A stretch of DNA of 32,000 nucleotides, from assembly GCF_000013905.1 (NCBI RefSeq), contig NC_007969.1, positions 1,350,001 through 1,382,000 on the forward strand, in the 5' to 3' direction. The position numbers and the translations under genes were made by a program. How positions within the stretch are numbered: the stretch's first letter is position 1; every line of letters begins with the position of its first letter. Below, in pieces: positions 1 through 32,000 of this stretch. The notes under the pieces are model-generated. The model ran no database searches, was not told where the DNA came from, and worked only from the letters and a program-made list of their open reading frames with translations. The DNA is from Psychrobacter cryohalolentis K5 (GTDB lineage Bacteria > Pseudomonadota > Gammaproteobacteria > Pseudomonadales > Moraxellaceae).

Positions 1-25
1 TATTTAAAGAGCTTCTTTTGCAAAC

Positions 26-2302
26 CTAGATCTTACAAGCCCCGCCCGCACAATCATCTTCCATATCCGCTTGGGCATCGTTCGCACCATCACGAGTGTT
101 ATGATAGTACAAAGTTTTCACGCCAAGCTTATACGCGTTTAACAAGTCTTTTAGTAATATCTTCATTGGTACACGGCCGCCTTCATAACGAACAGGATCG
201 TAGTTGGTATTGGCAGAGATACTTTGATCAACGAATTTTTGCATGACAGCGACCAGCTTTAGGTAACCATCATTGTTTGGCATTTGCCATAGTAGCTCAT
301 ACTGATTTTTTAGCTTATTAATCTCAGGCACGACTTGCTTCAAGATGCCATCTTTTGACGCTTTGATAGAGACCAGACCGCGTGGTGGCTCGATACCATT
401 AGTGGCGTTGGCGATCTGACTCGAGGTCTCAGACGGCATCAAGGCGGTTAGGGTAGAGTTGCGTAGACCGTGCTCAGTGATCTCGCCACGTAGCGTTTCC
501 CAATCGAGATGTAGCGGCTCTTGGCAGATTTTATCCAAGTCTTTTTTGTACGTATCAATCGGCAAGATACCTTGTGAGTACGTCGTCTCATTGAACGCAG
601 GGCAAGCGCCTTGCTCTTTTGCCAATTTGTTTGACGCTTTCAAGAGATAAAATTGCAATGCTTCAAAGGTTTGATGCGTCAGACCAATGGCGCTGTCGTC
701 TGAATAGCGTACGCCATTCTTGGCAAGGTAATAAGCATAGTTAATCACGCCCACACCGAGCGTACGGCGACGCATGCTGCCGTTTTGAGCGGCTTTTACT
801 GGATAGTCTTGATAGTCAAGCAGGGCATCAAGCGCACGGACAATTAGCTCAGCTGGTTCTTCGATATCGCTGACGTTTTCGACTTTACCCAAGTTGACCG
901 CTGATAGCGTGCAAAGCGCGATTTCGCCTTCTTCGTCATTGATATTATCCAGTGGCTTCGTCGGTAGGGCGATTTCCATACATAGGTTTGACTGGCGAAT
1001 CGGCGCAACCGTCGCGTCAAATGGGCTATGCGTATTGCAATGATCGACGTTTTGGATATAGATACGACCCGTACTGGCGCGCTCTTGCATCATTAGACTG
1101 AACAAGTCTGCTGCTGGGATTTGACGGCTACGAATAGCAGGGTCATTTTCGTACTTGGTGTATAGCTCTTCGAACTTGTCTTGATCTTCAAAGAAAGCAT
1201 CATACAAGCCAGGGGTATCACCTGGAGAGAATAGCGAGATGTCTTGACCTTTTATTAGGCGAGTGTACATCGTTTTGTTTAACTGTACGCCATAATCCAT
1301 ATGACGGACACGGTTGTCTTCGACGCCACGGTTGTTTTTCAATACTAAGAGCGACTCAACTTCTAAATGCCATAATGGGTAGAATAATGTCGCAGCACCG
1401 CCACGGACGCCACCTTGTGAGCAGCATTTAACGGCTGTCTGAAACAATTTGTAGAATGGGATACAACCCGTATGCTGTGCTTCGCCGCCACGGATAGGGC
1501 TACCGAGGGCACGGATGCGACCAGCGTTGATGCCGATACCAGCACGCTGTGACACGTAGCGTACGATGGCGCTGGTGGTCGCGTTGATAGAGTCTAGGCT
1601 ATCACCACATTCGATAAGGACGCACGAGCTAAACTGGCGCGATGGCGTACGTACGCCTGACATGATAGGGGTTGGTAGTGAGATTTTGAATTCTGAAGTC
1701 GCATCATAGAAACGCTTCACATAGTTCATACGCTCTGATTTTTCGTAACGGCTGAACAAGCACATACCAACCAGCATGTACAAGAACTGCGGGCTTTCAA
1801 AGACGGTTTTGCTCACGCGATCTTGAACGAGGTATTTACCTGCCATTTGCTCAACAGCAGCATAAGCAAGGTTCATATCGCGCCAGTGATCGAGATACTC
1901 TTCTAACTCGTCAAATTCAGCACGGCTATAGTCCGCTAGGATATGCTGATCGTATTTTCCAGCATCAGTGAGTTTTTTAACGTGATCATACAGGTGCGGC
2001 GGGGTAAATTTATTATAAGCAATTTTACGTAAATGGAAGATAGCCAAACGCGCAGCTAAATACTGATAGTCAGGCGTATCTTCAGAGATAAGGTCAGCGG
2101 CAGATTTGATGATGGTTTCGTGAATATCACGAGTTTTGATACCTTCATAAAACTGAATGTGCGATTTTAGCTCCACTTGTGACACCGACACATTATCTAA
2201 ACCGTGAGCTGCCCACTCGATAACCTTGTGAATTTTATCTAACTCGATAGGCTCTAAACGTCCATCACGTTTGGTTACTTGGATTTTATCGATATGTGTC
2301 AT
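26..2302 (-). CDS. nrdA: Class Ia ribonucleotide-diphosphate reductase, alpha subunit
   Basis: The 758-aa ORF is colinear with E. coli NrdA as recalled. Matching elements are the N-terminal ATP-cone (VTKRDGRLEPIELDKIHKV), FSSCVLIECGDSLDSI, SNLCMEIALP, PSETSSQI and the C-terminal redox tail CAGGACKI. Confidence 0.97.
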   Translation of the reverse strand: MTHIDKIQVTKRDGRLEPIELDKIHKVIEWAAHGLDNVSVSQVELKSHIQFYEGIKTRDIHETIIKSAADLISEDTPDYQYLAARLAIFHLRKIAYNKFTPPHLYDHVKKLTDAGKYDQHILADYSRAEFDELEEYLDHWRDMNLAYAAVEQMAGKYLVQDRVSKTVFESPQFLYMLVGMCLFSRYEKSERMNYVKRFYDATSEFKISLPTPIMSGVRTPSRQFSSCVLIECGDSLDSINATTSAIVRYVSQRAGIGINAGRIRALGSPIRGGEAQHTGCIPFYKLFQTAVKCCSQGGVRGGAATLFYPLWHLEVESLLVLKNNRGVEDNRVRHMDYGVQLNKTMYTRLIKGQDISLFSPGDTPGLYDAFFEDQDKFEELYTKYENDPAIRSRQIPAADLFSLMMQERASTGRIYIQNVDHCNTHSPFDATVAPIRQSNLCMEIALPTKPLDNINDEEGEIALCTLSAVNLGKVENVSDIEEPAELIVRALDALLDYQDYPVKAAQNGSMRRRTLGVGVINYAYYLAKNGVRYSDDSAIGLTHQTFEALQFYLLKASNKLAKEQGACPAFNETTYSQGILPIDTYKKDLDKICQEPLHLDWETLRGEITEHGLRNSTLTALMPSETSSQIANATNGIEPPRGLVSIKASKDGILKQVVPEINKLKNQYELLWQMPNNDGYLKLVAVMQKFVDQSISANTNYDPVRYEGGRVPMKILLKDLLNAYKLGVKTLYYHNTRDGANDAQADMEDDCAGGACKI

Positions 2303-2476
2303 GCTGACCTCGTAAGTTGATTGCTTAATAGTTATTTACTGAATGACTTATTAGTGATGCCGCGCGGTGTAAGGACGCCAATCATGCTTTATAACGCGAT
2401 ATATATGCTCATGATAGAGTATTTTTTTGAGGCAAAATCTTGCCACGGCTCATGGTGATAGCTAAAATCACTGAGC

Positions 2477-2522
2477 ACTACATATAGCGTGTTTGTTAAT
2501 AGGTGGACACAATATAGCGGGA
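2477..2522 (-). promoter_or_regulatory. Candidate tandem NrdR boxes upstream of nrdA
   Basis: Two 16-mers, actacatatagcgtgt (2477-2492) and acacaatatagcggga (2507-2522), lie 30 bp apart and 175-220 bp upstream of the nrdA start. Each matches about 11-12 of 16 positions of the NrdR-box consensus acaCwAtATaTwGtgt as I recall it. Matching was done by eye only. Confidence 0.35.
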
Positions 2523-2754
2523 AAATTTTGAAAATGCTATATTGATTTTAGCGGCAAACTATGTTGCTGAGGGCTTATGGGTTGTCCGATTTTGGGCAAA
2601 GGACGATGGCATAAGGGTTAGACGCAAATGAGCTTGATAATAAATTTTTTGTAAAAATCTAATCACTCTTTGCTTTTTATTTTCTCGTAAATTGTTGACT
2701 AATAAAAGCAGTCATGACAATAATAATGCGGGCGCAGATTGTACATCAAACCAC

Positions 2755-2784
2755 AAAAAATCGCCACCCAAATGAGTGACGATT
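2755..2784 (-). terminator. Rho-independent terminator downstream of the DUF493 gene
   Basis: The minus-strand RNA reads aaucgucac-ucauuugg-guggcgauu, a 9-bp stem with one G-U pair, followed by UUUUUU. It lies about 80 nt after the stop at 2865. Confidence 0.6.
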
Positions 2785-2864
2785 GTCATTATCTTCAGTG
2801 AATTTACGCCCATGATAGTAGGATTTGATAGAGGGCAGCAAGAGACTGTCAACCCTATCATAAG

Positions 2865-3224
2865 TTACATCACAATGCGTACCGTCTTAGCCGCATCAAG
2901 AGACGCATATAGGGTATTGACTTGCTCAGCAGTCGTTAAGTATAAGTTCACCCGTATAGAATGAAAGCGTCCTGTTTTTGAAGGTTTGACCTGCATAGAG
3001 GCTAAGTCAAAATCCGGAAACTGGCTACCTAAAATGAGTTTGACTTCGTTCAACAAAGTCTCATGTTCACCTTCATTACCGATAATGCTCATCGGGTAAT
3101 TCATCGGAAAATCCCATAGCTCAGGATTTTGAATGTCGGTTTTTTTGCCTTTAATTTTGTCATTGCCCAACGATATTTGAGAGACGTTGACATCTTTTTT
3201 AGGATTTTGTTGATTATCGCTCAT
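2865..3224 (-). CDS. ybeD: YbeD-like DUF493 family protein with an N-terminal extension
   Basis: The C-terminal ~85 aa (ELWDFPMNYPMSIIG...KPSKTGRFHSIRVNLYLTTAEQVNTLYASL...VRIVM) follow the E. coli YbeD pattern as recalled (FP..Y.V.G...KPSS.G.YHS......EQVE.LY..L....R.V). Confidence 0.8.
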   Translation of the reverse strand: MSDNQQNPKKDVNVSQISLGNDKIKGKKTDIQNPELWDFPMNYPMSIIGNEGEHETLLNEVKLILGSQFPDFDLASMQVKPSKTGRFHSIRVNLYLTTAEQVNTLYASLDAAKTVRIVM

Positions 3225-3308
3225 GGGTGAGTCCTTAGTGCTATTTTATAATGGGGCTTGAGTCTTAAAATTGGCTAGTATTTTAACAAACGACTATCGA
3301 TTAACCAC

Positions 3309-3335
3309 AAAAAAGCTGAGACGCGCTCAGCTTTT
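3309..3335 (-). terminator. Rho-independent terminator after rpoD, symmetric and possibly bidirectional
   Basis: The sequence aaaaaa-gctgag-acgcg-ctcagc-tttt forms a GC-rich stem flanked by an A-run and a T-run. It lies about 70 nt downstream of the rpoD stop. Confidence 0.75.
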
Positions 3336-3402
3336 AGGCTCATATACTCTGCGATATATAAAGACAGTATGCTAAAAAGCTACTGTCTTTATAGGGGGCT
3401 TA

Positions 3403-5349
3403 TCAGTCATTTTCAAGGAAAGAGCGCAGATGCTCAGAGCGTGATGGATGACGCAATTTACGCAAGGCTTTTGCTTCAATCTGACGAATACGCTCACGCG
3501 TCACATCAAACTGCTTACCAACTTCTTCCAAAGTATGGTCGGTCGGCATATCGATACCAAAACGCATTTTGAGCACGCGTGCTTCACGCTCAGTCAAGTT
3601 GCCCAATACATCACGCGTCGCTTCACGTAGACCCGCAGCCGTCGCATCGTCAACAGGGCTTGAGATCGTACCATCTTCGATAAAATCACCTAGGTGTGAG
3701 TCTTCATCATCACCGATAGGGGTTTCCATTGAGATAGGCTCTTTGGCGATTTTTAGTACTTTACGGACTTTGGCTTCGTCCATCTCTAAGCGTTCGCCTA
3801 ATTCCTCAGGCGTTGGCTCGCGTCCCATTTCTTGTAGCAATTGACGAGAGACACGATTGATCTTATTAATCGTCTCAATCATATGCACAGGGATACGGAT
3901 GGTACGTGCTTGGTCAGCGATAGAGCGGGTGATTGCCTGACGAATCCACCATGTGGCATAAGTCGAGAACTTATAACCACGGCGATATTCAAATTTATCG
4001 ACGGCTTTCATCAGACCGATATTACCTTCTTGGATCAGATCCAAGAACTGTAGACCACGGTTTGTATATTTTTTGGCAATTGAGATAACGAGACGTAAGT
4101 TAGCCTCGACCATCTCTTTTTTGGCACGGCGGGCTTTGGCTTCACCAATAGCCATACGGCGCGCCACATCTTTCATGTCGTGGATTTCCATCTCGAGCTT
4201 ATGCTCGTAATCACGGATAGCACGTTGTAACAAGATAACATCGTCGGCGACTTTCTCTAACGTGGCAGCAAAAGCAGGCTTACCTTTAATACGCTCAATC
4301 AACCAATCAACGTTGGTTTCATTACTTGGAAAAGTCTTACGGAACTCTTCGCGCGGCATACGACCACGGCGAATCACCAAGCGCATGATTTGACGCTCAT
4401 GCTTACGCACGTCATCATAGACATCATGCATAATAGCCATGACTTGATCAGATAGACGGTTATTCAGCTTTAGCATCATAAAGCGGCTAGCCAGCTGCTC
4501 ATAAGCTTCATTGGCTTGTGCACTACCACGACCATAATCAAGTAAGGCTTGCTTGGCTTTAATAAATAGATGCTCGATCTCTTCTAGACGCAAGCGCACT
4601 TCTTCTGGATCGATACCGCTGGTTTCTTCTTCAGCGTCCTCTTCCACTTCCTCGTCGTCCTCCTCGTCATCATCAAGCCCAGATTTTACTTTGGCTTTTT
4701 CTTTGATGATCGGCGGGTTTTCTTTTTCTTCTTTGATGCGCTCGCGTTCTTCCTTCGCCGCTTCTTTGGCTTCTTGAGCAGCGATTTTGTCTTCTTCGGT
4801 TTCAGGGTCTAAGAAACCAGTGATAACGTCAGAAAGCTTTTTTTCGCCATCTTGGACTTTTTGGTACTCGTCAAGGACGAATTGTACCGTACCCGGCCAG
4901 TAAGACATGGCATGCTGTACGTCACGAATGCCTTCTTCGATACGCTTGGCAATGGCAATCTCGCCTTCGCGCGTTAATAGATCAACCGTACCCATCTCAC
5001 GCATATACATACGCACAGGGTCAGTGGTGCGACCAGGTTCGGTCTCAACAGAAGCTAGTACCGCTGCTGCCTCATCCGCTGCCATGTCATCATCACTTGA
5101 ATCATCGTTCATCAAGATGTCATCGGCATCAGGCGCAGATTCAAAGATTTTGATGCCAACGTCGGTTAGCATTTGTACAATATCTTCGATCTGATCGCTT
5201 TCGGTAATAGAGTCGGGCAGTTGGTCATTCACCTCAGCATAGGTTAAATACCCTTGCTCTTTACCCATTTGGATTAAGGTGGCCAGTTGAGATGTGGACT
5301 TAGAAACTGACTTATCGTTCATAAATACTCGCTTACTTGCATCGGACAT
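3403..5349 (-). CDS. rpoD: RNA polymerase primary sigma factor sigma-70
   Basis: The 648-aa ORF has regions 2-4 nearly identical to E. coli RpoD ([78 protein letters not shown]; C-terminus [16 protein letters not shown]). It carries an acidic non-conserved insertion. The start could instead be the Met 9 codons downstream. Confidence 0.97.
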
Positions 5350-5875
5350 TTTTATATTGTGACTGGCTATCGCTCGCTGGGTGCGTTGATCTTATCAATC
5401 GATTGATCAAAATATGGCGTAAAGGTAGTCAATAATATCAAAAATGAGTGGATATGAATAAAGGCTCAAAATACTACAATTACAATGTTATAAAACCGCT
5501 AACGCTCAAAAATTTTCAAAAGGCTAATACCTAAAAATAAATATTTTAAAATACGCTTTAACGATAACATTTAAAAATTTATACCTAAAACTGTGCTCAA
5601 TCATACGGGCGTATCATCATTTTGTCGTTATTCATTAAGCCATGCTATAAATAGTTAGCGACATAGTTTAACACAGACCAGTGTAATCAAGCACGAGGTA
5701 GTGATATCTACCAACTGTTTTTTACTGATTATTTACCAGCTATTCCATGTTAAACATAGTTTTAATAACAGGCTGTTTTAATAAGCTAAGACAACAGTGC
5801 ATAATCATTAATAGTGGGGACAATGTCGACCCTTTTAAAGGGCAGCTGTTTTATAAATAAAATCTAATGACCATA

Positions 5876-8026
5876 TTAAGATTTGACCGTCGCCATTTGC
5901 GATGAGCGTTCGGCACGTTGTGCGCGTATCCAGTTACTTAGATGCTGTGCTTGCATATTAACTATCGCTTGTTTGATATGGTCAGGGTTTTTTATCAGCT
6001 CTTGCATCTTCTTTTTTATATTACGTTCGAGTAGCTGACTGACCAGCTCTTCAATCAAATCATCAAGACTTAGTACATTCCTTGTAGTTAATGCTTTATA
6101 AAACCCACCCCAGCTATTACTCAAAGTAGCTTGGTTCATTGGACTAAGATTTGATAATACAAAATGGGCTGCCGCATTAGCATCTATTGGCAGATGCTTC
6201 ATGCAGCGCTTGATGGCAGTGACTATGTCTAATAGCGCCGTATCTTGCAAATCTTCCCATGTAATTGCACGTAATGCATCGTTAGCAGATTTTTTCTGGA
6301 TATGAGCCGGTAATTTTAAGTTAATAAGCCCTGATTGTTGCCAGATCCACTCAACAGGGTCTTCAAGTAGTGCGCGCGGCTGGAATAAAAAGCACAGCTG
6401 CAACTGCTGGCTGATGGTCATGTCGCCATCAAAATCTAGCAGCGCGTCTTTTGCCTCGACATTCTGACTGCGTTTACCGCCTAGCTTTTGATAAATGTCA
6501 TTGTTAAGCAAATACTTAAAACTACTGCCTTTGGGTAATGCCATGGTTAATGCGCGTACTTGGGACATGAGCTTGGCTTTACCTTCTACCAAAGTCAAAT
6601 CATGACGTTCACTCAAATAGGCAAAAATATACTGTGATAGCGGCATGGCATTAGCTATTTGCTCACGCATGGCATCACCGCCCTGACTTTTGATAAAGGT
6701 ATCAGGGTCATGATTATTGGGCAGTGTTAAAAATCTTAGCTCTTTATCATCACTGAGCACTGGCAAAGCCACTTCAAGCGTGCGCCAAGCGGCTTTTTGT
6801 CCGGCGCTATCACCATCAAAGCTTAAGGTTAATGTTGGATTTAGCGTTAATAGCCGTGAGATTTGGCTCTCATTAATCGCCGTACCCATCGACGCAATGG
6901 CACCATAGATACCTGCTTGATAAAGAGCAATCACATCCATATAGCCTTCGACTACCAGCCAGTTGTCAGCACGCTTTTGGCGTGACTCATAATAGCCATA
7001 TAATACGTGCTGCTTATGAAAGACGGGCGAGTCGGAGGAGTTGATATATTTGGGTTTCACTTCATCATCAAGCGCACGACCACCAAAACCAATCGTGCGT
7101 CCTTGATTGTCTCGAATTGGGAAAATAACCCGATCACGGAGCAGGTCATAATCGCGTCCAGATTCTGATTGGCGTACTAAACCAAGCGCCTTTAGACCTT
7201 CGATATCTTGTGGGAACTGATGCTCAAGATGTTGCCAACCAAAAGGCGCGTAGCCCAAGCCAAAAGTTTCGAAGATTTCATCGCTAATACCGCGCGATAA
7301 GAAGTAATGCTTAGCATGAGGGTGAATGCTGAGATTATGTTGATAAAACTGCTGTATCTGCTCTAGCAGCTCATATAAGTTGCCATCTTTATCAGAGATA
7401 CTATTATCATTGTAGAGAGCAGTATTATCATCACCGGTTAACCATGCAGGCGGATAGCCATTGTCATCTTGATAATGAGCATCATAGCCATCCATTACAT
7501 AAGGAACGGCATCGTAAGCATCTAACGGTGGGTAATTGTCATAACTATGGTGGTCATCATAAATGGGCGGCTGGGTATCATCAGCTGGCATGATTATGGA
7601 TGACTGATTATTGCTTACTGGCTGACTATCATTTTTTCGCAGATGCGTTGCCGATGTTGCTGGCTTAACAGCAGATTTTGGCTTGGATTTTGGTTTAACT
7701 GGGGCACGCTGATAGCTGACGTTTTGCTGTTCTTCTTTTGGGACTTCAATGCCCGTCTGCTTGGACAGCTCATTGACCGCTTCGATAAAGGTGAGATTTT
7801 CATAATCACGTAAAAAACTGATGGCGTTACCACCGACACTACAGCCAAAGCAGTGGTAGATGTTTTTTTGTGGATTGACATAAAAAGACGGCGACTTTTC
7901 ACCATGAAAAGGACAGCAGCCTTTAAACTCACTACCAGCACGTTTAAGCGTAGTATGACGCCCAATGATACTGACTAAATCAGCTTGGCTATTTAATTGT
8001 TCAAGAATGTGATTTGGGATACTCAT
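5876..8026 (-). CDS. dnaG: DNA primase
   Basis: The 716-aa ORF has a CHC2 zinc finger (CCPFHGEKSPSFYVNPQKNIYHCFGC), TOPRIM motifs (VVEGYMDV, FDGDSAG) and a C-terminal helicase-interaction region. It contains an extra linker of about 120 aa (see findings). Confidence 0.95.
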   Translation of the reverse strand: MSIPNHILEQLNSQADLVSIIGRHTTLKRAGSEFKGCCPFHGEKSPSFYVNPQKNIYHCFGCSVGGNAISFLRDYENLTFIEAVNELSKQTGIEVPKEEQQNVSYQRAPVKPKSKPKSAVKPATSATHLRKNDSQPVSNNQSSIIMPADDTQPPIYDDHHSYDNYPPLDAYDAVPYVMDGYDAHYQDDNGYPPAWLTGDDNTALYNDNSISDKDGNLYELLEQIQQFYQHNLSIHPHAKHYFLSRGISDEIFETFGLGYAPFGWQHLEHQFPQDIEGLKALGLVRQSESGRDYDLLRDRVIFPIRDNQGRTIGFGGRALDDEVKPKYINSSDSPVFHKQHVLYGYYESRQKRADNWLVVEGYMDVIALYQAGIYGAIASMGTAINESQISRLLTLNPTLTLSFDGDSAGQKAAWRTLEVALPVLSDDKELRFLTLPNNHDPDTFIKSQGGDAMREQIANAMPLSQYIFAYLSERHDLTLVEGKAKLMSQVRALTMALPKGSSFKYLLNNDIYQKLGGKRSQNVEAKDALLDFDGDMTISQQLQLCFLFQPRALLEDPVEWIWQQSGLINLKLPAHIQKKSANDALRAITWEDLQDTALLDIVTAIKRCMKHLPIDANAAAHFVLSNLSPMNQATLSNSWGGFYKALTTRNVLSLDDLIEELVSQLLERNIKKKMQELIKNPDHIKQAIVNMQAQHLSNWIRAQRAERSSQMATVKS

Positions 8027-8091
8027 GCGAAAAACAGTTTACCATAGGTGCAATATTGTTGATGCTCAAAATAATGCAAAAACCAAAACAG

Positions 8092-8128
8092 AAAAAATAA
8101 GGCCAACCGTATCGTTGACCTTATTTTT
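8092..8128 (-). terminator. Rho-independent terminator after bamD
   Basis: The sequence aaaaaa-taaggccaac-cgtatc-gttgacctta-ttttt forms a 10-bp stem with one mismatch, flanked by an A-run and a T-run. It lies about 80 nt downstream of the bamD stop and separates bamD from dnaG. Confidence 0.6.
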
Positions 8129-8204
8129 AGTTGACGTCTGACGCCATGACAGCGTTATTGATTACAGCGCATAAACGCTGTTAATCAATCATACCAAAAT
8201 ACGA

Positions 8205-9284
8205 TTAATTGCTATCGGTCATATCGATGCTGTCATTTTCAACCGCCCCTAAGCGTACACGGCGATTGTCATCAGTCAGACGCAGCGGAGAAGTGCTGCT
8301 TGGCGCTGCTGTATTTGCCGCATTGTCGCTTGGCAATCTCAGTTGAGTGGCATTGCGAATGACTTGAGTTTTGGTCGCACCGCTATAATTGCCAGTCGAA
8401 ACTGTGGTGTCTTTATCAAAACGACTCAGCTGTCCAAAAGTTAGTTTGTTCACTAGAGAACGCTCACGTTTGGTATTGAGCTTGACACGTCCATCAGCGC
8501 TTAGCATGTTCGGATAGTTAATTTGCAATAAAGTTTTATACTCGTTTGCTAAATCAGTTAGACCTAATTTTTCATGGCTATAAGCAAGGACGGCAATCGC
8601 ATCTGGCACAGATTCGCTGAGTGGATAATATTGAAAGACCCATTTGGCACGATTGACAGCAGCTACATAAGCTTCACGCTCAATATACCAATTAGCAGCG
8701 CTCATCTCACTTTCGGCAAACTGATTATAAATAAACGTCATGCGCTGAGCGGCATCAGGTGCGTAAGGACTGTTTGGATATTTGTTCAACAGCTCTTGGA
8801 AATTGGCGAAAGCAATACGGTAGTAAGCAGTATCGCGCTCCGCTTGGTTGAGCTTAAACAGTTTTAAACCCTCAGACGAGCCTTGCATATTGGCAACGCC
8901 GCGCACATAGTAAGCGTAGCTCACTTGCGGGTTAGACGGATAAAGACGAATGAACTGCTCAGCACTGGCAGCCGCAGTTTCATATTTACCACTGGCATAT
9001 TGTGCATACATCATATCGAGCAAAGATTGCTCGGCATATTGTCCAGTCGGATAAAAAGTGCGCAAGTTGGTTAAATCTTCGATCGCTTGGGTATAGCGAC
9101 CTTTATCAATCTGAGCAATCGCGTCATTATAGTACGCTTGCTCTGACTTCTCAGCAGTGACCACTGCATCCACGTCTTTACCGCCGGTGAGGTTTTTAAA
9201 GGTTTGACAACCCACTAAGTTGACACTTAGGGCAAGTAAAGTGATTGAGGACAGTTTGATAAACGTATTGCCAACAGCTTGCAT
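8205..9284 (-). CDS. bamD: Outer membrane protein assembly factor BamD (YfiO/ComL family lipoprotein)
   Basis: The TPR-like core is colinear with E. coli BamD as recalled (FIRLYPSNP..YAYYVRG, YPNSPYAPDA, NWYIEREAYVAAVNR). The ORF track extends to 9374. I prefer ATG 9284 because GGAG lies 7 nt upstream and it yields a lipoprotein signal, MQAVGNTFIKLSSITLLALSVNLVG|C. A C-terminal extension of about 110 aa follows the core. Confidence 0.88.
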   Translation of the reverse strand: MQAVGNTFIKLSSITLLALSVNLVGCQTFKNLTGGKDVDAVVTAEKSEQAYYNDAIAQIDKGRYTQAIEDLTNLRTFYPTGQYAEQSLLDMMYAQYASGKYETAAASAEQFIRLYPSNPQVSYAYYVRGVANMQGSSEGLKLFKLNQAERDTAYYRIAFANFQELLNKYPNSPYAPDAAQRMTFIYNQFAESEMSAANWYIEREAYVAAVNRAKWVFQYYPLSESVPDAIAVLAYSHEKLGLTDLANEYKTLLQINYPNMLSADGRVKLNTKRERSLVNKLTFGQLSRFDKDTTVSTGNYSGATKTQVIRNATQLRLPSDNAANTAAPSSTSPLRLTDDNRRVRLGAVENDSIDMTDSN

Positions 9285-10041
9285 ACTTCTTCTCCGACAC
9301 AAGACGTATAATAGCAGCGACGCTATCATACTATTTAGTAGATTGATGATAAAAAACGATGCTTGGTGCATCAATAATGGTCTATCATTTTACATGCCAA
9401 TCACTAAGCATGCGTATTATTATAAAAACATGCTCATTAAAAAACATAGTTATTAATTTATTAAAAATTTACTCTGTAAACATGTTACGCAATAAGGCGT
9501 GCATCACATGTAAAGCTTTTATAAAAGAGCTGCAATAACAACACAGTGCCATAGCATACAGCAAAACATGGCTTACTTTATAGAATAACATTTGCTGCGT
9601 CTATTTTTTCATGAGCTATTTTGTAGTTAGGCGTACCGCTGGCTTATTCTATAATGCATTTTTATTCAGCGATACCTTAAGTACATTCCAATAATATAGT
9701 ACAACGTCTGAATCGCCACGCTTATCAGGATTGCGCCCGCTAGTTTAGCATGAGCGGTTGCAACGGGCGATATTCAATAGTGCTGACAGTGACAAATATA
9801 CAGTAAATTACAGCCATGTTATATTTTAGAGAGCTAATGAGTGTTATAAATTGCCAGATAACATGCAGCTTCTATAGGGCTTAAACGTTCAGCATGTTAC
9901 ACTAGAGCGATATTATTGCCATTTTTGACCACGATTATTATTTATGGTCTATAAGTGCCAATCTGTTTTCTTATGAAGTGCTCCGACTGAACATAGTCAG
10001 AGGCTTTACTATATATAAATCTGCTATGAATACATGATGCT

Positions 10042-11232
10042 ATGACTACCAATTTACCCGCGAACCAATCCACTGAAGATTCATCAATGACAGACTTATC
10101 AACGCAAGGTTCACCTGTGCCAGAATCCACGATACCCAATGAATTATTAACCATCAATGAGCAATTTGACGAGCATATGGACGATGATAACGTGTCAGAT
10201 GATGAGTTGCTTAATGACGAAGACGAGCATGGCGATAATGAAGTCTCGGTCGCAGGGCAATCTGTGCCTGTTGTGGTTGACGTGAAGCATACGGTCATAG
10301 AAGACGAAGCAGGTTTGCGTATTGATAAACTGGCATCAAAAATATTTACCGATTTTTCACGTGTCCAGTTACAAGGCTGGGTAAGTGATGGCAGCTTGCT
10401 CTATAACGGTAGCATACAAAAACCTAAGATCCGTGTTAAAGCTGGCGATATCTTGCATCTGTCGACGACTTTAGAGCAGCATAGCGAAGATCAGCCAGAA
10501 GATATCGCAATCGACGTGGTTTATGAAGATGATGACGTATTGGTCATCAATAAGCCAGTCGGCATGGTGGTACATCCAGGTGCCGGTAATCAAACAGGCA
10601 CTTTGGTAAACGCGCTATTGTATCACTATCCGCAGCAGCACCATTTGCCGCGTGCAGGTTTGGTACACCGTATTGATAAAGATACTTCAGGGCTATTATT
10701 GATTGGTAAAACCAAACCCGCACAGCTGGCACTGATGGAGCAGCTAAAGGACAAGTCAGTGTATCGTCATTACCAATGTGTGGTCGCAGGGGATGCAGCG
10801 AGTCTATCTCGTCATCGCCGTATTGACGCGCCCATTGGACGCCATCGTAATCAGCGTACCAAAATGACGGTGATGACGGCAGGACGCGAAGCTGTGACTC
10901 ACCTGTTGAATGTAACCGCGCTTAATGGTAACTATTGTTTGTTGGATATAGGGCTTGAGACAGGGCGTACGCATCAGATTCGTGTGCATCTGAGCCATAT
11001 TACTTATCCTATTGTTGGTGATAGAGTCTATGGCGGTCGTCGTCAGCTACGTGCTGGTCTAACAGAAGCGCAGCGTCAAGCGATTAATAACTTCCCGCGT
11101 CAAGCACTCCATGCTTATACGTTGGGTTTCGTCCATCCAACGACTGGTGAAGACGTTGAGGTCACTACACCAATGCCTGAAGATATGCAGCAGCTAATGG
11201 CAGTATTAAGTGACGGCTATGATGAAGAATAA
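10042..11232 (+). CDS. rluD: 23S rRNA pseudouridine synthase, RluD/RluA family
   Basis: An S4-like domain is followed by the catalytic motif HRIDKDTSGLLLIGK and by GRTHQIRVHLSHI. The ORF is colinear with E. coli RluD from about aa 77. The acidic N-terminal ~75 aa are not conserved, so the exact start is uncertain. The divergent bamD / rluD-yfiH arrangement matches E. coli synteny. Confidence 0.9.
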   Translation: MTTNLPANQSTEDSSMTDLSTQGSPVPESTIPNELLTINEQFDEHMDDDNVSDDELLNDEDEHGDNEVSVAGQSVPVVVDVKHTVIEDEAGLRIDKLASKIFTDFSRVQLQGWVSDGSLLYNGSIQKPKIRVKAGDILHLSTTLEQHSEDQPEDIAIDVVYEDDDVLVINKPVGMVVHPGAGNQTGTLVNALLYHYPQQHHLPRAGLVHRIDKDTSGLLLIGKTKPAQLALMEQLKDKSVYRHYQCVVAGDAASLSRHRRIDAPIGRHRNQRTKMTVMTAGREAVTHLLNVTALNGNYCLLDIGLETGRTHQIRVHLSHITYPIVGDRVYGGRRQLRAGLTEAQRQAINNFPRQALHAYTLGFVHPTTGEDVEVTTPMPEDMQQLMAVLSDGYDEE

Positions 11233-11284
11233 GCGATAACGAATAAGTAATACAAAGACGTTTTATTAAAACGGTAAATATGCC

Positions 11285-12250
11285 ATGAAAAATACGCTTC
11301 CCATGACATTGCTAGCACAGCTTGATGATGTGGCTGTGTTTCAAACGGCTGGTTTTTCTGATATAGACTATGCAAATATTGATATATCTCGGTCTAAAAT
11401 CAATCAGCAGCCACCTCAACGACAGCAAGCAAGTTATGGCGAGCTGAACTTGGGGCTGCATGTCAATGATGATGCAAGCGTAGTATTAAGTAATCGGATG
11501 CGTGTGCTTGCTACAATCAATGAGCAGATGATCGCGCAGCAAAACCTACCTGTTCATAGCGTGCCTGTCAAAGCGCTACATTGGGTTAATCAAGTCCATG
11601 GTAATCATATACATGATACCGATGCTACGGTACTGAGTATGGCGCCTATGGCAGCTGATGCTATGGTTAGCAAACAAGATGGTACTGGGCTTGCCATAAT
11701 GACGGCTGATTGTGTACCGATCGTTCTTTATCAGCCAGCAACTGGGCAGATAGCGGCGATTCACGCGGGCTGGCAAGGGCTGGCATGCGGCGTAATCAAA
11801 GCAACGGCTGAACGCTTTAGCGACAGCGGCGAGATTATGGCATGGATAGGCGTTTGTATCAGTCAAGATAGCTATGAAGTGGGTAGCCAAGTCCGAGATA
11901 AGTTATTGGCAGGTTGCATCGCGAATAACGCTTTGACGACAGATGCAATAAGTAATTTTGATGAGCGCTACGTGATGGCGTCAGGTACTAGCGAGTTAGA
12001 CGCAGCGAGTACAGCGGACAAGTTATCAGACAATACGCCAGTCTATGCAGAAAAAATTAAGATAGATTTGCCAAAAATTGCCGCGGATCAGTTGCAGGCA
12101 GCAGGGATTGTCGTATGCAATGAGTCCTCTATCCCTTGTAGTTATGCTGACGGGCATTACTATTCTTATCGACGTCAGACCCATTTGCAGCAAGCTGCAA
12201 CGGGACGCATGGCCTTGATTATTACGCGCAGTGCTTCTATATATAGCTAA
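11285..12250 (+). CDS. pgeF: YfiH/PgeF family (DUF152) purine-nucleoside phosphorylase / peptidoglycan editing factor
   Basis: Family motifs are present: NQVHGNHI, ADAMV, TADCVPIVL, HAGWQGL, CISQDSYEVG and YSYRR. Its position directly after rluD matches E. coli. At 321 aa it is longer than the E. coli protein and carries internal insertions. Confidence 0.85.
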   Translation: MKNTLPMTLLAQLDDVAVFQTAGFSDIDYANIDISRSKINQQPPQRQQASYGELNLGLHVNDDASVVLSNRMRVLATINEQMIAQQNLPVHSVPVKALHWVNQVHGNHIHDTDATVLSMAPMAADAMVSKQDGTGLAIMTADCVPIVLYQPATGQIAAIHAGWQGLACGVIKATAERFSDSGEIMAWIGVCISQDSYEVGSQVRDKLLAGCIANNALTTDAISNFDERYVMASGTSELDAASTADKLSDNTPVYAEKIKIDLPKIAADQLQAAGIVVCNESSIPCSYADGHYYSYRRQTHLQQAATGRMALIITRSASIYS

Positions 12251-12272
12251 TCCACTTTTAAAAGGATACAGA

Positions 12273-12344
12273 ACTACTGGGGTTAATTATTCGCAGCCTC
12301 TGTCTGCGTAGACACAGCAAGCAAGAAAAAGTAACCCCAGTAGT
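12273..12344. repeat. 13-bp perfect inverted repeat with a 46-nt spacer that contains a nested hairpin
   Basis: The arm actactggggtta (12273-12285) is the reverse complement of taaccccagtagt (12332-12344). The inner hairpin is tgtct-gcgt-agaca (12301-12314). The element lies just downstream of the pgeF stop and has no adjacent T-run. Confidence 0.6.
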
Positions 12345-12517
12345 ACCTTATAACATTTGGATTTCTTTTATTTAGGACCGATTATAGTAACTAAAGCATG
12401 ATTATTTAAAAGAGTAACTGGCACATAATAAGTGCGTCTTCTTATCGTTAACAATCATAAGCCTAATTTACCTTTTTATTTTTTATTTCATTACTTATAG
12501 CCATTATTAGAGTTTAT

Positions 12518-13135
12518 ATGAATACATCTGTTACACCGTCTATTGTACTACCTCCTGACGAGAATTCTCTTAGCGTATCTAATATATCGATGGCCGTTAT
12601 TTACCATAGTAACTACGGTCATACTCAACGTGTCGCGGAAGCAATCGTGACGGGTGCTCGTCAGCAACTATCTGAAGCGCAAGCCAAGGCTGTCGATGTC
12701 AATGACGTCGATTGGGAGTTTTTAGATCAAGCAGATCTGTTGGTTTTTGGTAGTGCGGTATATATGGGCAGTGTGACAGCAGGCTTTAAGACTTTTATGG
12801 ATGCGACATCGAAGCGTTGGTATCATGGCAAATGGCAAGGCAAGTGGGCAGCAGGTTTTGCCAACTCAGGTGGGCTTAGCGGCGATAAGCTTGCTGTACT
12901 ACAGCAGATTTGTCTTTATAGCATGCAGCATGGGATGAATTGGATAGGGTTGCCACTTAGACCGACCGGACATGAGCCCCATGATCTAAACCGTTTATCG
13001 AGTAATTTGGGTTTGATGACCCAGTCGCTTGATGGTCCACCTGAAGAAACACCAGGCGCGGGTGATATAGATACGGCGATTTGGTTTGGTGATCATCTGG
13101 CAAAAACCATCATAAAACATCAGCCTGCCTCATAA
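12518..13135 (+). CDS. Flavodoxin-like fold FMN protein (WrbA / NAD(P)H:quinone oxidoreductase-like)
   Basis: MAVIYHSNYGHTQRVAEAI (FMN phosphate-binding loop pattern), LVFGSAVYMGSV and AAGFANSGGLSGDK are typical of flavodoxin/WrbA-type proteins. The true start may be ATG 12590 (MAVIYHS...). Confidence 0.75.
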   Translation: MNTSVTPSIVLPPDENSLSVSNISMAVIYHSNYGHTQRVAEAIVTGARQQLSEAQAKAVDVNDVDWEFLDQADLLVFGSAVYMGSVTAGFKTFMDATSKRWYHGKWQGKWAAGFANSGGLSGDKLAVLQQICLYSMQHGMNWIGLPLRPTGHEPHDLNRLSSNLGLMTQSLDGPPEETPGAGDIDTAIWFGDHLAKTIIKHQPAS

Positions 13136-13169
13136 AAATTCAAAAGCTATTTATTAAGTAGTAAATACC

Positions 13170-13204
13170 AAAAAGCAGATATCAAACTAATATCTGCTTT
13201 TTTT
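13170..13204. terminator. Bidirectional rho-independent terminator
   Basis: The hairpin is gcagatat-caaacta-atatctgc, preceded by AAAAA and followed by a 7-T run. It sits between the converging flavodoxin-like gene (+) and the small lipoprotein ORF (-). Confidence 0.8.
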
Positions 13205-13227
13205 ATTGTCAGCTTTTTATATCTATC

Positions 13228-13398
13228 TTAGTGCTCGTTATTTTCAACGGCAATATCTGCAACTGGGACAGTTTTAACCAACAGATTTTTGCTCGGAGCG
13301 TTTTTGACAGGAATCGGGCTTTCGACAAATTGAAACGACTGACAACCTGTCATAAATAAGGCAGCTGTGAATATATAGGTCAAGGTTAATGACTTCAT
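13228..13398 (-). CDS. Small (56 aa) putative lipoprotein, below the ORF-track size cutoff
   Basis: Hand translation gives MKSLTLTYIFTAALFMTGCQSFQFVESPIPVKNAPSKNLLVKTVPVADIAVENNEH*. It has an n-region and h-region followed by a lipobox-like MTG|C. A weak GAGA lies about 9-12 nt upstream of the ATG. The bidirectional terminator lies about 25 nt after the stop. Confidence 0.45.
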   Translation of the reverse strand: MKSLTLTYIFTAALFMTGCQSFQFVESPIPVKNAPSKNLLVKTVPVADIAVENNEH

Positions 13399-13980
13399 AA
13401 TGATATCTCAAAAGGCAATCGGCGACGGTGAAATAGCGCTCATCATAACCAATGCACGGAATTGTGCAAGATATTATCTCATTATAAACGGAAGTAGTAC
13501 GCTCTGTAAGAAACGTTTAGGATGGGCGTTATGTATCCATTATGTACAGCCAAAATAGGATAAGAAGAAATGTTGGCTTCATTATCTAGCCATAATTTAC
13601 CAGTAATTCATGTTTATAAATATATAGAAACAAGCTTTTATAACTTTACTAATTGTTTTATAAAGAATTAATTATTTTACCTAAATTTATAATATAAAAA
13701 GGTATAACCGTCTATTAAAAAATATATCCAATTATTTATCTTTTTAAGTTTTGTAAAAAAATGATAGCAATGCGTTACTATCCAGGTAATAGAAGTGAAA
13801 TAGTCTTACAGTAGTGAGGTGAACAGACATTTTTTAGCAATGATCTATAAATGGATATTTTCTTACAGTTTTATCTTGCACTGATAATAGCAAAAAATAA
13901 TGATAAAAATTCAGCTTAACAGTGGATGTTATGCGCAACAATCATAAAAATATATGAGATGTTAGCGAAATGAGGGAATT

Positions 13981-15435
13981 ATGAAGCGATTTTCTATGAT
14001 GTTATCGATGCTTGCCATTGGTATGGCCTCCAGCGCTGCGATGGCTGAGGATACGAGCCTTACTAATACAAGCTTACCTAATGCGACCCTACCTAATATC
14101 AGTCCTGCCAATAGCGTGCTCGTCAATCGAGGTGCCTATATTGCTCGTGCAGCGGACTGTATGGCGTGTCATGGCGAAGACTATACTGGCGGTACAGCAA
14201 TAGAGACCCCTATGGGGGAGATTTATTCTACGAATATCACCCCCTCCAAACGCTATGGTATCGGCAATTATACTGAAAACGATCTAAAAAATGTACTACA
14301 AAAAGGTCGTGCGCCTAGCCATATGCTATATCCTGCTATGCCATATCCTTCTTATAGTGGTATGAAAGAAGAGGATATCAACGCGCTGTTTGCCTATCTG
14401 CAAACCGTTCCAGTAGTAGATGAAGCGCCAAAGCATAAAACTGACCTACCATTTCCTTTCAATATTCGTGCGCTAATGCTCGGTTGGAACTTTTTAAATG
14501 TTCCTTCTACCCAAGGACGTGATGGCCTCAATGAGACGCAGAAGCGCGGTGAGTATCTGGTCAATAATCTAGAACACTGTGGTACTTGCCATACGCCACG
14601 CAACAGCACTATGGGCTTCGATAAAAAAATGTATTTATCTGGAGCGCAGTTAGGGCATTGGTATGCACCTAATATCACCCCTGACGAGTCAAGTGGTATT
14701 GGCAGCTGGAGTGAGCAAGATATCATTACTTATCTACGCACCGGCGAGCTTGATCAGCGCGCTTATGCTGGTGGTCCAATGGGTGAGGCAGTCGCGCATA
14801 GTACTCAATATCTAAAGCAAGAAGACCTAAGCGCGATTGCCTCTTATCTAAAAGCAGTACCTGCCATTCAAACCGATGATAAGGTATCTGCCATCGATGT
14901 CTCACGTTTGCCAACCCGTGTAAACGAATCTATCACCCATGATTTACTTGCCCAAAAAGATTATTTGGCTCAAGCCAAAACTGCTGTTAGTAAGGGCAGT
15001 AATTCACCAGAAGCCTTGTATTTGGCGACATGCGGTAGCTGTCATGGTGTGGACGGCTATGGTCAACCTGATGCACAGTATTCACCCATCGTAGGATTAA
15101 GCAGTCTGCGCCGTGATAAGCCTGATGTGCTCGTCAATATGATTTTGCATGGGGTCGTTGGCAGCACCAATACCTCACCGATTATGCCGGCCTTCTCTGA
15201 TGAGCTGAGCAGCGAGCAAATTGCCAGTATCGCCAATTACGTACGCATCAGCTTTGGCGGTCTTGCCAGCAGCGATGTGAGTGCAGCCGATATCGAGCGC
15301 ATCGCTGCCACTAGCGCCGAAAAGCCATTTTTAATTAAATACGCAGGCTTGCTGGCGATATTGGGTATTATCGTCGCCATTGCTGTCATTATATTTATTA
15401 TTCGAGCCATCATACGCTCTAAGCACCGTCACTGA
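13981..15435 (+). CDS. Membrane-anchored triheme c-type cytochrome, resembling the cytochrome subunit of flavoprotein dehydrogenase complexes
   Basis: It has a Sec signal (MKRFSMMLSMLAIGMASSAAMA|ED) and three CxxCH motifs (CMACH, CGTCH, CGSCH) spaced about 140-150 aa apart. A C-terminal TM helix follows (LLAILGIIVAIAVIIFIIRAII). A GAGGG SD lies 5 nt before the ATG. Confidence 0.9.
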   Translation: MKRFSMMLSMLAIGMASSAAMAEDTSLTNTSLPNATLPNISPANSVLVNRGAYIARAADCMACHGEDYTGGTAIETPMGEIYSTNITPSKRYGIGNYTENDLKNVLQKGRAPSHMLYPAMPYPSYSGMKEEDINALFAYLQTVPVVDEAPKHKTDLPFPFNIRALMLGWNFLNVPSTQGRDGLNETQKRGEYLVNNLEHCGTCHTPRNSTMGFDKKMYLSGAQLGHWYAPNITPDESSGIGSWSEQDIITYLRTGELDQRAYAGGPMGEAVAHSTQYLKQEDLSAIASYLKAVPAIQTDDKVSAIDVSRLPTRVNESITHDLLAQKDYLAQAKTAVSKGSNSPEALYLATCGSCHGVDGYGQPDAQYSPIVGLSSLRRDKPDVLVNMILHGVVGSTNTSPIMPAFSDELSSEQIASIANYVRISFGGLASSDVSAADIERIAATSAEKPFLIKYAGLLAILGIIVAIAVIIFIIRAIIRSKHRH

Positions 15436-15633
15436 TTTGGGTTTCATTTCACCTTTCATCAAACAGCGTAGTAATAAATACTATAAAGCTATGTTAGATA
15501 CTGATTATAAGACAAGGATTATGGCAATTAGATAGAGCGCTATCGTTTGGCAATTATAGACAACAACACGCCAAGTACATTGATAACGATGCGTCTACTA
15601 TCCTGCACCATTGTCTACTTTAAGGATATTATT

Positions 15634-17235
15634 ATGAAAGACATGCTTCAATCACCTACGCGCCGTCAATTGCTTTCGATGATTGGTAAAACAGCGGGCG
15701 CGACCGCCATGTATCAAGCAATGACGACCTTGGGGTTTGCTTCAGAATCCAGTTTTAAGGAAGCAATGGATCTTAAGGGCGCACCTGCTGGCGCGAGCAT
15801 TGTTATTCTTGGTGCTGGTCTTGGTGGGTTGACAGCGGCTTATGAGCTGCGAAAAGCGGGCTACGATGTCAAAGTGCTTGAGTTTCAAAATCGTGGTGGC
15901 GGTCGTAGTTGGACACTGAACAGCGGTGATAAATATACTGAGCTTGGCGGCGAAGAGGTCACTTGTGATTTTGAAGAAGGCAATTATTTCAATGGTGGAC
16001 CATGGCGTTTGCCAAGCCACCACTATGCCGTCTTTCATTATTGCAAACAGTTCGGTGTTGAGATGCAACCCTTTATCCAAACCAATGACCGTGCTTATTT
16101 GCATCGTACTAATCATTTCAATGGCGTACCGCAGCGTTTGGGTGACATCAAAAATGACATTCAAGGTCATGTGGCGGAGCTGCTATCGAAGTCAGTAAAC
16201 GTGGGTGGTCTGGATCGCTCAGTCAATACTGAGGACAAAGAGAAGCTTCTAGAAGGGCTAAAAGGCTGGGGCGTGCTCGATAAAGACTATCGCTACCGCG
16301 CCAGTAATGAGACTACCAAACATCGTGGCTTTAGTGTGTTCCCAGGTGGCGGTTTGATGCCAAATGAAAAGCCGTCAAAGCCATTACCAATCAGTGAGAT
16401 ACTAGATTCAGGCATGTGGGGAGATATTTATAGCAATCACATGACCTATGGACATCAGCCGACCATGTTTCAGCCAGTTGGTGGTATGGGTAAAATCGGT
16501 GATGCTTTCACCCGCGAATGTCGCGATATGATTGAGTTTAATGCCAAAGTCACTAAGATTCATCAAGATGATACTGGCGTTACAGTCGACTATGTGGACA
16601 GCAATAGTCCCGATGGTGCAACCAAAACCATCCGGGCAGACTGGTGTGTCTGCAACATACCTTTAACCGTATTAACCCAGCTCGATATCAATGTCTCAAA
16701 ACCAATGAAACAGGCGATGGCAGCGGTTCCTTATGACACTTCCTATAAAGTAGGTTTGGAATTTAATCGCCGATTCTGGGAAGAAGACGAGTGGATTTAT
16801 GGCGGTTTAACCTATACCAATATGCCTATTACCCAAATTGCTTATCCGTCAGAAAATATGTTTAAAGATGGCTCAGGTGTATTGCTTGGTGCCTATGGTT
16901 TTGGCGCGACTTCTTATAAGTTTAATACTCTAACACCGCAAGAGCGTATCAATGTGGCGCTTGCCTACGGTAAATATATCCATCCGCAGTACCCAAAGGA
17001 ATTCCGCGCCGGAACATCTGTCGTCTGGCACCGTATCCCATGGACACTCGGCTGCTACGGTATTTGGAGTGAGTCGAGTCGTGAGCAGCATTACGATAAC
17101 CTATGCAGTATAGACAACCGTATTGTGCTGACAGGTGAGCATTGCTCTCATATTCCTGCGTGGCAGGAAGGGGCTATATTATCTGGCATAGATGCCGCTA
17201 AACGCTTGCATAAAAAAGCAAAAATGCTGGGTTAA
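15634..17235 (+). CDS. Tat-exported FAD-dependent amine oxidase family protein (L-amino-acid oxidase / monoamine oxidase fold)
   Basis: The ORF track starts at TTG 15547. I prefer ATG 15634, with AAGGA 7 nt upstream, which gives MKDMLQSPTRRQLLSMIGKTAGATAMYQAM, a twin-arginine signal. It has a dinucleotide-binding motif (VILGAGLGGLTAAYELRKAGYDVKVLEFQNRGGGR). It is colinear with the LAAO pattern as recalled (GGPWRLP, VGGMGKI, FWEEDEWIYGG..T..P...I.YP, GEHCS....WQEGAILSG). Confidence 0.85.
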   Translation: MKDMLQSPTRRQLLSMIGKTAGATAMYQAMTTLGFASESSFKEAMDLKGAPAGASIVILGAGLGGLTAAYELRKAGYDVKVLEFQNRGGGRSWTLNSGDKYTELGGEEVTCDFEEGNYFNGGPWRLPSHHYAVFHYCKQFGVEMQPFIQTNDRAYLHRTNHFNGVPQRLGDIKNDIQGHVAELLSKSVNVGGLDRSVNTEDKEKLLEGLKGWGVLDKDYRYRASNETTKHRGFSVFPGGGLMPNEKPSKPLPISEILDSGMWGDIYSNHMTYGHQPTMFQPVGGMGKIGDAFTRECRDMIEFNAKVTKIHQDDTGVTVDYVDSNSPDGATKTIRADWCVCNIPLTVLTQLDINVSKPMKQAMAAVPYDTSYKVGLEFNRRFWEEDEWIYGGLTYTNMPITQIAYPSENMFKDGSGVLLGAYGFGATSYKFNTLTPQERINVALAYGKYIHPQYPKEFRAGTSVVWHRIPWTLGCYGIWSESSREQHYDNLCSIDNRIVLTGEHCSHIPAWQEGAILSGIDAAKRLHKKAKMLG

Positions 17236-17279
17236 TTGCGCCAAAAATAGAGACAATTATTATAAATTCAGAGGCTATC

Positions 17280-17924
17280 ATGAACACTATCATCATGAAA
17301 ATAACTATCATGAAAAGCATGACACCTAAGATGCTGATGATCATGCTGTTAAGCAGCAGCGCATTATTAGGCTGTAGTCAAAAAGCAGGCGATGTAGAGA
17401 CGATAGCCAGTAAGCACGATGCTGAGCAAACGGTTGACTATCAAGCAAGTCGCAATACAGGCAGCTGGGGCGCTGTCTATATGAGCCGTGACGAGCTAAA
17501 AGCGCAGCCTATCAATGTCGTTGATGACAGCTCATTACCCAATATGGAAAATGACCCTATTATTAGCGAGTGGGAAGCAAAATTTGAAGGATCCAATGCC
17601 TTTATTACGACCGATGGCAAAAAGCTCTATCATGACTCCTGTGCTGGCTGTCATATGCATAAAGGCGAAGGCGCTTATGGTGCAGGCTATTATCCGCCAC
17701 TGGCTAACAATAGCAAAATGCAGTCAAAATATTACATCATTAATATACTCATCAATGGTTTCCGCGGAATGCCATCGTTTCATATGATGATGAATGATGA
17801 GCAAATGGCGGCAGTGACTCAATACGTCGTCAGTGACTTAAATAGTTATACGGATACAGTGACCGCTGAAGACGTGGCCAAGCTGAGACATGCCAATCCG
17901 CCCGGTTATGATCCAAGTGAATAG
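17280..17924 (+). CDS. Monoheme class I c-type cytochrome, probable lipoprotein
   Basis: A GAGG SD lies 5 nt before ATG 17280. The signal peptide ends in the lipobox LLG|C. There is a single CAGCH heme motif and a distal GMPSF Met-ligand region. It begins 44 nt after the flavoprotein gene. Confidence 0.8.
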   Translation: MNTIIMKITIMKSMTPKMLMIMLLSSSALLGCSQKAGDVETIASKHDAEQTVDYQASRNTGSWGAVYMSRDELKAQPINVVDDSSLPNMENDPIISEWEAKFEGSNAFITTDGKKLYHDSCAGCHMHKGEGAYGAGYYPPLANNSKMQSKYYIINILINGFRGMPSFHMMMNDEQMAAVTQYVVSDLNSYTDTVTAEDVAKLRHANPPGYDPSE

Positions 17925-17979
17925 TGTTGCTGTGAACAATGTTTCCTTAGAATAAAAGCTAATCGATTTACTCTCATAT

Positions 17980-18012
17980 AAAAAAGCGCCCAATCGATGA
18001 TTGGGCGCTTTT
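17980..18012. terminator. Bidirectional rho-independent terminator between the cytochrome gene (+) and tolB (-)
   Basis: The sequence aaaaaa-gcgcccaatc-gat-gattgggcgc-tttt forms a GC-rich 10-bp stem flanked by an A-run and a T-run. Confidence 0.85.
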
Positions 18013-18041
18013 CTTGGTTAAGACATTACGAATTTCTAGCT

Positions 18042-19334
18042 CTATCTAGGACTGGCTGACCAGACAGGTGAGCGAATCGTACCTTGCCCAGATTTACCAA
18101 AGGCTTCGCCGCCGTTTAGTGATTTGATAGTCAGTACGCCCTTACCACCTTGCTTTGATGCATAAACGACACGCTTACCATTTGGTGAAAAGCTCGGTGC
18201 TTCATCGATACCGGTATTGCCCAAATTAGCAGTGACCGCGCCGCCGCTGTTCATAACAGCCGCTGAGCGCCCATTTAAAAAGGCAATTTGCGTACCATCA
18301 CTACTAAATTGTGGGCTGGTCGCATAACCACTATTAGATACTTTGGTTGTGCGCCCTGAACCAAATTCATAACGATAAATCTGCGGCTTATTAAATCCAG
18401 TCTTATCAGATACAAAGACAAAAGATCTGCCATCAGGGGCGTAGCTTGGCTGTACTTCACTGCTTGGCCAATTGGTCAGTCGTCTTGGTTGACCGCCGCT
18501 GGCACTCATCTCATAAATATCAGCACTGCCTTCAAAACTACTCGAAAACAGTATTTTGCTGCCATCTGGCGAGAACGAAGGACTTAAGTTGCTACCAGGG
18601 AAAGGCGTCAATGGCGTTGCACCGCCGCCGCTCACGCTTTGCACATAAATAACAGGATAAGATTTATCTCGCTGTACTGAATAAGCGATACGATTGCCAT
18701 CGGGCGACCATGCTGGAGAGAAGATAGAGCCTGAAACCTCAGTAATGGTTTTGGCGTTTTCGCCATCAGCATCCATGACTTTTAAGCGCGAGACTTTTGC
18801 TTTGCCAGTACCAATTTCTTCAATATAGGCAATACGCCCTGAGAAGTCCCCTGGAATGCCGGTAATGAGCTCGTACACTTTATCTGCGATGACGTGACCG
18901 GCATAGCGCATGCTGTCTTTATTGTTATCAGCGGTTAAAGTCTGCTTGCCTTCGATCACGCGTCCTGTTTTAACCTCAATCACTTCATAATCGGTCACCA
19001 CTTTACCGCGGCTACTGCGCGTGCTACCTACGACAAGATAAGGAATCCCCATACTTTGCCATACCGGTAATGTCCCTGCCAGCTCGCTGCTACTGCGTGG
19101 CTGCTGCGGTAGATTCTGACTGGTAACTTTGAGCTCAGTTTTGCTCAAGTCATTGACAATAATAGGCGATAACACACTATCACCAGCAAAAGGCACAAAA
19201 GCCACTTGATTCTGTTGCACAGGAATCTCGTAATCCAATTCTAAAACGACAGGCGCTGCCAGCACACTTGGCGCGATAAGTAAGCTTGAGGCGCTAGCAA
19301 GTAATGATATGAGTAGTTTTTTATGAGTGCGCAT
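18042..19334 (-). CDS. tolB: Tol-Pal system periplasmic beta-propeller protein TolB
   Basis: It has a signal peptide ending in VLA|AP. It is colinear with E. coli TolB as recalled (MRYAGHVIADKVYE..TG, RIAY, SPAWSPDG, SPSFSPDGSKI, PSFSPNG). Confidence 0.95.
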   Translation of the reverse strand: MRTHKKLLISLLASASSLLIAPSVLAAPVVLELDYEIPVQQNQVAFVPFAGDSVLSPIIVNDLSKTELKVTSQNLPQQPRSSSELAGTLPVWQSMGIPYLVVGSTRSSRGKVVTDYEVIEVKTGRVIEGKQTLTADNNKDSMRYAGHVIADKVYELITGIPGDFSGRIAYIEEIGTGKAKVSRLKVMDADGENAKTITEVSGSIFSPAWSPDGNRIAYSVQRDKSYPVIYVQSVSGGGATPLTPFPGSNLSPSFSPDGSKILFSSSFEGSADIYEMSASGGQPRRLTNWPSSEVQPSYAPDGRSFVFVSDKTGFNKPQIYRYEFGSGRTTKVSNSGYATSPQFSSDGTQIAFLNGRSAAVMNSGGAVTANLGNTGIDEAPSFSPNGKRVVYASKQGGKGVLTIKSLNGGEAFGKSGQGTIRSPVWSASPR

Positions 19335-19470
19335 GAGTAAGTTAAGCTCCTAAAACAGTATGAGTGTCATTTTTATAGGTTATTAGTCCGTCATAAAGAT
19401 AAGGTAGTGCCTTCTACAGTACAAGCTGTTTAAGGTAACGTTATCAATAATATAAAGCATGAGCAACTGA

Positions 19471-20493
19471 TTAATTACTGCCCTTAAATTGAACGGTAAA
19501 GGTCGGGTATTTTGGATCGTCAGCATCGATTGGTAAGCTGCCGGTATTTAGTACGGCTTGTTTGGCGGCTTCATTGACAGCTTCATCCGGTCCTGAAGCA
19601 GTAACATTGGTAATATTACCGCTGGCATTGACTGTAATTGTGAGGGTCGCACGCTGGGTTGAGCCCTTTGCTGCAGTTGGTGGATTATAGTTGCGTCTGA
19701 TAAGATTAATGATTTCACTATTACTAGCACCGCGACTGCCACCTGATGCTGAGCGGCTGTTGCCTTTTGAAGGGCTTGAGGTTGTGCTATCACCGGATAA
19801 AGTCGACTGCCCATCGTTCGATAGACTAAGGGTTTGACCTGAACTACTAGAGCCGCCCGTATTGATTTCTATATTTCGGTCGGTAGCAGTTGGGCGCTTA
19901 ATCTTGGGAGGATTGTTTTGTTTATTGCGGAAATCCCCAAGCCTTTTTTGCTCTTCAATCAGCTGCTGTCGTCTTTCTTTTTCAATTTGGTCATGTTCTT
20001 CTAAGACGGATTCGTCTAAGCGCGCGGCCCACTCAGCCATACTGCGCTCATACTCTTGGTTTTGCTCAAGCAGGCGTTGATGCTGCTCTTCACTCATTAG
20101 CATCGGGCTAGTAGCAGATTCATCCGAGCGTGTGAAGACAGGCACTTGCTGAGAGTTTGGTTGAGCAGGATTTGGAGTGCTGACGCTGCCATCAAAGGCT
20201 TCTGTTGGCGTAGCTGCACTACTTGCACCGCTTTCCGCTTGCATAGCACTGGCTGCGGCGGCGCGATTGGCAAGGATTTGACCTTGCATCTCGGCTAACT
20301 GTTCAGGAGATACCATGGTCGTTTCAATACTACCTGCGGTCTCAACGTCCATATTTTGGTAGGTATAGATAAGTATACCAATGACAAGACCATGTGCCAG
20401 CAAACTGAGCAGCGTGGGTAAGGTTAGCCCATTGCCTTCGGGTTCAGTTGGTACATAAACGGTTGGAGCCTTGTGCATGGTAGTGATACTCAA
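19471..20493 (-). CDS. tolA: Tol-Pal system protein TolA
   Basis: It has an N-terminal TM anchor (LTLPTLLSLLAHGLVIGILIYTY) and a charged helical middle region (EEQHQRLLEQNQEYERSMAEW...EKERRQQLIEEQKRL). It ends in a TolA/TonB-type C-terminal domain. Its position between tolR and tolB supports the call. Confidence 0.8.
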   Translation of the reverse strand: MSITTMHKAPTVYVPTEPEGNGLTLPTLLSLLAHGLVIGILIYTYQNMDVETAGSIETTMVSPEQLAEMQGQILANRAAAASAMQAESGASSAATPTEAFDGSVSTPNPAQPNSQQVPVFTRSDESATSPMLMSEEQHQRLLEQNQEYERSMAEWAARLDESVLEEHDQIEKERRQQLIEEQKRLGDFRNKQNNPPKIKRPTATDRNIEINTGGSSSSGQTLSLSNDGQSTLSGDSTTSSPSKGNSRSASGGSRGASNSEIINLIRRNYNPPTAAKGSTQRATLTITVNASGNITNVTASGPDEAVNEAAKQAVLNTGSLPIDADDPKYPTFTVQFKGSN

Positions 20494-20585
20494 AAACGTG
20501 ATACTAAAAGATAAGCTACATCAGATTATCTGCTTTATTATAACCGGCTACACCAAAACGGCTGTTTTTTAATATTATAAAATGA

Positions 20586-21044
20586 TTAAACCGCTGGTAT
20601 AGGCAATGGAGCGCCAGTTAATAGTCCAACCTTCTGAATACCAGCTTGTTGCAACGTTGCCATCAAAGTCATGATAGCGCCATATTGATTGTTTTGGTCG
20701 GCATTAATCATCACTTGTACTGGTTGCGCACCGGCATCACTGCTTTGACTTTGCAAAGTCGAGAGGGTATCAATCAGCTCAGGCTCACTAACAGGTAAGT
20801 CAACATTGCTCTCATAACTGATAAAAATCTCGCCGTTACCGGTCAGAGATACAATGACTGGTAGCTGGCTTTGACTCATGGTGTTGGTTTGCTCTTTTGG
20901 CAAATCAACATCGACGCCAGTAATCAGCATCGGCGCGGTCACCATAAATATCACGAGCAGAACGAGCATTACGTCGATATAAGGAACAACGTTCATCTCC
21001 GCATTCAGTGCTTTTTTCTCACGGCGATAGGGACTTTGTTTCAT
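20586..21044 (-). CDS. tolR: Tol-Pal system protein TolR (ExbD/TolR family)
   Basis: It carries the ExbD/TolR signature [22 protein letters not shown]. Its start overlaps the tolQ stop by 4 nt (ATGA at 21041-21044). Confidence 0.9.
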
Positions 21045-21781
21045 AGACCAGCCACCTGAGTGCTTTGGTTGGCTTGGTTGGCTTGGCTTACTTGAGTGCT
21101 AGGCTGCGGGCTTTCATTACTGGTTTCGCGCTGCAGCATACCCGTCATCTCATCACAGAATAAGGCACGTGAATCATATAATCGACTAGATTTAGCGGTA
21201 AAATGGTTATAAGCCAATACTGCAGGAATAGCGGCAAACAAACCCATAGCGGTGGCAATTAATGCTTCTGCAATACCTGGTGCCACAGCGGCTAGGGTAG
21301 CTTGTTCATTTTGTGACAACCCCAAAAAGGCATTCATGATACCCCAAACGGTGCCGAACAAACCGACGTAAGGTGCAACGGAGCCGATACTGGCAAGCGT
21401 TGTAAGTCCTGACTCCAAAAGTAGCTGCTGACGACCAAGACCAACCCTAAGCTTACGCTCAACGCCATCGATAATGTCATCTTTTGGTTGACGTTTTTTG
21501 TGCATTCTTAAGTATTCAGAGAAGCCAACATAGAAAATCTGCTCAAGACCTTGGCGCTCAGGTGAGCCCTGAATACCTTGATACAATTTCGCCAAATCTT
21601 CACCCGACCAAAACCAAGCCTCGAACTGTTGGTCAAAGTTTCTGGCAGTGCCAAGCCGCGCACTCATACGAAAAATAATCACCCAACTGAGTAACGATGC
21701 TAATAACAATAGAGCCATCACGATCTGAACCAGCAGGCTCGCTTGAGTAATAAGGTCGATAATATTTAAGGATTCAGGCAT
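21041..21781 (-). CDS. tolQ: Tol-Pal system protein TolQ (MotA/TolQ/ExbB proton channel family)
   Basis: It has three TM segments and the conserved region [22 protein letters not shown]...[24 protein letters not shown]. The low-complexity Q/N-rich C-terminal tail is encoded partly by a 9-bp repeat. Confidence 0.93.
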
Positions 21782-22126
21782 GTAAAGGACTCATGGATAA
21801 TTAATAATAGTCATTAAAAATAGGGTGCTCATATTAACCCCCTAGTGTACTGCTAATCTTGGTAAATATCATTAATAATGTGTTAATTACATAATGAGCA
21901 GTTTTTTCCTAAAATTTATGGTGACAGCACTATCATTTTATAATATTGTCCATATGGTCAACTATTTTTTGCTCTTTTACTGACAAGTTCATGGCATTCA
22001 TTGAAATTATCTATTTATTTCCATAGAATGTTATGATTTGTTGCTGTAATTTTTCACAGTGGTTTTATTTTTAGCAAATCTTGTGTGGCTAAAGGATTAA
22101 AAACATCATCTCCAACCGTAGTTTAT

Positions 22127-22292
22127 AGCGTCATTTACAGTCGCAATTTGGAAGCGTCATTTATCGTCGCAATTTAGGTGTATTTTTTATGTTTGAGTTA
22201 AAAGCGGCATTTATCGTCGCAATTTGGAAGCGACATTTATCAATACCATTTGATAATGATAATTTACTCACTGCAATTTGGAAGCGACTCCT
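22127..22292 (+). repeat. Tandem array of a 26-bp unit, AGCGnCATTTAyCGTCGCAATTTGGA, abutting the permease start codon
   Basis: Copies lie at 22127-22152, 22153-22178 and, after a 24-bp AT-rich gap, 22203-22228; these three are 23/26 identical pairwise. Degenerate copies follow at 22229-22254 and 22255-22282, with a partial copy at 22283-22292. Unit junctions form GTCGC-N9-GCGAC dyads centred on TTTGGAAG. Confidence 0.85.
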
Positions 22293-23588
22293 ATGAACGC
22301 AATTGAACGATATTTTGGAATCGATGGTCAGAACACCACGATCAAAACAGAGATTTTAGCGGGTGTAACCACGTTTTTAACGATGGCTTACATCATATTT
22401 GTCAACCCTAATGTACTTGCTGATGCCGGTATGGATAAAGGCGCAGTATTCGTAGCTACCTGTCTTGCCGCGGCTATTGGTTGTTTCATTATGGGTATTT
22501 ATGCCCGCCTGCCAGTGGCCCTAGCGCCTGGAATGGGACTCAACGCCTTCTTTACTTATGGCGTGGTTTTAGGAATGGGCTATGCTTGGCAAACGGCGCT
22601 TGGCGCAGTATTTTTGTCAGGTTGTATCTTTATCCTATTAAGTTTGTTTAAAATCCGTGAAATCATTATTAATTCTATTCCGACCAGTATCAAACAAGGG
22701 GTTGTCGCTGGTATTGGTGCGTTTTTGGCCTTTATTGCGCTCCAAACCGCAGGCGTTATCGTGAATAATGATGCGACGCTAGTGGGACTTGGTGATATGA
22801 CCTCGTTTTCACCTGCGATGGCAGCTCTTGGTTTTATTGTCATCGTAGGTTTGTCACACAAAAAAGTACCAGGTGCGGTCACTATTGGTATTTTACTAGT
22901 CGCGCTTATTAGCCTTGTCACAGGAAATACGCAGTTTACAGGTATTATCTCAGCGCCGCCGCCTATTGCACCAACCCTGATGCAGCTTGATATTGCTGGC
23001 GCGTTTGATGTGGCGATGATCAGTGTTATTTTTGCCTTCTTATTCGTCGATTTATTTGATACGGCGGGTACGCTGATTGCAACCACTACTCAGGCAGGTT
23101 TGATTGGTAAAGATGGTAAAATCCCGAATATGGGTAAAGCGCTACTAGCAGATTCAACGGCAACGGTAGCTGGTACTTTCTTGGGCACGTCATCGACGAC
23201 AAGTTACATCGAAAGTGTGTCGGGTATCGCATCAGGTGGTCGTACTGGACTGATGGCAGTGACAGTTGGCGTGTTATTTTTACTCAGTGTGTTCTTTTCA
23301 CCACTTGCTGGTATGATTCCAGGATATGCGACTGCGGGCGCTATCTTTTATGTAGCAGTACTCATGATGGAAACATTAAAAGACGTCAAATGGAATGACT
23401 TAACAGAAGCGGCGCCAGTGGTGGTCGTACTATTGTTTACGCCTTTGACCTATTCTGTCGCTGACGGTATTGCACTTGGCTTTATCACCTTTACTGCCAT
23501 CAAGATAGTCGCTGGTAAATTCTCTGACATCAGTATTCCGGTTTGGATATTGACAGTAGTATTACTGGCCAAGATCGTTTTTATCTAG
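22293..23588 (+). CDS. NCS2/AzgA-type purine permease (adenine/guanine/hypoxanthine transporter family)
   Basis: It is colinear with E. coli AdeP/GhxP-type permeases as recalled (TEILAGVTTFLTMAYIIFVNP, LPVALAPGMGLNAFF, GTSSTTSYIESVSGIASGGRTGL, SPLAGMIPGYATAGA). The track calls TTG 22278, but ATG 22293, with GGAAG 8 nt upstream, is more plausible. Substrate specificity cannot be read from the sequence. Confidence 0.9.
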   Translation: MNAIERYFGIDGQNTTIKTEILAGVTTFLTMAYIIFVNPNVLADAGMDKGAVFVATCLAAAIGCFIMGIYARLPVALAPGMGLNAFFTYGVVLGMGYAWQTALGAVFLSGCIFILLSLFKIREIIINSIPTSIKQGVVAGIGAFLAFIALQTAGVIVNNDATLVGLGDMTSFSPAMAALGFIVIVGLSHKKVPGAVTIGILLVALISLVTGNTQFTGIISAPPPIAPTLMQLDIAGAFDVAMISVIFAFLFVDLFDTAGTLIATTTQAGLIGKDGKIPNMGKALLADSTATVAGTFLGTSSTTSYIESVSGIASGGRTGLMAVTVGVLFLLSVFFSPLAGMIPGYATAGAIFYVAVLMMETLKDVKWNDLTEAAPVVVVLLFTPLTYSVADGIALGFITFTAIKIVAGKFSDISIPVWILTVVLLAKIVFI

Positions 23589-23653
23589 CTTTTTACATTG
23601 ATTAACGCTCAATATTAAGCAAGGTTGATATTGCTGTAGAAATATAGTTTAAG

Positions 23654-23688
23654 CCCTTCTTATTATTAAATGATAAGAAGGGTTTTTT
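23654..23688 (+). terminator. Rho-independent terminator after the permease gene
   Basis: The hairpin is cccttcttat-tattaaatg-ataagaaggg, a 10-bp perfect stem, followed by TTTTTT. Confidence 0.85.
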
Positions 23689-24092
23689 ATGCTTAATTTT
23701 CCTATTGTTTTAAGATAGTCGTGCCAACTGTTTGATTCCTAAAACAATTAATCATAAATAGTAAATCAGAAATTATAACCAAAGCGTCACGTTTGTGAAT
23801 GCGTTAATAACTGTTTGTTTTTTAACACTATTATAATTGGCTAAAATGCGTAATATTGTTAGTTTGAAAATTTATTTCATGGTAATATGCGGATATTAAG
23901 CGCATCACCTCAATCAACGCCGTAGAGGTTTTTCTTATCAGTGAATCAGCATTGCATATTGCCACTTTATATTGCAAACACTCTCCTTTCACTACTAACA
24001 AGAAGAAGGCACTAATGCCGCTTAGTTTTATGTTGTTGCCTTTGTATTGTTGACGTAGTCCGTTGCACAGTCAAACGATCTACTTGACCTTT

Positions 24093-24122
24093 TCCAGCTT
24101 ATGCTGGATTTTCTCGTTTTTT
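24093..24122 (+). terminator. Terminator-like hairpin plus T-tract inside the putA upstream region
   Basis: The hairpin tccagc-ttat-gctgga is followed by ttttctcgtttttt. The stem is short (6 bp), so confidence is low. It lies about 260 bp upstream of putA and 40 nt after a 12-codon mini-ORF. Confidence 0.35.
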
Positions 24123-24267
24123 AATATTGTCGTGTGTTCTGTTCATTGTTATGTATGTTATCAAAGCCGAATCACTCACACTGCTTAATAGCTGATTGTG
24201 ATTGATTGCTGTTTTCGATAGGGTAGATGATAAAACGTTTCAATACTTTAGCCTTACGACGTTGTTT

Positions 24268-24347
24268 TAGCGCCACAATATTTAAAAGTCACAATATCAA
24301 AAAGTCACAATATCAAAAAGTTTCAATGTTAAAAAGCCTCAGCGCAT
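24268..24347 (+). repeat. Tandem 16-bp repeat (AAAAGTCACAATATCA) array upstream of putA
   Basis: Two perfect copies lie at 24284-24299 and 24300-24315. In-phase degenerate copies lie at 24268-24283 (10/16), 24316-24331 (12/16) and 24332-24347 (8/16). The array ends 35 bp before the putA ATG. Confidence 0.8.
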
Positions 24348-24381
24348 CACTTATGATGGATTTTCAAGTTATGGAGTTGTT

Positions 24382-27300
24382 ATGAACCCAGTAGAGCAAT
24401 TTACCCCGCAAGAGCCGATTTTATTTAATCCTATTGATTTGTTATCACCAGAATATATTGCTCAGTCATCAACAGAGCTACATACGCGTATATCGCCTTT
24501 GTATAGCGTGGATGAAGAGCGCTGGTTGACGCAGTTATTGCCACTTGCCAAACCGACAGATGCCGAGCGTGACAGTGCAGCTACGCAGACGCGTCAGCTG
24601 GTTGAGCATGTGCGCAATGATGGTAAAGCGGTAAAAATGGTCGACTCATTATTGCTTGAGTACAGCTTGGATACCCAAGAAGGTGTTTTGCTCATGAGCT
24701 TGGCGGAAGCCTTGATTCGTGTGCCGGACAATTATACAGCTGATGCGCTGATTCATGACAAGATGAGCGTCGCTGACTGGAAAAAACATTTAAAAAATGA
24801 CAATGGTTTTATGGTCAATGCCTCAACGTGGGGCATGATGATGACAGGTCGTGTGGTGAGCATCGATAGTGATACCACGGCATCTGGATTTTTGGATCGT
24901 ATGACCAAAAAGATGGGTGAGCCTGTTATTCGTAGTGCTATGCAAAAAGCCATGCGTATCATGGGACATCAGTTTGTACTTGGCGAAACGATTGAAGGCG
25001 CTAATAAAAATAGCCAGCCATATCGCAATAAAGGCTATACCTACTCATTTGATATGTTGGGTGAAGCGGCAATTACTCATAAAGATGCTGAAAAATACTT
25101 TAATGATTATTTGCATGCTATCAAAGCCACCGCAAGTGTGAAAGTTAAAGAGGGCATGCCGAAGCCATCAGTTTCTATCAAGCTGTCCGCATTGCATCCG
25201 CGTTATGAAGCCACCCAAGAAGAACAAGTCATGGGGCTGTTGCGTCAACGCTGCTTGTTACTGATTGAAGCGGCGCGTGAAGTCAATGTCGACCTCAGTA
25301 TCGATGCTGAAGAAGCCGATCGTCTTGAGATATCGCTAAAACTATTTGAATCTCTATACCGCGACAATCTAACAGCGGATTGGGATGGTCTTGGTTTAGT
25401 TGTACAAGGTTACTCAAAGCGTGCAATTGCTATTTTGTCTTGGCTGGCACGCTTGGCAACTGAGGTTGGCGACCGTATTCCTGTACGTCTAGTAAAGGGC
25501 GCTTATTGGGATACAGAAATCAAGTTGGCGCAGCAAAAAGGTCTATCAGGCTATCCGGTTTGGACGCGTAAAGAAGGCACGGATACCGCTTATCTTGCCT
25601 GCGCACGTTTCTTATTATCAGAGCATTTGCGTGGTCTTATTTGGCCACAGTTTGCAACGCACAATGCGCACACGCTTGCTTCAATCATGACCATGAGCTC
25701 GCACAGAGACTTTGAGTTCCAGCGTCTCCATGGTATGGGTGATGCGCTTTATGACCATATCTTACAAGCTTATCAAATTCCTGTGCGTATCTATGCACCG
25801 GTTGGCGCTCATAAAGATCTGCTGCCGTATTTGGTACGTCGATTGCTCGAAAACGGTGCCAATAGCTCGTTTGTCCATCAGTTATTAGACAAGTCTTATC
25901 CAATTGACAAGCTAACTGTACATCCGTATGACAAGCTATTAACCAATGCAACGCTACATAATCCAGATATTCCATTACCGTTAGCTATCTATGGCGCACG
26001 CCGTGCCAGCTTTGGTCCCAATATCTTTGTAGAATCGCAGTGGATACCGTTTAAAGCAGCTATCGATACGCATATACACAAAACATGGTCTGCGACTTCT
26101 GTTATTAATGGCAACGCAGTCAATGACAATACGGTAGATGGCGACACTCATCAGCTTGACAAGCAAGCTATATGTGCGCCTTGGAACCATGAAGTCATTG
26201 CCGGTGAAGTCGTCTATGCCAATGCTACTATCGCACAGCAAGCAATTGCGGCGGCAGTTGCTGGACAAGGCGAATGGCAAGCGGTTGCTGCTACTAAACG
26301 TGCGGCTATATTGCGTAAAATCGCGGACTTGTATGAAGAAAACTATGCAGAGCTGATGGCATTATGCCAAGTTGAGGCAGGTAAAACCTTACAAGACAGC
26401 ATTGATGAAATCAAAGAAGCGGTTGATTTTTGCCGTTTTTATGCTGATGAAGCTGAGCGTTTAGATGATGTTATTTATGAGTTTACCGATTTGGCAGGCA
26501 AGCCGTCGCGTCAAGTTTATAAAGCACGTGGCACCTTTATTTGTATCAGCCCATGGAACTTTCCATTGGCTATTTATACCGGTCAAGTAGTTGCAGCACT
26601 GGCTGCAGGTAATACCGTAGTGGCAAAACCTGCCGAACAGACGAGCTTAATCGCTCATTTCGGTGCGCAGCTTATGTATCAAGCTGGCGTGCCAGTAGAA
26701 GCATTGCAACTCGTGATTGGCGCGGGCGACGTTGGTGCTGCATTGACTGCTGCGGACAATATCGCAGGTGTTATCTTTACAGGTTCGACCCAAACGGCGC
26801 AGCGCATCAACCAAAGCCTAAATGCCCATGCTCAAGTCAGTGGTGAGCTGCCTGTCTTTATCGCCGAGACTGGCGGACAAAATGCCATGATTATGGACTC
26901 AACGGCATTGCCTGAGCAAGTGGTTAGAGATGCGGTATTATCTGCCTTTGGTTCAGCAGGTCAGCGCTGTTCAGCATGTCGTATCTTATGTGTACAAGAA
27001 GAGATGGCAGATGATTTGATTGAGCTATTGCAAGGCAATATGGCTGAATTAATCGTTGGCAACCCGCTATATGCGACTACAGATGTAGGTCCTGTGATTG
27101 ATATTGATGCCAAGCGCGGACTTGAAGCGCATATCGAACGCATGCGCGCTGAGCCAACGGCTACGATTTTGGCGCAGACACCGATGAGTGATAGCTCAGA
27201 GGTCAGTCAAGATCAAGCAACGTTTGTATTGCCAACGGCGATAGAAGTAAAAAGTATCGATGTGATCGGTGGAGAGCATTTTGGTCCTATTTTGCATGTA

Positions 27301-27639
27301 CTGCGTTATGAAGCACGTGATCTAAATAAGCTGATTGATGCAATCAATGCGACGGGTTTTGGTTTGACCTTGGGCATCCATAGCCGTATTGAAAACACAG
27401 TAGAGCATATCGAGCGCCGAGCCTTTGTCGGCAATACTTATATCAACCGTAACCAAATCGGCGCGGTCGTCAACGTACAGCCGTTCGGTGGCTGCGGTCT
27501 ATCGGGCACAGGTCCCAAAGCAGGTGGTCCACATTATGTCGCCCGTCTGATGAGCTTAACGACAGAGCAGTTGGCTAATGAGCAAGTGGCTCTGATAGAC
27601 AATACCGCTGCAACCAGTACTCAAACAATAATCGCATAA
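24382..27639 (+). CDS. putA: Bifunctional proline dehydrogenase / L-glutamate-gamma-semialdehyde (P5C) dehydrogenase, lacking both the DNA-binding domain and the C-terminal domain
   Basis: The 1085-aa ORF has a GGAG SD 5 nt upstream. The PRODH barrel region is present (YSFDMLGEAA, VRLVKGAYWDTEIK, VRRLLENGANSSFV). The ALDH domain is present (ISPWNFPLAI, ETGGQNA, catalytic Cys in GQRCSA, QPFGGCGLSGTGPKAGGP). No N-terminal ribbon-helix-helix segment is recognisable. Confidence 0.95.
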   Translation: MNPVEQFTPQEPILFNPIDLLSPEYIAQSSTELHTRISPLYSVDEERWLTQLLPLAKPTDAERDSAATQTRQLVEHVRNDGKAVKMVDSLLLEYSLDTQEGVLLMSLAEALIRVPDNYTADALIHDKMSVADWKKHLKNDNGFMVNASTWGMMMTGRVVSIDSDTTASGFLDRMTKKMGEPVIRSAMQKAMRIMGHQFVLGETIEGANKNSQPYRNKGYTYSFDMLGEAAITHKDAEKYFNDYLHAIKATASVKVKEGMPKPSVSIKLSALHPRYEATQEEQVMGLLRQRCLLLIEAAREVNVDLSIDAEEADRLEISLKLFESLYRDNLTADWDGLGLVVQGYSKRAIAILSWLARLATEVGDRIPVRLVKGAYWDTEIKLAQQKGLSGYPVWTRKEGTDTAYLACARFLLSEHLRGLIWPQFATHNAHTLASIMTMSSHRDFEFQRLHGMGDALYDHILQAYQIPVRIYAPVGAHKDLLPYLVRRLLENGANSSFVHQLLDKSYPIDKLTVHPYDKLLTNATLHNPDIPLPLAIYGARRASFGPNIFVESQWIPFKAAIDTHIHKTWSATSVINGNAVNDNTVDGDTHQLDKQAICAPWNHEVIAGEVVYANATIAQQAIAAAVAGQGEWQAVAATKRAAILRKIADLYEENYAELMALCQVEAGKTLQDSIDEIKEAVDFCRFYADEAERLDDVIYEFTDLAGKPSRQVYKARGTFICISPWNFPLAIYTGQVVAALAAGNTVVAKPAEQTSLIAHFGAQLMYQAGVPVEALQLVIGAGDVGAALTAADNIAGVIFTGSTQTAQRINQSLNAHAQVSGELPVFIAETGGQNAMIMDSTALPEQVVRDAVLSAFGSAGQRCSACRILCVQEEMADDLIELLQGNMAELIVGNPLYATTDVGPVIDIDAKRGLEAHIERMRAEPTATILAQTPMSDSSEVSQDQATFVLPTAIEVKSIDVIGGEHFGPILHVLRYEARDLNKLIDAINATGFGLTLGIHSRIENTVEHIERRAFVGNTYINRNQIGAVVNVQPFGGCGLSGTGPKAGGPHYVARLMSLTTEQLANEQVALIDNTAATSTQTIIA

Positions 27640-27650
27640 GGAGTAGCACT

Positions 27651-28340
27651 ATGGCGACTGAATTCAAAAAAAATCATGGCCAAGTTTGTGAAACTTGGCG
27701 TTTGCTTGGCGCAGTGAATCGTGCCACTTATCTGCAAGAAGCCGCACCAAGACTGGCATTATTGACCGGTGATGCCAATAAGGCAAAGCGTCTGTTCAAT
27801 CATTTATTGAGCGCCGCACCCATGCTTGACGAAGAGCACCGTATGACTGGTGCTACGGGCGAGTCAAATGACTTGTACGTGACAGGTCGCGGTAAGACGA
27901 TGGTTGTTGGCGGCGAGTCTGCTCGCGCTATGGCAGTACTTGGGCAGTTGCTAGCAGCATTATTAACGGGTAATGAGGTGATATTGCATTGCCCAAGCCA
28001 AGAAGAGATGTGCATTGAAGCGGCAAAAATCCTCTATGAAAGTGGTATCAGTGATGATGTGCTGAGTGTCGCCAATGACTCGCAAACCGTCACGCTTTTA
28101 TACATCGATCGCCTCGCGCAAGTGGCTGTTTCTGGTAATCGGAAAGAGGTGCAAGCGGTCAGTCAAGAGCTTGCCAAGACTGATGGTATGTTGACGCAAG
28201 TCATTAGCGTCACTGATATGGACGGCTTATCAGAGATGCTAACGCCTGATTATCTATACCGCTTCGTCACTGAGCGTGTAAAAACCATTAATACCACTGC
28301 CATTGGCGGAAATGCAAGCTTGTTAGAACTTGGCACATAG
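27651..28340 (+). CDS. Stand-alone homologue of the PutA C-terminal (ALDH-superfamily-fold) domain
   Basis: The 229-aa ORF starts 11 nt after the putA stop and has an AGGAG SD 5 nt upstream. HRMTGATGESNDLYVTGRGKTMVVGG resembles the LPGPTGERN...R.RVLCIA stretch of E. coli PutA. The C-terminus ERVKTINTTAIGGNASLLELGT resembles the extreme C-terminus ...SVNTAAAGGNASLMTIG. Both E. coli stretches are quoted from memory. Confidence 0.75.
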   Translation: MATEFKKNHGQVCETWRLLGAVNRATYLQEAAPRLALLTGDANKAKRLFNHLLSAAPMLDEEHRMTGATGESNDLYVTGRGKTMVVGGESARAMAVLGQLLAALLTGNEVILHCPSQEEMCIEAAKILYESGISDDVLSVANDSQTVTLLYIDRLAQVAVSGNRKEVQAVSQELAKTDGMLTQVISVTDMDGLSEMLTPDYLYRFVTERVKTINTTAIGGNASLLELGT

Positions 28341-28432
28341 AAGTAACAGCAACAATTTAGTACAGGCAACCAATAATCTCATAAGAAGTTAAAAGATTAG
28401 CTTATTGCCAATAAAGAAATAGCTCGAATAGT

Positions 28433-28492
28433 AAAAATGACGATCAGTCATTATTCCCAAATATTTGGTGAGTAATTTCTGGTCGTTTTTTT
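28433..28492 (+). terminator. Probable terminator of the putA operon
   Basis: An outer 8-bp stem, acgatcag (28440-28447) with ctggtcgt (28479-28486), has one G-U pair. It encloses a palindrome, ccaaatatttgg (28457-28468), and runs into a 7-T tract. It lies about 100 nt after the stop at 28340. Confidence 0.5.
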
Positions 28493-29103
28493 ATGCTTAA
28501 ATTTAGAGGTAGGATAGGTAGGTATTTTAGTAAATACTCACTTTAGTAATGAAGTTTCTTGGCTTTTCAACCAAAATAAGGTATTTTTTGAGTTGTAAGT
28601 TAAACAAAGATGGTGATAATATAAGTTAACCGTTTAGTCAGCAATTATTCACTAAATGGTTAATAAATCCCTTTAACACGGAACGTTGACGTAAGCTAAG
28701 CCTTGAAAGCATGTTTTAACGGTGCTTATATTCCTCGATTTTCCAATAGAGTAGTCGTCGTTAAGACGATACCCAAACCCTTGATAATGCTTTTGTATTT
28801 ACTAAAGATGCTCATCCATCATAGGTAAATTAAAAAGTTCAAACCGCAAACAGATTAAGCCTGAGCAAGTCAGTAGTCAGATAGGCAGTCAGCTTATTCA
28901 ATACAGTTATAACTCTCAGTATTGATGTAGGTATGATGATCATCATCGTATAAATTTTATTAACATGGTAATTAAGTACTCACTTAAGGGCAGCGCATTT
29001 GTGTGCAGTTATCCTTTAAGATACTGATTGTTAAGATTTTATGATTCGATTAAAGATAAAGCAGTTTTTTATCTTCCTTTTATTCTGACAGCTGAGCATT
29101 GCT

Positions 29104-30762
29104 ATGATTCATTTTTATTTGAACGGTCAATATAAGCAATTAACTGACCTCAATCCGAATACCACGGTGCTTGAGTATTTGCGCTTGCACGAACGCCAGA
29201 CTGATACCAAAGAAGGCTGCGGCAGTGGCGACTGCGGAGCCTGTACGGTGATGGCGCAGCGCTTACCTAGCAGTGATGAAGATTCTTCTGATTTGCCTTT
29301 TTATACCCTTAACGCCTGTATCACGCTACTGTCATTGATGGATGGTCATCATATAATGACGTCAGCTTATATCGCGGACAATCCTGAACATCATCCAGAA
29401 CGTGCTTTATTGCACCCAGCGCAGCAAGCAATGGTCGAATGCCATGGCTCGCAGTGCGGGTTTTGTACGCCTGGATTTGTGATGACACTGGCCAGCACCT
29501 ACGAGAATCATCGTCTGCAAGTCGCAAAGGGAACCATCAAAGATGATTTGAGCTACGATGATATTGTGGCTGCAATTGGTGGGAATCTTTGCCGCTGTAC
29601 GGGCTATCGTCCTATTATCGAGGCGGGCTTGGCAATGAGTGAGATTGGTAGACAACGCGATGCTGATCAGACGATCGCCAAAGACTTGACCATCAGTTTA
29701 GCGACAGATGCGATGGCAAATAGCAGACAAACCGTTTCAAGCGAAATGGGTACTATTGAGCCTGCGCTTAATCAAGGGTCACGTAAGTTATTCATTCCAA
29801 AGTCTGTTGCTGAGCTCAATCAAGTGCTCGCTGCCCATCCAAAAGCGACCATTTGGGCAGGTGGTACGGACTTAGGTTTGAGTGTGACGCAACACTTGGT
29901 GGATCACGATATTATCGTACAACTGTCAGCGATTGACGAGCTAAAATCTTGGTCACTACAAGCGTTAAGCTTAAATACCGATGAGCAGTCTAAAAGCGAT
30001 AGCGAAGTAGAGTTTTTAGTATTGGGTGCTGGCATGAGCTATAAGAGCATGCTGCCTGCGCTTGAACAACATTTCCCTGCGTTTGCCAATTTGTTTGAAC
30101 GTATTGCTTCTCCGCAAATCCGTAATATGGGCACTATCGGCGGTAACGTCGCTAACGCTTCACCGATTGGCGATTTGCCTCCCATTCTATTGGCATTAGA
30201 TACTCATATTCATCTGCGTCATTGTGCTGCTATTGACAATTCTATTAACAGCGCTACTGACAATATCAATGTTAATAATGTCCATTCAAATCAAGTATCT
30301 AGTATTGATGAAATCATTCCTTTATCTAAATTCTTTTTAGATTATAAAAAGACCAAACTACGTGCTGGTAGTTACGTGGTAGCCCTTCATATTCCGCTAA
30401 TGCAAGATAATCAGTATCTCTATATTCATAAGATTAGTAAGCGTTACGAAGATGATATCTCAGCGTGCTTGCTTGCTGCGCGACTTGATTTGTCAGCGGA
30501 TGGCATGACTATCCAAGATGCAAAATTTGGACTTGGCGGCATGGCGGCGATACCTTTATTGGCAGCAGAATGTCAGCAGGCACTAATTGGACAAGCAGTA
30601 AATGTTGCCAGTTTCGAGCAGGCAGCACAAAGGCTACCTAATGATGTCTCACCGATGACCGATGTGAGAGCCAGCCGAGAGTATCGTATGCATGTGATGC
30701 AGCGGTTAATCATTAAGTGTGGCAAGCAATTGGTTGCTGATGTGCAAGCGGTAGATGCGTAA
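29104..30762 (+). CDS. xdhA: Xanthine dehydrogenase small subunit (2x[2Fe-2S] + FAD-binding)
   Basis: It has the N-terminal plant-type ferredoxin motif CGSGDCGACTV, a second cluster motif CGFCTPGF...CRCTGYRPI, and an FAD domain (WAGGTDLGL, NMGTIGGNVANASPIGD). It contains an N/S-rich insertion (AIDNSINSATDNINVNNVHSNQVSS). Confidence 0.93.
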   Translation: MIHFYLNGQYKQLTDLNPNTTVLEYLRLHERQTDTKEGCGSGDCGACTVMAQRLPSSDEDSSDLPFYTLNACITLLSLMDGHHIMTSAYIADNPEHHPERALLHPAQQAMVECHGSQCGFCTPGFVMTLASTYENHRLQVAKGTIKDDLSYDDIVAAIGGNLCRCTGYRPIIEAGLAMSEIGRQRDADQTIAKDLTISLATDAMANSRQTVSSEMGTIEPALNQGSRKLFIPKSVAELNQVLAAHPKATIWAGGTDLGLSVTQHLVDHDIIVQLSAIDELKSWSLQALSLNTDEQSKSDSEVEFLVLGAGMSYKSMLPALEQHFPAFANLFERIASPQIRNMGTIGGNVANASPIGDLPPILLALDTHIHLRHCAAIDNSINSATDNINVNNVHSNQVSSIDEIIPLSKFFLDYKKTKLRAGSYVVALHIPLMQDNQYLYIHKISKRYEDDISACLLAARLDLSADGMTIQDAKFGLGGMAAIPLLAAECQQALIGQAVNVASFEQAAQRLPNDVSPMTDVRASREYRMHVMQRLIIKCGKQLVADVQAVDA

Positions 30763-30928
30763 GTAAACATATAGCAAGTAAGCTCGGCAAGAGCTAAATA
30801 GACGGCATTAGTGTTTGAACTTGCTTGATTATGCTAACTCACCTGACTTTCGCATCGCTAAAAGATACAGTCAAAACGCTATTGTTAGAGAGATAGGTTT
30901 TGCTAAAAATATAAGAGAGAGAGCCATT

Positions 30929-32000
30929 ATGAGCCACCATTCTTCATTATTTGACAGCTATAGTACCCGCAGACAGCGTCCACCAAAAGACAAGATTGGC
31001 ACCCAAGCAAAGCATGACAGTGCTATTAGTCACGTTATGGGCACTGCCACTTATGTGGACGATATGCTAAAACCACAAAACACCCTGCATTTAGCAATTG
31101 GTAAAAGTGCTCACGCGCATGCTCGTGTATTGAATATGGATTTGAGCGCCGTACAAGCAGCGGACGGGGTAATCGATGTCATCACTTTTAAAGATTTACC
31201 AGCCAAGACTGATATCGGAGCAGTGTTTGATGGCGATCCACTCATGGTCGATCAGATCACAGAATATGTCGGTCAAACGCTATTTACGGTGGTTGCCACC
31301 AGTCACCGTGCAGCAAAAAAAGCCGTGCTCAAAGCCATTGTGGAATATGAGCCGCTGCCCGCAATCCTCACTATTGATGAGGCGCTAAAGCAAGAGCAGT
31401 TTGTACGTCCAAGTCACTTTATGACGCGCGGTGATGCTCAGGCTGAGCTTGAGAGTGCACCTACTCGTATTGCAGGGCATATTCATATGTTGGGGCAAGA
31501 GCATTTTTATTTGGAAGGGCAAGTATCTTATGTTATTCCTTGCGATGATGGTGGGCTTGAAGTCTATACTTCCTCACAGCATCCGAGTGAAGTGCAGCAG
31601 CTGGTCGCCGAAGTGGTCGATTTACCTTTTCATGCCGTGACGACAGTTGTGCGCCGAATGGGCGGTGGTTTTGGTGGTAAAGAAACGCAAGCTGCCGCAT
31701 GGGCGTGTCTGTGCGGTATCGTTGCCAAACGCCATAATGTGCCAGTGAGTATGCGCTTAGACCGTCAAGATGATATGGTTGTCACTGGTAAACGTCATGA
31801 ATTTGCCAATCGCTACGATGTCGGTGTCAATGATGCTGGTCAAGTGCTTGGCGTTGATATGCAGCTATCAGGATTGTGCGGTTATTCACCAGATTTGTCC
31901 GATGCTATTGTCGATCGGGCGATGTTCCATTGTGACAACGCCTATTATTATCCAGCGGCTCAGATCGCTGGTCATCGCTGCAAGACTCATACAGTATCAA
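30929..32000 (+). CDS. xdhB: Xanthine dehydrogenase molybdopterin-binding large subunit (5' part; continues beyond the window)
   Basis: It is absent from the ORF track because it is open at the window edge. Hand translation from ATG 30929 gives MSHHSSLFDSYSTRRQRPPKDKIGTQAKHDSAISHVMGTATYVDDM...GQEHFYLEGQVSYVIP...VRRMGGGFGGKETQ...VTGKRHEF..., with no stop up to 32000. These are typical XdhB / aldehyde-oxidase a/b-hammerhead and Moco-domain motifs. Confidence 0.9.
   Translation, partial: MSHHSSLFDSYSTRRQRPPKDKIGTQAKHDSAISHVMGTATYVDDMLKPQNTLHLAIGKSAHAHARVLNMDLSAVQAADGVIDVITFKDLPAKTDIGAVFDGDPLMVDQITEYVGQTLFTVVATSHRAAKKAVLKAIVEYEPLPAILTIDEALKQEQFVRPSHFMTRGDAQAELESAPTRIAGHIHMLGQEHFYLEGQVSYVIPCDDGGLEVYTSSQHPSEVQQLVAEVVDLPFHAVTTVVRRMGGGFGGKETQAAAWACLCGIVAKRHNVPVSMRLDRQDDMVVTGKRHEFANRYDVGVNDAGQVLGVDMQLSGLCGYSPDLSDAIVDRAMFHCDNAYYYPAAQIAGHRCKTHTVS

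Follow-up and report, generated by a model that had tools for sequence, protein, structure and literature searches.

Fructose dehydrogenase FdhSCL, FAD-glucose dehydrogenase, gluconate 2-dehydrogenase and their relatives oxidize their substrates in the periplasm and transfer electrons to ubiquinone through a triheme cytochrome subunit anchored at its C-terminus. In these enzymes the catalytic subunit has the GMC fold and a 3Fe-4S cluster, and its export relies on a small subunit bearing the Tat signal. The locus described here lies in a 32,000-nt stretch of Psychrobacter cryohalolentis K5 (NC_007969.1, positions 1,350,001 to 1,382,000), referred to as the window. It encodes a homologous triheme subunit, its active site is predicted to be periplasmic, and by analogy its electrons presumably also reach ubiquinone. 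[quoted passage not shown]

A different arrangement is shared by NicA2/Pnao with CycN and by the dehydrogenases reported in 2025, when Tat-signal FAOs with an operonic cytochrome c were shown kinetically to be dehydrogenases (PMC12224317). In these systems, the gene of a Tat-signal, amine-oxidase-fold flavoprotein adjoins that of a Sec-exported cytochrome c, and electrons flow to the cytochrome rather than to O2, as the same criteria predict for the window. Oxidase or dehydrogenase character is not readable from the sequence, and the pairs with a membrane-bound cytochrome (clade 1) reacted only slowly in vitro (PMC12224317); both points weigh against the reading proposed below. The survey was restricted to the top 5000 BLAST hits of NicA2, and L-amino acid enzymes go unmentioned in its text (PMC12224317). 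Its cytochrome partners are monoheme or diheme c4 proteins, never triheme FdhC-type ones, and the flavoprotein of the window belongs to a different branch of the superfamily.

The orthologous lao-cccA-ridA cluster of Gluconacetobacter diazotrophicus (GDI2456-2454) combines the same family of 533-aa, Tat-signal LAAO-like proteins with the same family of monoheme cytochromes c, encoded after it. The peptides encoded by its primers match the flavoprotein family in register (YPSHGYF at 404, QVIHPNY at 447, and NYVRSH). Turning tryptophan into indole-3-pyruvate depends on the cluster, and mutants in cytochrome c maturation no longer show the activity (PMC5053998). This evidence is genetic only and may include polar effects; the study termed the enzyme an oxidase and did not test electron transfer (PMC5053998). 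The G. diazotrophicus cluster lacks the triheme gene and includes an exported RidA, whereas the window operon has the triheme gene at its 5' end, lacks RidA, and encodes a cytochrome with a lipid anchor and a long linker. NicA2/Pnao, put forward in the original prediction as the only known precedent, is thus joined by this cluster and by the recently described dehydrogenases. The principle is published, but the three-part arrangement, which includes a membrane triheme cytochrome, appears to be undescribed.

Two further enzymes share only part of this scheme. Proteus L-amino acid deaminase has an unrelated D-amino-acid-oxidase (DAO) fold with an N-terminal membrane anchor and works without c-type cytochrome subunits. 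Like the proposed complex, it converts L-amino acids to oxo acids and ammonium and sends the electrons to the respiratory chain with no H2O2 formed (PMC5053998). The LAAO of Rhodococcus opacus (2jae), the closest solved structure, is secreted by this Gram-positive bacterium and forms H2O2 as an oxidase. It is not known to have a cytochrome partner. It shares the substrate-binding residues of the window flavoprotein and carries a Tat-type signal (PMC5053998).

Organization of the Operon

The locus consists of three forward-strand genes, for a triheme cytochrome c (gene 1, 13981-15435, 484 aa), a Tat-signal flavoprotein (gene 2, 15634-17235, 533 aa) and a monoheme class I cytochrome c lipoprotein (gene 3, 17280-17924, 214 aa), in agreement with the original prediction. 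Gene 1 is preceded by an 845-bp AT-rich intergenic region (GC 0.325 over positions 13001-14000). A weak, consensus-only promoter-like match is found there at 13916-13945 on the forward strand, about 35 nt upstream of the gene (TTAACA, 18 nt, AATCAT; 9/12 in a consensus scan).

Genes 1 and 2 are separated by exactly 198 bp (15436-15633), as originally noted. The spacer contains two copies of TGGCAATTA (15522-15530 and 15548-15556), a motif present four times in the window against 0.59 expected, and no terminator-like fold was found in it (z = -0.3 and -1.1). The duplication had been taken as a hint that gene 2 has its own control region. Although both copies are present, the exact duplicate occurs in none of the 34 syntenic Psychrobacter loci, and conservation lends that idea no support. 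Unlike the repeat, the 3' 45 nt of the spacer are conserved across these loci and include the ribosome-binding site TAAGGA before the ATG. The mechanical reading frame of gene 2 begins at TTG 15547; judging from this conserved site and the alignment of the 34 loci, the real start is ATG 15634.

The operon ends, as predicted, at a strong hairpin (17982-18012) with a 14-bp GC-rich stem and a 3-nt loop (-21.9 kcal/mol, z = -6.49; none of 200 shuffles folds as well). The stem is followed by UUUUCUUGG on the forward strand and by a U-run on the reverse strand, forming a bidirectional intrinsic terminator common to the operon and the convergent tolB.

The Flavoprotein

The gene 2 product starts with MKDMLQSPTRRQLL and contains the twin-arginine motif TRRQLL (15658-15675), followed by the dinucleotide-binding motif GAGLGG (15811-15828). 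The anticipated Tat signal holds in silico across the family, 102 of 114 full-length representatives retaining the motif down to about 30% identity. The amine-oxidase fold is likewise borne out, both by Pfam (Amino_oxidase, PF01593; 2e-52, 179 bits, cut-off 19.8) and by the closest sequence match, R. opacus LAAO 2jae (7.9e-82). The AlphaFold model (pLDDT 85.9, residues 1-36 disordered) superimposes on the same structure in Foldseek (TM 0.84/0.93, rmsd 2.3 Å, 34% identity in the structural alignment), and ranks 1 to 44 of the PDB fold search are all L-amino acid, L-glutamate or L-lysine oxidases, or L-amino acid oxidase/monooxygenase. On these matches, the protein is assigned to the L-amino-acid-oxidase branch. 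Membership of the NicA2 branch was considered and rejected, since NicA2 is absent from the best 60 sequence and best 50 fold matches, which are LAAOs. No Cys cluster motif was found in the flavoprotein.

In the alignment, Arg125 (GPWRLP) and Tyr421 (LGAY) fall on the Arg and Tyr that bind the substrate carboxylate in the R. opacus and snake LAAOs. The Ala-Trp that forms the amino-group site is matched and conserved too. Arg125 does not vary within the family, and Tyr421, Lys372 and Trp510 vary little if at all.

The Cytochromes

Gene 1 encodes a Sec-type signal (residues 1-22, ending AMA), three CxxCH motifs at residues 60, 200 and 351 (14158-14172, 14578-14592 and 15031-15045) and a C-terminal hydrophobic helix (approximately residues 454-478, 15340-15414) followed by the basic tail RSKHRH, consistent with its earlier description as an exported, membrane-anchored triheme cytochrome. 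Pfam recognizes Cytochrom_C in three stretches (4e-25). Over its full length the protein is homologous to FdhC, the cytochrome subunit of fructose dehydrogenase (7w2j_C, 1.2e-93; residues 25-478 against 16-479 of the chain). It further matches the corresponding subunits of alcohol, glucose and aldehyde dehydrogenases, and weak CcoP-like matches are seen for the heme domains. All 79 Psychrobacter copies keep the three CxxCH motifs. The helix and positive tail are seen in all four genera compared, an automated helix test flagging only 39 of the 79 Psychrobacter copies.

Gene 3 encodes the lipobox ALLGC (Cys32; LLGC at 17364-17375), a linker of about 75 residues, and a heme domain with a single CAGCH (17640-17654) and the GMP Met ligand (17769-17771), so that its designation as a monoheme class I lipoprotein stands. 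The heme domain is orthologous to the cytochrome c of about 140 aa encoded 3' of the flavoprotein gene in type-B operons, and it is similar to the third of the heme domains in triheme subunits (8hdd_B, 2e-13). The lipobox L(L/S/T)GCS is present in the 14 Psychrobacter copies read by N-terminus, from both paralogues; there are 80 copies in total, over which an automated count was unreliable. Under the sorting rule of E. coli, Ser at position +2 directs a lipoprotein to the outer membrane, which would make a close complex with a cytochrome of the inner membrane harder to form.

Conservation of the Gene Neighborhood

All 79 Psychrobacter loci share the order triheme, flavoprotein, monoheme; in one of them an insertion sequence splits the triheme gene. 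The order recurs in Halomonas, Halopseudomonas, Oceanisphaera, several uncultured lineages and Paracoccus, the last with gene overlaps of 4 and 1 bases. A search in the reverse direction, starting with the triheme cytochrome, again yields the trio, and the closest homologues of this cytochrome all adjoin the flavoprotein. Flanking by both cytochrome genes, which the original prediction had proposed as a check, is thus consistent in Psychrobacter and these genera, but does not extend to the whole flavoprotein family. Of 69 metagenome loci, 64 have a monoheme cytochrome gene directly 3' of that for the flavoprotein, and one more has it on the 5' side. The flavoproteins of type-A (triheme-bearing) loci form one clade, spanning Psychrobacter, Halomonas, Halopseudomonas, Oceanisphaera and Rhodobacterales, nested inside type B. 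Judged by gene neighborhood and clade structure, it is the small monoheme cytochrome rather than the triheme one that is the near-universal partner of the family, and the triheme gene is a later upstream addition in a single nested clade. The monoheme gene is present in every type-A locus with downstream DNA read (locus L168 ends in an uncharacterized, cut ORF of 123 aa), and this retention wherever the triheme gene occurs argues for an arrangement in series over replacement.

In 18 of 56 loci, the gene after that of the cytochrome encodes an exported RidA imine hydrolase, and this fits a periplasmic 2-imino acid product. No RidA gene was found in type-A operons, and this counts against the proposed complex. 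Two paralogous copies of the operon, about 82% identical, are present in many genomes.

Proposed Mechanism and Alternatives

The trio probably constitutes a periplasmic L-amino acid dehydrogenase complex that respires the electrons of amino acids. The flavoprotein would bind FAD and fold in the cytoplasm before Tat export. In the periplasm, hydride transfer from an L-alpha-amino acid to FAD would yield a 2-imino acid, which would be hydrolyzed to a 2-oxo acid and ammonium. The reduced FAD would react poorly with O2 and would be reoxidized by the gene 3 cytochrome, one electron at a time and two in total. This lipid-anchored carrier, tethered by its linker, would then reduce the inner-membrane FdhC-type cytochrome in members of the triheme clade. 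The latter would in turn reduce ubiquinone, as do its homologues in fructose, alcohol, glucose and aldehyde dehydrogenases. The sequence comparisons themselves establish the layout of the genes, the export signals and heme motifs, the LAAO fold with its carboxylate-site residues, and the co-conservation. By analogy with these enzymes we infer the order of transfer, from flavin to monoheme to triheme, and quinone as the final acceptor. The cell would gain ammonium, an oxo acid and respiratory energy without H2O2. The use of cytochrome c is predicted because the enzyme combines the two features validated kinetically, a Tat signal and an operonic Sec-exported cytochrome c (PMC12224317). Co-conservation and the Tat signal thus support the original proposal that a periplasmic substrate is oxidized through cytochromes c to the respiratory chain without peroxide.

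It is unlikely, if conceivable, that the enzyme is such a dehydrogenase but that its triheme protein acts as a membrane-tethered c-type carrier to a cbb3 or aa3 oxidase, so that electrons bypass the quinone pool and bc1. In favor of this, hemes of the class I His/Met type generally have a high potential. The cytochromes c of type-B operons are small, have a plain or lipoprotein signal and lack a transmembrane anchor, so electrons there must enter at the level of cytochrome c. Oxidase-related genes adjoin two type-A loci (COX1/COX2-like in L085, Caa3_CtaG in L168), and the CcoP-like matches point the same way. However, every characterized full-length homologue of gene 1 is a quinone-reducing subunit (FDH, ADH, FAD-GDH, ALDH). 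Moreover, a soluble cytochrome already reaches the oxidase, leaving no obvious advantage in adding a three-heme membrane protein, whereas entry at the quinone would add bc1-coupled proton translocation. The gene directly 5' of the paralogous operon is YceI-like, a family that binds isoprenoid quinones, and this too speaks for the quinone.

An ordinary periplasmic H2O2-producing LAAO, serving nitrogen scavenging or antagonism while the cytochromes act elsewhere (for example in peroxide-linked electron transfer), is very improbable. In its favor, and against the complex proposed here, the closest characterized enzyme, the R. opacus LAAO, is a true H2O2-forming oxidase with a Tat-type signal. Tat-signal FAOs that are periplasmic oxidases also exist (PMC12224317), and the lysine near the flavin N5, which promotes the O2 reaction in oxidases, is conserved. 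Yet those periplasmic oxidases lack an adjacent cytochrome c, adjacency being the stronger predictor of a dehydrogenase (PMC12224317); here it is widespread and reaches gene overlap in Paracoccus. Neither cytochrome resembles di-heme peroxidases in Pfam or structure-database sequence matches, and the loss of LAAO-dependent activity in cytochrome c maturation mutants of G. diazotrophicus (PMC5053998) again favors the dehydrogenase.

As to the substrate, the original prediction allowed an amine or an amino acid. Since the protein falls in the LAAO branch and its carboxylate-binding residues are intact, an alpha-amino acid appears far more likely than a simple amine. A substrate other than a proteinogenic L-alpha-amino acid is improbable; examples would be polyamines, opines, D-amino acids or, as with NicA2, alkaloid-like compounds. 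In favor of this reading, no substrate-pointing transporter, regulator or catabolic gene was found in the window or related loci, and the paralogous operons suggest different specificities. Against this stand the conserved carboxylate and amino-group sites, the L-amino-acid specificity of all top 44 fold matches, the frequent presence in the operons of RidA, which hydrolyzes 2-imino acids (PMC4433059), and L-tryptophan as the substrate of the G. diazotrophicus orthologue (PMC5053998).

Organization of the Operon

The operon comprises three genes on the + strand, as the original prediction had described. Gene 1 (13981-15435) encodes a triheme cytochrome c of 484 aa with a Sec-type signal, three CxxCH motifs and a C-terminal hydrophobic helix that is followed by basic residues. 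Gene 2 encodes the flavoprotein (533 aa, N-terminus MKDMLQSPTRRQLL). Its mechanical ORF begins at TTG 15547, and the true start, identified from a conserved ribosome-binding site and from the alignment of 34 syntenic loci, is ATG 15634. Gene 3 (17280-17924), 44 bp farther downstream, specifies a 214-aa monoheme cytochrome c in which a lipobox (ALLGC) and a linker of ~75 residues precede a single CAGCH heme domain. The 3′ end of the operon is marked by a terminator hairpin with a 14-bp GC-rich stem (-21.9 kcal/mol, z = -6.5), which is common to the operon and the convergent tolB. The window is part of a Psychrobacter chromosome, and the best-matching loci, for example those of P. luti and P. 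glaciei, are 95% identical in protein.

The gap of 198 bp between genes 1 and 2 and the two copies of TGGCAATTA within it are both as first described, and the motif occurs four times in the window against 0.59 expected, i.e., above chance. The exact duplicate is nevertheless absent from all 34 syntenic Psychrobacter loci, genes 1 and 2 abut or overlap in other genera, and the spacer shows neither a terminator-like or significant RNA fold nor, by inspection, a match to sigma-54 spacing. The repeat was therefore rejected as a conserved control element of gene 2, although it may be a strain-specific site, and the separate control region proposed for this gene is unsupported. With the motif unconserved, the genes contiguous elsewhere and no terminator-like fold between them, co-transcription is the simplest expectation. 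The final ~45 nt 5′ of the flavoprotein ATG (15590-15633, CTAC.. TGCAC.A.CGTCTACTTTAAGGA.ATTATT) are strongly conserved across Psychrobacter (loci L001-L034) and may constitute a translation or regulatory element; the remainder of the spacer is not conserved in this genus.

The Flavoprotein

Gene 2 belongs to the Pfam Amino_oxidase family (PF01593; 2e-52, 179.3 bits, cut-off 19.8), and its FAD-binding GxGxxG motif reads GAGLGG (residues 60-65). The solved structure closest in sequence is the Rhodococcus opacus L-amino acid oxidase (LAAO; 7.9e-82), followed by the snake-venom LAAOs (~1e-36). The AlphaFold model (pLDDT 85.9), in which residues 1-36 are disordered, displays the three-domain LAAO fold and finds its best PDB match in the same R. 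opacus enzyme (TM 0.84/0.93, rmsd 2.3 Å). In the fold search against the PDB, every entry at ranks 1-44 is an oxidase of L-amino acids, L-glutamate or L-lysine or else an L-amino acid oxidase/monooxygenase.

Arg125, Tyr421, Lys372 and Ala509-Trp510 align with their counterparts in 2jae and 1f8r and are invariant or at least 90% conserved across the family. From LAAO structures, we take the arginine and tyrosine to bind the substrate carboxylate, the lysine to lie near flavin N5 and the Ala-Trp pair to form the amino-group site. The substrate had been given as an amine or an amino acid. Placement in the LAAO branch, together with the conserved carboxylate Arg/Tyr pair, strongly favors an alpha-amino acid over a simple amine. 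Neither the 60 best sequence matches nor the 50 best fold matches, which are LAAOs, include NicA2. On this basis the flavoprotein is placed outside clades 1-3 of PMC12224317, which contain NicA2 and Pnao, and in a separate lineage, so that what is claimed here is functional likeness to NicA2-type dehydrogenases and not clade membership.

The N-terminus includes the twin-arginine motif SPTRRQLL, followed by a hydrophobic stretch ending in GFA. The motif is present in 102 of 114 full-length family representatives, down to ~30% identity, and this conservation and the disorder of the first 36 residues in the model agree with the Tat signal predicted earlier. The family is large, with 5222 homologs at E <1e-20 among 8000 candidates scored, and forms 543 clusters at the 50% identity level (E up to 1e-30).

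The flavoprotein has no clustered Cys motif, its conserved cysteines being scattered, and an Fe-S relay of the kind present in FDH and FAD-GDH was accordingly rejected. One cysteine varies with gene layout. The motif GEHCSH (17140-17157, residues 503-508), near the C-terminal FAD/substrate site, marks the flavoproteins of type-A loci (triheme cytochrome-flavoprotein-monoheme cytochrome): its Cys occurs in 12 of 12 type-A sequences and in 3 of 72 from type-B loci (flavoprotein-monoheme cytochrome, often with RidA), which mostly read GEHASY.

The Two Cytochromes

Gene 1 matches FdhC, the cytochrome subunit of fructose dehydrogenase (7w2j_C), over its full length (1.2e-93, residues 25-478), and further homologs are found in alcohol, FAD-glucose and aldehyde dehydrogenases, again as their cytochrome subunits. 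It contains His/Met class I domains, with three CxxCH motifs and the methionines of AMP, PMG and MPAF. The hydrophobic helix at ~454-478, which precedes RSKHRH, is predicted from the sequence to be a C-terminal membrane anchor, and equivalent helices are found in the Paracoccus and Halomonas homologs and in that of an uncultured GC-rich lineage (L085). By analogy with these subunits, gene 1 is presumably a ubiquinone reductase. Unlike the systems of FdhC and ADH subunit II, the operon has no GMC flavoprotein or PQQ partner. No small-subunit gene of the FdhSCL style, with a Tat signal, lies beside genes 1-3; the adjacent catalytic gene is LAAO-fold and carries a Tat signal of its own.

Gene 3 is a class I cytochrome c. 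Among solved structures it comes closest to the third heme domain of a triheme subunit of this type (2e-13). Its heme domain aligns with the type-B cytochromes, with which it has a heme-site motif in common. The type-A monoheme cytochromes have a long N-terminal extension, which in Psychrobacter is predicted to be lipid-anchored.

Distribution and Gene Order

The triheme-flavoprotein-monoheme order is kept in all 79 Psychrobacter loci compared. In this genus the trio occupies two sites, the syntenic one between the wrbA-like gene and tolB and a second, unrelated one, and many genomes contain both. Outside Psychrobacter, the type-A trio is present in a Paracoccus-type genome (with gene overlaps of 4 and 1 bases), in Halomonas, in the uncultured GC-rich lineage and in three metagenome contigs. 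The type-B operons, for example those of Microvirga and Ottowia, encode flavoproteins that are ~55% identical, a monoheme cytochrome c of ~140 aa and often a RidA with its own signal peptide.

A family alignment recovered 80 metagenome loci, 69 of them with enough DNA to place the monoheme gene. Co-conservation of both cytochromes with the flavoprotein had been suggested as a check. It holds for the monoheme gene, which is the next gene after that of the flavoprotein in 64 of these 69 loci and precedes it in one other. For the triheme gene it holds only within the type-A clade: just 3 of 52 loci have this gene upstream of the flavoprotein. A RidA gene comes after that of the cytochrome in 18 of 56 metagenome loci, all of type B, and is absent from the window operon and from all type-A loci. 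An adjoining cytochrome gene is found at every type-A locus whose downstream DNA could be read.

In a neighbor-joining tree the type-A flavoproteins form a single clade nested inside type B, which indicates a single recruitment of the triheme gene; the ancestral partner of the flavoprotein would on this gene distribution be the small monoheme cytochrome. A search with the Psychrobacter triheme protein for its origin returned matches only from Psychrobacter. When the type-A triheme protein of the uncultured lineage was used in a reverse search, the closest homologs came from taxa or contigs that also carry the flavoprotein. The triheme gene is followed by the flavoprotein gene in the three of these loci that were inspected (Halopseudomonas litoralis, Oceanisphaera avium and a JGI contig), and next comes a cytochrome c gene in the first two and an uncharacterized ORF, cut by the contig end, in the third (L168).

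Proposed Mechanism and Precedents

The best-supported reading of these data is that the operon encodes a putative periplasmic L-amino acid dehydrogenase system. The flavoprotein would fold with FAD bound, be exported by the Tat pathway to the periplasm and convert an L-amino acid into the imino acid. Hydrolysis of the latter would be spontaneous or, in type-B operons, proceed via RidA, a protein that hydrolyzes imino acids from amino acid oxidases and whose genes cluster with amine oxidase genes (PMC4433059). Electrons would pass from the flavoprotein to the dedicated monoheme cytochrome c and, in type A, from there to the triheme cytochrome and, by homology, to ubiquinone. Every operon that has acquired the triheme gene has also kept the monoheme gene, and the cytochromes therefore most likely act in series, in the order flavin-monoheme-triheme. 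Entry at the level of quinone would add bc1-coupled energy conservation relative to type B, in which electrons have to enter at the cytochrome c pool. The sequences establish the gene anatomy, the signals and heme motifs, the fold with its substrate-binding residues and the co-conservation, and from these we infer the heme order, the role of quinone as terminal acceptor, the identity of the substrate and a low reactivity of the flavoprotein with O2.

Two lines of published work bear on this scheme, so that NicA2/Pnao, originally named as the only known precedent, does not stand alone. In stopped-flow experiments, many bacterial enzymes of the amine-oxidase fold that combine a Tat signal with a Sec cytochrome c from the same operon proved to be dehydrogenases using cytochrome c (Akram et al., 2025; PMC12224317). 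The same study identified the adjacent cytochrome gene as the better predictor of a dehydrogenase and concluded that oxidant preference is not readable from sequence (PMC12224317). Gene 2 resembles these enzymes in both its predicted Tat signal and its operonic Sec cytochrome c. The survey began from NicA2 and its text includes no L-amino acid enzymes or triheme partners; neither "amino acid oxidase" nor any of the taxa sought appears in one of its supplementary files (PMC12224317).

The second precedent is the lao-cccA-ridA cluster of G. diazotrophicus, which is needed for the conversion of tryptophan to indole-3-pyruvate; the product of lao is 533 aa long and has a Tat signal (Rodrigues et al., 2016; PMC5053998). 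Cytochrome c maturation mutants of this species lose 95% of the activity, according to the same authors (PMC5053998). The peptides encoded by the published primers fall in register with the family (YPSHGYF at 404, QVIHPNY at 447, and NYVRSH in the cytochrome), and the cluster is thus a type-B orthologue. Like the window operon, it places a monoheme cytochrome c after a Tat LAAO of 533 aa; the two cytochromes belong to one family and their heme domains align. It differs from the window operon in the presence of RidA. For a periplasmic L-amino acid dehydrogenase that uses cytochrome c, searches of the literature outside subscription journals yielded only PMC5053998 and the NicA2 work, and they yielded no description of an enzyme of the LAAO type paired with a triheme cytochrome. 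The three-gene layout with a triheme cytochrome thus appears to be undescribed, while the underlying principle has already been published.

The alternative for the flavoprotein is that of an oxidase, in which the flavin is rapidly reoxidized by O2 with formation of H2O2. The nearest characterized enzyme is a true oxidase, which speaks against a dehydrogenase, but the gene context argues against oxidase activity, and the original proposal that electrons pass from a dehydrogenase to the cytochromes is supported as far as an analysis of sequences reaches. Further along the chain, the triheme cytochrome may pass electrons to a terminal oxidase instead of quinone, and the argument for quinone comes from the homology to dehydrogenase cytochrome subunits. 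According to the E. coli sorting rule, lipoproteins with Ser at position +2 are sent to the outer membrane. The gene 3 lipoprotein has Ser at this position and under that rule would be located in the outer membrane, which would make a tight complex with an inner-membrane cytochrome more difficult.

On the most far-reaching reading, the operon would encode a so far undescribed three-component L-amino acid:ubiquinone oxidoreductase, in which an LAAO-fold flavoprotein is connected by its ancestral monoheme cytochrome c to a recruited triheme quinone reductase of the FdhC type, and would represent a fourth, independent and very large cytochrome c-dependent lineage in the amine oxidase superfamily. 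This full proposal is tentative, and we give it slightly less than an even chance. If it is true, most proteobacterial genes of this type that now bear the label "flavin monoamine oxidase," "L-amino acid oxidase" or "tryptophan 2-monooxygenase" would not encode oxidases at all. Should the finding as such be confirmed, the recent overturning of the view that all amine oxidases are oxidases would reach the L-amino acid oxidase branch and affect thousands of bacterial gene annotations. Cold-adapted and marine bacteria would obtain ammonium and respiratory energy from external amino acids without forming peroxide, and there would be a mechanistic explanation of why auxin synthesis in G. diazotrophicus depends on cytochrome c. 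Evolution would also have attached the triheme module known from sugar and alcohol dehydrogenases to a flavoenzyme unrelated to theirs. In fructose and glucose biosensors it is homologous triheme subunits that allow direct electron transfer to electrodes, and this would make an L-amino acid dehydrogenase that naturally possesses one attractive as a biosensor scaffold.

Genomic Context and Variant Loci

Neighboring genes provide no clue to the substrate in the window flanks, the paralogous locus or the Halomonas locus. The flanks of the window contain housekeeping genes (rluD, pgeF, a wrbA-like gene, tolQRAB, putA and xdh), and the paralogous locus is surrounded by YceI, PAP2 and Trk genes. In one paralogous locus (L036, 3810-4424) the YceI-like gene is located 40 bp upstream of the triheme gene and is co-oriented with it. 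YceI is a periplasmic family that binds isoprenoid quinones, and this neighbor may be a hint of a quinone link. In Halomonas (L082, 2152-4223), the operon is directly preceded by glnK-amtB-glnK, co-oriented genes for PII and an ammonium transporter. The arrangement fits the release of ammonium from amino acids but is no more than a hint at nitrogen metabolism.

Next to the window operon, the tolQ-tolR-tolA-tolB genes (18042-21781, - strand) run up to the shared terminator, and neither pal nor ybgF is found downstream of tolB. The usual tol-pal layout has pal after tolB, and the cytochrome-flavoprotein operon sits at the position expected for pal. On the other side, the 845-bp AT-rich region (GC ~0.33) from the wrbA-like gene to gene 1 contains a 56-aa ORF with a lipoprotein-type signal (13228-13398, - strand; MKSLTLTYIFTAALFMTGC).

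The Psychrobacter copies at the second site (L035-L065, L068-L070, L072-L076 and L078) encode flavoproteins that are ~82% identical, and one strain carries the two operons in tandem (L028, 8710-12446). In Psychrobacter sp. ER1 (L046, 3817-5035) the paralogous triheme gene is split by an IS3-family insertion (orfA, orfB), while the flavoprotein and monoheme genes of this operon are intact. The cytochrome downstream of the Oceanisphaera flavoprotein (L167, 8103-9326) has 407 aa, about twice the usual size, and in Halopseudomonas (L166, 8694-11479) the trio is followed by genes for a c3/c7-like multiheme cytochrome and a large ferredoxin-domain protein. Some soil metagenome loci (L110, L137, L145 and L146) contain two tandem flavoprotein genes; in L110 each of them has its own monoheme gene, a sign that the flavoprotein-cytochrome pair has been duplicated repeatedly.

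Follow-up and report, generated by a model that had tools for sequence, protein, structure and literature searches.

A Predicted Stand-Alone C-Terminal Domain of PutA Encoded Directly Downstream of putA in Psychrobacter and Other Gammaproteobacteria

Two Adjoining Genes at the putA Locus

We analyzed a window of 32,000 nucleotides from the genome of Psychrobacter cryohalolentis K5 (NC_007969.1, positions 1,350,001 to 1,382,000), in which a putA gene is followed directly by a small open reading frame (ORF) on the same strand. The relevant features, numbered from the first nucleotide of the window, are as follows.

24382..27639, + strand: putA, encoding the putative large subunit of 1085 aa (from the ORF list)
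27550..27636, + strand: 29-residue tail of the large subunit, MSLTTEQLANEQVALIDNTAATSTQTIIA, poorly conserved, after GPHYVARL
27637..27653, + strand: junction formed by the stop codon TAA, an AAGGAG SD sequence, a 7-nt spacer, and the small-gene ATG
27651..28340, + strand: small-subunit gene directly 3′ of putA, encoding a predicted stand-alone PutA C-terminal domain (CTD) of 229 aa
27843..27869, + strand: MTGATGESN, small-subunit residues 65-73, the PGPTGExN equivalent preceding the flap hairpin
28245..28334, + strand: PDYLYRFVTERVKTINTTAIGGNASLLELG, small-subunit residues 199-228, the GPxYLxRF equivalent followed at once by the NTxAxGGNAxLL motif

The putA stop codon TAA occupies positions 27637-27639 within the junction sequence taAGGAGtagcactATG. 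The AAGGAG element (27638-27643) shares bases with this stop codon and is separated by 7 nt from the ATG at 27651. The distance from stop to ATG is 11 nt, and the small ORF is read in another frame ((27651 − 24382) mod 3 = 2). These coordinates agree with an earlier, sequence-only reading of this DNA, which had noted that an ORF with its own SD begins in a different frame 11 nt after a putA that ends about 30 residues past the ALDH motif; the tail is 29 residues long and the SD is AAGGAG. The motifs named in that reading are likewise present, as MTGATGESN at residues 65-73 and as the C-terminus ...PDYLYRFVTERVKTINTTAIGGNASLLELGT. An almost identical junction, TAAGGAGTCGCATTATG, again with an 11-nt gap, occurs in Vibrio campbellii.

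A scan of the junction found no promoter or convincing terminator between putA and the small gene. A hairpin at 27679-27699 was flagged as terminator-like and was rejected as a terminator or attenuator, because its conservation among other Psychrobacter is only partial and a proper U-tract is lacking. No Rfam family matched anywhere in the window.

By its sequence, the large ORF is judged to be a bona fide bifunctional PRODH/GSALDH PutA. It matches the NCBIfam model PRK11904 over residues 24-1079 with 1524 bits (cutoff 747), and Pfam identifies PRODH-N, Pro_dh-DNA_bdg, Pro_dh (1.8e-97), and Aldedh (1.6e-102). The chain comprises a PRODH N-terminal arm, an alpha domain, the PRODH barrel, and a complete GSALDH (P5CDH) module, and its catalytic motifs ISPWNFP, AETGGQNA, and GQRCSA align with BjPutA. 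The ALDH module as a whole aligns to BjPutA residues 550-983 (E 1.7e-130) and to SmPutA residues 592-1036. Pfam and NCBIfam searches detected no RHH domain in the large ORF. Its alignment to the trifunctional PutA model PRK11809 (1142 bits, under the cutoff of 1750) runs from model position 90 on, and the protein therefore carries no RHH DNA-binding domain of the kind that marks type C PutAs. The chain ends with GPHYVARL plus 29 residues and has no CTD; the tails that follow GPxYL in other split large subunits measure 10-30 residues.

The Small ORF Corresponds to the CTD of Fused PutA Proteins

Profile searches and structural modeling indicate that the 229-aa ORF is a separately encoded, noncatalytic PutA CTD with an ALDH-superfamily fold. 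The small ORF matches positions 1152-1318 of the 1318-position model PRK11809 (E 2.5e-12) and residues 1082-1235 of SmPutA (PDB 5kf6; E 1.4e-6). A profile of stand-alone homologues matches, over its positions 5-230, the C-terminal ~230 residues of nine fused PutAs with scores of 93-180 bits. The similarity to PutA CTDs that had been noted from sequence alone is significant in profile searches; its extent had been underestimated at ~190 residues, in that the whole 229-aa protein corresponds. CTDs and ALDH N-domains form separate groups in 41 of 50 bootstraps.

The AF2 model of the small protein (pLDDT 92.4) has secondary structure like that of an ALDH N-domain plus flap, with predicted N-terminal helices followed by a Rossmann-like domain and a β-flap, and with the conserved C-terminal motif at its end. 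Foldseek pairs this model with the NAD-binding-plus-flap part of PutA and of other ALDHs (TMq ~0.65). The catalytic domain is excised from the small protein (...SVTDMDGLSEMLTPDYLYRF, versus ...INESGGPDYLLRF in the fused form), such that the ET(G/D) strand runs straight into PxYLxRF. The protein has no ALDH catalytic domain: The regions of the catalytic Cys and Glu are absent and the Asn position is unconserved. Its Pfam Aldedh score of 16.9 bits falls under the cutoff of 23, and the match extends over no more than positions 139-224 of the 461-position profile. In addition, His replaces the Lys of VVAKPAEQT, and GNRKEV replaces GSTxxG.

Conservation is concentrated at two sites. Residues G67, T69, G70, E71, and N73 are nearly invariant among 95 stand-alone homologues; with fused PutAs taken in, G626 and E627 (numbering of the chimera described below) are invariant and G623 and T625 nearly so. 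The C-terminal motif KTINTTAIGGNASLLELGT lies at the very end of the small protein and matches BjPutA 970-997, and residues E208, N214, A217, G219, G220, N221, and L224 are nearly invariant among the same 95 homologues.

We also considered whether the small ORF is a recent duplicate of its own upstream ALDH module. This was rejected because the two share only 23% identity (33.5 bits). Recent self-duplication is disfavored as well by the grouping of the N-domains of split large subunits with other ALDH N-domains, rather than with the small partners.

The C-Terminal Motif Resides on the Small Chain

The distribution of the C-terminal motif differs sharply between split and type A systems. None of the 18 split large subunits examined, of which 7 are named and 11 come from metagenomes, contains it, whereas each of 18 sampled type A PutAs has it at its own end. 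It also terminates every one of nine fused CTDs, and in split systems it is the small protein that carries it. The large Psychrobacter ORF gives no second-domain match to profile positions 195-230, which are matched by 18/18 type A PutAs. Halopseudomonas, whose type A putA is a sister of the split genes, served as a control: There the motif is encoded within putA itself, the next gene is putP, and a small gene is absent. In the large Psychrobacter chain, the 29-residue tail replaces the C-terminal motif that follows GPxYL in type A PutAs.

Conservation within Psychrobacter

Contigs were scanned with the small protein as a single query, which returned matches from Psychrobacter only. The TAAGGAG-N7-ATG junction is present in every readable genome of a Psychrobacter species (78 of 78). 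The small ORF is under strong purifying selection, with a median dN/dS of 0.03 at dS ~1.2 (0.026 for the N-terminal 58 residues), and internal stops are found in none of its 79 copies. An assembly frameshift, against which the sequence-only reading had argued, and a lineage-specific pseudogenization, which it had left open, are both excluded by this ratio together with the 78 shared junctions. Synonymous variation is low in the first 12 codons (entropy 0.29 versus 0.95 overall), as fits a constrained initiation region. The comparison of putA loci in related genomes that had been proposed reveals a split in all 78 readable Psychrobacter genomes and in the further genera described below.

A Widespread Gene Pair

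The split defines a large family and is no oddity of Psychrobacter. Pairs of putA and the small gene are also carried by Vibrio, Photobacterium, Salinivibrio, Enterovibrio, Psychromonas, Aliagarivorans, Marinobacterium, and Nitrincola; they span at least four orders of Gammaproteobacteria and occur in many marine members of the class. Wherever the small gene is found, it lies directly 3′ of a putA of ~1040-1100 aa. The large protein measures 1037-1057 aa in Enterovibrio (gap of −4 nt), Marinobacterium (−4), Psychromonas (+2), Aliagarivorans (+1), Vibrio hippocampi (+28), and Nitrincola (−1). Over all taxa, the gap sizes are −4, −1, +1, +2, 11, 20, 22, 24, 27, 28, and 79 nt, representing all three phases. 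In Salinivibrio, the gene order is AraC-putA-small-putP.

Most matches in a profile scan of metagenomes were ALDH N-domains of ordinary PutAs, leaving 16 informative loci; the same arrangement was seen in all 11 loci with a stand-alone copy. A non-Psychrobacter profile recovered 697 clusters (90% identity) at E < 1e-15, and the best 120 of these are all 228-245 aa. With clustering at 50% identity, stand-alone proteins make up ~94 of the best 150 clusters. Microarrays show that the large gene, the small gene, and putP of V. campbellii are coregulated, with qRT-PCR confirmation for the small gene (PMC3858670).

Structural Model of the ALDH Module Joined to the Small ORF

We modeled a chimera in which the ALDH module and the 229-aa ORF are artificially joined as one covalent chain, using an alignment of the window chimera and 13 fused PutAs. 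The AF2 model (pTM 0.83) superposes on SmPutA over ~790 columns (TMq 0.78), whereas type A structures superpose over only 452-534 columns (TMq 0.52-0.56). A strand is predicted at 528-534, in the first residues of the large-chain tail, and pLDDT is below 50 from 534 to 565 as well as in the C-terminal motif (771-785) and in the catalytic loop (496-519). Because the fusion is artificial, the alignment holds 13 PutAs, and SmPutA structures were public before the network was trained, this model is permissive rather than decisive.

A Heteromeric PutA and Competing Explanations

PutA is a textbook substrate-channeling enzyme whose types A, B, and C are defined by fused domains, and in SmPutA it is the CTD that seals the substrate-channeling tunnel. 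We consider it likely, with a probability of roughly 0.8, that PutA is here a type B-like heteromer, with one subunit encoded by each ORF. Both active sites, PRODH and GSALDH, lie on the 1085-aa chain. Judging from the spacing, the small chain is probably translated from the putA mRNA by reinitiation or coupling at the SD that overlaps the stop codon, which would lead to roughly matched amounts of both chains; a caveat for coupling is that the gap reaches up to 79 nt in some relatives. The small chain may then dock on the GSALDH module as a pseudo-dimer partner, in the manner of the SmPutA CTD, with its β-flap positioned to cover the substrate-channeling tunnel and its C-terminal motif completing the GSALDH module. 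If so, the large chain alone would be expected to be a poor GSALDH with a leaky channel. For comparison, the CTD of RcPutA contributes to ALDH activity and channeling, and CTDs have been associated not just with catalysis but also with membrane binding and functional switching (PMC5293562). In type A PutAs, the oligomerization domain of the partner protomer covers the tunnel (PMC5786444).

It is also conceivable that the large chain is self-sufficient and type A-like, its tunnel being sealed by a domain-swapped dimer, and that the small protein is an accessory or regulator that it can do without. Such an accessory would be, for example, a reversible cap acting on channeling, on stability, or on attachment to the membrane, or else a pseudoenzyme that works with a different partner. 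This reading draws on the position of the split large subunits as sisters of genuine type A PutAs (bootstrap 93), on the predicted β-strand that is kept after GPHYVARL in the large chain, and on the ties of CTDs to functional switching and membrane binding (PMC5293562). However, 18/18 split large subunits lack the motif that every sampled type A protein keeps and that the small chain provides. A dispensable accessory would also be difficult to reconcile with strict adjacency across orders, with a dN/dS of 0.03, and with the existence of a type A sister that has no small gene, and we therefore regard this reading as unlikely. Much less probable still is the production of one fused PutA of ~1300 aa by programmed frameshifting or stop read-through, wherein the split would be only apparent. 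Every small ORF starts at an ATG of its own, preceded by a canonically spaced SD, the frame relation of the two genes varies by taxon through all three phases, and no slippery heptamer precedes the TAA. These observations outweigh the facts that the frame of the small ORF is open for a stretch 5′ of its ATG and that synonymous sites vary unusually little in the junction and the first ~12 codons. An A8 run at 27665-27672 might also suggest slippage, but it lies downstream of the stop and so is unable to join the two frames.

Two further explanations are refuted, the second at the level of sequence. Nothing beyond the bare presence of a stop plus a frame change speaks for an artifact of sequencing or assembly that shifted the frame, or for a pseudogene fragment in recent decay. 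Neither would recreate the same junction across 78 independent assemblies of Psychrobacter or its related forms elsewhere, nor a dN/dS of 0.03 at saturated dS in 79 copies free of internal stops. The notion that the small ORF is a catalytic P5C dehydrogenase/ALDH derives from the names in source databases and from the label "PutC" in PMC3858670. It is contradicted by the lack of the whole ALDH catalytic domain together with the catalytic Cys, Glu, and Asn, by an Aldedh score below threshold (16.9 versus 23 bits), and by the complete GSALDH module already present on the large protein.

A more speculative extension of the two-subunit reading, which we hold to be doubtful, is that the noncovalent CTD serves as an exchangeable cap. 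Its occupancy might be set by relative translation or by salt, cold, or redox conditions, and would switch PutA between a sealed, channeling, fully active form and an open one from which P5C/GSAL escapes or in which GSALDH activity is low. Were this true, marine Gammaproteobacteria, Vibrio pathogens included, would gain control over proline catabolism and glutamate osmolyte production, a regulatory handle that fused PutAs lack.

Naming and Significance

A description of a split PutA was not found in the searchable open literature. The types given there are the covalent A, B, and C only (PMC5293562, PMC12041015), in keeping with the earlier statement that a separately expressed CTD was not known to have been described. 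The small gene itself has been annotated before, but by the evidence of its sequence it is misnamed as "P5C dehydrogenase" or "PutC". A paper on V. campbellii calls it "PutC, P5C dehydrogenase" and uses the label "putBCP" (PMC3858670), which probably stems from the likeness to two-gene PRODH + P5CDH operons. These names in databases and in print need correcting.

Because PutA typing rests on fused domains, the presence of a widespread fourth arrangement means that many PutAs of ~1040-1100 residues, and hence of "type A length," are probably misclassified. Among these are proteins of Vibrionaceae, as judged from V. campbellii and extended to other vibrios by inference only, as well as those of Photobacterium, Psychromonas, and Psychrobacter; such large PutAs may be incomplete enzymes when expressed alone. 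The split also offers a natural domain dissection: What the CTD and its C-terminal motif contribute to GSALDH activity, to the sealing of the tunnel, and to switching of function or membrane association could be tested by adding or omitting a subunit instead of truncating a fused protein.

Comparison with Known Systems

The pair resembles the monofunctional PRODH and P5CDH genes of Bacillus (putB/putC) in that two genes adjoin in a put operon. There, however, the second gene encodes a complete catalytic ALDH of ~515 aa, whereas in Psychrobacter both activities lie on the first gene and the second encodes a noncatalytic domain. ALDH16 has, by description, an extra Rossmann-like, non-nucleotide-binding domain that is said to be like the PutA CTD and to mediate an atypical dimer (PMC12041015); this CTD is covalently fused and belongs to another ALDH family. 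With type C PutAs (E. coli PutA; PRK11809), the likeness lies in the match of the small ORF to the last 167 model positions, and the differences are that Psychrobacter PutA has no RHH domain and that its CTD is unfused.

Type A PutAs, such as Bradyrhizobium japonicum BjPutA (PDB 3HAZ) and that of Halopseudomonas pertucinogena, are similar in length to the large chain and are its closest relatives in sequence; the split large subunits are sister to the Halopseudomonas-type type A clade (bootstrap 93). In contrast to the Psychrobacter protein, type A enzymes have their own motif ~16 residues after GPxYL and no partner gene, while the Psychrobacter large chain lacks this motif and has a CTD homologue encoded 11 nt downstream. 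The split large subunits form one clade, and a single old split event is therefore most likely. Fission of a fused type B ancestor would be the simplest origin, although this is weakly resolved.

The two Psychrobacter chains together contain the same elements as type B PutAs (Sinorhizobium meliloti SmPutA, PDB 5KF6; Rhodobacter capsulatus RcPutA), namely PRODH, the GSALDH module, and a CTD ending in NTxAxGGNAxLL, with no RHH domain. They differ in that the split large chains group away from the sampled fused PutAs in the tree, and in that the Psychrobacter CTD is a separate polypeptide, the break falling ~29 residues past GPHYVARL and before the first CTD helix.

Organization and Conservation of the putA Locus

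The two genes lie in the window among the following features.

22278-23588: purine permease gene, neighbor of the putA pair
23589-24381: noncoding flank upstream of putA (~790 nt)
24382-27639 (+): large ORF, putA, 1085 aa
27651-28340 (+): small ORF, 229 aa, in a different frame from putA
28341-29103: noncoding flank downstream of the small gene (~760 nt)
29104-30762: gene for a xanthine-dehydrogenase-like FAD/2Fe-2S subunit, neighbor of the putA pair

The window contains every element of the layout proposed by the sequence-only reading: two ORFs, a change of frame, a Shine-Dalgarno (SD) sequence, and an 11-nt gap. The sequence AAGGAG overlaps the putA stop codon (TAA, 27637-27639) and is followed by a 7-nt spacer before the small-ORF start codon (...ATC GCA TAA GGAGTAGCACT ATG GCG...). 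Neither a promoter nor a credible terminator was found between putA and the small gene in the window. An inverted repeat of 9 bp at 27679-27699, located 28 nt inside the small ORF (GCCAAGTTT-GTG-AAACTTGGC), was flagged as terminator-like, but it is probably not a terminator, given the lack of a proper U-tract and its merely partial conservation in other Psychrobacter (GCCCAGGTTTGTGAATCTTGGC).

Both flanks are unusually long and carry no ORF of at least 60 aa and no Rfam match. Directly after the permease gene, at 23651-23685, is a strong intrinsic-terminator-like hairpin (16-bp stem, then TTTAT...) that would mark the putA pair as its own transcription unit. Elsewhere in the window, plus-strand genes at 13981-17924 encode two cytochromes c, one of the di-haem type (484 aa) and one of 214 aa, together with a flavin amine oxidoreductase (562 aa). 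This cluster may be an amine-oxidising electron-transfer module and is unrelated to the split PutA.

The large ORF unambiguously encodes a bifunctional PutA lacking the RHH domain. It scores 1524 bits against NCBIfam PRK11904 (cutoff 747) and carries the Pfam domains PRODH-N, Pro_dh-DNA_bdg, Pro_dh, and Aldedh. Its ALDH module aligns with residues 550-983 of the minimalist, type A enzyme of Bradyrhizobium japonicum (BjPutA; E 1.7e-130) and residues 592-1036 of the type B enzyme of Sinorhizobium meliloti (SmPutA), with all catalytic motifs kept. Only 29 residues separate GPHYVARL from the C-terminus. The last part of this tail (27606-27636, ...ALIDNTAATSTQTIIA) includes "DNTAAT," which faintly resembles the start of the PutA C-terminal motif (xNTxAxGGN). 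The likeness is probably a coincidence, as it is not kept in other Psychrobacter tails and gives no profile match.

Comparison with putA loci in related genomes, as the sequence-only reading had proposed, was made with 80 Psychrobacter species genomes (86-98% identical), among which P. glacincola-like genomes are nearest to the window. The gene is split in all 78 readable loci with the same junction architecture (TAA, GGAG, 11-nt gap, frame change); of the other two, one has an N-run and one match begins at residue 5. No internal stops occur in 79 copies of the small ORF, whose median pairwise dN/dS is 0.03 at a dS of about 1.2, and the N-terminal 58 residues (0.026) and the remainder (0.032) are equally constrained. 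These data exclude assembly error and pseudogenisation, and thus remove the caveat of a frameshift or decaying gene raised from sequence alone. Synonymous sites are almost invariant across Psychrobacter (the window and the 80 loci) in the last putA codons, the 11-nt spacer, and the first ~12 small-ORF codons (27651-27690), with synonymous entropy of 0.29 in the first 12 codons vs. 0.95 for the whole small ORF. This pattern is consistent with a translation-initiation region under constraint. A conserved A8 run (27665-27672, TTC AAA AAA AAT) also lies within the first codons of the small ORF in this genus.

The Small Protein Is a Separate PutA C-terminal Domain

The proposed likeness of the 229-aa ORF to the C-terminus of long PutAs is borne out by several matches. 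The ORF aligns with positions 1152-1318, the final 167, of the trifunctional PutA model PRK11809 (E 2.5e-12) and with the SmPutA C-terminal domain (CTD; 5kf6 1082-1235, E 1.4e-6). It also matches the BjPutA NAD-binding domain (628-795) and the C-terminal 28 residues of that enzyme (970-997), as would be expected of the PutA CTD, which derives from an ALDH N-domain plus flap and has diverged from it. In nine fused PutAs, the C-terminal ~230 residues align with positions 5-230 of a profile built from 95 stand-alone homologues (93-180 bits). Therefore the entire small ORF corresponds to the CTD, and not only the ~190 residues first suggested.

An AlphaFold2 model based on the same 95-homologue alignment (pLDDT 92.4, pTM 0.89) predicts three N-terminal helices, a beta-hairpin, a Rossmann-like alpha/beta core, a C-terminal strand, and a terminal helix. 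Foldseek matches this model to the N-domain-plus-flap part of PutAs and many ALDHs (TMq about 0.65). The small ORF is only 23% identical to the ALDH module of its own large chain and, compared with that module, has no counterparts of the ISPWNFP asparagine, the AETGG glutamate, or the GQRCS cysteine; the catalytic domain is absent. This makes the existing database names of the small gene, "P5C dehydrogenase" and "aldehyde dehydrogenase family protein," misleading.

We also modeled the ALDH module (residues 530-1085) and the small protein as a single artificial chain, using a collinear alignment with 13 natural fused PutAs (~41% identity). The AlphaFold2 model (pLDDT 77.4, pTM 0.83) predicts that the natural large-chain tail and small-chain N-terminus (chimera 534-565) are disordered. 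This covalent fusion superimposes on SmPutA structures (5kf6, 9c36, and others) over about 790 columns (TMq 0.78), whereas type A structures match its ALDH module only (452-534 columns, TMq 0.52-0.56). The model is consistent with type B-like packing but is not independent proof, given its covalent chain, shallow alignment, a network trained on SmPutA, and low confidence at the C-terminal motif and catalytic loop.

Distribution of Split PutA Systems

An exhaustive search of 1.84 billion representative sequences yielded 459 matches. About 94 of the best 150 clusters (50% identity) are stand-alone proteins of 195-270 aa, and fused CTDs, in PutAs of 1196-1354 aa, score below them. In a second profile search giving 697 clusters with E < 1e-15, the best 120 are all 228-245 aa and derive from Photobacterium, Vibrio, Aliivibrio, Salinivibrio, Enterovibrio, Grimontia, Veronia, Psychromonas, Moritella, Agarivorans, Marinobacterium, and Nitrincola. 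In six further genera, the small gene lies directly 3′ of a putA of 1037-1057 aa.

Distance from putA stop to small-gene start
Enterovibrio norvegicus: -4 nt
Marinobacterium arenosum: -4 nt
Psychromonas: +2 nt
Aliagarivorans: +1 nt
Vibrio hippocampi: +28 nt
Nitrincola: -1 nt

At four of these six loci (Enterovibrio, Marinobacterium, V. hippocampi, Aliagarivorans), the gene putP (SSF family) follows at once or after a short distance; three (Enterovibrio, Psychromonas, Nitrincola) have an AraC-family regulator upstream. An annotated Salinivibrio record has the order AraC, putA (1037 aa), "aldehyde dehydrogenase family protein" (236 aa), putP. In Vibrio campbellii, putA (1043 aa) is followed by TAAGGAGTCGCATTATG, the small gene (235 aa), and putP. 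Metagenome loci include 11 with the putA and small-gene arrangement and 4 with fused PutAs of about 1262 aa.

A conserved C-terminal motif (...RFxTE+TxTxNTxAxGGNAxLL) directly follows GPxYL in every type A PutA sampled (18 of 18, 945-1208 aa) and closes the CTD in 9 of 9 fused PutAs. The large chains of split systems (7 named, 11 metagenomic) end 10-30 nonconserved residues after GPxYLxRF and lack this motif, which the small chain bears instead. In contrast, the nearest type A enzyme in the sample, from Halopseudomonas pertucinogena (1073 aa), has its own motif, with putP next and no small gene. Of all the sequence evidence, this reciprocal distribution argues most strongly that both chains would act as one enzyme.

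Evolution of the Separate Domain

Relationships were examined by neighbor-joining trees only, in which distances are saturated (1.6-2.0) and evolutionary order is weakly resolved. In a tree of N-domain-like segments, 41 of 50 bootstraps divide all CTDs from all ALDH N-domains, with fused CTDs forming a basal grade and most stand-alone CTDs a crown. Fused and stand-alone CTDs share the same excision of the catalytic domain (ET(G/D) joined to PxYLxRF), which suggests one CTD origin. In a PutA-core tree, the large chains of the seven split systems form a single clade (bootstrap 97), whose sister group (93) is the Halopseudomonas-type type A clade. The simplest, though weakly resolved, story would be that a fused ancestor in marine Gammaproteobacteria underwent fission once, long ago, and the near-identical TAAGGAG-N7-ATG junction of Vibrio and Psychrobacter fits such an event.

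Because GPxYLxRF is present twice in CTD-bearing enzymes, a type A enzyme could arise from one by deletion between the repeats. The type A motif most like that of small subunits among those sampled is from Halopseudomonas (53.7 bits against the stand-alone profile). The type A proteins of the H. pertucinogena locus (P0331/P0225) and P0241 (1073-1074 aa), sister to the split clade, carry RFVTERTRTINTAAIGGNASLL, nearly identical to the small-subunit motif. This motif suggests that type A and CTD-bearing forms may interconvert by deletion or duplication between GPxYLxRF repeats.

A few stand-alone representatives (~200-250 aa) fall outside the main crown and pair with individual fused CTDs: P0196 with P0183 (a Francisella PutA, 1354 aa), P0193/P0265 with P0178, P0203 with P0230, and P0209 with P0195/P0201. 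Each may reflect an independent fission, a disrupted putA (Francisella genomes are pseudogene-rich), or a gene call truncated on a short contig.

Function and Relation to Known PutA Types

In V. campbellii, the large gene, the small gene, and putP are down-regulated together, and the change in the small gene was confirmed by qRT-PCR (PMC3858670); thus, the small gene is transcribed and co-regulated. That report (M892_27505-27515) calls the large gene "PutB proline dehydrogenase" and misreads the nature of the small gene. Its names and those in databases are systematic mis-annotations of a noncatalytic subunit.

Several other explanations for the gene pair can be weighed. The large chain might be a type A-like enzyme to which the small chain adds only an accessory that can be dispensed with or a regulatory cap, which we consider unlikely in view of the reciprocal motif. 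It is far less probable that a programmed frameshift joins both ORFs into a fusion, since the small ORF has its own SD and ATG and all three frame phases occur among taxa. The chance that the small chain is an active P5CDH is negligible, as its catalytic residues are missing, and the conservation within Psychrobacter leaves an artefact or pseudogene just as little room.

No paper combining PutA with gene fission or separate encoding was found in the open literature searched, although subscription papers may mention one. A split PutA is conceptually unsurprising, as domain fission is common. However, the arrangement is widespread and cleanly supported, corrects PutA annotation and classification in well-studied genera, and offers a natural system to test the role of the CTD.

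In type A PutAs, the channelling tunnel is covered by the oligomerisation domain of a domain-swapped partner (PMC5786444). In types B and C, the CTD has a part in both ALDH activity and channelling and comes close to the PRODH site (PMC5293562). It has a Rossmann fold, the second in the enzyme, and binds no NAD+ (PMC12041015). We favor, with a probability of roughly 0.8, a heteromeric type B-like PutA, whose small chain would provide the CTD functions in trans and would be produced in step with the large chain from one mRNA. Only the covalent types A, B, and C appear in the open PutA literature searched, in agreement with the earlier remark that no separate CTD is known to have been described. 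Among the split systems, the Psychrobacter junction is the same as that of V. campbellii in its 11-nt gap and SD over the stop codon. Unlike the Vibrionaceae and Oceanospirillales loci, the Psychrobacter pair stands without an adjoining AraC-type regulator or putP.
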